Assembly: GCA_965198185.1 (NCBI GenBank)
Contig: CBDAOU010000001.1
Location: 370,212-434,211 of the forward strand
Length of the DNA stretch: 64,000 nucleotides
Source of the DNA: Chloroflexota bacterium
GTDB taxonomy: Bacteria > Chloroflexota > UBA11872
Reading direction: 5' to 3'
Part shown: positions 1 through 64,000 of the stretch, piece by piece
Layout: each line of letters starts with the position of its first letter
Position numbering within the stretch: position 1 is the stretch's first letter
Position numbers and translations under genes: made by a program
The notes under the pieces: generated by a model
Database searches by the model: none
What the model was told of the DNA's origin: nothing
What the model saw: only the letters and a program-made list of their open reading frames with translations

Positions 1-368
1 ATCTGACCGCCATCGAGGACGTGCGGCAGGGCATCGGGCTGCGCGCATACGGGCAGCAGGATCCACTGGTGGCCTTCAAGCGCGAGGGCTATCAAATGTT
101 CGAGCAGCTCATGACCACGATGCAGTCCGACATTCTGCGGCGCGTGTTCCGCGCGCAGGTGCAGCAGCAGCTCCCGGCCAGCACCGTGCTGTCGCGGCAC
201 CGCGAGCAAGCCGCCGCAGCGGCGCCGGCGGGGAGCGCCACCCAAGCGCCCGGCAGCGGGGGACAGGCGCCGACCCTGACGCGCCGAGAGCGCAGACGCC
301 GAGCGCGTGACGAGCAGAAGCGCGCCAAGCGCAAGGCGCGGGGCGGCAAGAAAGTCCGGTCCGGCTAG
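1..368 (+). CDS. secA: Preprotein translocase SecA, C-terminal fragment (gene starts before the window)
   Basis: Frame open from nt 3: LTAIEDVRQGIGLRAYGQQDPLVAFKREGYQMFEQL, the conserved SecA C-terminal motif. Ends in a basic tail with no Cys. Directly upstream of prfB. Confidence 0.93.
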   Translation, partial: LTAIEDVRQGIGLRAYGQQDPLVAFKREGYQMFEQLMTTMQSDILRRVFRAQVQQQLPASTVLSRHREQAAAAAPAGSATQAPGSGGQAPTLTRRERRRRARDEQKRAKRKARGGKKVRSG

Positions 369-379
369 GTCGCCGCGCC

Positions 380-1508
380 ATGCCATCCGCCCTCGAAGCC
401 GCCGACGTCCTGCAGTCCGCACGCTCGCTTTGCGACCGCGTGCGTGATTTTCGGGGGCATCTTTGACCTCGCGGCCAACGCCAAGCGCCTGGCCGAGCTG
501 GAGGCGCAAATCGCGGTGCCCGAGTTCTGGGGAGACCAGGTCCGGGCCCGCGACACCATGCGCGAGATCACGCGCCTGAAGTCGCAGATCGAGACTTGGG
601 ACGGGCTGGAAGCCGACGCGGCCGAGGTGCTTGAGCTGGCGGAGCTGGCGGACGCCGATGACGCCGACATGCTCGCCGAAGTCTCATCCGAAGCATCCGC
701 GCTGACGCGCCACCTGGACGCGCTCGAAACGCAGCTGCTGCTGGGCGGGGAATTCGACGCCCACGATGCATTCCTCTCCATCCAGTCGGGAGCGGGCGGG
801 ACGGAAAGCCAGGACTGGGTCGAGATGCTGCTTCGCATGTACTCGCGCTGGACGGAGCGGCGCAAGTACCGCGCCGCCGTGATCGACGTGTCACCCGGCG
901 AAGAGGCGGGCATCAAGAGCGCCACGCTGCAGATCGACGGCGACTTTGCCTACGGCTATCTGAAGGCCGAGCGCGGCGTGCACCGCCTCGTGCGCCAATC
1001 GCCGTTCGACGCCGGCAACCGGCGCCACACGTCATTCGCCCGCGTGGACGTGATCCCGGTGTTGGAAGAGGCCGGAGAAATCGAGATCGACCCGGCCGAC
1101 CTTCGCGTCGAGACGTTTCGGGCCGGCGGGCACGGCGGGCAGTATGTCAACAAGACCGATTCGGCGGTGCGCATCACGCATCAGCCGTCGGGCATCGTGG
1201 CGAGTTCCCAGAACCAGCGGTCGCAGCACCAGAACCGCGAGGTGGCCATGCAGGTGCTGCGCGCGCGCCTGCTGGAACGAGACTTGGCCGCCCGCGAAGC
1301 CGAACAGGTGCGACTGCGCGGCGACCTGAAAGCCGCGGACTTCGGCAGCCAGATCCGCTCGTACGTCCTGCACCCATACCGCATGGTGAAGGACGTGCGC
1401 ACCGGCGTCGAGGTCGGGAACGCGCAGGCCGTGCTGGACGGCAACCTGGATGTCTTCATCGACAGCTACCTGCGAGCAACCGTGCCGTCGACCGTGGAGC
1501 AGCAGTAG
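380..1508 (+). CDS. prfB: Peptide chain release factor 2, needs a programmed +1 frameshift
   Basis: ATG at 380 gives 28 codons ending CTT TGA C (461-467). The +1 frame continues DLAANAKRL..., with the SPF motif (LVRQSPFD) and GGQ (GGHGGQYVNKTDSAVR). Confidence 0.96.
453..467 (+). other. prfB +1 frameshift site (internal SD-like GGGGG, CAT, CTT TGA C)
   Basis: Sequence GGGGGCATCTTTGAC matches the canonical RF2 autoregulatory shift site. Confidence 0.93.
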
Positions 1509-1510
1509 CG

Positions 1511-2812
1511 ATGCGGCACGTTGTGCGAGCCCCACTTGTGGCGATGCTGGTGGCATTGGCGCTCGTCGGGGCGGCGATCGGGTCGGCGGCGGCATCCGAT
1601 CTTGAGTCGGCGGTGCTCACCGCGGACGTGGAGTTTGGCACCGGCATCACGTTTAGCCTCGAAATGCCGCACGACGCCGCGGAGCCCGCCGGCGTCGAGG
1701 TGCGCTACGGGCTCCCGGACGGCATCGTGGTCCGCCGTTCCCCGGCGGACTTTGCCGTTGCCGATGGCGTGCTCCGCGCGTCGTACGCCTGGGAACCGCG
1801 TAGCCCGCTGGTCGTCGGCACCGAGGTCGAATACCGGTTCGTCATACGTTCGGACGATGGGACGGAGGCTCGAACCGCCGCCGCAATTGCCAGCTATATC
1901 GACGCGTCGTTGCCCTGGACAACCGCCGACGAAGGCAAAGTTGAGATCTGGTATTACGCCGGCGGGGAGGCGATCGAGGCCGACGCCCGGGCCGGGATCC
2001 GCGCGGCGCTCGACATCTTGCGCGATAGTTTCGGCGCCGAGCTCGAGCGACCGACGCGGCTGATCCTCTACGCCGACATCGAGCGCATGCGTCGAGCCTT
2101 GGGCGGCGGCACCAGTCCATGGGTCGGCGGCGCCGCCATCGCCAACTTCAACGTGACCGTGCTGCATGCCCCGGCAGAAAACCGGAATCCGCTAGACCTT
2201 CAGGCCACGGTTGCGCACGAGATCACACATATCGTCCTGGAACATCGCACGGGCAACTCGTTCGGGGGCTTGCCGGCCTGGCTCCACGAGGGCCTGGCCA
2301 CCACGGTCGAGTCGGAAATCGTGGCGCGGTTCCCGTACGACGACATCATGACCCGTATCGTGGCGCAGGATGAATTCGTTTCCCTGCGCGGCATCACCGG
2401 CAGCTTCCCGGCGGCCAGTCGTGCGGCCTTGAACGCGTATGCGCAGAGCAACTCGCTGGTGGCGTACATCATCGAGACTTGGGGGCGAGAGGGCGTTGCG
2501 CAGTTGCTGGAGGCGTATGCGGGCGGAGTGTCGGACAACGAGGCCGTGCAGGCGGCCCTGGGCATCTCGCTCGAGGAGCTCGATCGCGCTTGGCTCGGAA
2601 CGTACGGCGTGGTGAGTCCATCGTTTGCGTCGCTGACTCAGTCCAGTCTCGCCGCCGTGGTGGTACCGCCGGGCGACGACGGGACACCGCCTGCCGCACC
2701 GGCGCCCTCCCTAGTTGCCGCATCGGCGGCCGCTCTTGCCGTTTTGGCAGCCGTGGCGACCATGCTCATGGTCCGGCGCGGACGCATTGCGCGCGGATAT
2801 GCTCGCTACTAA
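1511..2812 (+). CDS. Peptidase MA-like zinc metallopeptidase, signal peptide and C-terminal membrane anchor
   Basis: HExxH (AHEITH), then LPAWLHEGLA and AYAQSNSLV. Hydrophobic N- and C-termini. Confidence 0.8.
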   Translation: MRHVVRAPLVAMLVALALVGAAIGSAAASDLESAVLTADVEFGTGITFSLEMPHDAAEPAGVEVRYGLPDGIVVRRSPADFAVADGVLRASYAWEPRSPLVVGTEVEYRFVIRSDDGTEARTAAAIASYIDASLPWTTADEGKVEIWYYAGGEAIEADARAGIRAALDILRDSFGAELERPTRLILYADIERMRRALGGGTSPWVGGAAIANFNVTVLHAPAENRNPLDLQATVAHEITHIVLEHRTGNSFGGLPAWLHEGLATTVESEIVARFPYDDIMTRIVAQDEFVSLRGITGSFPAASRAALNAYAQSNSLVAYIIETWGREGVAQLLEAYAGGVSDNEAVQAALGISLEELDRAWLGTYGVVSPSFASLTQSSLAAVVVPPGDDGTPPAAPAPSLVAASAAALAVLAAVATMLMVRRGRIARGYARY

Positions 2813-2878
2813 CGTGATCCGAGACCGCACGATCCAGCATCTCTGGGCAACGATGCGTTGGCGGCGCGGGCGACGGCC

Positions 2879-3559
2879 ATGATCGTTCTGGAGGACGTGC
2901 ACAAGGTCTACCCGAACGGCACGCAAGCGCTCAACGGGGTCAGCCTTGAGATCCCCGAGCGTGACTTTGCGTTCCTGGTGGGGCCAAGCGGCGCGGGCAA
3001 GACGACCATCGTTCGGCTGATCAACCGTGATGAGACGGTGACCACGGGCAGCGTGTTCGTCGAAGCCACCGACGTGACCCGGTTGCGGCGCCGGGATGTG
3101 CCGCACCTGCGCCGGCGCGTGGGGGTTATCTATCAGGACTACAAGCTGTTGCCCTCGTTGACGGTTCGCCAAAACGTCGAGTTCGTGCTGAAAGCCACGA
3201 GCGAGTTCGATCACCTGTCCGACGGGCTGGTGGAAGAGACGCTCGCGACCGTGGGGCTTACCCGGCGAACCAACCACTACCCGCATCAACTTTCGGGAGG
3301 CGAACAGCAACGAACGGCCATTGCCCGCGCGCTTGTGCGGCGGTGTCCGATTCTGGTGGCCGACGAGCCAACGGGGAATCTCGATCAGGAATCCGGCTGG
3401 GAGACTATCCAACTGCTGGTCCAGCTCAATGCGCGGGGCACCACGGTGGTCATCGCCACCCACAACCGCACGCTGGTCGACACGATGCGACGGCGGGTGA
3501 TTGAAATCGCGCGCGGCCAGGTGGTACGGGACGAGCCTGAGGGTGGCTACGATGGCTAG
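2879..3559 (+). CDS. ftsE: Cell division ATP-binding protein FtsE
   Basis: [14 protein letters not shown], Walker [29 protein letters not shown]. Precedes ftsX. ATG 2879 preferred to TTG 2858. Confidence 0.9.
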
Positions 3560-4442
3560 GCTGCATGTCGGGCGCTACCTGCTCGGCGCAGCGCTCACGG
3601 GGATTTGGCGCAACCGCACCATGACAGGCGGCGCCATTGTCACCACGGCCATCATGCTCATCACGCTGGCCGGATTTCTGGCCATCAACGACACCCTGAA
3701 TCAGATGGTGACGGCGCTGGGACGCAAGAGCAATCTGATTGCCTATGTGCGCGACGAGGCGCGGCCCACCCAGGTGATGGCGATCATCGACGATCTGCGT
3801 ACGCGGCCCGGCGTCGGTGAAGTCCAGTTCGTATCCAAGGAGGACGCGCTTGAGATATTCGAGTCGCGGTTCGTGGATCAGCGCGACATCCTGGACGTGT
3901 TGCAGAGCAACCCGCTGCCGGCCAGTGTCGAGCTGCGCCTGAACGATCCGTCCGTCGTACCCGAGCTGGCGCAGGAGCTGCAAGGCATGCCCACGGTCTT
4001 CGACGACGTGGTGGTGCCGCTCGACGTGGTTGAAGAGGTGATCGGGATTTCCAACCTCGCCCGCGTCGCCGGGTCGGTCATCATCATCGCGCTTACCGGC
4101 GTCACGCTCTTCGTCATCGTCAATACGATTCGGATCGCCGTGTTCGCGCGGCGACAGGAAATCGAAATCATGAAGCTGGTGGGCGCCACGGATTGGTTCG
4201 TGCGCGGGCCCTTTGTGGCTGAGGGAGCGATCATCGGCGGCGTGGGCGCGGGCATTGCGGCCATCGCGCTGGTTGTGCTTTACGCCCAGGCCGCGCCGGT
4301 GGTCACACGGATCGTGTCCTTCCTTCCGGTGTCGACGGACACCGATTTCGTGCGCAACCTGGCGGTCTTCACGCTTCTCGTGGGGCTGATCGTCGGCAGC
4401 CTGGGCAGCTACTTCTCGGTTCGCCGCTACCTATCGGTGTAG
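3552..4442 (+). CDS. ftsX: Cell division permease FtsX
   Basis: Four TM segments with a large first loop (VSKEDAL, NPLPASVEL); RRQEIEIMKLVGATDWFVRGPF. ATG 3552 overlaps the end of ftsE. Confidence 0.92.
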   Translation: MARLHVGRYLLGAALTGIWRNRTMTGGAIVTTAIMLITLAGFLAINDTLNQMVTALGRKSNLIAYVRDEARPTQVMAIIDDLRTRPGVGEVQFVSKEDALEIFESRFVDQRDILDVLQSNPLPASVELRLNDPSVVPELAQELQGMPTVFDDVVVPLDVVEEVIGISNLARVAGSVIIIALTGVTLFVIVNTIRIAVFARRQEIEIMKLVGATDWFVRGPFVAEGAIIGGVGAGIAAIALVVLYAQAAPVVTRIVSFLPVSTDTDFVRNLAVFTLLVGLIVGSLGSYFSVRRYLSV

Positions 4443-4452
4443 GGCGCGCCGC

Positions 4453-5151
4453 GTGATCGTGCTGCAGTCGGTCGCGAAGAGCTACGGCGACGTGCGGGCC
4501 GTGAATGGCGTGACCCTGGCGATTGCGCGCGGCGAGTTCGCGTTTCTGATGGGCACGAACGGCGCGGGCAAGACGACGCTGCTGCGCCTGATTTCTCGCG
4601 AGGAACAGCCCGATGCCGGCGTCGTCCTCGTCGGGGGCGGCAACACAGCTGAACTGAGCGGGTCGCAACTGACGCGGCTGCGGCGGCGCATGGGCGTGGT
4701 GTACCAGGACACGCGCCTGCTGCCGAACGCCACGGTGGCCGAGAACGTCGCGCTGCCGCTGCGCGTGCGAGGCATGGGCGGCTCGTCCGTGGCGTCTGAC
4801 GTGACGGCGGTGCTGGAGCGCGTTGGGCTGGCCGACAAGGAGGCGCGCTTTCCCCGCGAGCTTTCAGGCGGCGAGCAGCGCAAGGTGGCCATTGCGCGCG
4901 CGGTGGTGGCAAACCCCGAGATCTTGCTCTGCGACGAGCCGACGGAGAGCCTGAGCGTCGAGCGGGCGGCGGAGATCGTGGACCTGCTGCTGGATATCAA
5001 CGCTGACGGCGTAACCACCGTTGTCGCCACGCATGATGCGGGCACGGTGAACCGTCTGCGCCGGCGCGTGATCCATATGGATGACGGCTGTGTGCAATCG
5101 GACACGTTGGTGGGCTCCGCCCAGCCCCATCCCACGAACGGACCGGGCTAG
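4453..5151 (+). CDS. Second FtsE-like ABC ATPase
   Basis: Walker A GTNGAGKT, VVYQD, LSGGEQRK, LCDEPT, ATHD. Clearly similar to the 2879-3559 protein. No own permease. Confidence 0.85.
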   Translation: MIVLQSVAKSYGDVRAVNGVTLAIARGEFAFLMGTNGAGKTTLLRLISREEQPDAGVVLVGGGNTAELSGSQLTRLRRRMGVVYQDTRLLPNATVAENVALPLRVRGMGGSSVASDVTAVLERVGLADKEARFPRELSGGEQRKVAIARAVVANPEILLCDEPTESLSVERAAEIVDLLLDINADGVTTVVATHDAGTVNRLRRRVIHMDDGCVQSDTLVGSAQPHPTNGPG

Positions 5152-5261
5152 GACCTCGCCGGCCTGATCGGAGTTCCGCGGGGCGTCACGGCGGGCTTTG
5201 CCACAGATCCGGACCCGCCGCTGCGCTAGGGTTTGGGCAGAGAGAGCCGAGGGGTCTTCGC

Positions 5262-6512
5262 ATGAGCCGCAAGCTCCGGATGGCCACGCTGATAACGGTC
5301 GCCGTCGTTGCCATATGGGCAGTGTTCAGCGCGGGCTTCGTCACCGGGACCGTCGCGGGCGACCAGGGGTTTCAACCGCTGGCCCAGCTGGCCGGCGACG
5401 CTCCGCCCGAGCCGCCTGCCGATTTTGACGATGTGGATTTTGCGGTGTTCTGGGAGGCGTGGACCGTCATTCAGAAGCACTTTTACGGCGGCCCCCTTGA
5501 CCCGGAGGCGCTGCGGGAGGGCGCGATTCGCGGGATGGCCGAGGCGACCGAGGACCGCCACACGGTCTACCAGAACTTCGAAGAGGCCGAGCGCTCGCGT
5601 GAGCGGATCCGCGGCAGCTTCGTTGGCGTGGGCATCCGCATCGAGCTTCGCGACGGACTCCCCTACATCATCACGCCCTTGCCGGGCTCGCCGGCTGAGC
5701 GCGCCGGGATTCGCGCCAACGAATTCATCGTCGCCGTGGACGGGGTGCCGACGCACGGCATGGCGCTGGCCGAGTTCGGCGAGCGGGTGCGCGGCGAGCG
5801 AGGGACGACCGTCGTCCTCACGTTGCGGCCGGAGGGCAGCGACGTTTCGCGCGACGTAACCGTGGAGCGTGACCGCATTATCGTGCCGTCGGTCACCAAG
5901 GATCGGTTCGACGAGATCGGCTACGTGCGCATTGCGAACTTCGGCAGACGTACGTCCAGCGAACTGCGGCAGGCCCTGGACGAGCTGTGGGCGGAAGGCA
6001 TCACGGCGCTGGTGCTCGACCTGCGCAACAACCCGGGCGGGCTGCTCGACGCCAGCGTCAAGGTAGCGGCCCAGTTCATGGACCAGGGCCAGACCATCCT
6101 GATCCAAGAACACCGCCATGAGGGTCGGACACGCTGGCGGGTGCAGGACGAGGGGGGCGATACCACGACCCCGATGTTGGTGCTTGTCAACGGCGGATCG
6201 GCCAGTGCGTCAGAAATCGTGGCCGGCGCCCTCCAAGCGCACGGGCGCGCGCAGCTGATGGGCGAGGAGACGTTTGGCAAAGGCTCCATGCAGGAGTTGC
6301 ATCAGCTGTCTGACGAGTCGGTCATGCGGGTGACGAGTGGCATTTGGATCACGCCCAATGACGTCAATCTCAACGACGAGGGGCTGATGCCCGACTTGCC
6401 GCGGGCATCCTCGGACGGCCCGTACGGCGGGGCGGATGACGCGCTGCTGCAGGCGGCGCTGAGCCGCCTCCGTGTCCATCGGCTTCCGGTCTGGGATCCG
6501 ACGCTGCCGTAG
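5262..6512 (+). CDS. ctpA: Carboxyl-terminal processing protease (S41A, PDZ domain)
   Basis: FVGVGIRI, PGSPAERAGI, LDLRNNPGG, catalytic SASASEIVAGALQ and GKGSMQ. Confidence 0.9.
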   Translation: MSRKLRMATLITVAVVAIWAVFSAGFVTGTVAGDQGFQPLAQLAGDAPPEPPADFDDVDFAVFWEAWTVIQKHFYGGPLDPEALREGAIRGMAEATEDRHTVYQNFEEAERSRERIRGSFVGVGIRIELRDGLPYIITPLPGSPAERAGIRANEFIVAVDGVPTHGMALAEFGERVRGERGTTVVLTLRPEGSDVSRDVTVERDRIIVPSVTKDRFDEIGYVRIANFGRRTSSELRQALDELWAEGITALVLDLRNNPGGLLDASVKVAAQFMDQGQTILIQEHRHEGRTRWRVQDEGGDTTTPMLVLVNGGSASASEIVAGALQAHGRAQLMGEETFGKGSMQELHQLSDESVMRVTSGIWITPNDVNLNDEGLMPDLPRASSDGPYGGADDALLQAALSRLRVHRLPVWDPTLP

Positions 6513-6566
6513 CGGGACAGGGGGCGACGACAGGGAGCGGCGTGGCGGAATAGTGACTGGCGGCTG

Positions 6567-7721
6567 CTATCCGCTCGGTGGCTCCAGCTGCGCCGCGCCG
6601 GGTATGGCCACCGTGAGCCGCACGCTGAACCCGCGCGGCACGCGCGCCCCGGCGCCGGGCTCCTGCTCCATGATCTGCTCGTCGACCACGCCCGCCGTTG
6701 GCAGCCGGGTGAGCGCGCCGATGAACAGGCCGCGATCGAGAAGCTCGCGCTCGGCGGCGGCGGCCGAAAGGCCGCGCAACTCGGGCATCTCGATCTCACC
6801 CACCCGAACGACGGTCAGCTCGATCTCGCTGCCGCGGGCGATGGACGCACCGGGCTCGGGATGCTGGGATTCCACGACGCCGTTCGGCACGCTGCCGGTC
6901 TCCTTGTAGGTAACCTCGCCCAGCACCAGACCAGCCAGCTCGACCGCACGGCGCGCGTCGTCTTCGGAGCGGCCGGCAAGCGGGGGCACCGTTACGGTTT
7001 CGACGCCGCGGCTGAGGTGCAAGACCACCGCCGAGCGCCGGTTGATGACGCTGCCGGCGATCGGATCCTGCCGCAGCACATGGTCGGCCGGCACGTCACG
7101 GCTGAACGCCGCGACCTCGAGAACCTGGAAACCGCCGGTGGCGAGCCGGGCGCGAGCCGCTTCGGCAGACAAGCCCACCACGCTGGGCACGGGCGCCTGG
7201 GGCTGCCCCAGACTGAGCGTGGCCCGCAGCGACTCGCTGGTGTCATGGAGGCTGCCAGCCTCGGGTGTTTGCCGGCTGACGAGACCCTGCTCCACGGTCT
7301 CGCTGAAGTCTTCGTCGAAGACGATGCGAAACGACGCGCCAGCAGCCGCGACTTCGGCGGCCGGGCGCGTCAGCCCCAGCAGTTCCGGCACGGTTGCTTG
7401 GGCCGCCCGGCTGTCCTCGGCACGCGGCACGAGCAACTCGCCCGCATTCGCCGTCTCGGGCGCCGGGGCGAGGATGTACTGGGCCTCGCTCAGCAACTCG
7501 TCCACGCCCTCGACCGGGTTGCCGATGACCGCCAAGACGAGGGAAAAGGCCACGGCTCCCGCGGCCGTCGCGCTGAGCAACAGCCACGCGCGCGGTGACG
7601 CCGTACGGCTCTCGGGCGCCGGCCGGCGCGCCACCGGCAGGCGCCGGTGGCGGCCCATGGGGCGGCGTGCCGTCCGCGCCAGCAGCGCGGCCCATCGGCG
7701 CCTCGGGCGATGCCCGGTCAT
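6567..7721 (-). CDS. Membrane-anchored multi-PASTA-domain protein without kinase domain
   Basis: Basic N-terminus, one TM, then about four repeats of the type VPxxxGxxxxxA...V..Q.P..G. Confidence 0.8.
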   Translation of the reverse strand: MTGHRPRRRWAALLARTARRPMGRHRRLPVARRPAPESRTASPRAWLLLSATAAGAVAFSLVLAVIGNPVEGVDELLSEAQYILAPAPETANAGELLVPRAEDSRAAQATVPELLGLTRPAAEVAAAGASFRIVFDEDFSETVEQGLVSRQTPEAGSLHDTSESLRATLSLGQPQAPVPSVVGLSAEAARARLATGGFQVLEVAAFSRDVPADHVLRQDPIAGSVINRRSAVVLHLSRGVETVTVPPLAGRSEDDARRAVELAGLVLGEVTYKETGSVPNGVVESQHPEPGASIARGSEIELTVVRVGEIEMPELRGLSAAAAERELLDRGLFIGALTRLPTAGVVDEQIMEQEPGAGARVPRGFSVRLTVAIPGAAQLEPPSG

Positions 7722-7738
7722 GCTCGTTCCTGTGCTGG

Positions 7739-10700
7739 CTAGGTTAGGGAGGACGCTTTTACGGACGCCGCCCGGCCGTTGGCGGCGTGGTGACCATTCA
7801 CGCCGTTTGCCGCGGCGCCGTTCAGCGACAGTGAGAGGAGGTCTGACACGCCCTCCTCCTGCATGGTCACACCGTAGATCGCGGAGGCGGACTCGACCGT
7901 GATGGCATTGTGCGTGATCACCAGGATCTGGCTGCGTTCGGACAGCCGGTGCAGCTGACGGCAGAACCGCCCCACGTTGGCATCGTCAAGCGCGGCATCG
8001 ACTTCGTCGAGCACGCAGAACGGGCTTTGGCGCACGTGAAGCAGCGCCATGATCAACGCCGTTGCCACCAGCGCGCGCTCGCCGCCGGATAGGGCCGCCA
8101 GTTCCTGCTGCCGCCGACCGGGGAGCTTGACGTGGAATTCGACGCCGGTGGTCTCCACGTCATCGGGCGCGGTGAGCACCATGGTGGCCGAGCCTCCGCC
8201 GAAGAGCTCGCGGAAGAGCCGGCTGAAGTGGGCGTTGATTGCGTCGAAAGTAGTGACGAATTGGCTATGCAGCTCCCGCTGCAGGCGGGCCGTGAGGGCC
8301 CGTAGATTCGCCTCCGCGCCTTCAAGATCGGCAATCTGCGCCCGAGCATCGTCGACGCGCGCCTGCTGCTCCCGATAGGCCTCGGGCGCCAGCGGATTCA
8401 GCGGGCCCAGCTGGGCGAGGTCGCGGCGCAAGTCGGCCGCCCGCCGTTCGACTCGTCCGAGCGGCTCGTCCAGCTGCTGTGGCGTCAGGTCGGCGAGGTC
8501 GAGATCGTCGCGCGCGGCGCGGCGCAAGTCGGCCTGCCGCTCGGCCAGCCGCTCGGTCTCACGTTGGGCGGCAGTGAGGTCATCGCCCACGCGACGCTCT
8601 TCGTCGGCCCGCTGGCCGGCCTCCAAGTACAGCCGCTGCGCGGTCAGGCGAACCTCGAGCAATTGGCGCTCCGCTTCCCGCACCGCCTCCCGCGCGGCCT
8701 CGGCCGCGACGGTGGCGTTGTCGAGTTCGGCGCCAATGGCGTCGCATTCCTCGCGGGCGGCCGTGCGCGTGGCCGCGATCTCGTCGGCGAGCGCCGCCGC
8801 CTGCTCGCGCTCGGCGGCTAGTTCTTCAAGAAGTGCCGCACGGGTGCCGTGGCGATCGCGGAGCTCGGCGACCCGCGCCGTGTCGGCCCGCTGATCGGCC
8901 GCCGCCGCCGCGTGCTCGCGCTCCAATGCCGCGAGGTCACCCGGTGCCTGGGCCGCCGTGGTCGACGCGTGCGGCAGGGCGTCGAGCGCACGCCGGACAT
9001 CCCCGCGCTCGTCCGCTAGGCGTCCCAGCTCGGCGTCCAGCGCCTTGAGACGCGCCACGGCGTGCGAACGCCGCTCCGCCAGGGTGGTTACCCGGGCCGA
9101 GAGTCGCTCCGCCTCCACCGCCGCCGCCGTGAGCGCCTCGCGGGCCGCGTTGTGGGCGGCGGTCCGCTCGGTGCGGGCCGCTTGCGCGGCATCGGCGCGC
9201 ACCACGGCTGCCTGCGCGGCTTCGGAGGCCGACTTCAGTGCTCTCGCCGAATCGTCGCGATCCCGGACCGCCTGCACAATGGCTTTGCCAATGCTCTCGA
9301 GACGTTCGGCGACGGGATCGGTGGTTGTTTCCGTCAGGCCGATCCGAATTGACCCGTCTATTTCGATGGCGGCACCGGTCAACGCCACGACCATGGGCAT
9401 CGGGCCGTTCTTGGCGTGGGCTGCGCGGACACGCAGCGCCGCATCGAGATCGGCCACCACAACAATATGTCGCAGCAGCGGCCGCAGACTGGCGTCACTG
9501 ACCTTCACGTGGGCGTCGAGGCTGCCGAGCACGTCGGGGTCCGCCCGCAATGCGTCGGAAACCGCCGGGGCCCCGGGGGCGTCGAGGAGACGCAGTCGCG
9601 CCGGAGCCAGATCCAGCGCACGAATGGCGGCGCCAGCCGCCGATACGTCGGTGGAAGCGCGAATCATCCAGTCGTCGAGCGTGTTGGCGAGCGCGGACTC
9701 CAGCAGGGGCTCATCGCGCGTGGGCGTGCCCCGCAGCATGTCGCGCAGCCGCCCAAGCACGCCGGGCACCCGCTCGCGCAGCGCCGCGTCGGACGATCCG
9801 GATTCGCGTTGCGACGACTTGGCGGTCCGCAGGGCGCGCTGCTCGGCCTGGAGGGTTGCCAGGCGGCTGGCATGGTCGGCCAGCAGACGCTCGGCGGCTG
9901 CATGGTCGTTGGCTCGCAACTGGTGCACGCCCTGCGCTGCGCTGGCTTCGGCCTCGGCCGTCTCGGCCTCGGCGGCTGCCTGCTTGACCCGCTCGCGCGC
10001 GGCCGCCGCCCGCTGCGTGCCGGCCGCAGCCTCCTGCTCCGCCACATGCTGGGCCTGCGCCAAGCTGGACTGCTCGCCGGCAAGGCGGGATTGTTCGCTT
10101 GCCAATTGTTCGGTGCGTTCCCGCAGCATCGCGTCGCGTGCGCCGAGCTCTGCCAGCTTGCTCGTGTACGCGTGCCGTGCGTCGGCCGCAGCCCGCGCAT
10201 CGGTGAGCGCGGCGGCAAGCTGAGCCAGACGCTCGGCGCGGCGTTCCGCCTGCCGCTCCAGCTCACGGCGCTTGAGGTCCTCTTGCGCGGATTCGGCCTC
10301 AAGTGCTGCCCGGCGGGCGTCAAGCACGCGCACCCGCTCGGGCAGGTCGGCGGTGCGAGCCTCGAGGTGCACCAGTCGCTCGCGCAGCTGTTGTAGACGG
10401 CCCTCAAGCGCATTCAGCGCGCGGAAGGCCTCGGTTTCTTCATCGCGGCGCTGCCGCAGCTGCGCGTCTTGGCTCTGCGCGTCGAGATCGGCTGCCGACG
10501 CTTGCCGTCGCAGCTCGTCCGCGGGTGTCGCCGTGAGCGCCGCCATGCGCCGCGCCACGGCTTGCTCGCGCTCCTCGGCTTCGGCGATTTGTCGGACGAC
10601 CGTGTCAAGCCGGTGTCGCAGCATCGCGATGCGCGCGACCCGCAACTCCGATTCGAGCTCCCGGCCTTGCTCCGCAATCTCAGCCTGGCGCCGGAGCGTC

Positions 10701-11308
10701 TCGAGGCCGGGTTCGATTTCCGCCACGAGATCGCGCAGTCGCTCCAGGTTGCGGTGCGTCCCCGTCAGCCGACGCTCGGCCTGGTCGCGCCGGGCCTGAA
10801 AGCGCCCGATGCCGGCCACCTCTTCGAGGAAGCTCCGCCGCTCCTCGGGGCGTTGCCGCAGCGTCGCGTCGATCTGACCCTGGCTCACAATCGAAGCTCC
10901 GCCGGCCCCAATCCCGCCCGCGCTCAACAGATCAACGATGTCTCGCAGGCGCACCCGCGCGCCGTTGAGGGTGTATTCACTGTCCCCCGAGCGAAACAGC
11001 CGGCGACCGATGACGACTTCGGCGTAGGGCGTGGGCAACCAGGCGTCGGCGTTGTCGAATACCAGCAGCACCTCGGCCATGCCCGTGCGAGGGCGCGACG
11101 CCGTGCCGCCGAAGATCATTTCGTCGGATCGGCGGACTCGAAGGTTTCGCAGCGTCTGTTCCCCGAGCGCCCAGCGGATCGCGTCGGCGAGGTTGCTCTT
11201 GCCGGATCCATTCGGGCCTACGACAGCCGTCACACCCTGGGGCAACTCCACGACCGTGCGGCGAGAAAACGTCTTGAACCCTTGCAGCTCGATTCGTCGC
11301 AGGTGCAC
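7739..11308 (-). CDS. smc: Chromosome segregation protein SMC
   Basis: MHLRRIELQGFKTF, GPNGSGKSN, long coiled coils, LSGGE signature, LDEVDAALDDAN. Confidence 0.95.
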   Translation of the reverse strand: MHLRRIELQGFKTFSRRTVVELPQGVTAVVGPNGSGKSNLADAIRWALGEQTLRNLRVRRSDEMIFGGTASRPRTGMAEVLLVFDNADAWLPTPYAEVVIGRRLFRSGDSEYTLNGARVRLRDIVDLLSAGGIGAGGASIVSQGQIDATLRQRPEERRSFLEEVAGIGRFQARRDQAERRLTGTHRNLERLRDLVAEIEPGLETLRRQAEIAEQGRELESELRVARIAMLRHRLDTVVRQIAEAEEREQAVARRMAALTATPADELRRQASAADLDAQSQDAQLRQRRDEETEAFRALNALEGRLQQLRERLVHLEARTADLPERVRVLDARRAALEAESAQEDLKRRELERQAERRAERLAQLAAALTDARAAADARHAYTSKLAELGARDAMLRERTEQLASEQSRLAGEQSSLAQAQHVAEQEAAAGTQRAAAARERVKQAAAEAETAEAEASAAQGVHQLRANDHAAAERLLADHASRLATLQAEQRALRTAKSSQRESGSSDAALRERVPGVLGRLRDMLRGTPTRDEPLLESALANTLDDWMIRASTDVSAAGAAIRALDLAPARLRLLDAPGAPAVSDALRADPDVLGSLDAHVKVSDASLRPLLRHIVVVADLDAALRVRAAHAKNGPMPMVVALTGAAIEIDGSIRIGLTETTTDPVAERLESIGKAIVQAVRDRDDSARALKSASEAAQAAVVRADAAQAARTERTAAHNAAREALTAAAVEAERLSARVTTLAERRSHAVARLKALDAELGRLADERGDVRRALDALPHASTTAAQAPGDLAALEREHAAAAADQRADTARVAELRDRHGTRAALLEELAAEREQAAALADEIAATRTAAREECDAIGAELDNATVAAEAAREAVREAERQLLEVRLTAQRLYLEAGQRADEERRVGDDLTAAQRETERLAERQADLRRAARDDLDLADLTPQQLDEPLGRVERRAADLRRDLAQLGPLNPLAPEAYREQQARVDDARAQIADLEGAEANLRALTARLQRELHSQFVTTFDAINAHFSRLFRELFGGGSATMVLTAPDDVETTGVEFHVKLPGRRQQELAALSGGERALVATALIMALLHVRQSPFCVLDEVDAALDDANVGRFCRQLHRLSERSQILVITHNAITVESASAIYGVTMQEEGVSDLLSLSLNGAAANGVNGHHAANGRAASVKASSLT

Positions 11309-11311
11309 CGC

Positions 11312-12034
11312 TCAGCCGCTTCCGTTCATTAGCCGAAGCGCGGCGCGCGCGGCGTCCTGCTCGGCTCGCTGCTTGCTTGATCCTTCGCCCTGCGCCAGTC
11401 GCTCGTCGTCAACCGTCACGGCCATGCGGAACCGGCGGGCATGATCCGGTCCGCTTGCATCGACCAGCACGTAGACCGGAGTAGCCGCGCGCTCGACATG
11501 CAGCCGCTCTTGCAGCTGCGTCTTGTAGTCCTTCTGCGGACCGGCCCGGCCGCGCGCGCCAAGCGCCTCGCTCACGAATGGGTTGATGAAGTCTCGGGCC
11601 GCCTCCAAACCGGCGTCGAGATAGACGGCGCCGACCAATGCCTCGAAGGCGCGGCCGAGGACAGAGGCGCGCTGGCGGGCCCCGGTCATTTCGGCGCCGC
11701 GCCCCAGCATCAAATGCGCGCCAAGCCCAAGCGCTTTGGCGAAGCTGGCGGCGGCGTTCAAATTGACGACGGACGCGCGAGCCCGGGTGAGCTGCCCCTC
11801 GTCGTAGGCCGGGTGACGCTCGTACAGCAGCTCGGTCGTGACGAGGCCCAGGACGGCGTCGCCGAGGAATTCCAGCCGCTCGTTTGAGTCGGTCGGCGCC
11901 AGGTCGGCCTCGTTGATGAGCGAGCGATGCACCAACGCCTGCCGCAAGAGCGCGGGGTTGGCGAACCGCACACCCATCTGCTCCTCGAGAGCAACCGGCG
12001 CCTGCGGCGCCGCGTCAGGCGGTGGGGCAGCCAC
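11312..12034 (-). CDS. rnc: Ribonuclease III
   Basis: Signature NERLEFLGDAVL; dsRBD DYKTQLQE...SKQRAEQDAA; usual rnc-smc order. Confidence 0.95.
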   Translation of the reverse strand: MAAPPPDAAPQAPVALEEQMGVRFANPALLRQALVHRSLINEADLAPTDSNERLEFLGDAVLGLVTTELLYERHPAYDEGQLTRARASVVNLNAAASFAKALGLGAHLMLGRGAEMTGARQRASVLGRAFEALVGAVYLDAGLEAARDFINPFVSEALGARGRAGPQKDYKTQLQERLHVERAATPVYVLVDASGPDHARRFRMAVTVDDERLAQGEGSSKQRAEQDAARAALRLMNGSG

Positions 12035-12139
12035 GGAACGACGCGACGGCGGCGGCTGAACGAAGGGTCGGTGATAGGTAAGGACGAAAGGCCGTGCGGG
12101 GGAGCCGCGAACTCAGACGAAGACCTCCTTGCCCCCCTG

Positions 12140-13093
12140 CTAGGTCTGCGCTGCCGGTACCGGATACACGGGCGCACACCACGATCGATAGCGGGCGTTT
12201 CCGCCACACACGATGTCAAAGTATAAGTCCTGGAGCGCGCGTGTGATTGGGCCGATGCCGCCGTCACCAAGCACGCGCCCATCGACCTCGCGCACGGGCG
12301 AGATCTGCGCGCCCGTGCCTACCAGGAACAGCTCGTCGGCGATGTAAAGCTCGGTCCGATCCACGGAGCGCTCAACGGTGTCGATCTGGAGCTCGTCGCG
12401 CGCGATTTGCATGACCGTGCGCCGGGTCACGCCCTCAAGGATGTCGTCGCTGACGGAGGGCGTGAGCAGGACGCCGTCGCGCACGAGGAATACGTTTTCG
12501 CCGGTTCCCTCGCTCACGTGGCCGTCCTCGGTGAGCATGATGGCCTCGTCAAACCCCGACTCGACGGCCTCGGTCTTGGCCACGGACGAGTTGACGTAGA
12601 GCCCGCTCACTTTGCCGCGAGCCGGGATCATGTTGTCATTGATCCGCCGCCACGACGCAACGGTGCAGCGAATGGGCCGCTCGACGTCCAAGTACGGTCC
12701 AAAGGGCACCGCGAACAGGGTGAACTCATCGTCGATGAGTGCCGGGCCATTGGCGGTCGGCCGCACCATGCTCAAGCCGATTTGTTGGGCCGCCTTGTAG
12801 ACCAGCGGGCGCACGTAGACGTCTTCGCGAAACTCGCCGGAGCGCACGACGTTACAGGCAATCTCGACCAGCTCATCGTCGGTGTGGGGAATCACCATAC
12901 GCAGGATCTTGGCGGATTGCCGCTGGCGCACGAAGTGCTCCCGCGCGCGGAACAAGTACATCTGCTCCTCGTCCGCGTTCCAATAGCCGCGGATGCCTTC
13001 GATTACGCCGGTGCCGTAGTTGAGCGCATGCGTCATGACGCTCACTTTGGCGTCGGCGAAATCTACATACGAGCCCTGAAAGAAGGCCTTCAC
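12140..13093 (-). CDS. ilvE: Branched-chain amino acid aminotransferase (class IV PLP)
   Basis: LNYGTGVIEGIRGY, KVSGLYVNS, SEGTGENVF, ILEGVTRRT, GTGAQI. Confidence 0.88.
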   Translation of the reverse strand: MKAFFQGSYVDFADAKVSVMTHALNYGTGVIEGIRGYWNADEEQMYLFRAREHFVRQRQSAKILRMVIPHTDDELVEIACNVVRSGEFREDVYVRPLVYKAAQQIGLSMVRPTANGPALIDDEFTLFAVPFGPYLDVERPIRCTVASWRRINDNMIPARGKVSGLYVNSSVAKTEAVESGFDEAIMLTEDGHVSEGTGENVFLVRDGVLLTPSVSDDILEGVTRRTVMQIARDELQIDTVERSVDRTELYIADELFLVGTGAQISPVREVDGRVLGDGGIGPITRALQDLYFDIVCGGNARYRSWCAPVYPVPAAQT

Positions 13094-13180
13094 GGACGGG
13101 TCCTAGGCGCAGACGGCACGCGCGGCAGCGTGCCACAGGCTGCGAGATACCGGCCAATTGAACCGCGGCGAGCTTAGCAT

Positions 13181-13717
13181 TTAGGGCCGTGCGCCCGGCC
13201 CTGCGCCGTAGCTCCGCCGGCGCAGAAACACAAGCTCGCCACGCAGGTCGGTGGTTGCGTGGTAGACCTTGAAGCCCCATTTCTCATACAGGCGCCGGGC
13301 GTAGGCATTGGGGGCGTCGACCCCGATGGTGAGAACGTCCGCGCCGCGCGCCTCGGCTTCGCGCGAGGCCGCGAGAGTCAAGGCCTCGGCAATCCCCAAG
13401 CGTCGGAAGGGATCGGCCACGATCAGCGTATGCAGGTAGGCCGCGCGCTGCCCGTCCGCGATGCTGCGATCAAGGTGCCGATGCCGGATCCACAGCTGCG
13501 CGACAAGCGATTCGTTGAACATCGCGACCAGTCCCGTTTGGACGCCTTGGCGCTGCTCGTCGAAGTACCTGCGCAGGACGCGTCGCTGGGCGAGCCGCCG
13601 CTCGGAACCCCACAGCTCGCTCACGGGCTCGAGATCGTCCGGCGTCGCGCGCCGGATCTCGATGGGCGTGTCGATGGTCACCCGATGCGACCCGTCGGCC
13701 GCAACCTCGATTGTCAC
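13181..13717 (-). CDS. GNAT family N-acetyltransferase
   Basis: Motif A LIVADPFRRLGIAEAL; motif B NAYARRLYEKWGF. Confidence 0.82.
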   Translation of the reverse strand: MTIEVAADGSHRVTIDTPIEIRRATPDDLEPVSELWGSERRLAQRRVLRRYFDEQRQGVQTGLVAMFNESLVAQLWIRHRHLDRSIADGQRAAYLHTLIVADPFRRLGIAEALTLAASREAEARGADVLTIGVDAPNAYARRLYEKWGFKVYHATTDLRGELVFLRRRSYGAGPGARP

Positions 13718-14922
13718 GGCGACTGACGTCCGGGAACGCCGATCGCGCCGTCGAGTTCGAGGCGCTCGAGCTCGGCTGCGTCGACGCCGAGCAACTCCCG
13801 CAGCACGGGACGCGTGTGGGCGCCCCAGGCGGGGGATGGATCGCCAAGGTCAGCCTCCACGCCCGAAGCCTTGATGGGCGCGCCGGGTACCGGGAGCCGA
13901 CCGATGTTGGGCTGGTCCATTGCCACGATCATGTTGCGGGCGCGCAGGTGCGGATCGTCCAAGAGGTCCGACATGCGGTTGACTTTCGCACAGGGAATGC
14001 CGGCCTCAAGCAGGACTTCCAGCCAATGAGCCGTCCCGTGCGCCCGCAGCACATCTTCCAACGCGTCGGCCAGATCTTCGGCGCACTCGGCGCGAAGCGC
14101 ATTGGTGGTGAACCGCTCGTCATCCGCCAGGGCAGGCGCCCCGAGCGCGTCGCATAGCCGACGCCAGAGCGCGTCATTGCCGCAGGCAATCACGATCTCA
14201 CCGTCGGCCGTCGCGAAGGTGCTGAACGGCGCGATGGCGGGATGCCGATTGCCGATGGGACCGGGATCTTCTCCGCTGACCCAGTAGCGCGCCATAGCGT
14301 TCTCAACCACGGCGACCAAGGCGTCCATCATCGCGAGGTCGACGTGGCAGCCCTCGCCGGTGCGTTCGCGGCGTTGCAGCGCGGCCAGCACGGCGACGGT
14401 CGCATAGAGGGCAGGAACGATGTCGCCGAGGGAGGCGCCGACGCGCGTGGGCCCGCCGCCGGCGGGGCCGGTGATGCCCATGAGGCCGCCCATGGCCTGG
14501 ATGATGACGTCGTACGCCCCGCGATCACGGTAGGGGCCGACCTGGCCGAAGCCGGAGACGGAAACGTAGACGATGTCGGCGTTTCGCTCACGAACCGCGT
14601 CAAACCCGAGCCCGAGCCGCTCCAGCGTGCCGGGCCGGTAGTTTTCGACGAGCACGTCGGCGCGCGCGGCCAGCCCAAGCGCCAACTCGACCGCCCGCGG
14701 GTGCTTCAGATTGAGCGCGACACTTTCCTTGCCGCGGTTGATGCTGGCGAAGTAGAGGCTGTGGCCGTCGACGAAAGGCCCCATGCCACGGGCTTCATCG
14801 CCCTCCGGGCTCTCAACTTTGATCACGCGCGCGCCAAGATCGGCGAGCGTCATGGTGCAGAACGGTCCGGCGAGCACCCGCGTGAAGTCCAGCACCAGCG
14901 TGCCGTCCAAAAATCCGCCCAT
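13714..14922 (-). CDS. Family III CoA-transferase (CaiB/BaiF)
   Basis: LDFTRVLAGPFCT, SINRGKESVALNLK, ENYRPG, YDVIIQAMGGLM. Start ATG 14922. Confidence 0.92.
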   Translation of the reverse strand: MGGFLDGTLVLDFTRVLAGPFCTMTLADLGARVIKVESPEGDEARGMGPFVDGHSLYFASINRGKESVALNLKHPRAVELALGLAARADVLVENYRPGTLERLGLGFDAVRERNADIVYVSVSGFGQVGPYRDRGAYDVIIQAMGGLMGITGPAGGGPTRVGASLGDIVPALYATVAVLAALQRRERTGEGCHVDLAMMDALVAVVENAMARYWVSGEDPGPIGNRHPAIAPFSTFATADGEIVIACGNDALWRRLCDALGAPALADDERFTTNALRAECAEDLADALEDVLRAHGTAHWLEVLLEAGIPCAKVNRMSDLLDDPHLRARNMIVAMDQPNIGRLPVPGAPIKASGVEADLGDPSPAWGAHTRPVLRELLGVDAAELERLELDGAIGVPGRQSP

Positions 14923-14953
14923 CAGGGATTGCTCCGGACGCTTGGTCGGCGAT

Positions 14954-15778
14954 TCATGAGGCGCTTGTGCGCGCGGCGCGGATGCGCTGCACCAGCCATC
15001 CCTGGACGCCGACCATGCGTTGCGCCGAGTAGATGGCGAACACGGCGAAGAGGATGCGCAAGCCAAAGGCGGGAATGAACTGGGCCAGCTGCGCGCCGAC
15101 GGCGCCGCCCACGATGCCCCCGGCGGCGATGTAGAGGGCCCAGCGGAAATCGACGTTGCCCTGGCGAAAGTGCTGCGCGGCGCCGGAAATCGCGGTTGGC
15201 ACGATGACGGCCAGCGAGATGCCCTGGGCGAAGTGCTGATCGATGCCCATCACGATCACCATGGCGGGAACCATCACGATGCCGCCGCCCACGCCCATGG
15301 TTCCCGCCACCAACCCGGTGACGGTGCCGGCGATCAGCGCCGCCACAATGACCTGGAGTCCTTCCATTTGCCCGAACATGGCGGCGCTCTGCGCCGAAAG
15401 CAGCAATCGCACCGCCGTGAGCATCAGCAGCACGGCGAACCCGCGCCGCAGGACCGTGGCGTTCAGATGCTTGGTGAGCCGCGCGCCCACCACCGCAAAA
15501 CCGACGGACGTGCCGGCCAATGACGCCACGACGAGCCAGTCGAGGCCGTGCGCGATCCAGTAGGGAATCACCGCACTGATGGCAATTGGGACGATCATGG
15601 CCAGCGAGGTGCCGTGCGCGCGATGCTGGGTCATGGCCAGGATCGCGACCATCAAGGGCACCATGACGATGCCGCCGCCCACGCCCACAAGCCCGCTGAT
15701 CAGACCACCGGTGAGGCCGATCGCGATGACAAAGGCGGCAGGCGGGCGCCGAGCAGGCGACGCTAGCGGAGACGACAT
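14954..15778 (-). CDS. TauE/SafE (TSUP) family membrane exporter
   Basis: Two internal repeats GLxxGxxGVGGGIVMVP, HRAHGTSLA/HFAQGISLA; about 8 TM. Confidence 0.88.
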   Translation of the reverse strand: MSSPLASPARRPPAAFVIAIGLTGGLISGLVGVGGGIVMVPLMVAILAMTQHRAHGTSLAMIVPIAISAVIPYWIAHGLDWLVVASLAGTSVGFAVVGARLTKHLNATVLRRGFAVLLMLTAVRLLLSAQSAAMFGQMEGLQVIVAALIAGTVTGLVAGTMGVGGGIVMVPAMVIVMGIDQHFAQGISLAVIVPTAISGAAQHFRQGNVDFRWALYIAAGGIVGGAVGAQLAQFIPAFGLRILFAVFAIYSAQRMVGVQGWLVQRIRAARTSAS

Positions 15779-15857
15779 GGGGTTGGCGGATTATAGGGAG
15801 GCGAGGAGCCGCCGCCGCGTATACTCGCACCCCGCCGACGTTTAGTGGGAGAGCGCC

Positions 15858-17846
15858 GTGCCCTCCCCTCCGCAGGTTCCCAACCTCCGCCTGGCTGCGT
15901 CCCTCTTTGGACAGCAGCTCGGTCCCCTGCGTGAGCGCGAGTGGCTCGTCACCAACGGCCTTGGCGGCTATGCGGCCGGAACGGTCGGCGGGCCCGGAAC
16001 GCGCCGCTATCACGGCTTGCTCGTCGCCGCGGCTCCGCCACCCAATGCCCGCTGGGTGATGGTGGCCGGGGCCCAGGTCCAGGCCACGGTTGACGGCACG
16101 CGCCACTGGCTCGGCACGCACGAGTACCTCGACGGCACGATCCATCCGGATGGGTCTCGCCACCTGGCCGGATTTGAGTTGATCGGCAGTCGACCAAGCT
16201 GGACGTGGACCATTGCCGGCCAGACGCTGCGGTGCGACCTGTGGATGCCGTATGGCGCCAATCAGACCGTGATTCGCTATGGCAACGCGGGCGACACGCC
16301 GATTGAGCTCGAGTGGCAGCCCCTGGTGACGCTGCGGTGGTTTCACCAACTGGTTACCGGAGCGCGTCCGGTCGACTTGACGCAGGCTCTGGACGCCCGC
16401 GTGGTGATGACGTCCGGAGAGGCGCCGCCGCTCGTCGTGGATCACAGCGGCTGGGAGTTCGATGAGGCGCCCGACTGGCACTGGAATCTGGCGCGCGCGT
16501 TTGAGCGGGGGCGCGGCTTCGACGCTCACGAAGACGCGTTCACTCCGGGGGTCTTCCACACAAGCGTCCAGCCTGGAGGTACCGCTTCTCTGGTGCTGGC
16601 CGCCGGCGAGCCGGAGGACGTGATCGGCGTGGAGCACGAGCCGACGGCCGTGGACCAGCGCGCCGCGGAGCTCGTGGACGGGTCCACGAGTGATCTGGAA
16701 GCCCAGTTGAGGCTGGCCGCGGACCAGGTGTTTGTGCGGCGCGGCGGGTTAGCGCATTCCACGCTGCCGAACACGGTGATTGCGGGCTATCCCTGGTTCG
16801 GCGATTGGGGGCGTGACACGTTCATCGCGCTCCCCGGCTTGTGCCTGGCCACGGGACGGACGGACGTCGCGCGAGCCGTTCTGGTGGCCTACGCGAGCTT
16901 CGTGGACCAGGGCATGGTCCCGAATCGCTGGCCGGATGCCGGGGACGAGCCGGAGTACACCTCGGTCGACGCGGCGCTGTGGTTCCTCCATGCGCTCGAG
17001 GCCTATGTGGACGCCACCGGCGACACCGAAATTCTGGAGGGCCTGGGGACCGCCGTGCTGGACATCGTGGACTGGCACATCCGCGGTACGCGCCACGGAA
17101 TCCAGATGGACCCGGAGGACGGTCTGATCACCCAGGGCGCCGAGGGTCTGCAGCTGACCTGGATGGATGCCAAGGTCGGCGATTGGGTGGTCACGCCGCG
17201 GCGCGGCAAGCCGGTGGAGATCAATGCGCTGTGGTGGCGCGGGTTGACGTTTGCCGCCCGCGCGTTCGAGCACCTGCAGTGGGATCCCGGTGAGACCGGC
17301 GAGCTTGCGGACCGAGCGGCGGCTTCATTCGCGCGGCGGTTTTGGAACTCGGAGGCCGGCTGCTGTTTCGACGTCGTGGATGGACCCACAGGCGACGATC
17401 CGTCCATCCGACCCAATCAGGTGATTGCGTTGGCCGTGGGTCCCCACCTGCTGCCGTCCGCCCGCGCCGAGTCGGCGCTGGCGGTGGTGGAACGCGATCT
17501 GCTGACGCCGGTGGGTCTGCGCAGCCTGTCGCCAGCCGACGTCGCCTATCGGCGCGAGTATGGCGGCGACCCGGTCCAACGCGACGGCGCCTATCATCAA
17601 GGTCCGGTGTGGAGTTGGCTGCTCGGCATGTACGTGCGCGCGGCCGTGGCCCTGGGCCGGACGCAGCGCGACCTGGACTGGATCGAAGGCAGCTTGGAGC
17701 GGCATCTCTCTGAAGGAGCGATCGGCACGGTCAGCGAGATTTTCCAGCCCGATTCGCCATATACCCCGGACGGCGCGTTTGCCCAAGCGTGGGGCGTTGG
17801 CGAGTGGTTGTGGGCGCTTCAGGCATTGCGTCGCGCTCCGCCGTGA
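15858..17846 (+). CDS. Glycogen debranching enzyme-like amylo-alpha-1,6-glucosidase
   Basis: REWLVTNGLGGYA, RRYHGLL, IAGYPWFGDWGRDTFI, TWMDAK, YHQGPVWSWL, AQAWGVGE. Confidence 0.9.
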   Translation: MPSPPQVPNLRLAASLFGQQLGPLREREWLVTNGLGGYAAGTVGGPGTRRYHGLLVAAAPPPNARWVMVAGAQVQATVDGTRHWLGTHEYLDGTIHPDGSRHLAGFELIGSRPSWTWTIAGQTLRCDLWMPYGANQTVIRYGNAGDTPIELEWQPLVTLRWFHQLVTGARPVDLTQALDARVVMTSGEAPPLVVDHSGWEFDEAPDWHWNLARAFERGRGFDAHEDAFTPGVFHTSVQPGGTASLVLAAGEPEDVIGVEHEPTAVDQRAAELVDGSTSDLEAQLRLAADQVFVRRGGLAHSTLPNTVIAGYPWFGDWGRDTFIALPGLCLATGRTDVARAVLVAYASFVDQGMVPNRWPDAGDEPEYTSVDAALWFLHALEAYVDATGDTEILEGLGTAVLDIVDWHIRGTRHGIQMDPEDGLITQGAEGLQLTWMDAKVGDWVVTPRRGKPVEINALWWRGLTFAARAFEHLQWDPGETGELADRAAASFARRFWNSEAGCCFDVVDGPTGDDPSIRPNQVIALAVGPHLLPSARAESALAVVERDLLTPVGLRSLSPADVAYRREYGGDPVQRDGAYHQGPVWSWLLGMYVRAAVALGRTQRDLDWIEGSLERHLSEGAIGTVSEIFQPDSPYTPDGAFAQAWGVGEWLWALQALRRAPP

Positions 17847-18739
17847 GTCCACCGGACGAACATTGGGCGCCGCCAAGCGGCCAGCGCATCGCGCTGCCCT
17901 CGGGCATCTGCCATTACCGCGAGGCCGGGCAGGGCCGCCCGACCATCGTCCTGCTCCACGGCTTGCCAAGCGATTCGCGCGTCTACGGAATCCTGCAGCC
18001 GCTGCTCGCGGATAAGGCGCACACGCTGGCCCCGGACATGCTTGGCTGGGGCTTCTCGGAGCCCAATGAGGGGCTTGAGTTCAGCTTCGACACAATCGAC
18101 CGGAACCTGGCCCAGTTCATCGAGGCGCACGGTCTCGATGACGTGGTGCTGGTGGGGCACGAGATGACGGGGCCCGCGGCGATCCGTTGGGCCGTGGCGA
18201 ATCCCGGGCGGGCTCGCGGCCTGGTACTGCTCAACACCTACTACGGCTGGAATTCGGCCCGCATGCCGCCGGCGCTGAAAGCCCTGCATGTACCGCTGGT
18301 GGGCCCGGTCTTGCAGCGGGCCATGGGCGCCATGCCCTCGCTGCTCTTTGGCAACCTCTTCCGCTGGCAACTGGGCCGCGTCTGGGGTGCGCACACGCAT
18401 CTCTCCGACGAGTTGACGCGCACCTTTCGCGAAACGTTCGCGGCGTCCTCCACCGCGCGCAAAGCATTGCACCGCATCACAAAGGGCCTGCCAGCGCAGA
18501 TCAACGCCAACCAGCGGCGGCTGGACCTGCCGGCGCAATTGCAGTGCCGCACGCTGATCCTGTGGGGCGGCCGCGATCCGTACCTGGGTCCCCACGTGGC
18601 GCGGCAATTCCGCCGGCTGATTCCCAATTCCGAGCTGAACCTGATCCACGACGTGGGGCATTTCGTGCAGGTAGAGGCGGCCGAAGATGTCGCCGGCGCC
18701 ATCAGCGCCTTCCTGGAGCGATGCCGTGGCGAGCCGTAG
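17843..18739 (+). CDS. Alpha/beta hydrolase (haloalkane dehalogenase/epoxide hydrolase-like)
   Basis: LLHGLP oxyanion motif, APDMLGWGFS, elbow VGHEMTG, LWGGRDPYL, VGHFVQ. GTG start overlaps the upstream TGA. Confidence 0.82.
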   Translation: MSPPDEHWAPPSGQRIALPSGICHYREAGQGRPTIVLLHGLPSDSRVYGILQPLLADKAHTLAPDMLGWGFSEPNEGLEFSFDTIDRNLAQFIEAHGLDDVVLVGHEMTGPAAIRWAVANPGRARGLVLLNTYYGWNSARMPPALKALHVPLVGPVLQRAMGAMPSLLFGNLFRWQLGRVWGAHTHLSDELTRTFRETFAASSTARKALHRITKGLPAQINANQRRLDLPAQLQCRTLILWGGRDPYLGPHVARQFRRLIPNSELNLIHDVGHFVQVEAAEDVAGAISAFLERCRGEP

Positions 18740-18790
18740 CGAGCGGCGTCCGTATACTCGCCAGCGCGACTCCGCACACACGCACCTGAC

Positions 18791-19879
18791 ATGAGCACGC
18801 ACCGCATTGCCCTGCTTCCCGGTGACGGCATCGGCGTCGATGTGGTCCGCGAAGGGCAACTCGTCCTCGACACACTGGCCCAGGCCACCGGCGCCATGCG
18901 ATGGGACATGCAGGAGTTTCCCTGGAGTTGCGATTACTACCTGGAGCACGGCCAGTACATGCCGGATGACGCCCTTGACGTCTTGGATCGCTTCGACGCG
19001 ATCCTGTATGGCGCCTGCGGACTGCCGGACGTCGTGCCCGACGAGATTTCTCAGCACCAGGGGGTGCTGCGCCTGCGGCAGGGTTTTGAGCTCTACGTGA
19101 ACCTGCGCCCCGCGCGCCTGCTCCCCGGCCTGCCAACCCCGCTGGCGGGCAAGGGGCCGGGGGACTTCGACCTGCTGTGCGTGCGCGAGAACTCGGAAGG
19201 CGAGTACGCGGGATGCGGCGGGCGCGTCCACCAGGGCTCGTCCTACGAGGTGGCGCTGCAGACCACGGTCTTCACCCGCGAGGGCGTCGAGCGCATCATT
19301 CGCTATGCGTTTGACTTGGCCGTGCGTTTGGGCCGACGCCACGTGACCAACGTGACCAAGTCCAACGCGCTGCAATTCGCCCCGGTGTTTTGGGATGAGG
19401 TCTTCGAGGAAGTGGCCGCCGACTATCCCGGCATCACCACCGACCGGAACCTGGTGGACGCGGCGGCGGCGCGCATGGTGCGCAGCCCCGAGACGTTTGA
19501 CGTGCTGGTGGCGTCGAACCTGTTCGGCGACATTCTCTCGGACATCGGCGGCGCCCTGATGGGCAGCCTGGGCGTGCCGGCGAGCGCCAATCTCAATCCC
19601 GAAGGTGCGCATCCGCCAATGTTCGAGCCGGTGCACGGATCGGCGCCCGACATCGCGGGGCAAGGCATTGCGTCACCGATCGCCACGATTTGGGCCGCGG
19701 CGATGATGGTGGAGCACCTTGGCCACCCCGGGGAAGCCGATCTGGTAATGGCGGCGCTGGGCGACGTCACAGCCGCGGGAGTCTTGACGCCGGATCTCGG
19801 CGGCCAGGCGACGACCACGGAGTGCGGCGCGGCTGTGCGGGACGCGCTGCGCGCCCGCGCGGCGTCCGCCGCCGCGTAG
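18791..19879 (+). CDS. Isocitrate/isopropylmalate dehydrogenase family, tartrate/D-malate dehydrogenase-like
   Basis: PGDGIG, YVNLRP, RENSEGEY, TKSNAL, SNLFGDILSD, FEPVHGSAPDIAG. Confidence 0.85.
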   Translation: MSTHRIALLPGDGIGVDVVREGQLVLDTLAQATGAMRWDMQEFPWSCDYYLEHGQYMPDDALDVLDRFDAILYGACGLPDVVPDEISQHQGVLRLRQGFELYVNLRPARLLPGLPTPLAGKGPGDFDLLCVRENSEGEYAGCGGRVHQGSSYEVALQTTVFTREGVERIIRYAFDLAVRLGRRHVTNVTKSNALQFAPVFWDEVFEEVAADYPGITTDRNLVDAAAARMVRSPETFDVLVASNLFGDILSDIGGALMGSLGVPASANLNPEGAHPPMFEPVHGSAPDIAGQGIASPIATIWAAAMMVEHLGHPGEADLVMAALGDVTAAGVLTPDLGGQATTTECGAAVRDALRARAASAAA

Positions 19880-19966
19880 CAACAACTCTTGTCCGAGAGC
19901 CGGATGGCTCCTAGGATGGGATTCCTGCTTCACCGCGAAGCCCGCGCCACGCTCTAGGCCAGCTCT

Positions 19967-21235
19967 ATGTTCGGCGTCGGCCTCGAAGAATTCATCGCGA
20001 TCATCATGGTCGCGCTCATCGTTTTGGGCCCCGAACGGTTGCCCATCGCCATGCGCACGGTCGGTCGCTGGGTGCGGCAGCTGCGCGACATGTCACGGGA
20101 ATTCCGCCGTGAATTTGCCGAAGAGTTCGCCTTCATCCAGGAGGAGATGAGCGAGCTGCGCCGGGAGGCCGACGCCACCCGCAGCGAGCTGGCTGACATT
20201 CGCCGCGAGCTCGGCCAGACGGTCCAGGCCACCGCCGACGACGTGACGAGCCTCAAGGACGAGGTTGTTTCGGATATGCAGGGCGCGGTCGACGCGATCA
20301 GCGGTCGCGACGGGGCAACCGACGCGGCGGGCAAACCTTCGACCAACGGCGCGGCCAACGAGGCGGCCAACGGGGCGGCAGCGGCCGGCGCCAAGCGGGC
20401 TGACACTCCCCAACCCGCCTTCGCCGCGAATGCCGCGGACGCGATGGCTCTGGCCATCTCGGAGACGTTCTCCGCCAACGGGGTGACCGCGGCGGAGGAT
20501 GGCGCCATGGACCCGGCGGCGACACCGGAGCCTCTAGCCACGGACGAGCCGCCGGCGCGGCTGGAGGCGTTTGCGCCGGATGTCGGCGAGCCGGCCAGGC
20601 CGGCGGACCTCCACCCGGCGGCGCCCGTGCTGCCGCCACCGCCAGGAACCCCCGACGAGCCGCCGGCGCCGCCTGTCCCTGCCGAGCCGGTGGCCACACC
20701 GGATGCCGCGGCGTCCGTCGGCATCGGCCGCGTGCCCGAGCCTGGTATGCGAAATCAACTTGGCGGGTTCATGCGTCTGATCATCATGAAGGCGCTGGAG
20801 TCCGATTCCGCATTTCGCGAACAGGCGGAAGAGGCCCTGCGCGCGCAGGCGCGCGCCGACGCCGCCGCCGCCGCGGAAGGCGAGGAGCCGGACATCCTGG
20901 AGCTGGTGGCCGCGTGGGTGCGCCAGCGGCGCCAGCTGGTCGGCAACGAGAACATCACGGTGCGGCAGAAGGCGCCCGAGTCTGCGGTGGTCGAGCTGTT
21001 CGAGTGTCCCTACGGGCTCACGTCGGGCGACGCGCACCCGGTGTGCGACGTGAGCAACGTCTACGACTCGGCCTTCTTCGAGAAATTCAACATGACATCC
21101 ATGTACGCGACTCGCATGTCGGATGGCGACCCGCACTGCAAGCTGCTGGTGGTCACCAACGAGCGGCTCAAGGCGGTCGAGGAGGGCGAGGCCGAGGCGA
21201 CCGAAGCGACCGAAGCGGCGCCGCCGGCAAGCTGA
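19967..21235 (+). CDS. tatB: TatB-like protein with long Ala/Pro linker and C-terminal three-Cys domain
   Basis: N-terminus MFGVGLEEFIAIIMVALIVLGPERLP plus amphipathic helix. C-terminus ECPY...VCD...RMSDGDPHC. Confidence 0.72.
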   Translation: MFGVGLEEFIAIIMVALIVLGPERLPIAMRTVGRWVRQLRDMSREFRREFAEEFAFIQEEMSELRREADATRSELADIRRELGQTVQATADDVTSLKDEVVSDMQGAVDAISGRDGATDAAGKPSTNGAANEAANGAAAAGAKRADTPQPAFAANAADAMALAISETFSANGVTAAEDGAMDPAATPEPLATDEPPARLEAFAPDVGEPARPADLHPAAPVLPPPPGTPDEPPAPPVPAEPVATPDAAASVGIGRVPEPGMRNQLGGFMRLIIMKALESDSAFREQAEEALRAQARADAAAAAEGEEPDILELVAAWVRQRRQLVGNENITVRQKAPESAVVELFECPYGLTSGDAHPVCDVSNVYDSAFFEKFNMTSMYATRMSDGDPHCKLLVVTNERLKAVEEGEAEATEATEAAPPAS

Positions 21236-21271
21236 GCCGGGGGCGCGACGACCGCGCGGCTGGAGCGGACT

Positions 21272-21490
21272 CCCAGGCTGCCCGCAGCCTGGGCCACCGG
21301 GCGGGCTCAGGAAACGCCCCTTCGACAAGCTCAGGGCGAACGGATGGGGGTAAAGCCCACGGCCTTTTTCAGACCTTTCCTAGACTCCTCGCTGCGCTCG
21401 GAGTGACAGGTTGGGCGCCTCAGCGGGCGCGAAGAGGGATGGATTCCCAGGCTGCCCGCAGCCTGGGCCACCGGACAGTCAGCCTGGGCC
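21272..21490. repeat. Cluster of palindromic repeats CCCAGGCTGC-cc-GCAGCCTGGG-CCACCGG
   Basis: Full copies at 21272-21300 and 21446-21474 (perfect 10-bp stems); partial copy near 21480-21490. Confidence 0.85.
21318..21383. mobile_element. MITE family 1, copy A (right half only)
   Basis: CCCTTCGACAAGCTCAGGGCGAACGG core, then TTTTTCAGACCTTTC-CTAG end, as in copy E. Confidence 0.75.
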
Positions 21491-21537
21491 ACCCCGCGGT
21501 CCGCGGGACCCGCCCCAAACGGCGGTCGGGGCGGGAC

Positions 21538-23394
21538 CTAGTCGGACTCGCGCTCCTCGGTCGGCGCCCCGTTGCCTGAGGCGGGCCCGTTCCGGCCGTT
21601 CGCCCCATTGGAGGCGTCGTCGTCGCCGAAGACGTAGGGCTCCGGCGGAGCAATGCCGGCCGTCACCAGCACAGGCGGCTCGGGCAACGCCTTGGGCTCG
21701 TTGCCAGCGGCGATCATCTCGTCGTAGCGCGTGACCAAGTCCTCGACATCCTGGCCGTCAACCTCATCCTGATCGATGAGCAGCTGCGCCAGGTCGTGCA
21801 TGGCGCCGGAATACTGCGTGAGCAGGGCCTTCACCTTGCGGTACTCCTGGTCCAGGATCTGATCGATCTTGCGCTTCATGTCGGGCGCGGTGGCGGACAC
21901 GGCTGGGCCGAACGGCAGGGTCGAGTAGAAGCTCCCGTCCATGCCCCACACGCTCAGCATGTGAAATACCGTATGCGTGGCGTGCGCGAAATCGGACGTC
22001 ACGCCTACGGTCGGAGAGCCAAGGAACAACTCCTCCGCCGCACGGCTGGCCAGCGAAACCTGGATGCTGGCCAGCAGCTCCTCACGCACCAACACGCGCT
22101 TTTCCTCGACCGGCTTGTAGGCCGCCAGGCCAAGGGCGCTGCCGTGCCGGATGATGGTGACCTTGGTAAGCCGTTCCCAGTGCTTCAGCTTGACCTGGGC
22201 GACGGCGTGCCCGGCCTCGTGGTAGGCGAGGCGGCGGCGGTCTTCCTGCGTGAGGCCCCGGATCGGCTCGCGCAGGCCCCACTCATGGTTCTCACGCGCG
22301 CGTGAGAAGTCCGCGTAGGAAATGGCGTCGCGGCCGTCGAAGTGGGCGTGAACCACCGCCTCGTTGAGGACGTATTTGATCTCCACCGGGGTGTAGTCGA
22401 TGGTGTCGTTGCCCATGCGGTCGATGGGCATCCCTTCGTGCCGCACCTTGGCCAGGTAGTACTCGATGATGTCCTTGCGGCCTTCGAAGTCCGGCTTGTC
22501 GACGTGGATCTTGCGGTCGAACCGACCAGGCCGCAGCAGCGCCTGGTCAAGGACGGAGGCGATATTCGTTGCGCCAACGGTGAGCACCGGCGGCGGAATG
22601 GCGCGTCCCTTCCTGAGGCCGAGCGCCCGCAGAATCCGCGCGAACATGCCGTTGTCGAAGTTGGGCGGGTCCATCTGCATCAGCAGCTCGTTGAGCAGCC
22701 CTGCCCCGCCGCCGCCCATCATGCCGCCCATCATGCCCATGCCCCCGCCCCCGCCCATTTGGCCGGTGCGGGAGCTGCCGATGGCGTCGATCTCGTCGAT
22801 GAAGACGATGCAGCCGCCATGGCGCCGGGCCAGCTTGCGCGCTTTGCCGTAGAGCATGCGGACTTTCATCGGAGCAATGCCGATGAACATGGCCTGCAGG
22901 CTCGGGGCCGAGAGATAGCCGAACGGCAACCCGGCCTCGCTGGCCATCGCCTGCGCCAGATAGCTCTTGCCGGTACCCGGAGGGCCTTCGAGCAGCAACC
23001 CGCGGACGGTCTCACCACCCATGCGCTTGAACTCGCGCACGCCCCGCAGCAACGTAACGGTCCGCCGCGCGACCTCCAGGATTTGATCGTTGCCGCGGTA
23101 GTCCGAGAAGTACACGCCGGTCTCGCCCGGCTGCAACCAATACGTCCGACCCCGCCCGAGGATGTAGAACAGGGCGCCAAACTGGACGATCAGGAACATC
23201 ATCCCGAAGAGCAACTGCGCGATGAACTGCAGAATGCCGACCGTGATTTCCGTGGCCTGCGTTAGCCCCAGCAGCAACGCACCGGTGATGGCCAGATAGA
23301 GAGTGATCGCGCGCCAGTTCTCGCGGACGAACGTCAGCGGGCTTCGCCCGGCGTTGGCGCGCCGCCGAATGTCCGAGTCCATGTTTATGCCCAT
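21538..23394 (-). CDS. FtsH-like AAA+ zinc metalloprotease paralog (M41)
   Basis: N-terminal TM segments, GPPGTGKS, IVFIDEID, RPGRFDRKI, HEAGH, RAAEE; Gly/Met-rich insert after Walker B. Confidence 0.88.
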   Translation of the reverse strand: MGINMDSDIRRRANAGRSPLTFVRENWRAITLYLAITGALLLGLTQATEITVGILQFIAQLLFGMMFLIVQFGALFYILGRGRTYWLQPGETGVYFSDYRGNDQILEVARRTVTLLRGVREFKRMGGETVRGLLLEGPPGTGKSYLAQAMASEAGLPFGYLSAPSLQAMFIGIAPMKVRMLYGKARKLARRHGGCIVFIDEIDAIGSSRTGQMGGGGGMGMMGGMMGGGGAGLLNELLMQMDPPNFDNGMFARILRALGLRKGRAIPPPVLTVGATNIASVLDQALLRPGRFDRKIHVDKPDFEGRKDIIEYYLAKVRHEGMPIDRMGNDTIDYTPVEIKYVLNEAVVHAHFDGRDAISYADFSRARENHEWGLREPIRGLTQEDRRRLAYHEAGHAVAQVKLKHWERLTKVTIIRHGSALGLAAYKPVEEKRVLVREELLASIQVSLASRAAEELFLGSPTVGVTSDFAHATHTVFHMLSVWGMDGSFYSTLPFGPAVSATAPDMKRKIDQILDQEYRKVKALLTQYSGAMHDLAQLLIDQDEVDGQDVEDLVTRYDEMIAAGNEPKALPEPPVLVTAGIAPPEPYVFGDDDASNGANGRNGPASGNGAPTEERESD

Positions 23395-23542
23395 GACGGC
23401 GTCTCCCCCCGAGCGTGGCCTATGGCGCGTCGCTCGCAGCGCGCACCATAGCCGCCTGGCGATGAACTAGAAGTATACCCTTGGGGGACGCGCCGAAAGT
23501 GAAGATACGCACCAAGCGGTAACACTCATGGTCGAAGAGCTT

Positions 23543-25892
23543 CTAGCGGGCGGGGCCGTCGTGCCAGCGGCGGCTGAACAGGGCCAGCCGCGCTTGGGCC
23601 ATTCCAAAGACCGTGTCTGGGTGATAGCGCCCACCGGCGCCGGCGGGCACGCCCGTCAGGAGCTCGATGCCGCCGCTGATCGTGTCGGCGGTGTAGACGT
23701 GGAAGCGGCTGGACTCAATCGCCTTGGCCACGTCCCAGCGCAGGGTGAGGTGCCTGGCGTTCGCGGCCGGCAGCAGCACGCCCTGCGCGCCGGTGAGCCC
23801 GCGCTGGCGGCACAGATCGAAGAATCCCTCGACCTTCTGCGTGACGCCGCCGACGGCCTGGACCTGGCCGTATTGGTTCACCGAGCCCGTCACTGCCACG
23901 TCCTGCCGCAGCGGCAGACCGCTGAGGCTTGAGAGCAGCGCGTAAAGCTCGGCGGAGGATGCGCTGTCGCCCTCGATTCCGCCGTAGGACTGCTCGAATA
24001 CCAGGGTGGCGCTCAAGCTGAGCGGGCCCTCCACTCCAAAGGCGCCGCTCACGAACCCTGCCAGGATCATGGCGCCCTTGTCGTGAATTGGGCCGGTGAG
24101 CTTGGCTTCGCGATCGATGCTGAACACGCCGTCGCGGCCGGGGTAGGTCCGCGCCGATATCCGGTGCACCTGACCAAATTCGTAGCCTCCCAGGTTCACC
24201 ACGGATAGCCCGTTCACTTGCCCGATCGCCGTGCCTTCGATTTCCACCATCACGGTGCCGTCGGCGATCCGGTCGCGAATCTTCTCCTCGGTGAGGATTG
24301 CTGCGGCGGATGCGCTCGTCGATCGAGGACCAGACGTGCTCCTCGCTGACCAGGTCGGCGCCTGCCCGGCGCGCCCAGTGCCCGGCTTCGGTGATGATGT
24401 CGCTGAGGTCGCCGAACCGGGTCGACAGGCGGCGACGGTCCTGAGCCAGGCGCACGCCCTCTTCAACGACGCGTGCGACGGCCGTGCGGTCGAAGTGCGG
24501 CAAGCCCTCGTCGTGGCAGCGGGCGGCGATGAATTGGGCATAGCGGTTCATGTTGGCGTCGTTGCGCTCGATCTCGGTGTCGAACTCGGCGCGGACCTTG
24601 AACAGATCGCCGAAGTCGGGATCGGCGTCGTGGAGCAAGTAGTAGACCCATGGGGCGCCGACCAGCGCGACCTTGATGTCAAGCGGAATGGGTTCGGGAT
24701 CGAGACGCGCCGGAGACGCCAATCCCAGTTCTTCCGCCACGGTCTCTAGTCGGATGACCTGATCGCGCAGCGCCCGCTTGAGCCCGTCATAGGCCGCTGC
24801 GTTGGGCAGCACGTCCTCCGCTTGCACCACCAAGAACCCGCCGTTCGCCGCGTGGAGCGCGCCGGGTTTGATCATGGTGAAATCCGTCGTGACCACGCCC
24901 ATGGTTTGCCGCTGCTCGATCTGGCCGAAGAGGTTGGGATAGGTCGGATGCCCTTCCCGGACCAGCGGCGCGCCACAATCCGCTGCGTGGGTCACGAGCA
25001 CGTTCACCTGATAGGGCAGGAGGGGGTCGGCCCGGTATCGCGCCGCGGGGTCCGGCGCCGAGCCGTCGTCGTCGCTCCCGCGAAAGACCTCGAAGTTCTC
25101 GGTGGCGTGCTGTTCGACGGCCAGCAAGTGCGCTGTAACGTCCTCGTGGTTTCGGTAGGCCTCCCGCAAGTCTTCGAGCAGCGGCTGGACGACACTGCGC
25201 GCGACGTCGACGTTGAGCGTGTGCAGCTGGTCACGGGCTTGGCGCTGCCCCCGGCGCAGCGCCCGCATCGTGTCCGCCAGGGCATCGTCCAGCACGCTGC
25301 GCGCCTGCTCGATGGCGCTGCGCTCGGATTCCGGCAACTGCCGCAGCGCGTCCGGCGCGAGCGGCTGGCCGTCGCGAACCGCGGCCACGCTGAGACCTAC
25401 CGGCGTCTGGACAAGCGCATGTCCAGACGCGCGGGCTTGACGGTCAAGAGCCTGCAGCGCCGCCTGCCGCTGGCTCTGTTCCCGCTGGCCAATGTCGCGC
25501 CGCTGCGCCTCGTACTCGTCGGTGGCGAAGGCCCGCGCCATCTCGCTTTCGAGCGCCGCCACCAGATCGGCTATGTGCCGACGAAACTCGGGCGCCGCGC
25601 CGGGCGGCAGGCGCAGCGCTCGGGGGCGGTGCGGCTCGTCGAAGTTGTGGACGTAGCACCAATCCGGCGGGGTGGGACGGCTGTCCGCCACGGCGCGGAG
25701 TCGCTCGAAAATCATTGACGTGCGGCCGGTGCCCGGAAGGCCCATCGCAAAGATGTTGAAGCCGGGACTCCGGATGTCGACGCCGAACTCCAGCGATCGC
25801 TCGGCACGCTCCTGGCCGATCAGCGCGTCCGGCCGCTCAAGCTCAGCCGTGGACACAAAGCTCAAGGTGTCCGGGTTGCAGGTCCAGCGCAC
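23543..25892 (-). pseudogene. Lon-like (S16) ATP-dependent protease split by a 1-nt frameshift
   Basis: GLPGTGRT, PGALHAANGGFL in ORF 23715-25892; GQVNGL, GDSASSAEL (Ser), GGVTQKVEGF (Lys) in ORF 23543-24541. Removing one G at 24295/24296 restores RRSNLTEEKIRDRI. May be a sequencing error. Confidence 0.82.
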
Positions 25893-26069
25893 CGCGTCGG
25901 CGGAAAGCTCGGTTACGCCCGAGGGCCGGGAGGGCCTGTCGCGATGAACGGGGTCGGTGTGCAGCGGGGCGCCCTCGGAGTGGAACGCGGCGAAGTCTAG
26001 CAGTGGCCCCGGCGCCGGCCGCCTACACTGGCGTGCGTGCGCCGCAGCGCCGGAGAAACCGAGGAAGCC

Positions 26070-27023
26070 TTGAACGTTGTCATCGATTATCCGCTAGGCA
26101 CCAACGCCGACTGGGACCCTCTGCGTGCCGAGTTTCCGGATGACGAATTTGCCTGGTCCGCCACGATTGATGCGTCGTTCCCCGCTTTGAGCGACGCCGA
26201 AGTGATCGCTTCCGGACGGCCGCTCGGCCCCGGCGTGCTCGACGCGGCGCCAAACGTGCGCTGGGTCCAGGTCTTTTCTGCCGGCGTCGAGGAGTATCTG
26301 AAGTCTCCGGGCCTCAAAGGGCGCGACTTGGTGTTGACCAATGTCAAGGTTGTATTGGGCAGCCACGTGGCCGAAACCGGCATCGCCTTGCTCACCGGAC
26401 TCTCGCGCGGCATCGCGCCAGCGGTTCTGGCGCAGCGGGAGCGGCGCTGGGATCCGTCGATCGAGGTGGATGAACTCACGGGCAAGCGGGCGCTCGTCGT
26501 CGGGGCCGGCGGCATCGGCCGTGCGCTCGCCCGCAGGCTGGACGGCCTCGAGGTCGAGGTGCGCGCCGTGGACATCTATCCGCAGGAGCCGGACGCCTAC
26601 ATCCGCGAGGTGCGGCTGGTGAGCGAGATGGCCGACATGCTGCCCGACACCGACATTCTGGCGATCTGCTGCCCCAGCACGGCCGCGACGCAGCGACTGA
26701 TTGACCGGCAGGTGTTCGACCTGCTGCCGGATGGCAGCTATCTGATCAACATCTCGCGCGGCGCGGTGGTGGACACGCCCGCGCTCGTCGAGACACTGCG
26801 CGGCGGCAAGCTGCGCGGCGTCGGGCTCGACGTGCTGGACGAAGAACCACCGCCAGCCGATCACCCGATTTGGACATTCCCCAACGTGATGATCACACCG
26901 CACAACGGCGGCGCGTCGCCGTTGCGCGTGGTCCGGATACGCGAGTTCTTCGCGGACAACCTGCGCCGCTATAAGGCGGGCGAGCCGCTCGAGAACGTGG
27001 TGGATGTCGAGGCCGGATTCTGA
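26070..27023 (+). CDS. D-2-hydroxyacid dehydrogenase
   Basis: VVGAGGIG, INISRGAVVD, GLDVLDEEP, TPHNGG. TTG 26070 follows GAGGA. Confidence 0.88.
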   Translation: MNVVIDYPLGTNADWDPLRAEFPDDEFAWSATIDASFPALSDAEVIASGRPLGPGVLDAAPNVRWVQVFSAGVEEYLKSPGLKGRDLVLTNVKVVLGSHVAETGIALLTGLSRGIAPAVLAQRERRWDPSIEVDELTGKRALVVGAGGIGRALARRLDGLEVEVRAVDIYPQEPDAYIREVRLVSEMADMLPDTDILAICCPSTAATQRLIDRQVFDLLPDGSYLINISRGAVVDTPALVETLRGGKLRGVGLDVLDEEPPPADHPIWTFPNVMITPHNGGASPLRVVRIREFFADNLRRYKAGEPLENVVDVEAGF

Positions 27024-27038
27024 CGAGCGGGTCGGCGT

Positions 27039-27167
27039 CTAGGGAAGCTCTCAAGAATCAGGGAGGCCTTTGCCTCCATGGGTCCCAATCCGTTCGGTAG
27101 CCCCTTCGACAAGCTCAGGGCGAACGGATTGGGACAGTGTCCATCGACGTATTCGGACTATCCCTAG
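27039..27167. mobile_element. MITE family 1, copy B, flanked by CTAG on both sides
   Basis: CTAG-GGAAGCTCTCAAGAAT...CCCAATCCGTTCG/CGAACGGATTGGG stem...ATTCGGACTATCC-CTAG. The right CTAG carries the SDR stop codon. Confidence 0.8.
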
Positions 27168-27946
27168 ATGACGTCGCCTGTGCCGCCATCGATGGCGACT
27201 GCGGTGCCCGTGATGTAGGCCGCGCGCGGCGAGACGAGAAACGCCACCAGATCGGCGACTTCCTCGGCGCGGCCGATCCGCCCAAGCGGAATATCGGCGC
27301 CCATCGTGGCGTAGTAGTCATCGAGCGAGACGCCCGGCGATCCACGGCGCCAGCGGCGCTCCCACTGCATGCTCCGAATCGATCCCAGCATGACGGTGTT
27401 GACGCGAATGCGATCGGGGGCGAGGTCCTTGGACAGCGCCTTGGTGAGCCCGATGCCGGCGGCGCGGCTTACCGAGGTCGGCACGGACGCGGCGCCCGGC
27501 TGCTTGCCGCCCACGGTGGTGATATTGACGATGGCGCCGCCACCGGCGGCGCGGAGATGGGGGATGGCCGCGCGCGTGCAGCGGATGGCGCCGTAGACCT
27601 TGAGTTGCAGATCGGCCTCCCAGGCCGCGTCGTCAACGTCGTCGAACGGCGACGCGCTCGAGGTGCCGGCGTTGTTGACGAGGATGTCCAAGCGGCCAAG
27701 CCGCTGTGCCGCGGTTTCCACGAAGTCGCGCGTTTGCTGGGCGTCAGTTACGTCCAGCGGGAGCGACTCGACACGGCGTCCGGTGGCGCTGCGAATCTCA
27801 GTGGCGGCCAGCTGGAGCGGTTCCGGGCGTCGCGCGCCGATGGCCACGTCGCAGCCCTCGGCCGCCAGGGTCGCCGCAATGGCCCGCCCGATGCCTTCGC
27901 TGCCGCCGGTGACGGCGGCGGCGAGCCCCGTCAGCTGCAGGTTCAT
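27164..27946 (-). CDS. SDR family oxidoreductase, atypical (BKR-like, no YxxxK)
   Basis: TGGSEGIG, LVNNAG, DRIRVNTV, YITGTAVAIDGG; TSVSR in place of YxxxK. Confidence 0.88.
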   Translation of the reverse strand: MNLQLTGLAAAVTGGSEGIGRAIAATLAAEGCDVAIGARRPEPLQLAATEIRSATGRRVESLPLDVTDAQQTRDFVETAAQRLGRLDILVNNAGTSSASPFDDVDDAAWEADLQLKVYGAIRCTRAAIPHLRAAGGGAIVNITTVGGKQPGAASVPTSVSRAAGIGLTKALSKDLAPDRIRVNTVMLGSIRSMQWERRWRRGSPGVSLDDYYATMGADIPLGRIGRAEEVADLVAFLVSPRAAYITGTAVAIDGGTGDVI

Positions 27947-27954
27947 GCCGGTCG

Positions 27955-28197
27955 CTAGGCGTCGCCGACGACCACGTCGGCCGTGGCGTCACGCTCCGCG
28001 AGCAGGATCTCTCGCCCCTTGCGCACGATTTCCTCGCGCTGGCGCTGCTGCCAGCTCATGCCGGTCTTCGACAGGAACCACAGCCGCCGGGGGTAGCGCG
28101 GCACGCCGATCCAGACAACCTCCATCCACGGCGGCAGACGCGCCGGCGGGGCGACATCGTCCCAGTGCACCGGCGTCTCGTTGATGGTCAGCGCCAC
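27955..28197 (-). CDS. Small hypothetical protein (80 aa)
   Basis: GTG preceded by AAGGAG; MALTINETPVHWDD...; stop 8 nt before the SDR start. Confidence 0.55.
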   Translation of the reverse strand: MALTINETPVHWDDVAPPARLPPWMEVVWIGVPRYPRRLWFLSKTGMSWQQRQREEIVRKGREILLAERDATADVVVGDA

Positions 28198-28240
28198 GTT
28201 GTTCTCCTTGCTTCTGCGGCGGGGACGGACATGCGAATCC

Positions 28241-28579
28241 TCACAGGTTGAGCCTCCGCCGTAGGTTATCGACGAGTGTGCGGTGCGCCTCGGGCCGCCG
28301 CCGGCGTTCCTTGAGCTTTCGCGCCACCGCGCGGTCGCTGTAATAGCGCACGGCGACGTAGCCGGCAACTCCAATGAGCGCCATCACCGCGACGACGCCG
28401 ATGACGTTGGAGAGTTCCTCGCGAAAGAAGATGAAGCCGTGGAGGTACCGCATGCCGATGAGGATGAGATACACGGTGACGGTGATCGAGATGGTGTAGG
28501 CCAGCCGCCGCCGCAGGCCGCCGTAGATCAGCAGCGGCACGGTGGTGATGATGGCGATGATCAAGAGCGTGCGAAACAC
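28241..28579 (-). CDS. Hypothetical membrane protein (112 aa, about 3 TM)
   Basis: Three hydrophobic stretches and a basic C-terminus; fills the gap upstream of the 80-aa ORF. Confidence 0.6.
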   Translation of the reverse strand: MFRTLLIIAIITTVPLLIYGGLRRRLAYTISITVTVYLILIGMRYLHGFIFFREELSNVIGVVAVMALIGVAGYVAVRYYSDRAVARKLKERRRRPEAHRTLVDNLRRRLNL

Positions 28580-28665
28580 AGGCTGGACCGGGGCTTACGC
28601 CGCTGGCGATGCTACTACAGGGTTGTGATGGCGACGCGTGGGCGCCCGTCCCACGGTGGCTGCGG

Positions 28666-28872
28666 TACGATATCGGTCACGTGGCGGGCATCGTGCGCCT
28701 TTTCGCCACGCAGCCGCAAGGCTGCCCGACGAGTGCGCCGTGACGGCGGCGGGCACTGATTGGGCTTTCACCGTGACACCGATACGTCAGCAGGAGGGAT
28801 CGCTGTATATGCATCGCCCCATGCTCCTGCTAGGCCCGTGCCCGCGCACTAGCTGACCCTCCTCCAAACGTC
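28666..28872 (+). promoter_or_regulatory. Candidate structured 5' leader of gltB
   Basis: TACGAT (-10-like) at 28666, three hairpins at 28680-28757, AGGAGGG at 28792-28798 with its complement at 28857-28863. Confidence 0.4.
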
Positions 28873-31800
28873 ATGCAGCCGACCGGAACTCCCACCACTG
28901 GCGACCGCACCCCGCGGCCACCGGGTCCGTGGACCGAGCACGACGCCTGCGGCGTGGGCTTCATCGCCGACATTCAGGGCCGGCGGTCACATCGCACCGT
29001 GCAGCAAGCGGTGCATGCCGTTGCGCGGCTGGGGCACCGCGGCGCCATCGCCGCGGATCGCAAGACCGGTGACGGCGCCGGCGTGCTCACGCAGCTGCCG
29101 CGGGAGTTTTTCGCCGTGCACATTCGAGACTTTGGCGAGCGAGCCGTCGATCCCGCGGATATCGCGGTGGCGATGGTGTTTCTCGACAACCGCAGCCCGC
29201 ACGGCGCGCGGCGGTTCCGCACGCTGACGGAAGAGATCTGCGGCGACCGCGGCATTCGCGTGATCGGCTGGCGCAAGGTGCCGGTCGATACCTCCGTGCT
29301 GGGCGCGGGGGCCTACGCGGACCGGCCGGACATCCAGCAGGCCCTGCTCGCGCGGGGTCCGGCAATTCCATCCGCCGACGAGTATGAGCGCCGGCTCTAC
29401 CTCGCCCGGCGCGAGCTTTCGGGTCGCGCGGCACGGGAAGCGATCGAGTCCAACTACGTGGTGTCGATGTCTTCGCGGACGATCGTCTACAAGGGACTGG
29501 TCGTGGGCGCCGAGTTGGGGCATTTCTACCCGGACCTCAGCGACCCACGCTTCACGTCGGCGCTGGCGGTGTTCCATCAGCGCTACAGCACCAACACCCA
29601 CCCGACCTGGCAGCTGGCCCAGCCGTTCCGCATGCTGGCGCACAACGGCGAGATCAACACGCTGGACGGCAACCGCAACTGGATGGCGGCGCGGTCAGCG
29701 GCGTTGACCAGCGATCTGTGGGGCCGCGACCTAGCCACGCTGTTGCCCGTGACCGACGATCGAGGTTCCGACTCCTACAGCCTGGACCACACGCTGGAGT
29801 TCCTGGTCGCCGGCGGTCGCTCCATCATCCATGCCGGCATGATGCTCGTCCCCGAGGCGTGGGAGCACATGGACGAGATGCCCCACGCGCTGCGGGACTT
29901 TTACGACTACCACAGGTGTCTCACCGAGCCATGGGACGGCCCTGCGGCGCTCGCCTACAGCGACGGTCGGTGGGTCTGCGCGGCGCTGGATCGAAACGGC
30001 CTTCGTCCGTCGCGGTACGTGATCACGGACGACGGCACGATTTGCGTGGCGTCGGAAGTTGGCGTGCTGGACATCGATGCCGAGCGCGTGGTGGAAAAGG
30101 GCCGGCTCGGCCCCGGGCAGATCATCGCCGTCGACACGGACTGCGGACGGCTGCTGCACAACGACGAAGCCAAGCAAGGCACCGCTGCCCGGGCGCCTTA
30201 TGGGGACTGGCTGGCCGAGCACCTGGTGGAACTTGAATCCATAGCGGCCGCGCCTGACGCGTCAAATGGCGACGGCGCGGTGACGGCGCTGGACAACGGC
30301 ACGCTCACGCAGTTCCAGCATGCCTACGGATTCACGCGCGAAGACCTGACCCACATCCTCGATCCCATGGCGCGCGAGGGCCTGGACCCGGTGTTTTCGA
30401 TGGGCAACGACGCGCCCCTTGCCGTGCTGTCCGGGATTGGCCCAAGCGTCTTCGGCTATATCAAGCAGCGTTTCGCGCAGGTGACGAATCCGCCTATCGA
30501 CCCGCTGCGCGAGTCGCTGGTGATGTCGCTGGATGTGCGCATGGGGCCGCGCGCCAGTCTGCTCAGTGAGGTGCCCGAGGCGGCGCACCTGATCCATCTG
30601 CGCTCACCGGTTCTCAGACAGGCCGATCTTGCGGCCATCGAGGCGCTGACCGATCCGGCGTTCCGCACGGCGCGCGTGGACGCCACCTTCGCGGCGAGTG
30701 AAGGCCCCGACGCGCTGTCCGGTGCGATCGACGCCATCTGCCGCGAAGCCGTGGCGGCCGTCGAACGCGGAGCGCATCTGCTGATCCTGACCGACGAGGC
30801 GGTCGACTCCGAGCGGGCGCCGATTCCGATTCTGTTGGCCGTCGGCGCCGTGCATCACGCGTTGATCGCGGCGGGTCGCCGCATGCGCGCCGACATCATC
30901 GTCTCCAGCGGGCAAGTGTGGGACGTACATCACTTCTGTGCGCTGCTGGGCTACGGCGCCAGCGCCGTGTGCTCATGGCTGGCACTGCAAAGCGCCCAAG
31001 CGCTCACCGCCACGAATGGCCAGGCCGCCCAGTCCGGCGAGGACAACTTCGTGGAATCGGCTGAAGCCGGCATCCGCAAAGTGATGTCGAAGATGGGAAT
31101 CTCAACGCTCAGCAGCTATCGCGGCGCGCAGATCTTCGAGGCCGTTGGCCTCGCGCCGGAGCTGATCGAGCGCTGTCTCCCCGGCACGCCATCGACCATT
31201 GGCGGCGTTGGCGCGGTGCAACTCGCGGAAGACCTGCTGGCACGGCACGCGGCGGCGTTCAGCCAGACCGCGCAGCGGCTACCCGATACCGGCTGGGTGC
31301 GCTACCGCAGGAACGGTGAGTTTCACGCGGCAAACCCCACGCTGGTCAAAGCTCTGCAGCGCGCGGTGCAAACGGACGACCCGTCCGATTTCGCGGCATT
31401 GGACCAGGCCGTTGACGATCGCGAGCCGTATGCGATTCGCGATCTGCTGCGGTTCCGGCCGGCCGGACCGCCCATTCCGCTGGACGAGGTGGAGTCGGTG
31501 GAGTCGCTGCTGCCGCGGTTTTGCACCACGGCCATGTCGATCGGCGCACTGAGCCCGGAGGCGCACAGCACCATCAGCAAGGGCATGAACCGCATCGGCG
31601 CCCGGAGCAACACGGGCGAAGGCGGCGAGGACGCGACGTGGTACGCCCCCGATGCCTCCGGCGAGTGGCCCGACAGCCGTATCAAGCAAGTCGCGTCGGC
31701 GAGATTTGGGGTCACGCCGCAGTACCTGGCGATGGCCGAACAACTTGAGATCAAGATGGCCCAGGGCTCCAAGCCCGGCGAGGGCGGCCAGATTCCGGCA

Positions 31801-33468
31801 TCGAAGGTCTCGGAGTACATCGCGGGGCTGCGCTTCACGGTTCCCGGCATCCCGCTGATCTCGCCGCCGCCGCACCATGACATCTACAGCATCGAGGACT
31901 TGTCGCAGCTCATCTATGACCTCAAGGAGGTCAACCCCCGGGCGGCGGTGGGCGTGAAGCTGGTCGCGGAGTCGGGCGTCGGGACCATCGCCGCGGGCGT
32001 GGCGAAGGCCTACGCCGACTACGTGCTCATCAGCGGGCACGATGGCGGCACCGGGGCCTCACCGCTCAGCTCCATCAAGAACGCCGGCGTTCCGTGGGAA
32101 ATTGGGCTCAGCGAAACCCAGCGCGTGCTGGTGCGCAACGACCTACGCGATCGCATTCGCGTACGCACCGATGGCGGTCTGAAGTCGGCGCGCGACGTGG
32201 TGATCGCCGCCCTCTTGGGCGCGGAGGAGTTCGGCTTCGGCACCATGGCGGCCATCGCGGTGGGCTGCATCATGGCGCGGCAATGCCACCTCAATACGTG
32301 TCCCGTGGGCGTGGCCACGCAGCGGGAGGACTTGCGCGCGCGCTTCACCGGCGAGCCGGCGTATGTCGAGCGCTATTTCCTGCATCTGGCCCGCGGCGTG
32401 CGCGCGATCCTGGCGCAGTTGGGCGTCCGCAAACTGGACGACATCGTGGGCCGGGTGGAGCTGCTGGAACCGGATCCGGACAAGCGCCGCGACCGCGCCG
32501 CGGCCATCCACCTGGGGAGCATTCTGGCGCCGGCCGACGAGACGGGACGCTCGCCGCGCATCCAGCAGGTGGCGCGCAACGACCGCCCAGGGAGACCCTC
32601 ACTTGACGTGGACCTGCTTGAAGCGGCGCGGCCCACGCTTGAAGACGGCCATCCAGTGCGGCGGCGCTACCACCTGACGAACGACCGTCGCGCCGTCGGC
32701 ACGCGCCTGAGCGGCGAGATCGCGCACCGGGTGTCGCACCAAGGCCTCCCGCCGGGCACGGTTCACCTGGATTTCACGGGCACGGCGGGCCAGAGCTTCG
32801 CCGCCTTCGGCATCCATGGGTTGCGGCTGCGACTGGTCGGCGAGGCCAACGACTACGTGGGGAAAGGGCTCGGCGGGGCCGTGGTGTCCGTCCAGCCGCC
32901 GCCGAACTCACGCTTCACGGCCGCGGAGAACGTCATCGCGGGCAACACCTGCCTCTACGGCGCCACGGCGGGCGAGCTGTACCTGGCCGGTCGCGCCGGC
33001 GAGCGATTTGCCGTGCGCAACAGCGGGGCAACCGCCGTGGCGGAGGGCATTGGCGACCACGGATGCGAGTACATGACCAGCGGCGTGGTCGTGATCCTGG
33101 GTCCGGTCGGGCGAAACTTCGCCGCCGGGATGTCCGCCGGACAGGCCTTCGCCTATGACCCCGCGGGCACCTTTCCCGCGCGCGTGAACCATGAGCTGGT
33201 CACGGTCGGCCGGGTGACGGACGAGGAAAGCGCGGAGTTGCTGCGGGACGTCATCACCCGCCACGTGGCGGCCACGGAAAGCCGCCTCGGGCAGTCACTG
33301 CTCGACCGGTGGCACGAAGCGCTCCCAGCGTTTTGGCAAGTGGTGCCGTATCCGCCCCAGGTCGACACGAACACGGAAGCCCAAATCGACGCCGAGCGCG
33401 CCGCCAAGCGCGCCGCCTCGCGCGAGCGGACGGCGCGACGGGCCGTGGCGGCGGGCAGCCGCGGCTAA
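28873..33468 (+). CDS. gltB: Glutamate synthase large subunit
   Basis: CGVGFIA N-terminal nucleophile, HNGEINT, EPWDGPA, AQGSKPGEGGQ, CIMARQCHLNTCPVG 3Fe-4S motif, GDHGCEYMT. Confidence 0.97.
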   Translation: MQPTGTPTTGDRTPRPPGPWTEHDACGVGFIADIQGRRSHRTVQQAVHAVARLGHRGAIAADRKTGDGAGVLTQLPREFFAVHIRDFGERAVDPADIAVAMVFLDNRSPHGARRFRTLTEEICGDRGIRVIGWRKVPVDTSVLGAGAYADRPDIQQALLARGPAIPSADEYERRLYLARRELSGRAAREAIESNYVVSMSSRTIVYKGLVVGAELGHFYPDLSDPRFTSALAVFHQRYSTNTHPTWQLAQPFRMLAHNGEINTLDGNRNWMAARSAALTSDLWGRDLATLLPVTDDRGSDSYSLDHTLEFLVAGGRSIIHAGMMLVPEAWEHMDEMPHALRDFYDYHRCLTEPWDGPAALAYSDGRWVCAALDRNGLRPSRYVITDDGTICVASEVGVLDIDAERVVEKGRLGPGQIIAVDTDCGRLLHNDEAKQGTAARAPYGDWLAEHLVELESIAAAPDASNGDGAVTALDNGTLTQFQHAYGFTREDLTHILDPMAREGLDPVFSMGNDAPLAVLSGIGPSVFGYIKQRFAQVTNPPIDPLRESLVMSLDVRMGPRASLLSEVPEAAHLIHLRSPVLRQADLAAIEALTDPAFRTARVDATFAASEGPDALSGAIDAICREAVAAVERGAHLLILTDEAVDSERAPIPILLAVGAVHHALIAAGRRMRADIIVSSGQVWDVHHFCALLGYGASAVCSWLALQSAQALTATNGQAAQSGEDNFVESAEAGIRKVMSKMGISTLSSYRGAQIFEAVGLAPELIERCLPGTPSTIGGVGAVQLAEDLLARHAAAFSQTAQRLPDTGWVRYRRNGEFHAANPTLVKALQRAVQTDDPSDFAALDQAVDDREPYAIRDLLRFRPAGPPIPLDEVESVESLLPRFCTTAMSIGALSPEAHSTISKGMNRIGARSNTGEGGEDATWYAPDASGEWPDSRIKQVASARFGVTPQYLAMAEQLEIKMAQGSKPGEGGQIPASKVSEYIAGLRFTVPGIPLISPPPHHDIYSIEDLSQLIYDLKEVNPRAAVGVKLVAESGVGTIAAGVAKAYADYVLISGHDGGTGASPLSSIKNAGVPWEIGLSETQRVLVRNDLRDRIRVRTDGGLKSARDVVIAALLGAEEFGFGTMAAIAVGCIMARQCHLNTCPVGVATQREDLRARFTGEPAYVERYFLHLARGVRAILAQLGVRKLDDIVGRVELLEPDPDKRRDRAAAIHLGSILAPADETGRSPRIQQVARNDRPGRPSLDVDLLEAARPTLEDGHPVRRRYHLTNDRRAVGTRLSGEIAHRVSHQGLPPGTVHLDFTGTAGQSFAAFGIHGLRLRLVGEANDYVGKGLGGAVVSVQPPPNSRFTAAENVIAGNTCLYGATAGELYLAGRAGERFAVRNSGATAVAEGIGDHGCEYMTSGVVVILGPVGRNFAAGMSAGQAFAYDPAGTFPARVNHELVTVGRVTDEESAELLRDVITRHVAATESRLGQSLLDRWHEALPAFWQVVPYPPQVDTNTEAQIDAERAAKRAASRERTARRAVAAGSRG

Positions 33469-33480
33469 ATCCGAAGCCGC

Positions 33481-34512
33481 CTAGCCCGACGCCTCCGGAT
33501 CGTCCCAGTAGAGCGCCACACGTCCATCCGGACGCCGCAGCTCGGCGGAATCAGAACGCTCGTTGTGCCACACATGCTGCTGGCGGAACGTGAAATCGCC
33601 CTGGCTGCTCCCCGACGCGACCGTCAGCTTCGCTCCGGGACGCAGGACGGTCCCGGTAGGGAATTCAACCGACTGCGGGCCACGCAAACTCGCGAGGCGC
33701 CAGCCCGATAGATCGACGGGCGCGCCGCCACCGTTGGTGATCACGACCGTTTCGGCCACCTTGTCGACCACCATGGCGAGCCCCGCCACGGGCGGCGCCC
33801 AGAGCCCACGGGCCGCCGCGCGTGCCTCACGCTGCGCGGCGCCGATCGCGTCGAAGAGCAATGTGTCGGGTGTGTATTCGTGGGCGCGGACCCAGCCCTG
33901 CCGGGCAAGCTCGACGGAAAAGACGAGGTCGCCGCGCAGCACATGCCGCAGCAACCGCCCGCCGTCGTCGCGCGGCTCGGCGCCGGCGATGAGGGTCACC
34001 GCGCCGTCACCCACCAGCGTGGTGAGGGCGGCAGTCGCTTGCTCGGCCAGCGCGGCCTGCCCGCCCGTGTCCCCAGGTTCGGGCGCGTCGATGCCGAGCA
34101 GCCGCACCGTGTGCTCGACTCCGTCGAGGATGACGACGAGGGTGTCGCCGTCGATCACTCGCACGACCCGCGCCGCCACGCCAGCCGGTAGCTGACTCGT
34201 TGGCGGGGTGCCTGTCGATGCTGCTGTCGGTCGTGTGGGAGCGGTGGTGGTCGACGGTGAAGGGGTTGGGCGTGGCGGAGCCTTGGTTGTGCCAGACGGC
34301 GTCGCGGTTGCTGGATGGTCAGCGGCCGCGGCGGGCGATGCGGCCGAGGCCACATTTGGCCCCGGCGTCGATGTTCTTGCAGACACCCAGGCCCGGGCCG
34401 TGACCGTCAGCACGGGCGCGTCTGGATCGACGCCACCGCATGCCGCCGTCACAAGTACGAGGCACAGGAATAAGATCACCCTGGGCCGAATTCTGCCGCT
34501 ACGTCGTGTCAT
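33481..34512 (-). CDS. Lipoprotein with thermonuclease (SNase) domain and C-terminal lamin-tail-like domain
   Basis: Lipobox TAAC, Thr/Pro linker, VVRVIDGDT, VRLLGIDAPE, GRLLRHV, VDLSGWRL. Confidence 0.82.
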   Translation of the reverse strand: MTRRSGRIRPRVILFLCLVLVTAACGGVDPDAPVLTVTARAWVSARTSTPGPNVASAASPAAAADHPATATPSGTTKAPPRPTPSPSTTTAPTRPTAASTGTPPTSQLPAGVAARVVRVIDGDTLVVILDGVEHTVRLLGIDAPEPGDTGGQAALAEQATAALTTLVGDGAVTLIAGAEPRDDGGRLLRHVLRGDLVFSVELARQGWVRAHEYTPDTLLFDAIGAAQREARAAARGLWAPPVAGLAMVVDKVAETVVITNGGGAPVDLSGWRLASLRGPQSVEFPTGTVLRPGAKLTVASGSSQGDFTFRQQHVWHNERSDSAELRRPDGRVALYWDDPEASG

Positions 34513-34574
34513 TGGCCGCAGCTTCGACGTAAGATTGCGCTATCCATACAGCATTTGCCGCAGGCAGTAGTCAG

Positions 34575-35834
34575 ATGCACAAAGTAATTCAGAAGCAATC
34601 GCGGAAAGCGTGGCGGGCGACGGTAGTTCTGGTGGCAAGTCTGGCGCTTCTGGTAGCTGCCTGCGGCCCAGATCTGGCGGCGTCGAATCCGCTGGTCATT
34701 GGGCAGCTCAACGCCTTCACGGGTTCGCTCTCCTTCTTTGGTCCGATTCATCGCAACGCCGCGGCGCTGGCCGCCGAGCACGTCAACCGCGCCGGCGGCA
34801 TCGACGGCAACTCGGTGATTATCGTCAGTCGCGACACCGGCGTGAATCCGGTCCAAGGCGTCGAGGCCGCTCGTGCGCTAGTGGAGGTAGAGAACGCCGT
34901 GGCCATCGTCGGCGCCCTGGCCAGCGGGGTGACGATCCCGGTCGCCACCTCGGTCACCGTGCCGAATGAACGATTGCAGATTTCCGGCGCCTCAACGGCT
35001 CCCAGCATCACGGTGCTTGACGACAACGATTTCCTCTTCCGCACGGCACCCTCCGACGCGGCTCAAGGCGTGGTGTTGGGGCGCCTCGCCTGGGAGCAGG
35101 GATTCAGAACCGTTGGGGTCATGTACGTCAACAACCCGTACGGCGAGGGCTTGGCCGAGCGGTTCGAGGAAACGTTCACCTCCCTCGGCGGAACCATCGT
35201 CGATTCCGTGCCGCACGAGGAGGAACAGCCCACATTTGCCTCTGAGCTTGAACGAGCCACGTCCGGCGGCGTCGATGCGCTCGTCGCCATCAGCTATCCC
35301 GGACAGGCGCAGATATATGTCCGTGAGTCTCTTGAGGGTGGCTACGCCGACAAGTTCCTCTTCGTGGACGGCACCAAGTCGGCGGAGATGAACGACGCCA
35401 TCGGCTGGGACCGCTTGGAGGGAACGTTAGGCACCGCGCCGGGGTCGGTGGACAGCCCACAGCGCGCGGCCTTCGACAGCGCCTACACGGACGCCTATGC
35501 CGTGGAGGTGCCGGTGGAGCCCTATCTCGCTGAGACCTACGACGCCGTGGCACTGATTGCGCTGGCGGCGGCCAAGGCGGGCACGACCACGGACGCGGTC
35601 GCAATCCGCGACGCGCTGCGCTCCGTGTCCAATCCGGAAGGCGAAGTGGTCGGCCCCGGAGTCGAGGGCATCAGGCGGGCCCTGACCCTGATTGCTGAAG
35701 GTCAGGAGATCAACTACGAGGGCGCCTCGGGCGCGGTTGACTTCGATGCGAACGGCGACGTTTTCGGCCCCATCGAGATCTGGCAGATCACAGGTGGGGA
35801 GATCAAGTCCACCGGCCGCTTCGAGATTCCCTAG
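34575..35834 (+). CDS. ABC transporter substrate-binding lipoprotein, branched-chain amino acid (Leu/Ile/Val-binding) family
   Basis: Lipobox VAAC, GALASGVT, FRTAPSD, YVNNPYG, YDAVALIAL. Confidence 0.88.
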   Translation: MHKVIQKQSRKAWRATVVLVASLALLVAACGPDLAASNPLVIGQLNAFTGSLSFFGPIHRNAAALAAEHVNRAGGIDGNSVIIVSRDTGVNPVQGVEAARALVEVENAVAIVGALASGVTIPVATSVTVPNERLQISGASTAPSITVLDDNDFLFRTAPSDAAQGVVLGRLAWEQGFRTVGVMYVNNPYGEGLAERFEETFTSLGGTIVDSVPHEEEQPTFASELERATSGGVDALVAISYPGQAQIYVRESLEGGYADKFLFVDGTKSAEMNDAIGWDRLEGTLGTAPGSVDSPQRAAFDSAYTDAYAVEVPVEPYLAETYDAVALIALAAAKAGTTTDAVAIRDALRSVSNPEGEVVGPGVEGIRRALTLIAEGQEINYEGASGAVDFDANGDVFGPIEIWQITGGEIKSTGRFEIP

Positions 35835-35986
35835 CGTCAATCTCTGAACAGGTGCCGATGCCTTGGTTTCCCGGTGTCCCAATCCGTTCGGTAGCCCCTT
35901 CGACAGGCTCAGAGCCTGCCCCGAGATTCGATACGGGGGCGAACGGATTGGGACAGTAGTTGTCGACGGTCACAGGCCGTGCCTAG
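35831..35986. mobile_element. MITE family 1, copy C, with an extra internal hairpin
   Basis: CTAG at 35831 (SBP stop) and 35983; same long stem and core; insert GCCTGCCCCG...CGGGG. Confidence 0.75.
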
Positions 35987-36083
35987 CGGCTGAGCTGGGT
36001 CGCACGCCGAGGCTTGACGAGATCGCATGGCTTGGTCACCCGCAGCGCAAGCACCGCAGGCAACAGGCGCGGCTACAGTGAGG

Positions 36084-37049
36084 TCAGCCGTCGTCGAGAC
36101 GGACGGCCGACTGTTCCCCGCGACGCCGCGTGACTCGCCGCAGCTCCCCCAAGATGCCGCCGGGGCGCAGCAGGATGACGGCGACGATGAGCACGCCGAC
36201 CATGAAGAAGCGGAGGTTCGCGTCGGCGAATTCGCCGGGCAAGAAGCGCGCGCCCACCCAGAGCCCCCACACCACGAACGCGCCCAGGATGGCGCCCAGA
36301 TTGTTGCCGGCGCCGCCAACCATGAGCATGGCCCAGATGATGAAGGTTCCGAGCAGGGGATCGAAGGTCAGCGGTGAAACAAAGCGGATGTGGTGGGCAA
36401 ACAGCGCCCCGCCGACACCCATGATGACGGCGCCGAGGACAAACGCCTGCAGCTTGAAGTTGAAGACGTTCTTGCCGCTGGCCGCGGCGGCGACCTCGTC
36501 CTCGCGGATCGCTCGCAGCACCCGGCCCCAGGGCGACTTCATGGCCCGCTGCACGACGATGAACAATGCGGCCAGGACGACGAGCACGACGACCATATAC
36601 AGATAGTTGTATTTGTCGGACGGCAGCCATCCTTCGAGGAACTGCGGGATTTGGTAGAGGCCCTTTGAGCCGTTGGCGACCCATTTCTCGTTGAGAAAGA
36701 AGAGCCTGACGCTCTCGGCGATGCCCAGCGTGGCGATGGCCAGGTAGTCGTCGTTCAGGCGCAGCGTGACGTAGCCGATGATGAGCGCGATGACGCCGCA
36801 CACCGCCCCTGCCGCCGCTAACGCCAACAGAAACCACAGGTCGATTCCGAGGTCGAGGAAGTCGAGTTGCGCCCAGTTGCCGGCAAACACGAACTCCTCA
36901 AACAGCAAGGGGTCTGCTGCCGGCGAGGTCAGGAGCGCGGCCGTGTATGCGCCGAGGGCAAAGAACCCGGCGATGCCGATGTTGAAGAGGCCCGTGAAGC
37001 CCCAGTGAACGTTCAAGCCCAGGGCGAACACCGCGTAGATGCCCGCCAT
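36084..37049 (-). CDS. livM: Branched-chain amino acid ABC permease (LivM-type); true start probably upstream
   Basis: GLFNIGIAGFFALGAY, LRLNDDYLAIATLG, SPWGRVLRAIREDE, MVGGAGN. Frame stays open and protein-like upstream; the ATG at 37104 is 1 nt out of frame. Confidence 0.85.
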   Translation of the reverse strand: MAGIYAVFALGLNVHWGFTGLFNIGIAGFFALGAYTAALLTSPAADPLLFEEFVFAGNWAQLDFLDLGIDLWFLLALAAAGAVCGVIALIIGYVTLRLNDDYLAIATLGIAESVRLFFLNEKWVANGSKGLYQIPQFLEGWLPSDKYNYLYMVVVLVVLAALFIVVQRAMKSPWGRVLRAIREDEVAAAASGKNVFNFKLQAFVLGAVIMGVGGALFAHHIRFVSPLTFDPLLGTFIIWAMLMVGGAGNNLGAILGAFVVWGLWVGARFLPGEFADANLRFFMVGVLIVAVILLRPGGILGELRRVTRRRGEQSAVRLDDG

Positions 37050-37113
37050 GACGACGAAGCCGACCCCGTAGTCGACTAGATCAATGACGTTGCTAATGGC
37101 GCATGTCTTTCTG

Positions 37114-38172
37114 TCAGTTCGACCCTCCCAAGAGGCCCCGCGGTCTGGCCAGCAGCAGAGCGATCATGATGATGAAGGCGACGGCGTGCTTGTAGCTGGG
37201 AGTGATCCACTGGGTGGAGACTTCCATGCTGACGCCAATGACCAGCGCCCCGACCAAGGCTCCGTAGGGATTGCCGATGCCGCCCAAGATCACCGCGGCG
37301 AACAGCGGAATCAGGAACTCCCAGCCCATGCTCGGCAAGAGCTGCGCCTGGAACACCGCGAGCAGGATCCCAGCGATGGCCGCCATGCCTCCCCCGATGG
37401 CCCAGGTCGACCAGATGACGCGTTCCGTCGGGATTCCGGTGACGCGAGCCAAGTCAGGATTGTCAGCCGTGGCCCGCATGGCCTTGCCGATCTTTGTGCG
37501 GGTCAGCAGCAGATATACCCCCAGGGCAAGGAGTACCGCGATGCCGGCGATGAAGATGCTGTCGGGGGGAATGCGTATGTCCATGGGCAGGTGATAGACC
37601 TGCCGCGATTCACGCGGAAATTGGAGCTTCTGACCCGTCCAAATGATCTGGATGAGGCCTCGCACGGCGATAGCTAGCCCTAGCGATGCCATGGCAATGA
37701 CGACGGCGTTGACCCGGCGGTTTCTCAGCCTGCGGAAGATCGCGACATCGAGCACGATGGCACCGACCGCGACGACGGCGGCGGCCAGTGGCAGCGCAAT
37801 GAGCAACGGGTAGCCGAAGGTGAACGGCCCCAATCCCTGCCCTTGGATTCCGATGACCGGCAGCAGATCGGTGATGATCGCGTACGCCACGTAGGCGCCC
37901 ATGGCCATGAAGTCGCCATGCGCGATGTTGGCGAAGTTCAGGTTGCCGTAGATGAGCGTGAGACCTATGGCTCCGGTCGCGATGATGGCCCCCAGCACGA
38001 AGCCGTTGACCACCAGCCCCATCTTGACGAACGGCAAGAACCCGACGCTGAGCATTACGGCAATGATCGCGGCCACGGTGTGCCCCGGCGTCCACGCCAC
38101 GCGGAGCCTCTTGGCCGCACCGTGCACGGCAATCACCGGGCGACTTCTAAGGCCGCCGCTGAGCCGGTCCAC
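37114..38172 (-). CDS. livH: Branched-chain amino acid ABC permease (LivH-type)
   Basis: NFANIAHGDF, TKIGKAMRATADN, AVILGGIGNPYGA, ARPRGLLG. Confidence 0.88.
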   Translation of the reverse strand: MDRLSGGLRSRPVIAVHGAAKRLRVAWTPGHTVAAIIAVMLSVGFLPFVKMGLVVNGFVLGAIIATGAIGLTLIYGNLNFANIAHGDFMAMGAYVAYAIITDLLPVIGIQGQGLGPFTFGYPLLIALPLAAAVVAVGAIVLDVAIFRRLRNRRVNAVVIAMASLGLAIAVRGLIQIIWTGQKLQFPRESRQVYHLPMDIRIPPDSIFIAGIAVLLALGVYLLLTRTKIGKAMRATADNPDLARVTGIPTERVIWSTWAIGGGMAAIAGILLAVFQAQLLPSMGWEFLIPLFAAVILGGIGNPYGALVGALVIGVSMEVSTQWITPSYKHAVAFIIMIALLLARPRGLLGGSN

Positions 38173-38231
38173 GTGTTTCCTTCGCGGCGGGACTCCTCAC
38201 GAGCGCGTGGCCTGGAATCCAGGGCATGGGC

Positions 38232-38936
38232 TCATCCTCCCAGATAGAGGCGGGCCACCTCGGGATTCTCCAGCAGCGCCGCTCCACGGTCCTCCAGGCG
38301 GTTTTCGCCGCCGGATAGCACGTAGCCCCGATCGGAAAGCTGCAACGCCTCCCGAGCGTGCTGCTCCACCAGCAGCAAGGACACGCCCGTCGCGTTGATG
38401 CCCTGAATGCGCTCGAACACCAGGCGCGTAACCGCCGGCGACAGCCCGGCCGACGGTTCGTCCAGCAGCAGGAGGACCGGATCGAGCATGAGGGCGCGGG
38501 CCAGAGCCAGCATCTGGCGCTGGCCTCCCGACAGGCTGCCCGCCCGAGCCTTCGGGCGCTGCGCCAAATCGGGGAACAGGTCGAACATCTGCTCGATGCG
38601 TGCCTGACCGTCGTCGCTGCGGATGAATGCGCCCATCTCCAGATTCTCGCGAATGCTCAGCGACGGAAAGACATTGGCGGACTGCGGGACGTAGCACAGT
38701 CCGGTCCGCACGACCCGTTCCGGGGGGTCCGCCGTGATGTCGGCGCCGCGGAAGGTGACGCTGCCGGTGCGCACCTGAACCAAACCCACCACGGCCTTCA
38801 TGAACGTGGATTTGCCGCAGCCGTTGGGGCCGATGATTGTCACGATCTCCCCTTGGTTCACGACCAGGGAGACGCCATGCAGGATCTCGGTTTCTCCATA
38901 TCCCGCCACGATGTCGCGGGCCTCAAGCAGCGCCAC
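38232..38936 (-). CDS. livF: Branched-chain amino acid ABC ATPase (LivF-type)
   Basis: GYGETEILHGV, GPNGCGKS, ENLEMGA, LSGGQRQM, LDEPSAGL. Confidence 0.9.
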   Translation of the reverse strand: MALLEARDIVAGYGETEILHGVSLVVNQGEIVTIIGPNGCGKSTFMKAVVGLVQVRTGSVTFRGADITADPPERVVRTGLCYVPQSANVFPSLSIRENLEMGAFIRSDDGQARIEQMFDLFPDLAQRPKARAGSLSGGQRQMLALARALMLDPVLLLLDEPSAGLSPAVTRLVFERIQGINATGVSLLLVEQHAREALQLSDRGYVLSGGENRLEDRGAALLENPEVARLYLGG

Positions 38937-39711
38937 CGACGACGCCTCCCAGATATGCCTCCAGCACTTGCGGATCGCGCTGGATCTGCCGCGGCGATCC
39001 CTCGGCGATGACCGCGCCGTTGGCCATGACGATGACCGGGTTGCAGAGACGCGTGACGAGGTCCATGTCGTGCTCGATGAGCAGAAACGTGACGCCGCGC
39101 TCGGCGCTCGCCCGCTGGATGTTGTCCGCCAGCGAGTTGAGGAGGGTGCGGTTAACACCGGCGCCCGGTTCGTCCAGCAACACCAGCCGCGGCTCCGCCA
39201 TCAGCGTCCGGGCAAGCTCCAGCAGCTTCTTTTGGCCAGTCGAGAGGTTGCCGGCGTATTCGTCGGCCAGGTGCGCAAGCTTGACGAACTCCAGCACCTC
39301 CAGCGCCTTGGCCTCGATGCGGCGCTCCTCGCGCGCGACGGTCCAGGGCGTGAGCCAGGAGGCCCAGACGCGTTCACCGCTCTGGTTCGCGGGCACGACC
39401 GCCAGGTTTTCGAGCACCGTCAGCCGCTGGAACTCTCGCGGGATCTGAAACGTGCGCATGATGCCGAGCGCAAAGGTCTGATGCATCCTTAGTCCGCTGA
39501 TGTCGCGACCGTCGCAGAGAATCTGGCCACTCGTGAGCGGCAGCGCCCCCGAGATGAGATTGAACAGCGTCGTCTTGCCCGCCCCGTTGGGACCGATGAG
39601 CCCGGTGATGGTGCCGGGCATGACCTCGAAGGAGCAGTGGTCCACGGCGCGGACGCCGCCGAAGTCCTTGACGACGTTGCGGACTTTGAGCAGTGGTGCG
39701 GTTGTCGTCAC
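38923..39711 (-). CDS. livG: Branched-chain amino acid ABC ATPase (LivG-type)
   Basis: FGGVRAVD, GPNGAGKT, RTFQI, LLDEPGAG, LIEHDM, VLEAYLG. GTG 39711 follows GGAG. Confidence 0.9.
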   Translation of the reverse strand: MTTTAPLLKVRNVVKDFGGVRAVDHCSFEVMPGTITGLIGPNGAGKTTLFNLISGALPLTSGQILCDGRDISGLRMHQTFALGIMRTFQIPREFQRLTVLENLAVVPANQSGERVWASWLTPWTVAREERRIEAKALEVLEFVKLAHLADEYAGNLSTGQKKLLELARTLMAEPRLVLLDEPGAGVNRTLLNSLADNIQRASAERGVTFLLIEHDMDLVTRLCNPVIVMANGAVIAEGSPRQIQRDPQVLEAYLGGVVGGAA

Positions 39712-40169
39712 GTCGACTCCGGCGATGCGTGGTTGGGGTGAGATATACGCGAGGCGCTCGACGAAGGCAAGCTCCCGCCGCACCAACCCTAGAAGGAGAT
39801 GGGCGTCTGGAGGATCGCCGCCGCGTCCTCCTCAACCGCATCGCGTGAGGTTAATCGGGCATCGATAAGGAATTAACCCAACGTCTATGGCTAGTCAAGA
39901 CCCCGCCTTAACCAGCGTGTGTAGGTTCTTGCTTGAGTCTAGATTGGTCGGCCTGTTTTGACGATAGACAGAACTGTCTTTGACCTGTGGCTCGGCGCTC
40001 TGTAGGTCCATTTTGGACGATAGAAAGAACCACTGAGTCCGATTTGGACGCTCGACGGCACCAAGTTCGAGAGGCGCATTGGCAGCCTGCGAATTCACAC
40101 CCATCGTGATGCGTCGGGGAGGAGGATTCCAAGTGCCTTCAGGGGTGCCGCTGCTGTTCCTTGGCCACT

Positions 40170-42188
40170 TTAGATCCAAAACCGCCACCACGAGCGGGTA
40201 GGCCCCAAGCGCCTTCCAAGGAAGGCCTCCAGACTGTTGCGGTTCAACACTGTTCTGTTGCCGCTACTCGCATCTTCATCGATGAGAGTGGATGGGACAT
40301 CCTCCCAGTCGAAGCCACGCCTCCCAAAAGCATCCCGCGGTTCCCAGACGATTATCCTGCTGCCGTCAACGGTCCAGCCGCTGGAGGCCTCACCTTCGGT
40401 TTTGCCGTAGGCTGATTTCCTGACTACACCCAAGAGGCGAGCCTTGACTCGATCATATCGCTTCTCCGCGTAGCCGACCCAGGTTACCCTCTGGCACCAG
40501 ATTGGTGGAGCGCCGACAGTATTCTCCGTCAGAATGTCGGCTAGGACTTCTGATGAAAGGGCTAGCCAGTCGTCGGGGAGACGTTCTGCGTCGATCCGGC
40601 TCATAACCTCAACTAGGTACCGCCTATACAAATGGCCCGTCAGGCCACGTCGTATCTCCTGCACACGGCCCTGAAGACGTTGGCGTAACTCTTCAGCATG
40701 GGCGGGCAAGGCAGTCGTCGTATATACCATCATGCTCCGCTTAACTATCTCGTCGGGAAACGATTGAGGCTCCGCGTTCATGGACAGAATGAACCCGGGG
40801 TACTCGGAGACGGCTGGCTGCAACTCGTCCTTGATCATGTCCCGGCCGTGACGATTGAACGCGGTTCGTCCAATATCATCGAACACGACGGGGAAGCGCT
40901 TGTAGCCGTGCTGTAATCCACGCAGCTGGGCCGTGGTGAAGCTCCGCTTGTCCAGCGTATGCGCAAAACCAAACATAGAGGTCATCAGAGTATCTACAAG
41001 GCTGGTCTTGCCGCAGTTGGACTTGCCAAACACTATGGCGAATGAGGGGTAACGAATGACGTCGCTGTCCTGCAGTAGGGCAAGGGAGCGAAGGTCACAC
41101 AAGAAAGGCGAGAAGTACAGCCAGGACATCAACGTGAAGTAGTCGTGCTGAAGTCTCGTAACGTTCCCCTCGAAGGCACCTTCGTAGTTCCTAAAGTAGT
41201 CGAACAGGAGCTCCGAATCACGCCTAACCAGCGAGCCATCCCACTCCAGTGAGAACGGCTCACCGGACAGCAAAGAAGTGTGATTTATCCTGTCGATGGA
41301 AAGGTAGCGACTGTCCGCCTCCTCAACGGACTTGACCAAGCGTATCCGGCTTATTTCCCGCTTGATTTCGGGAGTAATCGTCTGTCTACCGTTGCGAACG
41401 GCCGGTAGAGCACCAGATAGGCGCGGCCCCAACACGGCTGCGATCTTCTCGATACGCTCAATCTGCACCGGAGAAGACATCTGTGATTCTGAGGTTGTTG
41501 GTGCTTGGATGACGACCGTTCCATCTTCCGACATGATGGGGGTAGCGGAAACCTCTATCTCTGCATTGGTTATGCGCTCTTCCGGCAGCGGCACTTCGTC
41601 CGAAGCGGCGTCCCTGATTTCATCGAACATCCGATTGTAGTGGTTCCATGCTGCCTCGTCGTTGTCAAAGACGACCAGGGTTTCGGGCTGGTTCCCCGAG
41701 AAGGCTTGTTCGGACAGATTGGCGGAGCCGATGACTACACGCCTGCGTCCGTCCCTCCCCGAAAGAAGGTAGAGCTTTGCGTGGGCAATTGACTTTCTCA
41801 GGACTCTGAAATGGGCCTGGCCGGCATGAACCTTTTCGAGAATGCGGATGTGCCGTTCGTCCTTCAGTCCCATGATGGCAGCCCGGGTGTCCCCGACCAC
41901 TACCTTCTGAAATGCAAGGATGCTCCTAATCTCGCGCAGCGTCCCTTCGTATCCAAACACGCACTCGAAGGTCTCGAATGAATAGTTGTCCAACATCCTG
42001 ACGATGGCGTTCGTGCTTGCAGAGTATGTGAGGACCCGCAGGCTGGAATAACCTTCGAATAAAGCCCAGCTGAACTTTCTCTCACCTGCGAAGCTGGCGC
42101 GAACTACTCGTAGGCCGGTTCCGTCGTCTAATTCGAATGCCGATTGGCTGTCGGATTCTCCATTCGCTCCCGGCGATGATGGATTCAT
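40170..42188 (-). CDS. PLD-superfamily nuclease fused to a P-loop NTPase (candidate defence protein)
   Basis: HAKLY...IGSANLS...NQPE single PLD half-site; Walker A GKSNCGKT and Walker B VVFDD; GGAG RBS before the ATG. Confidence 0.8.
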   Translation of the reverse strand: MNPSSPGANGESDSQSAFELDDGTGLRVVRASFAGERKFSWALFEGYSSLRVLTYSASTNAIVRMLDNYSFETFECVFGYEGTLREIRSILAFQKVVVGDTRAAIMGLKDERHIRILEKVHAGQAHFRVLRKSIAHAKLYLLSGRDGRRRVVIGSANLSEQAFSGNQPETLVVFDNDEAAWNHYNRMFDEIRDAASDEVPLPEERITNAEIEVSATPIMSEDGTVVIQAPTTSESQMSSPVQIERIEKIAAVLGPRLSGALPAVRNGRQTITPEIKREISRIRLVKSVEEADSRYLSIDRINHTSLLSGEPFSLEWDGSLVRRDSELLFDYFRNYEGAFEGNVTRLQHDYFTLMSWLYFSPFLCDLRSLALLQDSDVIRYPSFAIVFGKSNCGKTSLVDTLMTSMFGFAHTLDKRSFTTAQLRGLQHGYKRFPVVFDDIGRTAFNRHGRDMIKDELQPAVSEYPGFILSMNAEPQSFPDEIVKRSMMVYTTTALPAHAEELRQRLQGRVQEIRRGLTGHLYRRYLVEVMSRIDAERLPDDWLALSSEVLADILTENTVGAPPIWCQRVTWVGYAEKRYDRVKARLLGVVRKSAYGKTEGEASSGWTVDGSRIIVWEPRDAFGRRGFDWEDVPSTLIDEDASSGNRTVLNRNSLEAFLGRRLGPTRSWWRFWI

Positions 42189-42287
42189 TTGGCTCCCCCG
42201 TGTATAGCTTGAAGGCGGGTGAAGTTCGGTTGCTGTGGTTCCGCGGACGATCCGCGCGCCAATGCGGTAGGCCTAGCACGCTCGCCG

Positions 42288-43163
42288 TCAGACCCGCTGG
42301 TGATGCTCTTGGTCAATCCTGCCGACATGATCAAAATGAGGATCTGGAATACTTCGGTAGACATCAAGCACCTCGTCGGCAAGATCAAACCGTTCAGTCA
42401 AGATGTCTATTGCGGCTTGAGTGATTAGGGAAGCGCATGCTGCGACTGCTGTGGGTGGCGCGTTGTTGACTGGCACCGAGCATCCCAGTTGAGGGGCCGA
42501 TGGTTCCTCGCTATCGTCCCCAGCGGGAATAGCTGGATAGTGCGTTAGGTCCCCACGCTGGTTAATCGGTGTATCGCTAGGCAACGCCTGCCGCTGCACC
42601 CGGCCAATGGGGCCGCCTCGATATAACGCTCCTGAGACAAGAGGCTTGTCCATGTCCTTTGTGATCATAGCTAACGAGAGAGTCAGAGCTTCACTGCCTG
42701 TCGTATCTATGACGATGTTGGCGTCTCCTACACGCTCCCTTACTTGGCTTGGCGTGCGAGGGGATTCCTGGACGCCGTTGACTTCGGTCCAGGGTGCATG
42801 GCCCTTGACCACGGCCCTGACCGCCTGCACCTTGGATGCGCCCACCTAGTCGTAGCCAGCCACGTGTCTCACCACGTTGCCAGGTAACAGGACGTCGGGA
42901 TCGACGATGTCCAGGAACCTCAACCCGCTTTCGGCAAGAAGGGTCGCCGTGTGCCCACCCAGAGCCCCTGCCCCGAACAAAACTGCCTTGCGAGTATGTA
43001 GGATCGGGGCGTCGGGTCCTGCCCGTAGAACAAGGCTGTGCTCATCGTTGGGCCCTGGTTGCATCGCGAATGCCTCCACTTGATCTCCCGTTCCTTTGCA
43101 CGCCATCACTAACAGGTCTGTTCGACCGTACCGTGGGGACCAAAACGCGGTTCGAATCTTAGA
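42288..43163 (-). pseudogene. ThiF/E1-like adenylyltransferase, 5'-truncated, with in-frame TAG
   Basis: LRAGP, GAGALGG, DPDVLLPGNVVRH, then TAG (42846-42848), VGASKV, IDTTG, GCSVPVNNAPP. Frame runs to the tRNA end with no native start. Confidence 0.82.
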
Positions 43164-43240
43164 TGGTGGGCGCGAGGGGACTCGAACCTCTGACCTCCAC
43201 GATGTCAACGTGGCGCTCTAACCAGCTGAGCTACGCGCCC
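43164..43240 (-). tRNA. tRNA-Val (GAC)
   Basis: 77-nt cloverleaf GGGCGCGTAGCTCAGCTGGTTAGAGCG-CCACG-TTGACAT-CGTGG-AGGTCAGAGGTTCGAGTCCCCTCGCGCCCACCA with encoded CCA. Confidence 0.97.
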
Positions 43241-43433
43241 GCGGCTCGGCTCGACCCGCGTGGTGGCGTCAGCATACTTCAGCGGCCTGCGGCGTCCCTG
43301 CTGCGGGCGGTGGGTAACTCTGCTTACTTCGGCATGCGTCCGGCGGAAGCGTTCTTGCCGAGCACCCTCACTCCCTGGTGAAGCCAGGGCCGGGCTGAAA
43401 CCTCCAAGAGGCTTTTCCTGACCCTGGAGAGGC

Positions 43434-44702
<1,269 letters not shown>

Positions 44703-44751
44703 TAGGCGCGCGGCGCATACTTGGGACGCCCGCGAGCGGGAATCTGCACGC

Positions 44752-45783
44752 ATGACGACACGCGACCCGGTGCCGGTGTCGGTGGCCGATCTGCGGCGGC
44801 GGATTGCGGTCCTGCCGCGCTTTCACCTCACCGATCTGCCCACGCCGTTCGAGGAGCTGACCAATCTGCGGGAGGCCATCGGCGGGCCGCGGGTGTTCAT
44901 CAAGCGCGACGACCTGACGCACAGCGCCCTGGGCGGCAACAAGAACCGCAAGTTCGAGTTCGAGGTGGCCGATGCGCTGCAGCAAGGGTGCGACGTGATC
45001 GTGTGGGGCGGCGGCGTGCGGCAGTCCAACCATGCGCGCCAGTGCGCGGCGGCGGCGCGCAAGGCCGGTCTGGACGTGGTGCTGGTGCTGAATCGCGGCA
45101 TCCACGGCGACGACCGGCAGGGCAACCGGCTGCTCACCGAGCTGCTGGGCGCCGACGTGCGGCAGGTGGACAGCGACGAGATGTTCGGCGTGGAGGCGGA
45201 GGTCGATCGGGTCGAGCGGGAGCTTGAGGCCCAAGGCCGCCGTCCCTACATCGTCCGCTACGGCCCGCTCACCGCCGTGGGTTATGTCGAGTGCCTGATC
45301 GAGACGGTGGAGCAAGCGGCCGAGCGCGGCGTCTCCCTCAGCCATGTCTACGTCGCGTCCGGTGGCGGCACGCAGGCCGGGCTGGAGCTTGGGGTGCATG
45401 CGCTTGGCCTGGACCTTGAGATCCGGGGATTCACGCCGCTGCGGGTGCCCGGCGGCCGCGCGCCCGAGCAGGCCCGGATGGCGAATATGACGGCGGAGCT
45501 TCTGGGGCTGGACCTGACGCTCGATCCGGCGGAGATCTCGAACTCGGACGCGTACATGGGGCCGACCTATGCGGCGGCGACGCCCGACGGCATCGAGGCG
45601 ATCAAGCTGCTGGCTCGCACCGAGGGCGTGTTCCTGGAGCCGGTCTACACGGCCAAGGCCTTCGCCGCGCTGCTCGACGACGTGCGCAGCGGCGCGCTGA
45701 CCGAGCAGGACGCCGTGGCGTTCATGCACACCGGCGGCACCCCGCTGATCTTCGCCTACGCCGAGGAGCTCAGCGCCGACTAG
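44752..45783 (+). CDS. PLP-dependent D-cysteine desulfhydrase / ACC deaminase family protein
   Basis: PTPFEEL, IKRDDL, GGNKNRK, QSNHAR, ASGGGTQAG, LEPVYTAKA, HTGG. Confidence 0.88.
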   Translation: MTTRDPVPVSVADLRRRIAVLPRFHLTDLPTPFEELTNLREAIGGPRVFIKRDDLTHSALGGNKNRKFEFEVADALQQGCDVIVWGGGVRQSNHARQCAAAARKAGLDVVLVLNRGIHGDDRQGNRLLTELLGADVRQVDSDEMFGVEAEVDRVERELEAQGRRPYIVRYGPLTAVGYVECLIETVEQAAERGVSLSHVYVASGGGTQAGLELGVHALGLDLEIRGFTPLRVPGGRAPEQARMANMTAELLGLDLTLDPAEISNSDAYMGPTYAAATPDGIEAIKLLARTEGVFLEPVYTAKAFAALLDDVRSGALTEQDAVAFMHTGGTPLIFAYAEELSAD

Positions 45784-45852
45784 GGCGCCGCCGGATCGGG
45801 GGGCATGTCGGCGCCGACCGTGTTCGGCGCGCGCGTGACGCGGCCCTCACCC

Positions 45853-45981
45853 TCAGGGAACCTCTCAACAATCAAGGATGCCTTGGCCCACATGTGCCCC
45901 AATCCGTTCGGTAGCCCCTTCGACAAGCTCAGGGCGAACGGATTGGGGCAGCTTCCATCGACTTATTCAGACTTTCCTTGG
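45853..45981. mobile_element. MITE family 1, copy D, just upstream of the amtB leader
   Basis: GGAACCTCTCAACAAT...same stem and core...TTATTCAGACTTTCC; aligns with copy B over its full length. Confidence 0.8.
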
Positions 45982-46232
45982 TTGACCGCCGCAGTACCAT
46001 ATGCCCGTTGCTGGGGATCCGCCGGCTCGCGGCCGGGTCTGCTCCAGGCGACGCAAGGCGATAGGGCGACGGGAGGCCGCGGCCCCTTTTCCAGGGGACG
46101 CGCCGCTCACGCGGGGATGGCAGCGCCCAACGCGAGGGAGCACGCCTTGCCGGAAGCAGCAGGAAGCGAGCCGCCACCACCCGTTCGCTCGCCTCAGGGC
46201 GGGCCGGGCGCGCATGAACGAGGCTGCCGACC

Positions 46233-47445
46233 ATGAATCATGTGGATGTGGCGTGGATGCTGATCTGCTCCGCGCTGGTGCTGCTGATGACGCCCGGACT
46301 GGCGCTGTTCTACGGCGGCCTGGCGCGCAGCAAGAACGCCGCCGCCACCGTGATGCACAGCTTCATGAGCATGGGCATCGTCGGGATCGTCTGGGTGCTC
46401 TGGGGTTATTCCCTGGCCTTCGGCCCTGACATCGGCCGCTTCATCGGCAGCCTTGAGTTCGTGGGCCTCAACCAGGTCAGCGCCAGCGAGCCCGGGCCCC
46501 ACGCCGACAACATCCCCCATCAGACCTTCATGATCTTTCAGGGCATGTTCGCCATCATCGCCCCCGCCCTGATCACGGGCGCCTTTGCCGAGCGCATGAA
46601 GTTCAAGGCCTACGTGCTCTTCACCGTGCTCTGGGTCACCCTGGTCTACGCCCCCGTGGCCCACTGGGTCTGGGGCGGCGGCTGGATGCACGCGATGGGC
46701 GCGCTGGACTTCGCCGGCGGCAACGTGGTGCACGTCAACACGGGCGTCGCCGCCCTGGCCGCCGCCGTGATCTTCGGTCGCCGCATCGGCTTCGGCTCCG
46801 ACCCCATGGAGCCCCACAACATCCCCATGGTCGTCCTGGGCGCGGGCTTGCTCTGGTTCGGCTGGTTCGGCTTCAACGCCGGCTCCGCGCTGGCGGTCGG
46901 CGCCAGCGCCGTGAACGCCTTCGTGGTCACCAACATCGGCGCGGCCGCCGGCATCCTGGGATGGACGGCCGCGGCCTGGGTGTCGATCGCCGGCCGTCGG
47001 TCATCGGCGCGGCCTCGGGCGCCGTGGCCGGTCTGGTCGCCATCACGCCGGCCGCCGGCTTCGTCGGCCCCCTGCCCGCCATCCTCATCGGGCTCTTGGC
47101 CGGCATCTTCTGCTATCTGGCCGCGGAGTTGCTCAAGAAGCTGAGCTGGACGACTCGCTGTCCGTCTGGGGCGTCCATGGCGTCGGCGGCACCTGGGGCG
47201 CCCTGGCCACCGGCATCTTCGTCGGCATCGGCTTCGGCGGCATCGCGGCCTTCACCGAGGCCTCACGGCTCGAGCAGATCGGCATTCAGATCGTCTCCAT
47301 CCTCGCCACCTGGGCCTGGGCCTTCGTGGTGACGACGATCATCCTCTGGGCCATCAAGCTGACGGTCGGTCTGCGCGTGTCGGGCGACCAGGAAGCCGCC
47401 GGCCTGGACACCGCCGAGCATGGTGAGGTCGCCTACCGACTGTAG
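46233..47445 (+). pseudogene. amtB: Ammonium transporter with two -1 frameshifts
   Basis: [45 protein letters not shown], then AITPAAG and GVHGVGG in successive frames. Shifts near 46985 and 47145; stop TAG 47443-47445. Confidence 0.9.
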
Positions 47446-47569
47446 GGAGCGTCTGAACAAACAAGACCCCATGGCATACATGGACCCCCAATCCGTTCGA
47501 TAACCCTTCGACTAGCTCAGGGCGAACGGATTGGGGTAAAGCCCATAGCCTTTTTCAGACCTCTTCTAG
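47442..47569. mobile_element. MITE family 1, copy E, starting at the amtB stop codon
   Basis: GTAG-GGAGCGTCTGAACAAA...core...TTTTTCAGACCTCTT-CTAG. Confidence 0.8.
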
Positions 47570-47582
47570 GTGCATCCACGAG

Positions 47583-47647
47583 GGTCACGCCCGTGAGACG
47601 CTCCCGGTCGGTGGCGGGCGAACACCCAGCCACCGATCAGCGTGACC
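47583..47647. terminator. Long nested hairpin between convergent amtB and VOC genes
   Basis: GGTCACGC/GCGTGACC outer stem and GGTCGGTGGC/GCCACCGATC inner stem; no U-tract. Confidence 0.35.
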
Positions 47648-47665
47648 GACTGCCCGCCGCCAGGC

Positions 47666-48103
47666 TCAGCCCGGCAGCCGCTCGGTGAACTCGATCACGT
47701 TGTGCTCGGGATCCTTGGCGTAGACCACGCGCTTCCACGTGTCCGGCCAGTCCTGCGGCGATCCCCAGTAGTCCAAGCCTTCGCCCTCGAGGGCGGCGAG
47801 GATCGGGTCCAGGTCGTCGACGATGAAGTGAATGTGGTTCATGCCGTGGCCGTTGGGGCCCTTGGGCACGATGGCCGAGGGGTGATTCGGATACTTGATC
47901 AGCTCGACGCCGTTGGGGTGTTCCGGCGTGCCCAGGATCACGGCCTGCAACACAACCCCGGTCAGACCCGTGATGCCGTCGATGAACGGTCCCTCGCGGA
48001 CGACACGCCGCGTCTCCGCCAGTCCCAGGATCTCGCCGTAGAACCGCTCCATGAGCGGCAGATCGCGCACAACGACTCCGGTATGCCCTATCGTGATTGC
48101 CAC
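47666..48103 (-). CDS. VOC (glyoxalase/bleomycin resistance) family protein
   Basis: GTG after GGAGGAGG; IGHTGVVVRDL...FY, VELIKY, NHIHFIVDDLD, KDPEHNVIEF. Confidence 0.88.
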   Translation of the reverse strand: MAITIGHTGVVVRDLPLMERFYGEILGLAETRRVVREGPFIDGITGLTGVVLQAVILGTPEHPNGVELIKYPNHPSAIVPKGPNGHGMNHIHFIVDDLDPILAALEGEGLDYWGSPQDWPDTWKRVVYAKDPEHNVIEFTERLPG

Positions 48104-48164
48104 AGCGTTCCTCCTCCACCTGTCTGTCGCCATTGTGGCGCACGCGGGTGAGATTGGCTTCCGG

Positions 48165-48967
48165 ATGGCCCTGTCGCGGTCACATTTGCAGCTTGCGGTT
48201 GAGGCGGCGGACCGCGCGAGCGGCCGGCTGCGTGCGGTGATCGACGCGCACTTCAGCCACTTCTGCGTGGGAGCGGTGGCGCCCGACGCGCGCAGACGCA
48301 ACGAGGCCGGCCGCGAGACCACGCACTTCTTTCACTTTCAGGAGCCGTCGACATGGGGGCGGGCGACGGCGGTGCTGTTCGCCGCCCGGCCCGCGCTGGC
48401 GCGCCCAGACGACCTTTCCGCTGCCCAGGCGGCCTACGTCGCGGGATATCTGGCGCATCTGGCCGTGGATGAGGTCTTCGCCAACATCTGCGGCGAGCAT
48501 GCGCGCCGCGCCGATCGGGCGGCAACGCTTGGACTGACCTACGCCTTGGAGCGCGGGTGGCATGGGCTTGTGGAGCCGCTGGCGCGCGCGGCGGCCGTGG
48601 TGCATCCGTTCGATCCGGGCGGAATCGACCTGATCGTGGACGCCGAGCGGCTCACGGCGCTCACGGACTGGGCGGTCCGGCTGGCGCGCGCAACGAGCCC
48701 CGCGGACATCGTGCGCTTGCTGGCCCGCGCCGACGGACGACAGGTCGATCCGGCTGAGGCCGAGCGCATCGCCGCGGAGCGCGTGGCCAGCGGACGGGCG
48801 CTGTTCGGCGACGACGTCGCGGAGCGGTTTGCGCGCGCGCCGCCGAGGAGATCGATCGGCGCCTGGCGGCCTACGAGCGCGGCGACGGGGCGCGCTACGA
48901 TTCGCCATCCCTGCGGGCCGGCCTCGCGGCCGCACCACCAGCCGCATCTGGAGATATCCGTGCATGA
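48165..48967 (+). CDS. Zn-dependent phospholipase C-like protein; natural end needs a 2-nt correction in a (GC)5 tract
   Basis: SH...GAVAPD...THFF...GYLAHLAVD pattern. Removing one GC at 48831-48840 gives ARAAEEIDRRLAAY... ending at TGA 48965-48967. Confidence 0.6.
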
Positions 48968-50528
48968 CGTCGTGATTCGCAACGCGAGCATCGTCGACGG
49001 CACAGGTGCGCCCGCCTACCGCGGGAGCGTGGCCATTGACGGAGCGCGGATCACGGCCGTGGGGCTAGTCCCGGATCAAGGCGCGCGCGAGATCGAAGCC
49101 GACGGCCGCGTGGTCTGTCCGGGATTTATCGACGTGCACACGCACTCGGACCTGATGCTGCTGGCCGAACCGGCGCACGAGCCCAAGGTGCGCCAGGGCG
49201 TCACGACGGACCTGTTGGGACTTGACGGGATTGGGTATGCGCCGCTGGCCGACCACTTGCAGCCGGCCTTCCGCGACTACTTCGCCGCCCTCAACGGCGA
49301 CCCGCCCATCAGCCGCGACTGGTCGACCGTCGCCCGCTGGCTCGACACGTTCGAGGGCGCGGCGGCCTGCAACGCGGCGCATCACGTCCCACACGGATGC
49401 GTGCGGGCGGCGCTGGTTGGGTGGGAAGACCGGCGAGCGACGCCCGAGGAATTGGGCGCGATGCAGCAGATCACGCACGAGGCGTTTCAGGACGGGGCCG
49501 TCGCGCTTTCGACGGGCCTTGACTACAAGCCCTGCGCCTTTGCCGACACGGACGAGCTTGTGGCCCTGGGCGAGGTGGCGGCCGAATTCGGCGCGCCGTA
49601 CGTGCCGCACATGCGCTACGTGCTGGGCATGCGGGATGCCATTCGCGAAACCATGGCGATCGGACGTCGGGCGGGATGCCCGGTCCACATCTCGCACTAC
49701 ATCAGCGTCGGCCAGCGCTGGTGGGAGAACCTGGACGAGGCCGACCGCGGCATTCGTGCGGGCGTGTCGCTGTCATTCGACACTTACGCCTATCCCGCCG
49801 GCAGCTCGCTGCTGCACTTCTCGTTCCCCGATTGGGCGCTTGAAGGCGGGCCGCAGGAGATGCTCCGCCGCCTGGACGATGCGGACATGCGGGTGCGGAT
49901 CGCGACGGAGATGGCCAACCGCTCCGGCGACAACTCGATCGACGTCGACCGGGCGCTGCTGTCGAGCCTCCCGGCCGGCCCAAACCGCCACCTGGAGGGC
50001 CGCATGCTCAGCGAAGTAGCCGACGAGCAGGATCGGGAGCCGCATGCGTTCCTGGTCGATCTGGTGCTGGAAGAGCGCGGGCGCGCCGCGTCCGTGTTTT
50101 TCAACGACCAGACGGACGACGACTTTGCGCAGATCATGCGCCATCCGGGACACATGGTCGGCAGCGACGCCATCCTGCTGGGCGACGCCCCACACCCGCG
50201 CACCTACGGCACGTATCCGCGTTTTCTGGGCCGCTGGGTGCGGGAGCTGGGGGTCGTTCCGCTCGAGGCGATGGTGCGGCGCATGACGGGCATGCCCGCC
50301 GCGCGCTTTGGGCTGGTGGATCGCGGCGTCCTCGCGCCCGGCATGGCGGCCGACGTGGTGGTGTTCGATGCGGACACCGTCATCGACAACGCCACCTTCG
50401 AAGCGCCGCGGCAACTGCCGACCGGCATCGACCACGTAATCGTGAACGGCACCTCCGTGATCGACGCGGGCCGGCATACCGGCGCGACGCCCGGTCGGGC
50501 CTTGCGTCGGGGCCGCGCCGCGGAGTGA
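48960..50528 (+). CDS. N-acyl-D-amino-acid deacylase (amidohydrolase superfamily)
   Basis: Own GGAG and GTG; IRNASIVDGTG, PGFIDVHTHSD, QGVTT, HISH, VGSDA, HPRTYGTYPR, GMAADVVVFD. Confidence 0.9.
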   Translation: MHDVVIRNASIVDGTGAPAYRGSVAIDGARITAVGLVPDQGAREIEADGRVVCPGFIDVHTHSDLMLLAEPAHEPKVRQGVTTDLLGLDGIGYAPLADHLQPAFRDYFAALNGDPPISRDWSTVARWLDTFEGAAACNAAHHVPHGCVRAALVGWEDRRATPEELGAMQQITHEAFQDGAVALSTGLDYKPCAFADTDELVALGEVAAEFGAPYVPHMRYVLGMRDAIRETMAIGRRAGCPVHISHYISVGQRWWENLDEADRGIRAGVSLSFDTYAYPAGSSLLHFSFPDWALEGGPQEMLRRLDDADMRVRIATEMANRSGDNSIDVDRALLSSLPAGPNRHLEGRMLSEVADEQDREPHAFLVDLVLEERGRAASVFFNDQTDDDFAQIMRHPGHMVGSDAILLGDAPHPRTYGTYPRFLGRWVRELGVVPLEAMVRRMTGMPAARFGLVDRGVLAPGMAADVVVFDADTVIDNATFEAPRQLPTGIDHVIVNGTSVIDAGRHTGATPGRALRRGRAAE

Positions 50529-50725
50529 ACGACTCCGGGCCGGGCTACACGGGCGGCGGCTGGTTCATGCGTATGTGGTGGGCGGTCTGGCGCCGGCTGC
50601 TTTCGCGCCGCTGTCCGGCATGCGCCGGAACAGGTCTCGAAGCCGGGCACGCCGGCCCGTTGCCCAGCGGCCGACCCCACCGCTGTCCCCGCTGCTACGG
50701 CACCGGACGCGTGAGCTGGCCGTAG
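50525..50725 (+). CDS. Small protein with a DnaJ-type zinc finger (2x CxxCxGxG)
   Basis: CPACAGTG and CPRCYGTG; GTG overlaps the deacylase TGA (GTGA). Confidence 0.65.
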   Translation: MNDSGPGYTGGGWFMRMWWAVWRRLLSRRCPACAGTGLEAGHAGPLPSGRPHRCPRCYGTGRVSWP

Positions 50726-50747
50726 GTCCCGCACCGCCGGCTATCAC

Positions 50748-50813
50748 GGATTCCGGCTCGCCGCCTGCACGGGGACATGCTTCGCGGGAATGACGGAGGG
50801 TTACGAAAACCTC
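50748..50813. repeat. Palindromic repeat family 2, copy 2
   Basis: GGATTCCGGC...GGAATGACGGAGGGTTACG shared with 44586-44629; longer internal insert. Confidence 0.72.
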
Positions 50814-50908
50814 CCGCATCGATGTGCGTCGGCGTTTTCCAAGCGGCCCTTTGGGGGGTATCGTTGACATAACCGTGCCTGTCGGTACGGCTTCCCCGGA
50901 GTCTGCGG

Positions 50909-52750
50909 ATGTGCGGCATTGTCGGGTATCTCGGTCATGAGCCGGCCTCCGGCCACATCCTCACCGGCCTGCGCGCGTTGGAGTACCGGGGCTATGACTC
51001 GGCGGGTCTCGCCGTGCTGGGCCCGGACGGCGTCAGCGTGCGTCGGCGCGCCGGGCGTCTGCACGACCTCGAGGCCCTGGTGCAGGCGGAGCCCGTCGCC
51101 GGGACCATTGGCATCGGCCACACACGCTGGGCAACCCACGGCGCGGCCACCGACGCGAACGCGCATCCGCACCGCGATGGTTCGGGACGCGTGGTCATCG
51201 TCCACAACGGCATCACGGACAACTTTGCCGATCTTCGCGACCGGCTGCTGGCGTCGGGCCACGCGTTCACCTCGGAGACCGACACCGAAGTCATCGCCCA
51301 TCTGATCGGCCTTGCGTTGGATGCCGGCGCCGACTTGTCCGCGGCCGTCGGCGCCGCCGTGCAGCAACTCGAGGGGGCGCATGCCATCGTGGCGCTAGCG
51401 CCTGAGATGCCCGAAATGCTTGTTGCGGCACGCCGTGGCGCGGCGGGTGGGCTGGTTGTGGGCCGCAACGGCGCGACCGCCTGCATCGCCTCGGATCTGG
51501 TGGCGGTGATTCGCCATACACACCAAGTCCAAGTCCTCGAGGCCGACGAGATGGCCGTGGTGTACGCCGACCGGGCGGCGCAGTTCACCGACCTGCGGCA
51601 TCGGCCGCGCAGGCGGGCCATGATCGACATCCCGTGGGACCCGCTCTCGATTGCGAAAGCCGGGCACAAGCACTTTCTCGCCAAGGAGATCCACGAGCAG
51701 CCGACGACGCTGGCGTCGGTGATTCGGCCGCGCATCACGCTCGATCCCATCGAGCTGAAATTCCCATCGTTCCGGCTGCCCATGCCCGCCGCGGACATCG
51801 AGCGCGTGGTGTTGGTTGGGAGCGGCACGGCCTGGCACGCCGGATTGATCGGGCGGGACTACATCGAGGACCTTGCCGGCCTGCCGGCGACCTGCGAGAT
51901 CGCCTCGGAGTTTGCCTATCGGGCGAGCCCGCTCAGCCCGCGCACCCTGGTCATCGCGATCTCGCAGTCCGGTGAAACCGCGGATGTGCTGGCCGCCATT
52001 CGGCGCGCGAAGCGGGGCGGGGCAACGGTGGTGGGCATCGTCAACGTGATGGGCAGCGAGGCGACGCGGCAGGCCGACGCCGTGATGTATATGCACGCGG
52101 GGCCCGAGGTGAGCGTGGCCGCGACGAAAACGTTCACCTCCCAACTGGCATCGCTGCATCTGCTGGCGTGCTACCTGGGCGTGGCCCGGAACGTGCTCAG
52201 CCGGGAGCAGCTGCAGCACCACCTCGCCGCGCTGGCGCACGCGCCGGAGCATGTCGAGCGCGCGCTCACGTGCGAGCCACAAATCGAGGCCCTGGCCCGC
52301 CGCTACCACCGCTTTCGCGATTTTCTCTACATCGGTCGCGGTCAGGCGTTCCCGGTAGCGCTGGAAGGCGCGCTGAAGCTCAAGGAAATCTCGTACATCC
52401 ATGCGGAGGGGTACGCGGCCGGTGAGCTGAAACACGGCCCCATCGCCCTCGCCGCGGCCGACGTGCCGGTGGTCGCCGTCGCAACGGCTGGTCCCCTACG
52501 GGGCAAGACGCTCAACGCCGTCGAGCAGGTGCGGGCGCGCGGCGCCCCGGTGATTCTCATTGCCACCGAGGGCGACGAGCAGGCGGGCGCCACGGCGGAC
52601 GAGGTGATCTACGTCCCCAAGACGGCGGAGGCGGTGGCGCCGATCGTCACGGCGATTCCGCTTCAGTTGCTGGCCTATCACGTGGCCGTGTGGCTGGGGG
52701 CGGATATCGATCAACCGCGGAACCTCGCCAAGTCGGTGACGGTGGAGTAG
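50909..52750 (+). CDS. glmS: Glutamine-fructose-6-phosphate aminotransferase
   Basis: MCGIVGY, EYRGYDSAG, GHTRWATHG, SQSGETAD, EGALKLKEISY, DQPRNLAKSVTVE. Confidence 0.97.
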   Translation: MCGIVGYLGHEPASGHILTGLRALEYRGYDSAGLAVLGPDGVSVRRRAGRLHDLEALVQAEPVAGTIGIGHTRWATHGAATDANAHPHRDGSGRVVIVHNGITDNFADLRDRLLASGHAFTSETDTEVIAHLIGLALDAGADLSAAVGAAVQQLEGAHAIVALAPEMPEMLVAARRGAAGGLVVGRNGATACIASDLVAVIRHTHQVQVLEADEMAVVYADRAAQFTDLRHRPRRRAMIDIPWDPLSIAKAGHKHFLAKEIHEQPTTLASVIRPRITLDPIELKFPSFRLPMPAADIERVVLVGSGTAWHAGLIGRDYIEDLAGLPATCEIASEFAYRASPLSPRTLVIAISQSGETADVLAAIRRAKRGGATVVGIVNVMGSEATRQADAVMYMHAGPEVSVAATKTFTSQLASLHLLACYLGVARNVLSREQLQHHLAALAHAPEHVERALTCEPQIEALARRYHRFRDFLYIGRGQAFPVALEGALKLKEISYIHAEGYAAGELKHGPIALAAADVPVVAVATAGPLRGKTLNAVEQVRARGAPVILIATEGDEQAGATADEVIYVPKTAEAVAPIVTAIPLQLLAYHVAVWLGADIDQPRNLAKSVTVE

Positions 52751-52833
52751 CGGCATTGAGCAAGCGATGCACCCGGACCCGCGCACCTGGATTGCCGGCG
52801 ACGCTGTGTACGGCGCTGGAGCGGATGGCCTAA

Positions 52834-53235
52834 GTGGCCTCACGGACGCAGTTCCTGCTCCGGTCGCTGGCGATGCTGGCGCTGATCGCCGTGCTGGTGG
52901 TGATCATTCAGGAGGCCAGCGGGTCATCCACGCAGCAGGTGGCGCAAGCACGGGTAGGAGACCTGCAGCAGCGGATCGGCTCCGCGGAGCTTGAGAACCA
53001 GCGGCTCGAGGAGCAGCTGCAATACGCCCGCTCGCTGCCGGCACTGCGGGAGATGGCCAAGCGCGAGCTTGGGTTGGTGAACCCGGGTGACCAGGCCGTC
53101 GTGCTGCTGGACCAGGTGCAGGACCGCCCCAGACCGGCGCCGTTGCCGATTCCGACGGTGCCGCCGCCGGAGCCCGAGCCCATTGAGCTCGGATATCTCG
53201 GCGGTTGGATCGCCCTCTTTTTCGGCGGCGATTGA
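52834..53235 (+). CDS. Septum formation initiator (DivIC/FtsB-like)
   Basis: One TM, coiled coil, AKRELGLVNPGD motif. Confidence 0.72.
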   Translation: MASRTQFLLRSLAMLALIAVLVVIIQEASGSSTQQVAQARVGDLQQRIGSAELENQRLEEQLQYARSLPALREMAKRELGLVNPGDQAVVLLDQVQDRPRPAPLPIPTVPPPEPEPIELGYLGGWIALFFGGD

Positions 53236-53265
53236 GCGGGGCGGCACCCGCTAGACTCACCGAAT

Positions 53266-53697
53266 ATGCGCGTGCCCATTGCGCGGGTCGATCCAACGCT
53301 GCCTTTGCCGCGCTATGCCACGGCAGGCTCAGTCGGTTTCGATCTGATCACCCGCGAGACCACGCGCGTTGAGCCCGGATCGATCGGCCTCGTCCCCGCC
53401 AACGTCATCATTGCCGCGCCGCCGGGGTACATGGTCCTGGTAGCCGCCCGCAGCAGCACCGCGCGGCGCACCGGCCTCGTGGTGCCGCACGGCGTCGGCA
53501 TCATCGACCGCGACTATTGCGGACCCGAGGACGAGATTCACGTCCAGGTTTGGAATCCCACCGGCGAGCCGATTGAGGTGGAACGCGGGGCGCGAATTGC
53601 CCAGGCCATACTGGTTCGGGTGGAGACGGCGGAGTGGGTGGAAGGCGAACCGGAAGGTGCGGAGACGCGTGGAGGATTCGGCAGCACGGGCGAGTAG
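53266..53697 (+). CDS. dut: dUTP diphosphatase
   Basis: GSVGFDL, RSST, GIIDRDY, RIAQ, RGGFGSTG. Confidence 0.93.
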   Translation: MRVPIARVDPTLPLPRYATAGSVGFDLITRETTRVEPGSIGLVPANVIIAAPPGYMVLVAARSSTARRTGLVVPHGVGIIDRDYCGPEDEIHVQVWNPTGEPIEVERGARIAQAILVRVETAEWVEGEPEGAETRGGFGSTGE

Positions 53698-53767
53698 CAC
53701 GTCCGCGAACGCCACGCCGCTCGCTCGCCGTCAGGTTCGCCAGCTGCAGGATCGCGTCTACCAGACC

Positions 53768-55117
53768 TTGGTGAGCGCCGGACTCGGTATGGACGACGTG
53801 ATCGTCGCCGCCGTTTCGGGTGGGCCGGATTCCACGGTGCTGCTCGACACTCTGATCGCCGCACGTGAGCGCGGCGGACCGGCCGTCCACGTGGCGCACC
53901 TGGACCACGGGCTGCGCACCGACGCTGCGCAGGTGGCGGAAACGGTCGTCCGGCACGCGCGTGACGCTGGGCTGCCGGTGACGGCGGGCACGCCCCGCGA
54001 CTACCCGGTCGGCGGATCGGAGGGTGAAGCGTCAGAAGACGCGGCTCGCCGCGCCCGGTGGACCTTCCTGCGAACCGTGGCGCGGCGCGTGGGGGCCGCG
54101 CGCATCGCCACCGGACATACCCGCAACGACCAGGCCGAGACCGTCATCATGAATCTGGCTCGCGGGGCCGGGCTGCGCGGGCTGTCGGGGATGCGGGAGG
54201 ACGACGGCGAGATCCTTCGTCCGCTGCTCACGGTGTCGCGCGACGACATCGCCGCCTACGTAAAGACGCGGCAACTTGTGGTCGATGCCGACCCGCTAAA
54301 CGAGACGCCGAGGTTCCGCCGCAATCGCATTCGGTACGACGTCCTGCCGCTGCTCGACGACATCTACCCGGGGGTCGTCAACGCCATCGCTCGCAGCGCC
54401 GAGGTCCTCGCCGACGAGCGCGATGGCTTTCCGCTGGTCGTTCAGCCCGCCGACGGCCTGCGCATGCCATTGCATCCGGAGCGGACAGCGGTGCCGGCGG
54501 GGTTGTTCCCCGAGACGGTCGTGGCCGCGGTCCGGGCCATCGGCGGCCGGCGGCAGCTTGGGGCGGCGCAGCTCGGCGCCCTGGCCCGCGCCCTGCGCGA
54601 GGACACGCATGGACGTTGGGTCGAGCTGGCCGGCGGCGCGCACGCGTATGTCCGCGACGGGGCAGTGGTGTTGTACCCGGAGCGCATGCGCGACGCGGCC
54701 TGGGGGCCGCCGGTGCCGCTCGCCGTGCCCGGCGAGGCGCGGGTGCCCGGCGGCGTGATCATCGCCGAGTTGATGGAAGGTCCAACGTCCCGGCCGCACG
54801 GCGACGCGACGGTTCAATGCATGCTCGACCACGAGCGGCTGCAGGGCCGCACCCTCACGCTGCGAGCGCCGGCGCCGCATGAAAGGGTCCGCGTGGCGCG
54901 CGGCGAACAGACGCGTGATTTGTCGGGGCTGCTTCGCAGTCGCGGGGTGGCGCCGGACATCGCGCCGAGCATGCCGGTCCTCGACGTGGATGGTTCGGCC
55001 GCGTGGGTGCCCGAGGTCTGGCGCGACGGTGGTTTTGCGCCCCGGCCGAACGCGCGCAGCGTTGTGGCGCTCCGCGCACGCTGGGACTCGATTCCGGCGC
55101 CCAGATCACGGGCGTAA
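53768..55117 (+). CDS. tilS: tRNA(Ile)-lysidine synthase (start uncertain)
   Basis: PP-loop AVSGGPDS, HLDHGLR, GHTRNDQAET, RPLL, RNRIR; upstream of ftsH. Confidence 0.9.
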   Translation: MVSAGLGMDDVIVAAVSGGPDSTVLLDTLIAARERGGPAVHVAHLDHGLRTDAAQVAETVVRHARDAGLPVTAGTPRDYPVGGSEGEASEDAARRARWTFLRTVARRVGAARIATGHTRNDQAETVIMNLARGAGLRGLSGMREDDGEILRPLLTVSRDDIAAYVKTRQLVVDADPLNETPRFRRNRIRYDVLPLLDDIYPGVVNAIARSAEVLADERDGFPLVVQPADGLRMPLHPERTAVPAGLFPETVVAAVRAIGGRRQLGAAQLGALARALREDTHGRWVELAGGAHAYVRDGAVVLYPERMRDAAWGPPVPLAVPGEARVPGGVIIAELMEGPTSRPHGDATVQCMLDHERLQGRTLTLRAPAPHERVRVARGEQTRDLSGLLRSRGVAPDIAPSMPVLDVDGSAAWVPEVWRDGGFAPRPNARSVVALRARWDSIPAPRSRA

Positions 55118-55277
55118 ATCCTACGGATGGCGGCCGTAGGTTGCGCGAGACTCGGGTAATGGTTAACCGCGCCGGGGAGAAGGTCGCGAGCCACCGCCTT
55201 GATATACAGTAGGCTCGGCCGAGCACTCGCATCTGCGCTGCGGCCCGTCGTACACCCGCACGAAAGATTCTGGATTC

Positions 55278-57248
55278 ATGAATAACCGACTCGTGCGCAA
55301 CGGGTTCATGTATCTCGTGCTGGCCGTCGCGATTCTGGTTGTGTTGTTCGTCATGTTCAATCCAGGCCAGCCGGATCAGCAGACGGTGGGCATCAGCGAG
55401 CTGTTGAGCCGCGTCCAGGCGTCAGCCGAGAACGGCAGTCAGCCCAGGGTGCTGGTCAGCGACGCGCGCATCGTGGCGATTATTGACGGCCGCGCCATCA
55501 GCGCCGTGGTCAACGATCGCTTCGACATTGGGCAGGAACTTTCCGCGCGGAACCTCAATAGCAACGGCCAGCAAGTCGTGGTCGAATATGAGACGCCCAG
55601 TCCCGCTCCAGCCATCATCGGCATTCTCACCTCGGTCCTCCCGCTGCTGATTTTCGTCGGCTTGCTGGTGTTCATGATGCGGCAGGCCCAGGGCTCGAAC
55701 TCGCAGGCGTTGAGCTTTGGCAAGAGCCGGCCCCGCATGGTGACCGGCAACCGCCCGCGCGTGACATTCAAGGACGTTCAGGGTGTCGACGAGGCCAAGC
55801 AGGAGCTGGCCGAGGTGGTCGAGTTCCTGAAATATCCCGAGAAGTTCACGAAAATCGGTGCGGAGATCCCGCGCGGGGTGCTGCTGGTGGGCCCGCCGGG
55901 CACGGGGAAGACGTACCTGTCGAAGGCCGTCGCCGGAGAGGCCGGCGTGCCGTTCTTCAACATCAGCGGCTCCGAGTTCGTGGAGATGTTCGTGGGCGTC
56001 GGCGCCTCACGGGTCCGCGACCTGTTCGAGAAGGCGAAGCAGAATTCCCCGAGTTTGGTGTTCGTGGACGAGATCGACGCCGTGGGCCGCCAGCGGGGCG
56101 CCGGCTTGGGCGGAAGTCACGACGAGCGCGAGCAGACCCTCAATCAGATTCTCGTCGAGATGGACGGCTTTGACACGGAGCAAACCGTGATCGTGCTGGC
56201 CGCCACCAACCGCCCGGACGTGCTGGACCCGGCTCTCTTGCGGCCGGGACGGTTCGACCGCCGTGTGGTGCTTGATCTGCCGGACATTCGCGGGCGCGAG
56301 GCCATCCTGCGCGTGCACGCGCGCGAGAAGCCGTTCGAGTCCGACGTGGACCTGGGCACGGTCGCGCGCCAGACCCCCGGCTTTTCGGGCGCCGACCTGA
56401 AGAATTTGCTCAACGAGGCGGCGATCTTGGCCGCGCGCCGCAACCGCACGACGGTGGGCATGTTCGAGCTCGAAGAGGCCATTGACCGTGTGATCGCCGG
56501 TCCCCAGCGCAAGAGCCGGGTGATGAGCGAGCACGAAAAGCGCGTCACGGCCTTTCACGAGATCGGGCACGCCCTCATGGCCCACCTGCTGCGGCGGGCC
56601 GACCCGGTCTACAAGGTCACGATCCTGCCCCGGGGCCAGATGGGCGGCTATACCCGGTTCCTTCCTTCCCAGGACCGCCACCTTTTGACGAAGTCGGAGT
56701 TCGAGGACCAGCTGGCGGTGGCCATGGGCGGCCACGCCGCCGAATTGCTGGTGTTTGGCGAAATGACGACGGGACCCAGCAACGACATTCAGATGGCGAC
56801 CGAGATTGCCCGGCGCATGGTCACGCAGTACGGCATGAGCACCAAGCTGGGTCCCCGGGCGTTCGGACGGCGGGAGGAGCTGGTATTCCTGGGTCGGGAC
56901 ATCGCCGAGCAGCGCAACTACAGCGAGGCGGTGGCGGAGACCATCGACCGTGAGGTTTCCCAGCTCATCGACGACGCGCATCACCGGGCACAGGACTTGC
57001 TGGCGCGCAATCGCGGCTTGCTCGATAAGCTTTCGGAGACCTTGATCGAGGTCGAAACGCTCGACGCGGAGGCCTTTGGCCGCTACGTCGACGAATACCA
57101 AGGCCGTACGCCCACGGCGGCCAGCGACCCGCAACCCGCGCCACCAAGTCCAACACCGGCGCCGGCGGCTCCCGCGACCGGCCCGGAGCGGCCGGCTGAG
57201 CCCACGCCCGCGCCGAAGCAGCGCCCGGCGGAAGGCGCCGCCGGCTAG
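55278..57248 (+). CDS. ftsH: ATP-dependent zinc metalloprotease FtsH
   Basis: Two [49 protein letters not shown]. Confidence 0.97.
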
Positions 57249-57258
57249 CCGTGTCGCG

Positions 57259-58560
57259 TCACGCCGCGGACGGCTGACGACGCCATAGCAGCCACATCAA
57301 GCCGTTGGCCAGGGCGTAGCAGACGGCCGTGACCGTCACGGCGATTGGCAGCGCACGCTGCTCGGCCAGCATGCCCCCGACCGCGGCCGCGCCTGCCCAG
57401 GCGAGGTTCCACGCCAGCAGCAAGCTGGCGTTCGTGGCCGGACGCGCGGCCTCGGTGACACGCTCCATATAGAGCGCGCCGCGCACGGGCGCCGTCATGT
57501 TCATCAGCGCGCCTCGCGCCAGGAATGCCAGGGAACTGCCCAGCGGCCACGGCAACAGGCCCATGGCCAACAGCAAGGGAATTGACGCGGACTGCGCCAC
57601 CACAATGGCCGTCACTCGGCCCAAATGCCGTGCCGCGAGCGGACCGAACAACGAGGCTCCCAGCCGGGTCGCCAGACCGGCGCCCGCGAGCAGTCCGAAC
57701 TGCGCCTCGCTCAAGCCCAGGTGGCGCGTGAAGTAGACGTTGAGAAACGGGATGGTGACGCCGGCCCCGACGGCGATGATGAGGTGCACGATGAGCAGTC
57801 GGGCAATCGGGTTCGCCTGGCCGCGCAACGCGCCGAACGCCGATCGATCGATTTGAGCCGCGGGCGCGCGCAGCGCCAGCAGCGGAAAGAACCCCAACCC
57901 GCCGTAGAGTGCCGCCGCGCTGAGTACGGCGAAGAACCCCAGCCATACTGGCCAGCCCGTCGCGTCCGCCAGCGCGCGCGGCGCCCATCCGCCGAGGGCA
58001 TTCCCGGCGAAGCTCATGCCGAGAAACACGATCGCCGCCACCGTGAATAGGTAGCTGCGGCCGGCATCGTCGGCGCTGCCCGCGTAGAGCGGGGCAATGA
58101 CGACGTTCCAAAGCGCGCCGCCCAGCCCGCCGAGGGCCGCCCCGGCCACCAGGTAGCCATAGCCGAACGGGGTCACTTGCAGCGCCGTGCCGACGCCGAG
58201 CATCACCGCGCCGACCAGGATCACGGGCTTCGCACCCACTCGAACCGCCAGAAATCCGGCCGGGATCGCCGCCAGTCCGGCAGCCAGACTGGCGCTGGTC
58301 ACGAGACGCCCGGCATCCCCGGCGGTGAAGCCGAGCTCCAGCACATAGAGGTTGTAAGCCACGCGGAAGACGCCGGCGCTGAACGCCCCGAGCAGGGTGC
58401 TGAACAGCAGGAGGCGCGCGTTGCGTGAGAAGCGACGCGTCTCGTGCACATACGACGCGCTGCCGGCGCGCAGGGCGCGCCAGGCCCGCTGGAGGTGCGC
58501 CACCGGCCGCCAGGGCGACGGCGGTGAAACTAAGCGCCTATCCCGCGGCGCTGGCGCCAT
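57259..58560 (-). CDS. MFS transporter
   Basis: About 12 TM; AIPAGFLAVRVGAK; IPFLNVYF; GPLAARHLGRV. Confidence 0.82.
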   Translation of the reverse strand: MAPAPRDRRLVSPPSPWRPVAHLQRAWRALRAGSASYVHETRRFSRNARLLLFSTLLGAFSAGVFRVAYNLYVLELGFTAGDAGRLVTSASLAAGLAAIPAGFLAVRVGAKPVILVGAVMLGVGTALQVTPFGYGYLVAGAALGGLGGALWNVVIAPLYAGSADDAGRSYLFTVAAIVFLGMSFAGNALGGWAPRALADATGWPVWLGFFAVLSAAALYGGLGFFPLLALRAPAAQIDRSAFGALRGQANPIARLLIVHLIIAVGAGVTIPFLNVYFTRHLGLSEAQFGLLAGAGLATRLGASLFGPLAARHLGRVTAIVVAQSASIPLLLAMGLLPWPLGSSLAFLARGALMNMTAPVRGALYMERVTEAARPATNASLLLAWNLAWAGAAAVGGMLAEQRALPIAVTVTAVCYALANGLMWLLWRRQPSAA

Positions 58561-59336
58561 AGGGTTCGGGCACGCATGGCGGGCAGCTTCACCAGACTGC
58601 GAAACTGATTGCGCGCGTGGTCGGCCAGCGCAGGGCGTGGGTGCTGCAGGCCGCCGCGCGCCGCCAGGGTGGTGCGAGCGCTGATCGCCGCGCGAAGCTC
58701 GGCCGCCGTATGGCCGGGAAACAGCGTCAGCGCCCGGCCCAGATCGCCGAAGTGGGCATCGGTGGCGCCAACGGCGGCGCCCACTCGCTCGGCGTGCGTC
58801 GCCTGAAACCGGCGCGCGTCGGCACGGGTGCGCTCCCGCAGGTATTGGTTCTCGATCTCGATTCCGTCAAACCTGACCTGCGCGAGCGCGCGCAAGAGTC
58901 GCTTGGCGGAAATTGACGTCGGCACGCCCAGGAATGGGTGCGCCACGATCGCCAACCCGCCCTGTGCCTGAATGGCCTCCACCGTCTCGATCAGCGGACG
59001 GAAGATGGGGACCGGAAGTTCCAGAAACAGCCCAACCACGTGATCCTGGCGCCGGGTGGTGACTTCCATCCCCACGATCACCTCGACCCGCGCGTAGGTG
59101 GCCGCCGCGATGTCACGTGCTCGCAGGGCGCCGTCGATGGTGTCGTGATCCGTCACGGCCAGGACGTCCAGCCCAAACTCGTCGGCCAGCCGGATCAGGT
59201 CGCCGGGAGAGGGCACCCCGTCGCTGGCGGAGGTGTGGGCATGCAGCTCGGCAAGTCCCCAACCCTGCGGCGGCGAGGGGGGCGCATCACGCGGATGGAT
59301 GGGCCGCGGATCGGCAGGCGGAGGTCCAGTCGCCAC
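58530..59336 (-). CDS. PHP-domain metallophosphoesterase (start uncertain)
   Basis: ELHAHTSASDG, AVTDHDT, GMEVTT, AHPF, GATDAH. The upstream part of the 520-aa ORF is not coding-like. Confidence 0.82.
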   Translation of the reverse strand: MATGPPPADPRPIHPRDAPPSPPQGWGLAELHAHTSASDGVPSPGDLIRLADEFGLDVLAVTDHDTIDGALRARDIAAATYARVEVIVGMEVTTRRQDHVVGLFLELPVPIFRPLIETVEAIQAQGGLAIVAHPFLGVPTSISAKRLLRALAQVRFDGIEIENQYLRERTRADARRFQATHAERVGAAVGATDAHFGDLGRALTLFPGHTAAELRAAISARTTLAARGGLQHPRPALADHARNQFRSLVKLPAMRARTLWRQRRGIGA

Positions 59337-59351
59337 TACAGTACGATCCGC

Positions 59352-59780
59352 ATGTCGCTGCTTGCCCAGGTCGCCGCCCCTCGCATGGCCGTCATGGATT
59401 CCGGTCCCAATTGGAACGTCGAGGATTGCCCCAGCGCATATAACGGCACACCCATTGCGTGGGATCCGGAACGGTATGACACCGCCGCGATGCCCTTCAT
59501 TGTGGCGATCAAGCAGCACTTCTGGTCGTGGCGTATACGACGGTTTGCGGTCCGCACCGGCGTGCTCGAAGTCGAAGTGGACTTGCCCAGCGTAGCGCCG
59601 GACGGGTTGACGATGATCGCTTTCGAGGCGGGCGACGCCACACCGGCGGACGTCAGCCAGGATTTCGAGAAGGTCGTGCTTGCGATTGGCGGGGTGCTTC
59701 TCGACCACGTGTGGCGATTTCGCCTGATCTTCTCGGATGGGAACCGCACGGACGAGTTCAACTGGCGCGTCGGCGGCTGA
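59352..59780 (+). CDS. Hypothetical protein (about 140 aa, start uncertain)
   Basis: Globular-looking composition in the 3' half of ORF 58938-59780; fills the gap between the PHP and MFS genes. Confidence 0.55.
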   Translation: MSLLAQVAAPRMAVMDSGPNWNVEDCPSAYNGTPIAWDPERYDTAAMPFIVAIKQHFWSWRIRRFAVRTGVLEVEVDLPSVAPDGLTMIAFEAGDATPADVSQDFEKVVLAIGGVLLDHVWRFRLIFSDGNRTDEFNWRVGG

Positions 59781-59918
59781 GCCGCCCAACAGCGCGTCGG
59801 GATCGTTCGCAACCACCGCCGCGTCCACGCGTGGCGTGTCGCCCGGCGGGGCCGCCGATCGGACCGGACTCCGGCCTCGGAGTGCGCTGCGAGCGAGTAC
59901 GATGCGATTGCCCGCATT

Positions 59919-61268
59919 GTGCGGGTGATGCCTCCTGCGGGGCCGGTGAAAGCACGTCGCGCGCCGTCTGCGCCCTTGGGTCGCGCTGCCGCATGGGTTG
60001 GACGCGTGCCGCTGCACGTACCAGGCATCGCCGAACTGAACGCGGGTCTCGCCCCCGACGTGCGCCGGAACTTTCGCGCCACGCTGATTCACTGGGTCCT
60101 GGCGGGGGTCTTCGTCGGCAGCGTCGGGAGCTTCATGCCTGTCGTCGCCCGCCGGCTCGGCGGCGACGAGTTCACGGTGGCGCTGACCATCGCCGTGCAG
60201 TTCTTCGGGGGCATCCTGGCAATCGCCGGCCCCTATCTCCTGCGCGGAGTCCAGCCGGCCCGGGCGGTGGCGGCCCTCTGGGCCATCGGGCGCCTGGTAC
60301 TGGTCGCCGCCCTGGTGATCGATGCAGCGGGACCATTCGTCGTCATGCTCCTGGTGTGGTCGATCATCGCGATGATGGGCGTTCCGCTCTACGTGGGCGT
60401 GACGCAGGCCGCGTTTCCCCGCCGCGTCCGGGGTCGACTCATTGGCGCGGCCCAGGCCGCGATGGCGGTGGTGGTGCTGCTGGTGTCACCGCTGGCCGGA
60501 GGGCTGATGGACGCCGTGGGCTACGGTCCCGTCTTCGCCGGCGGCGCCATCGTCGGCGCGCTGGGGGCTCTGGCCCTGCTGCGTATCCGCGCGCGCCCGC
60601 GACAACCTATCGTCCGTCGGTCGCCGTGGCGCATGTTCCGGCAGACGCTGGCGAACCGACGGTTTCGCAGCTACACCGCGAGTTCGAGCGTCGCCTTGTT
60701 CGGCGACTTGCTGATCCAGCCGACCGTCGCGATTGTGCTGGTGGATTCGTTCGACGCCTCATTCACCCTGGTCGGCGTGCTGGCGCTCATCCAGAGCATC
60801 ACGTGGGCAGCGGGGTATCTGCTTTGGGGCGCCGTGAGCGACCGGCGTTCCGGGCCGTTCGTCGTGTGGATCTCCACCCTGCTCAAGCTGGTGATCGCCG
60901 CGCTGTTCATCGTGGCCATTCAAGCAGACAATCTGTGGCTGTTGGTGCCGGCCTACGCGGCCATCGGGCTCAACTTCGCCGCCGGCGACGTGGGGTGGCA
61001 GACCTCGCTCGCGTCTCTGGCGCAGCCCGAGGAAGTTAATGCCTTCGCCAGCAGCTTCTGGCTAATTCTCGGAGTCCTCGGCATCGCCGGGCCGCTGCTT
61101 GGCGCCGCCGTGCTCGTGGTCGGCGGTCCGGTCGCGGCCTTTGCTTCGGCGCTCGGTCTGGCCGCGGTGGGAAGCGTGCTGATGGCTCGCGTGGCGCGCG
61201 GCTTCGCGCCCGCGGACGAGCCGCAGCGCGAGGCCGCCGGCACCGAGGATGCGCGACTGGCACACTGA
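59919..61268 (+). CDS. MFS transporter (start uncertain)
   Basis: About 12 TM; GLMDAVGY; WGAVSDRRSG motif A-like. Confidence 0.8.
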   Translation: MRVMPPAGPVKARRAPSAPLGRAAAWVGRVPLHVPGIAELNAGLAPDVRRNFRATLIHWVLAGVFVGSVGSFMPVVARRLGGDEFTVALTIAVQFFGGILAIAGPYLLRGVQPARAVAALWAIGRLVLVAALVIDAAGPFVVMLLVWSIIAMMGVPLYVGVTQAAFPRRVRGRLIGAAQAAMAVVVLLVSPLAGGLMDAVGYGPVFAGGAIVGALGALALLRIRARPRQPIVRRSPWRMFRQTLANRRFRSYTASSSVALFGDLLIQPTVAIVLVDSFDASFTLVGVLALIQSITWAAGYLLWGAVSDRRSGPFVVWISTLLKLVIAALFIVAIQADNLWLLVPAYAAIGLNFAAGDVGWQTSLASLAQPEEVNAFASSFWLILGVLGIAGPLLGAAVLVVGGPVAAFASALGLAAVGSVLMARVARGFAPADEPQREAAGTEDARLAH

Positions 61269-61310
61269 ATCGCCGCGCTGCTCACTTCAAGGCTAGGGCC
61301 GGGAGGCGCC

Positions 61311-62648
61311 ATGACGACAATTGCAGACCTGAAGCAACGCGTGGCCGACGCGATCGACGACCGGCAGGACGAGATCGTCGGGATCGGCGAGACCATCATG
61401 GGACGGCCCGAATTGGGCTTCAAGGAGTTCGAGACCGCCGCACTGGTCGCGCAGACATTTGGCGAGCTAGAGCTGGACCACCGCACCGGCTTGGCGATCA
61501 CCGGCGTCTCCGCGCGGATCGAGACCGGGCGCCCCGGCCCCACGCTGGCGCTCATCGGGGAACTTGACGCCCTCACGGTCCCCGGCCACCCGCGCGAAGA
61601 CCCGGCCACCCACGCCGCGCACGCCTGCGGGCACAACGCGCAGATCGCGGGACTGATGGGCGCCGCCGCGGCGTTGAGCGATCCGCGCGTGCACCGCGAC
61701 CTGAGCGGCACGATCGTGCTCATGGCCGTGCCGGCGGAAGAATATGTCGAAGTCGAATACCGCCATGGTCTGCGGCTCGCGGGCGAGCTGGAGTTCTTGG
61801 GCGGCAAGCCCGAGCTGATCGCCCGCGGCGAGTTCGATGACGTCGATCTGGCCATGATGATCCACACCCACGCCCAGCCGGATGACAACGGGATGGCTGC
61901 CGTGACCGCCTCGAACAACGGCTGCGTGGTCAAGCAGATTCGCTATGTCGGTGTGGCGTCGCACGCGGGGGCCGCGCCCGAGCGGGGCGTGAACGCGCTC
62001 TACGCCGCCCAACTCGGCATGGCCGGCATCAACGCGCTGCGCGAGACGTTTCGCGATGAGGACGCGGTGCGCGTGCACCCGATCATCACGCACGGCGGCG
62101 ACCTGGTGAACGTCATACCCGCCGACGTCCGGCTGGAAACCTATGTCCGAGGCAAGACGACCGACGTGATCGACGCGGCGTCGGCCACGGTCGACCGCGC
62201 CCTCAGAGCGGGGGCAATGGCCTTAGACGCCGAGGTCGAAATCCGCACGTTGCCCGGCTATCTGCCGCTGGCGAACAACAGCGCCATGGCCGAGCTGTTT
62301 CTCGCCAACCAGCGTGACATTCACGGCGAGGATGGGACAAGGCGGCTGGGCCACCGCACCGGATCGACGGACATGGGCGACGTTTCGCACATCATGCCGG
62401 CCTTGCACCCCAGCATGGCGGGGGCCACCGGCACCAATCACGCCACCGACTGGGACATCGTGGATCCGCAGATGGCCTACGTGGAGCCGGCCAAAGCGCT
62501 GGCCTGGATGGCTGTGGACCTGCTAGCCGATGGCGCGGGCGTTGCGCGGCGCATTCTGGACGATTTCGAGCCGCTGATGACGCGGGAGGAGTATCTGGCC
62601 TACCAGCGCGGCGTGACGCGCGAGGAGCGCTGGGCGCACGATTTATAG
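61311..62648 (+). CDS. M20 family amidohydrolase (Acy1-like)
   Basis: RPELGFKE, ELDAL, HACGHN, PAEE, SHAG, GSTDMGDVSH. Confidence 0.88.
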   Translation: MTTIADLKQRVADAIDDRQDEIVGIGETIMGRPELGFKEFETAALVAQTFGELELDHRTGLAITGVSARIETGRPGPTLALIGELDALTVPGHPREDPATHAAHACGHNAQIAGLMGAAAALSDPRVHRDLSGTIVLMAVPAEEYVEVEYRHGLRLAGELEFLGGKPELIARGEFDDVDLAMMIHTHAQPDDNGMAAVTASNNGCVVKQIRYVGVASHAGAAPERGVNALYAAQLGMAGINALRETFRDEDAVRVHPIITHGGDLVNVIPADVRLETYVRGKTTDVIDAASATVDRALRAGAMALDAEVEIRTLPGYLPLANNSAMAELFLANQRDIHGEDGTRRLGHRTGSTDMGDVSHIMPALHPSMAGATGTNHATDWDIVDPQMAYVEPAKALAWMAVDLLADGAGVARRILDDFEPLMTREEYLAYQRGVTREERWAHDL

Positions 62649-62660
62649 CCGGCCGCCGAA

Positions 62661-62686
62661 CCCCGCGCCCGAAGGCGCGGGGCTAC
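62661..62686 (-). repeat. GTAG-led hairpin between convergent genes (REP-like, possible terminator)
   Basis: Minus strand GTAG-CCCCGCGCC-TTCG-GGCGCGGGG, perfect 9-bp stem. Confidence 0.6.
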
Positions 62687-62726
62687 GGTCGAGCCGAGCT
62701 AGCGGACGCTGCCCGCTGCCGGCTCG

Positions 62727-64000
62727 CTACGTTTTGTGGGAGGTGACTTCGTGGAATTTGTCCTCTCGCGACCAGACGACCCAGAATTTGCTGTCAGTGT
62801 TCAGCCCAGGGAAGAACGCGCCGCGCAGGTTGAACGACGGGCACTTGTACTCCCCACGGTAGACGCCCTCCTTCAGCTTCCAGTCCTTGCGCGTGCTGCA
62901 ACCATCCACGGGCAAATCGATATCCTCGAGCCGACTGATTATCCCGCCGGCGTCAACGCCGACCCACAACCGCCAGTCGCGCTGCGCACCGATGTGGACG
63001 CTGTGACTGCCAGCCTCCGCAATGTTGACCGTCAATCTGCTGCGGTACGCAATCATCGCGGAATCAAGCACGCTGATCTGCTCGCCGCTGGGCGATCGAA
63101 GGGTCAAGGTGAACGGAGCCTTTTTCCAGTTGCCGTACTCGATGTTGATTGTGACCTGGCCCGCAGGCAAGGTTAGCTGACCGGCACCGCCGCCGTAGCC
63201 GCTGAGGGCTTGATAGGAAATCTGGACATCCTCGGCCGAGAGCGTGGATCCCGTCGCCGTCACGGCGAGGAACTTGCCGTCGCGGTACCAGACCACCCAG
63301 TGCTTCTTGTCGGTGTTGATTTCCGAATAGGACGTACCGTCCAACCGGACACCGCCACAGTCGAAGCGCGCCTTGTGGACACCGTCGCCGGACTGATGCC
63401 ATCGGACTGCTGTCCGGCACCCGTCGAGCGGCTTAGGCACGGATGGCAGTCCGGGCGCAAGGCCAACCCAGATGATCCAGTCTCGGCTGGCGCTCACCCG
63501 GAAAAGGTAGGACGCGGCCTGCGGGGCGTCGAACACGATCTCGCCGTAGTAGCCCACCTCCTGGTTATCGATCAAGGCGACCCGTGCACCACTGCCAGTT
63601 TCATATGTCACGGTTACAGGGCCCTCGCCCCAGCCGCCAAATTGGAGCTGGAGTGTGACCGCGCCCTGCGGCAGGTTGAGCGTTCCAGCTCCGCCGTCGT
63701 AGCCCCGGATGCTCTGGTAGGGGATATCGGCCGAATCTGGGCCCGCCGGGGTCGCGGACGCCGGGGCCGCCGAAGAATCGGCCGGGGGCAGTTCCGCTCG
63801 CTGAAGGCCGGCCACCGAAATGCCGTACCGCGCTTCCCAAGTGGCGCGGTCCAGCACGAAGTCTCCGTAGTTGGTCTCATCGATGCCAAAGATCTCGACG
63901 TCGGCGATGGACTGGATGTGGAGCAGGCGTGGCAGGGGCCATTCCGTTTCCCACTTGACCAGATAAATCGGATCGCCTTCTTTCAACAGACCGGCCGAAA
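62727..64000 (-). CDS. Hypothetical protein with two tandem ~165-aa repeats (5' end outside the window)
   Basis: Frame open to the window edge; repeats YQxxxGYxGGAG...RDWxxWVG...DGC...C...NTDxKxWVVWxRxxKFxxVT. Confidence 0.75.
   Translation of the reverse strand, partial: SAGLLKEGDPIYLVKWETEWPLPRLLHIQSIADVEIFGIDETNYGDFVLDRATWEARYGISVAGLQRAELPPADSSAAPASATPAGPDSADIPYQSIRGYDGGAGTLNLPQGAVTLQLQFGGWGEGPVTVTYETGSGARVALIDNQEVGYYGEIVFDAPQAASYLFRVSASRDWIIWVGLAPGLPSVPKPLDGCRTAVRWHQSGDGVHKARFDCGGVRLDGTSYSEINTDKKHWVVWYRDGKFLAVTATGSTLSAEDVQISYQALSGYGGGAGQLTLPAGQVTINIEYGNWKKAPFTLTLRSPSGEQISVLDSAMIAYRSRLTVNIAEAGSHSVHIGAQRDWRLWVGVDAGGIISRLEDIDLPVDGCSTRKDWKLKEGVYRGEYKCPSFNLRGAFFPGLNTDSKFWVVWSREDKFHEVTSHKT

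Follow-up and report, generated by a model that had tools for sequence, protein, structure and literature searches.

What does a gene do when it stands intact and alone next to a gene that has decayed? The question is raised by a 672-aa open reading frame (ORF) in the window, the whole stretch of 64,000 nucleotides of a Chloroflexota genome that was analyzed here (Table 1). We addressed it by examining the islet in which the gene lies, the domains of its product, its homologues and their neighborhoods, and by weighing the explanations that these data allow.

Table 1. Features of the locus, with coordinates in the window and the basis of each assignment.
Feature	Coordinates	Strand	Basis
Gene, 672 aa, family PF27394 "Aq_aa27"	40170..42188	(-)	ORF list, homologues, dN/dS
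Ribosome-binding site GGGGGAG	42193..42199	(-)	4 nt before ATG, from sequence
Non-coding stretch of ~100 nt 5′ of the gene	42189..42290	(-)	Conservation between loci
PLD nuclease domain, ~aa 40-200	41589..42071	(-)	Pfam, invariant residues, Foldseek
HAK (H136, K138)	41775..41783	(-)	Translation
GSANLS (G154-S-A-N157-L-S159)	41712..41729	(-)	Translation
E169, Glu of the nuclease branch	41682..41684	(-)	Translation
Disordered linker (predicted), aa 204-293, ~90 residues	41310..41579	(-)	AF2 pLDDT <50
Collar-like N-terminal region and SF3-type ATPase core, aa 294-500	40689..41309	(-)	Residues, Pfam, Foldseek
Walker A GKSNCGKT	41004..41027	(-)	Translation
Walker B VVFDD (D437, D438)	40875..40889	(-)	Translation
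Sensor-1 N471 (S-M-N471, motif C)	40776..40778	(-)	Invariant residue
Arg-finger-like R484	40737..40739	(-)	Invariant residue
Helical lid and C-terminal alpha/beta winged-helix-like domain	40173..40688	(-)	AF2 confident for 500-660, Cch alignment
tRNA-Val(GAC)	43164..43240	(-)	ARAGORN; Rfam tRNA 67 bits
Cap2 (E1-E2) pseudogene, C-terminal ~285 codons	42291..43134	(-)	PADLOC, DNA identity to L001
Downstream non-coding end of the islet	39935..40169	(-)	Homology to L001, L004, L080 stops at 39935-39945
Three 19-nt direct repeats	39956-39974, 40012-40030, 40043-40061		Downstream of the gene
IS110-family insertion, frameshifted transposase	43311..44705	(+)	DEDD_Tnp_IS110 and Transposase_20 in two frames

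The islet and its broken neighbor

The preliminary description of this DNA had reported an intact ORF with a good ribosome-binding site, the only intact gene of a lower-GC islet beside a tRNA-Val gene, and had called it an orphan. The first observations held. The ORF runs from an ATG start to a TAA stop, its ribosome-binding site is also kept in loci L001, L080 and L081, and the islet has a GC content of 55–58%, compared with 62–75% in the flanks. The islet starts ~30 nt past the 3′ end of the tRNA gene, at a junction that recurs in L081. The two ORFs upstream of the gene (42846..43208 and 42288..42845) together make up one truncated gene, which an in-frame TAG (42846..42848) at the position of Gln334 divides in two; L001 and L004 both have CAA at the aligned codon. 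The PADLOC E1-E2 model PDLC00847 matches this pseudogene over model positions 239–516 of 523, and its DNA is 91.5% identical to L001 9054..12241. Its N-terminus is missing: the gene was cut at approximately residue 235, and residues ~235–519 remain. Neither a CD-NTase, an effector nor an intact Cap2 is present in the window. The sequence thus shows that the islet is what is left of a type II CBASS operon at its 3′ end, and the term "orphan" had to be given up, as the decayed neighbor is Cap2, which had gone unrecognized.

An Rfam scan of the islet returned the tRNA and no other RNA, and a sigma-70 promoter scan of the islet found no site. The non-coding stretch between the Cap2 stump and the gene is conserved in L001, L004, L080, L081 and the CBASS-free locus L006; it travels with the gene, and possibly serves as its own promoter or operator. 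The direct repeats downstream are restricted to the window's clade. The IS110-family insertion is missing from the syntenic locus L081; it lies outside the system and reflects a later change of the locus.

Association with CBASS and its loss

The type II CBASS operon is intact in L001 and L004, and in L001 its order is HTH-M78-patatin-CD-NTase (SMODS)-Cap2-672-aa-type gene. In these two loci, as in L080 and the window, the gene lies ~100 nt 3′ of Cap2 on the same strand. The gene is likewise operonic with a second, differently arranged CBASS in L002 and L010, where it comes after capH-capP on the regulator transcript, a layout that agrees with the canonical one of a divergent capH-capP (10.1101/2022.04.27.489752). 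Given these placements, the protein could serve CBASS as an additional effector or in an accessory capacity, and the copy in the window could be a non-functional leftover. We consider this very unlikely. CBASS genes were found within 10 kb in only ~4–5 of ~68 loci, and were adjacent in only two lineages; the operons in question already have a patatin effector; and Pfam, PADLOC and NCBIfam detected no cyclic-nucleotide sensor domain (SAVED, STING or CARF-like) in the protein. In the window's clade the gene has type II CBASS (CD-NTase, patatin CapV, Cap2, CapH/CapP) as its genomic vehicle, whereas most members of the family are unlinked to it.

The fate of the gene after the loss of CBASS also speaks against such a role. 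The tRNA-Val/Cap2-stump junction is common to the window and L081. The window then gained the TAG and L081 lost 655 bp more; the gene is intact in both. In L006, CBASS was lost at another breakpoint, and the gene was kept. The dN/dS ratio between the window and L081 is 0.157, while other pairs of the gene gave 0.08–0.13 and housekeeping flanks 0.075–0.18. These ratios indicate that the gene is under purifying selection (dN/dS 0.08–0.16) where CBASS is gone, as had been suspected from its staying intact beside a decayed neighbor. Since CBASS is close to so few of the loci and selection persists after its loss, we rejected the gene as an obligate CBASS component. The independent erosion of the island in the window, L081 and L006, with only this gene kept, argues that the gene works alone. 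The window gene probably arrived at tRNA-Val in the final position of a type II CBASS island, which was later deleted to half of Cap2, while this gene was maintained. When metagenomes were scanned with the LivF-like gene as anchor, in search of a filled or empty tRNA-Val/LivF site, no match exceeded 66% identity.

The nuclease domain and the question of a methyltransferase

From the N-terminus, the 672-aa protein comprises a PLD nuclease domain, a flexible linker, an SF3/Cch-like helicase and a C-terminal domain. Translation of the first gave a single half-site, HxK...GSxNxS...E, with a Ser at position 143, where lipase-type PLDs have the Asp of the HKD motif. Invariance was judged on alignment A1 (40 homologues, with identity down to 23%), in which H136, K138, S155, N157, S159 and E169 are all invariant. 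The Pfam matches to PLDc_2 (29.4 bits; curated cut-off, 27) and RE_NgoFVII (26.8 bits; curated cut-off, 23.8) are both above threshold. The AF2 model is of moderate confidence over this region, and Foldseek matched it to R.NgoAVII (4rct; E 1.7e-4, 170 columns, rmsd 5.7), in an alignment that spans only the PLD half (170/347 residues), and to SauUSI (7clg; E 5e-4). In PLD nucleases of the Nuc/BfiI/NgoFVII type, two copies pair to form one active site. By motif and profile, the N-terminal domain is confirmed as a single-HKD PLD nuclease of this type, with predicted activity. The half-site without the lipase Asp that had been read from the letters was thus verified (HAK/GSANLS/E169), and so were the Walker A and Walker B motifs. 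Because their residues are invariant in the 40 homologues and the Pfam matches exceed their thresholds, the PLD and P-loop motifs are not chance matches. The linker that follows is indel-rich and little conserved in alignment A1.

NCBI names members of the family "NgoFVII family restriction endonuclease". Together with the RE_NgoFVII match and the fold match to R.NgoAVII, the name would make the protein a common restriction endonuclease of the NgoFVII/NgoAVII type, now without the C5-methyltransferase that was once its cognate partner. The neighborhoods argue otherwise. We surveyed the 132 nearest and 127 second-nearest genes of 66 loci, 259 neighbors in all, and found no recurring C5- or other stand-alone methyltransferase family, the exception being two Eco57I-type fused enzymes. 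No methyltransferase lies within 10 kb of the gene in the syntenic relative L081, and none in the window. Hence the earlier remark that no methyltransferase is nearby applies well beyond this locus, and the homologues are not, as had been considered, nearly always next to a cognate C5-methyltransferase. Moreover, the match to NgoFVII/NgoAVII is limited to the PLD core, neither a B3-like domain nor an adjacent separate N-protein gene was found, and a restriction enzyme without protection would kill its host, whereas selection maintains this gene. An orphan restriction enzyme is therefore hardly credible, and we rejected it as effectively refuted.

The helicase module

The NTPase region has the SF3 motif set: Walker A, Walker B, the motif C Asn, and an Arg finger in the expected spacing of 11–15 residues. 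This spacing between motif C and the Arg finger of SF3 helicases is that of SV40 LTag and papillomavirus E1. Residues G388, G393, K394, D438, N471 and R484 are invariant in alignment A1. The Pfam match to PF00910 RNA_helicase (SF3) has an E-value of 0.002 and 19 bits, below the 21.5 cut-off, and sequence searches of the PDB, with the single sequence and with a profile, found no match to solved structures. Confidence of the whole AF2 model is moderate (pLDDT 71, pTM 0.54), with a pLDDT of 80–95 across residues 300–660. The best Foldseek match of the helicase module is SCCmec Cch (5dgk; E 1e-6, 420 columns), and the other top matches are poxvirus D5/E5, E1 and ASFV PrimPol; phage DUF927/PriCT primase-helicases and parvovirus NS1 are also among the best, and 51 viral primase-helicase models match at E ≤ 1e-3. 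The C-terminus ends in a basic-aromatic tail, RSWWRFWI, which is conserved in alignment A1. By predicted fold and motifs, what was read as a P-loop NTPase amounts to a complete helicase module of the SF3/MCM-like kind.

This result qualifies two statements of the preliminary description. DEAD-helicase motifs are indeed absent, as stated there, but the statement misleads, as the NTPase is of a helicase type, SF3. That a PLD nuclease is fused to a P-loop NTPase stands, except that the latter is predicted to be an SF3/MCM-like hexameric-helicase module and not a generic P-loop. The structure prediction that it proposed gave, through AF2 and Foldseek, an R.NgoAVII-like PLD part and a Cch-like helicase module.

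Comparison with known systems

Cch, D5/E5 and the phage DUF927/PriCT primase-helicases (5dgk, 8hwc, 8xj6) match the C-terminal ~400 residues through collar, ATPase and winged helix, at an identity of only 10–14%. They follow the same logic of a catalytic N-domain, a linker and an SF3 helicase; however, their N-domain is a primase or is not catalytic, whereas that of the 672-aa protein is a nuclease, and their neighbors in mobile elements are genes for replication and integration, whereas the 672-aa gene is solitary.

SauUSI, an ATP-dependent type IV enzyme, shares the single polypeptide with an N-terminal PLD domain, an NTP-driven DNA motor and a C-terminal domain of recognition type, and likewise has no methyltransferase partner. 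Its motor is an SF2 helicase, in contrast to the SF3/MCM-like, presumably ring-forming motor of the 672-aa protein, and its C-terminus is an SRA-like reader of 5mC/5hmC, where the 672-aa protein has a winged-helix-like domain. The two proteins share no similarity at the sequence level.

NgoAVII, CglI, NgoFVII and BfiI have the same type of nuclease, with a single HxK...GSxN...E half-site. Their metal-independent chemistry and obligate dimerization may, by analogy, extend to the 672-aa protein. NgoAVII and CglI reportedly require NTP hydrolysis. These enzymes have a B3-like DNA-binding domain and a cognate methyltransferase, neither of which was found with the 672-aa gene, and the ATPase of NgoAVII and CglI is a separate N-protein, whereas here it is fused and of the SF3 type.

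A PLD nuclease joined to an NTPase or helicase is also found in the anti-phage modules Mokosh (type II MkoC) and Azaca (ZacABC); it is an established defense design, and Mokosh II consists of a single gene (10.1101/2025.07.10.664194). The motors of Mokosh and Azaca are SF1/SF2-type, in contrast to the SF3/MCM-like one here. The best PADLOC v2 match was to ZacB (E 1.7e-6, residues 136–192 only), followed by PLD_Helicase (9e-4), both confined to ~57–100 residues of the PLD core, and by DrmC (7e-3). There was no full-length match to the Mokosh, Azaca, DISARM DrmC or PLD-helicase models, NCBIfam matches were far below cut-offs, and no partner genes were found; the protein thus matches no named system with full-length significance in PADLOC v2 or NCBIfam. 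In the literature searched, we found no report of an SF3/MCM-like helicase in bacterial immunity, the SF3 papers retrieved being concerned with viruses and mobile elements. Searches for "Aq_aa27" found no paper, text matches being DOI strings only, and searches for NgoFVII in defense gave nothing relevant, one candidate paper naming only M.NgoFVII.

Distribution, mobility and neighborhoods

More than 1000 full-length homologues of the protein were found, and family PF27394 comprises ~855 clusters at 50% identity, from Chloroflexota, Proteobacteria, Deinococcota, Campylobacterota and gut bacteria. Close relatives are patchy: a scan found them in the genomes of 68 out of 185,579 species, each of these genomes having a single copy. 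The GC content of the gene is below that of its flanks in 45 of 67 loci, and at least 10 of the 68 copies are disrupted. Homologues are carried by plasmids in Acetobacteraceae, Thermus and Arcobacter, where they adjoin toxin-antitoxin or ParAB genes and where the plasmid has a separate Rep gene of its own. In several contexts a tRNA lies directly 5′ of the gene, and gene context differs between some close relatives. From these patterns, the family can be said to move horizontally and to be accessory in character.

Could the gene then be a replication or mobilization protein of a mobile element, or a selfish single-gene element, whose PLD domain nicks and maybe rejoins DNA via a covalent phospho-histidine intermediate and whose SF3 module is a self-loading replicative motor? 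HUH-SF3 Rep proteins, Cch and primase-helicases offer an analogy, and with parvovirus NS1 among the structural matches such a role is conceivable; the closest modeled kin of the helicase module are mobile-element replication proteins and not defense motors, which would weigh against a defense function. The gene's solitary position in unrelated operons, its foreign GC, the plasmid homologues and the 19-nt direct repeats 3′ of it in the window's clade all fit. So do the N-terminal excisionase/MerR-like HTH of some distant members, the SSB- and sigma-containing, element-like blocks that adjoin some homologues, and the fact that no recombinase is nearby. We nevertheless consider this role unlikely. 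The copy number never exceeds one per genome, no conserved termini or flanks were found beyond syntenic groups, the repeats are clade-specific, and synteny is stable within host lineages, including several of SAR202/Dehalococcoidia. Integrases, primases and polymerases were not linked to the gene in the 66-locus survey. Three narrower candidates were rejected: a phage gene, because tblastn against 50,697 phage records and a PHROG search gave no match; an IS-like transposon, given the single copies and the lack of conserved flanks or termini outside syntenic groups; and a plasmid replication initiator, since carrier plasmids have separate Rep genes.

No neighbor gene is conserved across the 66 loci, and members of the family almost always stand alone. 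The gene lies by itself within PhyH and cobalamin gene clusters, and in the Chloroflexota clade its neighbors are mostly metabolic or transport genes. Such surroundings, the synteny kept in SAR202/Dehalococcoidia lineages, a purifying selection equal to that on housekeeping flanks, and the coupling in some loci to DNA-damage-responsive regulators are what one would expect of a chromosomal enzyme of DNA repair or maintenance, acting for example at stalled forks or DNA adducts, with no role in conflict. The patchy spread, the consistently foreign GC, the frequent pseudogenes, the carriage on plasmids and the shifts of context between close relatives are not, and make such an enzyme distinctly unlikely.

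Immunity genes appear among the neighbors as well. Defense-type matches among the 132 immediate neighbors were to Cap2, mad3, PDC-S03 and AriA, two each; some copies adjoin GmrSD and HEPN-MNT genes, others AbiEii, toxin-antitoxin or Cse2 genes, and one context has a BrxR/CapW-type WYL-WCX regulator beside the gene. Enrichment in defense islands, judged from raw neighbor counts, is weak, and links of the gene to immunity loci are repeated but a minority. An anti-phage role, as first proposed, is what we infer for a gene most of whose homologues lie among metabolic genes, not in defense islands.

Proposed activity

The catalytic residues and folds, the lack of a conserved partner, the selection maintained without CBASS, the character of horizontal transfer and the links to immunity together favor an autonomous enzyme. 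We propose, with a probability of about 0.5, that the gene encodes a putative single-polypeptide, NTP-dependent PLD nuclease-translocase that acts against foreign DNA such as that of phages and plasmids. The helicase module would form a ring, by analogy with Cch, D5 and E1, and would load onto DNA or move along it through NTP hydrolysis. The tethered PLD domains could then dimerize and cut the DNA in a metal-independent manner, via a phospho-histidine intermediate. Because no methyltransferase accompanies the gene, the host's own DNA would be spared by a rule other than methylation. This might be a modification-dependent recognition, as in type IV systems; loading only on structures specific to the invader, such as free ends, replication intermediates or ssDNA; or a strict control of transcription. 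The gene follows CapH/CapP or adjoins the WYL regulator in some loci, and both are DNA-damage-responsive. The oligomeric state of the protein and its rule for telling self from non-self are purely what we infer.

On a broader scale, we tentatively suggest, with somewhat less confidence than in the activity itself, a widespread and unrecognized single-gene immunity, with this gene as its first example, in which a replicative-type SF3/MCM-like ring helicase, with which viruses and mobile elements initiate their own replication, has been turned on such invaders by fusion to a PLD nuclease, without a methyltransferase and, in some hosts, under DNA-damage regulators. Should the gene prove to act in defense, immunity would gain a compact nuclease-motor system of one gene, founded on the SF3/MCM-like class of helicases. 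The gene would also represent a replication module of mobile elements recruited for host defense, or the reverse, and so bear on the "guns for hire" traffic between the two. The locus is a natural experiment, in which an island eroded independently in three lineages and this gene alone was retained. The name "NgoFVII family restriction endonuclease", under which databases list this family, misleads and ought to be revised.

The PLD-SF3 gene in its tRNA-Val islet

The gene coding for the PLD nuclease/SF3-type helicase fusion (PLD-SF3 gene) had been proposed, from the sequence alone, as a stand-alone anti-phage nuclease. All of the sequence observations in that preliminary description (intact ORF, motifs, low-GC islet and tRNA-Val) were recovered by translation, GC content and tRNA search. 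The GC content was 55–58% at approximately 39.8–43.1 kb, versus 62–75% on both sides.

Features of the PLD-SF3 gene and its islet in the window
Feature	Coordinates	Strand	Basis or remark
PLD-SF3 gene, intact ORF, 672 aa, ATG start, TAA stop	40170..42188	-	ORF list and translation
Shine-Dalgarno GGGGGAG of the PLD-SF3 gene	42193..42199	-	sequence
HAK	41775..41783	-	translated sub-range
GSANLS	41712..41729	-	translated sub-range
E169	41682..41684	-	translated sub-range
GKSNCGKT	41004..41027	-	translated sub-range
VVFDD	40875..40889	-	translated sub-range
tRNA-Val(GAC)	43164..43240	-	same strand as the PLD-SF3 gene
IS110-family insertion, 1395 bp	43311..44705		DEDD_Tnp_IS110 and Transposase_20 domains; absent from L081

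A terminator-like hairpin with a T-run (40182..40197, minus strand) overlaps the last codons of the gene. The non-coding 235 bp 3' of it contain three 19-nt direct repeats (39956-39974, 40012-40030 and 40043-40061; GTTCTNTCTATCGTC... in gene sense), which are also found in the homologous loci L001 and L004 and are absent from other clades. These repeats may be iteron-like, may be a regulator site, or may have no meaning.

Protein architecture

Pfam assigned residues 110–191 to PLDc_2 and to the NgoFVII N-terminal PLD domain, both past curated cut-offs, while residues 385–464 matched the SF3 "RNA_helicase" family below the threshold. In an alignment of 40 homologues with 23–66% identity, the PLD residues H136, K138, S155, N157, S159 and E169 and the NTPase residues G388, G393, K394 and D438 were invariant, as were a sensor-1-like N471 and, thirteen residues on, R484. 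The same thirteen-residue gap is the motif C/arginine finger spacing of SF3 helicases such as SV40 LTag and papillomavirus E1.

An AlphaFold2 model was built from 36 sequences (mean pLDDT 71), with residues ~300–660 at pLDDT 80–95, the PLD domain at moderate confidence and residues 204–293 disordered. The best PDB fold match of the predicted model was the SCCmec Cch helicase (5dgk, E 1e-6, 420 aligned columns), followed by R.NgoAVII (PLD), SauUSI, poxvirus D5/E5, ASFV PrimPol and papillomavirus E1. A fold search against viral models gave 51 matches at E<=1e-3, nearly all of them phage or virus primase-helicases (DUF927, D5, PriCT, RepB, parvovirus NS1). At the sequence level, the protein matched no solved structure, and a PHROG search returned no match. 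The layout is a single-HKD PLD nuclease, a flexible linker of ~90 residues, a collar with an SF3/MCM-like ATPase, a C-terminal winged-helix-like domain and a basic-aromatic tail.

Repeated erosion of a CBASS island

Upstream of the PLD-SF3 gene, the ORFs 42846..43208 and 42288..42845 lie in one frame with a single TAG between them, and together they correspond to positions 239–516 of 523 in the PADLOC model of Cap2, the E1-E2 fusion of the CBASS anti-phage operon (E 1e-32 and 2e-62). Window positions 39935-43134 are 91.5% identical in DNA to L001 (= L005), a Dehalococcoidia MAG locus with an intact array: HTH, M78 peptidase (CapH/CapP-like), patatin, SMODS CD-NTase, a 519-aa Cap2 and, last, the PLD-SF3 gene. 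Alignment with this array indicates that the window keeps only Cap2 residues ~235–519, the PLD-SF3 gene and 235 bp downstream. The Cap2 codon for Gln334, CAA in L001 and L004, is TAG in the window, and the islet breaks ~30 nt from the 3' end of tRNA-Val.

The locus L081 is syntenic with the window (ammonium transporter, PALP enzyme, tRNA-Val, Cap2 stump, PLD-SF3 gene, Liv ABC transporter), its flanks are 82–94% identical to those of the window, and the two have the tRNA/Cap2 junction in common. There, the IS110 insertion is missing, the Cap2 stump is shorter by another 655 bp, and the PLD-SF3 gene is intact. In L006, whose protein is 87% identical, CBASS is absent; what is left is the last 28 nt of Cap2, a 100-nt intergenic region and the PLD-SF3 gene. 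Since the window and L081 have one junction and L006 a separate remnant, the CBASS island was eroded at least two times independently, with the PLD-SF3 gene surviving each time. With three independent erosions of one island that each spared only this gene, the locus is well suited to experiments. The ~100-nt stretch from the Cap2 stop to the PLD-SF3 ATG (42189..42290), kept even in L006, may contain the gene's own promoter or operator; a sigma-70 consensus scan found no site in it.

L080 (95% identity) is another erosion or rearrangement state of the same island: its Cap2 has been shortened to 435 aa and is overlapped by an antisense ORF call, the HTH-M78 pair is absent, and upstream there are an SMC_N/AAA_23 gene and another ThiF-family gene, the second of the locus (L080 654..2144 and 8319..9905). 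Upstream of the CBASS operon in L001, 831..3812 encodes a 993-aa protein with an AAA_16/ORC-CDC6-like NTPase, TPR and SMODS (CD-NTase); this region resembles an integrative conjugative element, with serine recombinase, relaxase and TraG-like genes downstream. The IS110 transposase in the window is split over two frames (DEDD_Tnp_IS110 in ORF 43479..44705, Transposase_20 in ORF 44153..44683), and the insertion is very GC-rich (70–75%).

The tRNA directly upstream of the PLD-SF3 gene, on the same strand, is Val in the window and L081 and Ala in two other loci (L029 2235..2310, L062 9727..9802). These tRNA-Ala genes and a tRNA 3'-end-like fragment in L006 (~9745..9770) are 130–370 nt upstream, all on the strand of the gene. 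The upstream tRNAs fit arrival on tRNA-targeting islands that decayed later.

Purifying selection

We estimated dN/dS by the Nei-Gojobori method. Between the window and L081, both CBASS-less, dN/dS of the PLD-SF3 gene was 0.157 (dS 0.117), a value to be read with the caveat that the islet may have been exchanged later by recombination, or may have slower synonymous change, because, in the comparison of window positions 36082..42288 and 42944..43310 with L081, tRNA, stump and gene are ~96% identical versus 82–94% for the flanking housekeeping genes, with dS of 0.12 versus 0.23–0.59. Against and among L001, L004 and L080, dN/dS was 0.08–0.13. Five flanking housekeeping genes ranged over 0.075–0.18, and the PLD-SF3 gene fell inside that range, which supports the earlier suggestion that it is under selection. 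The Cap2 stump had dN/dS of 0.16–0.22 and an intact Cap2 pair 0.16; the stump value is barely raised, and therefore Cap2 inactivation was recent relative to the divergence.

A widespread, solitary and mobile family

Homologues number more than 1000 proteins in a 90%-clustered collection and form, at 50% identity, 855 clusters at E<=1e-3 and 218 at E<=1e-30, with the full-length architecture retained down to ~27% identity. The precomputed Pfam label is PF27394 "Aq_aa27", and NCBI names members "NgoFVII family restriction endonuclease" or "restriction endonuclease PLD domain-containing protein". A one-genome-per-species scan gave 68 loci, nearly all in Chloroflexota MAGs (Dehalococcoidia/SAR202, Caldilineaceae), besides a Longimicrobiales and two gammaproteobacteria. 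The GC content of the gene was more than 2 points below its flanks in 45/67 loci, and at least 10 of the 68 copies were broken by insertions, frameshifts or stops. A repair or maintenance enzyme is improbable given this patchy, foreign and often decaying distribution.

Clustering of all ORFs within 10 kb revealed no conserved neighbour, contexts being shared solely inside small syntenic groups. The 132 nearest and 127 second-nearest neighbours were mostly metabolic or transport proteins, with no recurring DNA methyltransferase family except two Eco57I-type fused enzymes; this survey effectively refuted an orphan R-M endonuclease, now a barely credible reading. Defence and mobile-element genes were scattered among the same neighbours (Cap2, SMODS, GmrSD, PIN, recombinases, mad3, PDC-S03, AriA-like). 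In the main clade, the signal of a defence island is weak.

On plasmids of Acetobacter, Komagataeibacter and Arcobacter, homologues of ~27% identity sit alone in accessory or stability regions, with toxin-antitoxin genes around them or ParAB alongside, and each plasmid has its own separate Rep. A Thermus plasmid carries an IS-disrupted homologue, and a search of 50,697 phage genomes found none. In a group of ~41% identity, the gene lies alone within a PhyH cluster and alone within a cobalamin cluster. Solitary insertions and the fold relatives would suit a Rep-like nickase-helicase of a mobile element, or a selfish single-gene element. This is nevertheless unlikely: the copy number is one in each genome of the 68 loci, flanking sequences match only inside syntenic groups, and conserved ends and linked replication or integration genes are absent.

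Links to immune systems

CBASS adjoins the PLD-SF3 gene in two unrelated arrangements. In one, that of the window's clade, the gene follows Cap2; L001/L005, L004 and L080 belong here, as do the window, L081 and L006 with their stumps. In the other, found at 77% identity in L002 and L010, HTH-M78-PLD-SF3 is transcribed divergently from a patatin/CD-NTase operon, and only 24 nt separate the M78 and PLD-SF3 genes. In the canonical layout, capH-capP lies upstream of the immune operon, is read from the opposite strand and shares the promoter region; CapH/CapP de-repress immune operons upon DNA damage and accompany diverse defence systems (10.1101/2022.04.27.489752). Because the second arrangement matches this layout, the PLD-SF3 gene there appears to ride the regulator transcript. 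That the protein is a CBASS component is very unlikely, as the linkage is found in a minority of loci and the gene persists after CBASS loss.

The pairing of a PLD nuclease with an NTPase is already established in defence systems such as Azaca and Mokosh (10.1101/2025.07.10.664194). The PLD-SF3 protein matches the models of these systems over the PLD core only (ZacB E 1.7e-6, 57 residues), and it falls far under every NCBIfam cut-off. No named system matching it was found in PADLOC v2 (2023), NCBIfam (2026), Pfam, PHROGs or the searchable literature.

Proposed mechanism

The gene encodes two conserved catalytic modules on a flexible tether and has no partner gene; it is under purifying selection, moves horizontally and often decays. 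Single-HKD PLD nucleases such as Nuc and BfiI work as dimers, by way of a phospho-histidine intermediate and without metal, SF3/MCM-like helicases form hexameric rings on DNA, and SauUSI, NgoAVII and CglI are examples of PLD nucleases powered by NTP-dependent motors. We propose that the PLD-SF3 protein would assemble into a ring and load onto DNA or translocate along it, whereupon the tethered PLD heads would pair and cut that DNA. Self-DNA would escape by some means other than methylation: recognition might depend on a modification, the target might be DNA structures or replication intermediates specific to the invader, or expression might be tightly controlled. We assign this whole mechanism a probability of about one half; what the alternatives leave over belongs to something else.

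The gene fits a known theme, that of nuclease-plus-NTPase modules and ATP-dependent PLD restriction enzymes, and is no categorical novelty. Its new features are the motor, of the SF3/MCM-like helicase class with which mobile elements and viruses replicate, and a lifestyle that is strictly single-gene and does without a methyltransferase.

Variant forms

In one variant of ~41% identity (L078 6353..12960 and L079), the gene is part of an operon-like array: it comes after three genes that lack annotation and code for 424, 388 and 371 aa, and it shares 10 nt with the CoiA_N gene downstream. AbiEii, toxin-antitoxin (MazE/PIN) and CRISPR Cse2 genes lie in the surroundings, and the array may be a multi-gene version of the system. 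A 26%-identity subfamily has near-identical copies on more than 50 contigs, where a wHTH-WYL-WCX (BrxR/CapW-type) regulator follows the gene and an SSB/sigma-factor/AAA_5+VWA block precedes it (L162-L165 12146..13135).

The homologue P0271 (790 aa; L076/L077 10001..12373) has an internal tandem duplication matching query residues ~342–471, Walker A region included. A distant branch of the alignment (P0162, P0163, P0167, P0205 and P0235; ~750–765 aa) carries an extra N-terminal excisionase/MerR-like helix-turn-helix of ~60 residues. The basic-aromatic C-terminal tail is conserved across the family as RSWWRFWI, SRWWRLSR, RAWWPWRL and similar sequences.

Follow-up and report, generated by a model that had tools for sequence, protein, structure and literature searches.

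A probable CBASS cap2 pseudogene next to tRNA-Val in a Chloroflexota genome and the PLD-NTPase gene linked to it

The Cap2 proteins of type II CBASS (V. cholerae, E. cloacae; PDB 7TO3, 7TSQ) have a ThiF-type adenylation domain without CxxC motifs and a catalytic Cys in the crossover loop (C548). They are E2-linker-E1 fusions encoded directly after a CD-NTase that ends in Gly, and the gene order in V. cholerae is capV-dncV-cap2. The domain layout and catalytic residues of Cap2 used here are those of Ledvina et al. (bioRxiv 10.1101/2022.03.31.486616), and the comparison also draws on Jenson et al. 2023 (PMC10097602). In the systems studied, the C-terminal Gly of the CD-NTase is adenylated by Cap2, and all Cap2-bearing CBASS systems are said to encode Cap3 (both Ledvina et al.). 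Two other groups of E1 enzyme have to be considered. MoeB/ThiF share the Rossmann-like adenylation fold, and the Bil/Bub systems include a defence-associated E1 (BilD type) that is found in defence islands; there Ubl, E2 and DUB are encoded by genes of their own, and a CD-NTase is lacking.

The window examined here, a stretch of 64,000 nt of DNA from a Chloroflexota bacterium, contains an E1-like frame on the minus strand, read from 43163 to 42288 and translated as ...RYGRTDLLVMACKGTG...FGAGALGGHT...DIVDPDVLLPGNVVRHVAGYD-stop-VGASKVQAV...IVIDTTGSEAL...QLGCSVPVNNAPP...QRV-stop. It had been predicted to be a decayed, zinc-less Cap2/Bil-like E1, the residue of an operon linking ubiquitin-like conjugation to the PLD-NTPase gene that follows it. 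The features of the region are collected in Table 1.

Table 1. Positions of the Cap2 remnant and of the features around it in the window
Feature	Position	Strand	Remarks
tRNA-Val(GAC)	43164..43240	-	ARAGORN; 3' CCA end at 43164 is the proximal islet edge
Junction, 29 nt, TCTAAGATTCGAACCGCGTTTTGGTCCCC	43135..43163	-	Matches neither Cap2 nor the tRNA flanks of relatives
Cap2 remnant, first piece	42849..43134	-	Residues ~238-333 of a 519-aa protein
TAG nonsense codon, in frame	42846..42848	-	Stands at a Gln position of intact relatives
Cap2 remnant, second piece	42288..42845	-	Residues ~335-519
Spacer from Cap2 stop to PLD-NTPase start, 99 nt	42189..42287	-	Kept in all relatives
PLD-nuclease/P-loop NTPase gene, intact, 672 aa	40170..42188	-	Pfam PLDc_2, RE_NgoFVII, weak RNA_helicase
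Distal non-coding tail of the 3.2-kb block	39935..40169	-	Imperfect 27-nt repeats 39950-40063, palindromic core 39958-39992

All of the E1 motifs named in the original prediction (GAGALGG, DPD..N..RH, K, IDTTG and LGCSVPVNN) were found in the translation of the remnant, and the zinc sites said to be missing are indeed absent, with 0 CxxC motifs in the translation or in the family alignment A2. The in-frame TAG is present in the assembly sequence. The frame had also been described as cut off at the CCA end of the tRNA; Cap2 homology ends at 43134, 29 nt before the CCA, and the continuation of the open frame past this point into the tRNA is evidently due to chance. The co-orientation with the PLD-NTPase gene and the gap of ~100 nt were likewise borne out, the remnant stop lying 99 nt upstream of the PLD-NTPase start at 42188.

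The first piece of the remnant covers the end of the linker and the start of the E1 adenylation domain, including the Gly-rich ATP loop FGAGALGG and DPD..LLPGNVVRH. It is 87% identical to the Cap2 homolog P0121, and its nucleotide sequence is 91% identical to that of locus L003 from 7054 onward. The second piece runs to the C-terminus and its native stop codon (42288-42290) and includes IVIDTTG and, within LGCSVPVNN, the Cys of the crossover loop. At the TAG site, L148, the closest intact relative, encodes Gln by CAG, and L003, L004 and L086 do so by CAA. In the alignment, the remnant begins at residue ~238 of 519, without the E2 domain or the greater part of the linker; C84 (VCMW), the E2 Cys invariant in intact homologs, is lost with them. 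With the TAG and no native start codon, the window copy has no uninterrupted reading frame. It therefore differs from known Cap2 in the lack of residues 1-237, in the stop codon and in the lack of a CD-NTase or effector in its genome.

The part of the protein that remains is only slightly altered. Changes were found at 4 of the 95 family-invariant residues covered by the remnant, as compared with 0, 0, 0 and 2 in four intact controls, and dN/dS between the remnant and intact copies is 0.17-0.23, against 0.16 for an intact pair. As the ratio is barely above that of the intact pair, most of the divergence should be older than the inactivation. Given such slight decay at the sequence level, it is the truncation, the stop codon and the absence of partner genes that mark the copy as a pseudogene.

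The remnant, with X at the stop, matched Pfam ThiF (E=1.8e-19) and the PADLOC CBASS model PDLC00847 'E1-E2' (E=7.4e-96). The latter match was limited to profile positions 249-516 of 523, which identifies the remnant as the C-terminal half of an E2-E1 fusion; an intact relative matched positions 2-516 (E=8e-176). A database search returned 572 homologs, of which the best are 87-88% identical, and the 120 best are mostly 510-525 aa in length. The eleven homologs in alignment A2 share an N-terminal domain with the invariant Cys, the E1 motifs and an invariant GCSAPVNN. A recurrent E1-only form of 250-330 aa was considered and rejected, as both of the proteins checked (P0127 and P0176) are halves of frameshifted full-length genes. 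P0121 aligned to the solved Cap2 structures 7TSQ, 7TSX and 7TO3, at low identity and with E of about 1e-7. Its residues 276-459 align to residues 369-551 of 7TO3, and C456 falls on position 548, which is Ala in the deposited 7TO3 mutant. The window sequence LGCSVPVNN is equivalent to LGCSAPVNN of P0121, and its Cys corresponds to the E1 catalytic C548 of E. cloacae Cap2.

The assignment as a decayed zinc-less E1 was thus narrowed. Both the PADLOC match and the operon context described below place it in CBASS Cap2, but the likeness to Bil did not stand. The N-terminal domain of the intact homologs, about which an E2-like nature had been suspected, proved to be an E2 plus linker fused to the E1. 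Of the E2 and JAB genes said to accompany such enzymes, the E2 is therefore present in fused form, but a JAB gene is absent beside this Cap2 clade.

That the remnant belongs to another E1 family (Bil/BilD, 6A-MBL cap2_3 or housekeeping MoeB/ThiF) has a probability close to nil. Bil and JAB-E1 operons do occur in related islands, and NCBIfam models gave weak matches to the remnant, namely 80 bits for 6A-MBL cap2_3 and 33-48 bits for the ThiF/MoeB models. However, the former is far below the curated cut-off and the latter have cut-offs of 152-647, and the CBASS E1-E2 model is the best by a wide margin. A CD-NTase precedes every intact homolog with an identifiable upstream gene, and the JAB-E1 of L149 fails to align with the remnant (tblastn). 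The adenylation fold and motifs are those of MoeB/ThiF, as the Pfam match indicates, but the absence of zinc sites and the genomic context set the remnant apart; another, weaker ThiF-family match on contig 2 of the genome is probably the housekeeping copy. Unlike the separate genes of Bil/Bub, the homologs of the remnant are fused E2-E1 proteins in cyclase operons, and no BilA, BilB or BilC-type genes were found in the operons of its intact homologs. It is also extremely improbable that a miscalled base produced the TAG and that the stump still yields an independent E1 protein (~270 aa from MACKGTG...) with a residual or new role. This would agree with the retention of all adenylation motifs and the catalytic Cys, with the little-raised dN/dS and with the many E1-only gene calls of 250-330 aa in databases. 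Yet the two short calls traced to their loci are fragments of frameshifted full-length Cap2 (in L150 and L151), the stump has lost the E2 domain with its Cys and most of the linker, there is no CD-NTase in the genome to serve as substrate, the scans gave no promoter-like site, and most of the stump is deleted in the related locus L147. As judged from the sequence, the segment 42288-43134 is a pseudogene of a known family, CBASS Cap2, and neither a MoeB/ThiF nor a Bil enzyme.

The intact Cap2 relatives (81-90% identical) are located in operons of patatin, CD-NTase and Cap2 genes. The order patatin, SMODS cyclase, Cap2 was seen in L003, L004, L086, L087, L148 and L150, which is the order of effector, cyclase and cap2 known from V. 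cholerae, and the CD-NTase is present in the intact relatives L003, L004, L086, L087, L088 and L148. As in known systems, the E2-linker-E1 fusion directly follows a CD-NTase ending in Gly, the cyclases of the relatives terminating in ..RRMG, ..RFG or similar, i.e. ..R(M/F)G. PADLOC analysis of this operon recognised a phospholipase effector (1e-83), the cyclase (5e-113) and the E1-E2 protein (8e-176), with weak matches to capH/capP, and genes for CapH/CapP-like regulators accompany some copies, including L003/L005. Since the intact operons carry patatin, the effector of the lost operon should have been a phospholipase and not the PLD-NTPase. Intact Cap2 would adenylate and conjugate the C-terminal Gly of the CD-NTase and so prime cyclic-nucleotide signalling that leads to activation of the phospholipase; these steps have been established in V. 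cholerae and E. cloacae, and we infer them by homology for the present operon.

None of the partner genes accompanies the remnant. The window includes no upstream CD-NTase and no effector gene, and no match to a SMODS (CD-NTase) gene was found anywhere in the genome to which the window belongs. No high-scoring Cap2 match (E<=1e-40) was listed for 8 genomes of the same genus, and a Cap2 search of 401 genomes of the phylum gave only one other match; Cap2 relatives beyond the phylum search came from metagenome contigs and exact-protein look-ups.

Unlike known type II CBASS, the Cap2 clade at 54-90% identity to P0121 has no JAB/Cap3 gene beside Cap2. Cap3/JAB genes adjoin Cap2 only in distant homologs (35-50%; L128, L133, L134 and L141), with a Prok-JAB match of 1.2e-11 in L134. 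Among the contexts compared (L003, L004, L086, L087, L088 and L117-L131), the CD-NTases of loci without Cap3 nearly all end exactly in Gly (..RMG, ..RFG, ..GFG), the exception being L129. The CD-NTases of the Cap3-bearing loci L133 and L141 have residues beyond the Gly, and that of L128 ends in ..KFG. The full-length Cap2 operons without a JAB gene hence look like a Cap3-less variant of type II CBASS, and the ancestor of the remnant would have been the last gene, an E2-linker-E1 cap2, of a Cap3-less patatin / CD-NTase / Cap2 operon.

The segment 39935-43134 (3.2 kb) shows 87-92% nucleotide identity to L003/L005, L004 and L148, starting at Cap2 codon 238, and in these loci it constitutes the tail of the intact operon plus the PLD-NTPase gene. 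Its G+C content also sets it off, being 55-60% over about 39800-43160 and 63-77% on both sides. In the same-genus genomes, divergence sets in right after the CCA of tRNA-Val, and exact matches to the 29-nt junction are confined to loci of the window's own genome. The junction is not peculiar to a single assembly. L147, an independent assembly represented by a 25.7-kb metagenome contig with the same neighbours as the window (amtB, PALP-domain and liv-type ABC-transporter genes), aligns to 42944-43310 at 96% identity across the junction. It lacks 42289-42944 of the window (656 bp, between two TCGCCGT repeats), by which the TAG site is removed. Since L147 shares the order tRNA, 29 nt and Cap2, the truncation predates both later lesions and is no assembly artefact.

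Over about 40000-43280 the islet is 93-98% identical to L147, whereas the adjacent chromosomal genes are 76-92% identical. The collapsed islet should therefore have been exchanged after the hosts diverged, and the pattern implies a recent horizontal exchange between diverged hosts. In an ancestor common to the window and L147, a deletion would have removed the tRNA-Val-proximal edge of the island up to cap2 codon ~238, taking with it the genes for the regulators, effector and cyclase as well as the E2/linker part of cap2. Erosion of the stump would then have continued, by a CAG to TAG change in the window genome and by loss of the 656 bp between the TCGCCGT microhomologies in L147.

The same-genus genomes (G366, G358, G326 and G035; L110-L113) vary in what lies between tRNA-Val and the liv ABC-transporter genes. 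This interval spans 3.2 kb in G366, with a QueC-like/DpnII-type REase pair, and 3.3 kb in G358, with GmrSD and PIN genes. Other same-genus intervals are of 17-22 kb, those of G326 and G035 (17-19 kb) encoding a phosphotriesterase and a 3423-aa type I PKS. The interval is evidently a hot spot of integration and defence. In a search for an att site, the 3' end of the tRNA was not found repeated in direct orientation at the distal islet edge, where only chance-level 13-mers were present; homology to G366 starts again at 39978 and extends leftward.

The palindromic core at the distal end of the block reads AGACAGAACTGTCT. Similar 35-nt matches adjoin the 3' end of tRNA-Val in G254 (L104, 1473-1507) and occur in L122 and after a decayed CBASS operon in L151, and a sequence related to the core occupies the same native position in G366. 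The core may be a recombination or terminator element. On the other side of the islet, just upstream of tRNA-Val, the window has a 1.4-kb insertion (43295-44705) of 72-77% G+C that is absent from all 4 same-genus relatives examined and from L147, in which 43294 joins 44706.

The PLD-NTPase next to the remnant has 1026 homologs. Members of the family are 59-96% identical across MAGs of Chloroflexota, Latescibacterota, Actinomycetota and Longimicrobiales, a conservation that is unusually high for so wide a host range. In L063, L080, L081 and L082, the PLD-NTPase copies are themselves split or interrupted. Like stand-alone PLD-nuclease/ATPase restriction-type proteins (e.g. the NgoFVII PLD domain), the protein combines PLD and NTPase parts and is encoded by a solitary gene, with only weak matches in Pfam and PADLOC. 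No cyclic-nucleotide sensor domain was detected in it by Pfam. Its dN/dS is 0.10-0.13 and about equal with or without an intact Cap2, and the 99-nt spacer is retained even where Cap2 has been lost, in L147, L149 and L006. In simple consensus scans, neither a terminator in the spacer nor a promoter-like sequence in the region was detected.

The adjacency itself was reproduced in other genomes, Cap2, a spacer of ~100 nt and the PLD-NTPase gene following in the same order in L003/L005, L004 and L148. It had been stated that intact homologs in CBASS or JAB operons, never next to a PLD-NTPase gene, would make the adjacency an accident of island collapse. Intact homologs do lie in CBASS operons, but the closest of them adjoin PLD-NTPase genes. 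The arrangement was evidently inherited from the intact island and is no accident of the collapse.

To judge how general the pairing is, the neighbourhoods of about 90 of the 1026 PLD-NTPase homologs and about 25 of the 572 Cap2 homologs were read. On the PLD side, a scan of species-representative genomes, excluding the species of the window, gave 80 loci with PLD-NTPase homologs at 59-95% identity, from the four groups named above. In 77 of these, CBASS genes are lacking over about 10 kb, as far as the contigs extend. Cap2, cyclase and patatin genes lie upstream of the PLD-NTPase gene in L004 and L005 only, and L010 has patatin and cyclase genes divergently oriented, on the opposite strand, beside it. 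No neighbour family recurs in more than 10 of the 80 loci, and the recurrent neighbours (type I R-M methylase, Fic, zeta-like toxin and housekeeping enzymes) reflect lineage synteny. In a maximum-likelihood tree, the Cap2-linked PLD-NTPase genes of the window, L004 and L005 form one tip clade among solitary ones. On the Cap2 side, 16 distinct loci whose Cap2 is 35-73% identical to P0121 and that extend at least 2.5 kb beyond it all lack the PLD-NTPase gene downstream, and among the loci read, the gene never follows a Cap2 homolog of less than ~80% identity. The genes that follow Cap2 in these 16 loci encode a GmrSD_C-domain protein, AbiEi, a resolvase, HEPN or MBL-fold proteins and, in the most distant, JAB/Cap3.

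Within the shallow clade, losses have occurred on either side. In L086 the CBASS operon is intact and 1593 bp are deleted inside the PLD-NTPase gene, and in L150 the CBASS genes are present (with Cap2 frameshifted) and the PLD-NTPase gene is reduced to its last 44 codons. Conversely, L149 lacks Cap2 and retains an intact PLD-NTPase gene, the spacer and 18 nt of the Cap2 tail, L006 likewise has the PLD-NTPase gene intact behind the spacer and a Cap2 tail of about 45 nt, and the window and L147 combine a truncated Cap2 with an intact PLD-NTPase gene. From these reciprocal, independent losses it follows that each module persists without the other.

The original prediction of a joint operon, with a PLD-NTPase effector under the control of ubiquitin-like conjugation, did not survive these comparisons. 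The common strand, the spacer of ~100 nt conserved in the window, L003/L005, L004, L148 and L086, and the failure to detect a terminator between the genes speak for it, but the operon already has a phospholipase effector, most PLD loci are without CBASS and the 16 Cap2 loci without PLD-NTPase, either gene has been lost with the other kept, and Pfam reveals no cyclic-nucleotide sensor domain in the PLD-NTPase. Such an operon is highly unlikely. Secondary recruitment of the PLD-NTPase in the shallow clade only, as a second effector or a target of Cap2 conjugation that is still able to act alone, is very doubtful, since at least three lineages have lost Cap2 and at least two the PLD-NTPase gene within that clade, and selection on the PLD-NTPase is about the same whether Cap2 is intact or not. 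The adjacency has nevertheless been kept through ~9-13% nucleotide divergence (L003, L004, L148, L086 and the window), and the PLD-NTPase gene sits in the slot of the Cap3 gene that this Cap2 clade lacks. There is correspondingly little likelihood that a PLD-NTPase in the Cap3 position is coupled to Cap2 by co-transcription, as a conjugation target or as a second effector; if it were, the gene surviving in the window would come from a new hybrid of CBASS and a nuclease. The shared orientation and conserved short spacer, seen in the window and wherever a relative has both genes whole, and the failure of the simple scans to find a promoter or terminator consensus make read-through co-transcription possible in intact islands, and a small residual chance is left to co-transcription or secondary coupling within the shallow clade.

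The distribution and the losses indicate that the PLD-NTPase gene is an autonomous neighbour outside the CBASS operon and that the pairing is a physical linkage within a defence island. Very probably, then, 42288-43134 is the dead stump of a type II cap2 gene left by a deletion on the tRNA-Val side, and the PLD-NTPase gene is a separate, linked gene. The latter would have arrived behind cap2 once, in the ancestor of the shallow defence-island clade, and would persist under purifying selection with its own 99-nt upstream region.

Further systems were observed in the related islands. A three-gene operon encoding proteins of 89 aa and 113 aa and a 499-aa JAB-ThiF (DUB-E1) fusion occurs in L149 (2006-4112), L086 (1-1398) and L004 (455-2552), divergent from a trio of Sigma70_r4-like, 300-aa and SMC-like ATPase genes. 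The two small proteins had no PADLOC match, and the operon looks like another ubiquitin-like conjugation system of the same island lineage. The second E1 in L149 was considered as a sign of a general link between E1 and PLD-NTPase genes and rejected: a lipoprotein-like ORF lies between the operon and the PLD-NTPase gene, and the operon is confined to the lineage of L004, L086 and L149 and absent from other PLD loci. L150 (7120-9999) carries a Bil-type operon (BilA_UBL_2, BilB-like, a 178-aa gene and BilD_N+ThiF), a separate gene set about 1.3 kb downstream of the frameshifted Cap2 and the PLD relic. A second decayed CBASS operon was found in L151 (1304-5984), a contig of 5x coverage, with patatin, cyclase and Cap2 genes all frameshifted and CapH/CapP-like genes intact; the frameshifts may be real decay or assembly errors.

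In itself, the Cap2 remnant is ordinary, a pseudogene of a well-studied defence gene. The clade of full-length Cap2 from which it descends, without Cap3 and with cyclases that already end in Gly, is an exception to the published statement that Cap2 is always accompanied by Cap3. The natural reciprocal knock-outs strengthen the case for the PLD-NTPase as a candidate single-gene defence. Finally, the window and L147 show, in two independent states of decay, how a defence operon at a tRNA-Val hot spot erodes step by step.
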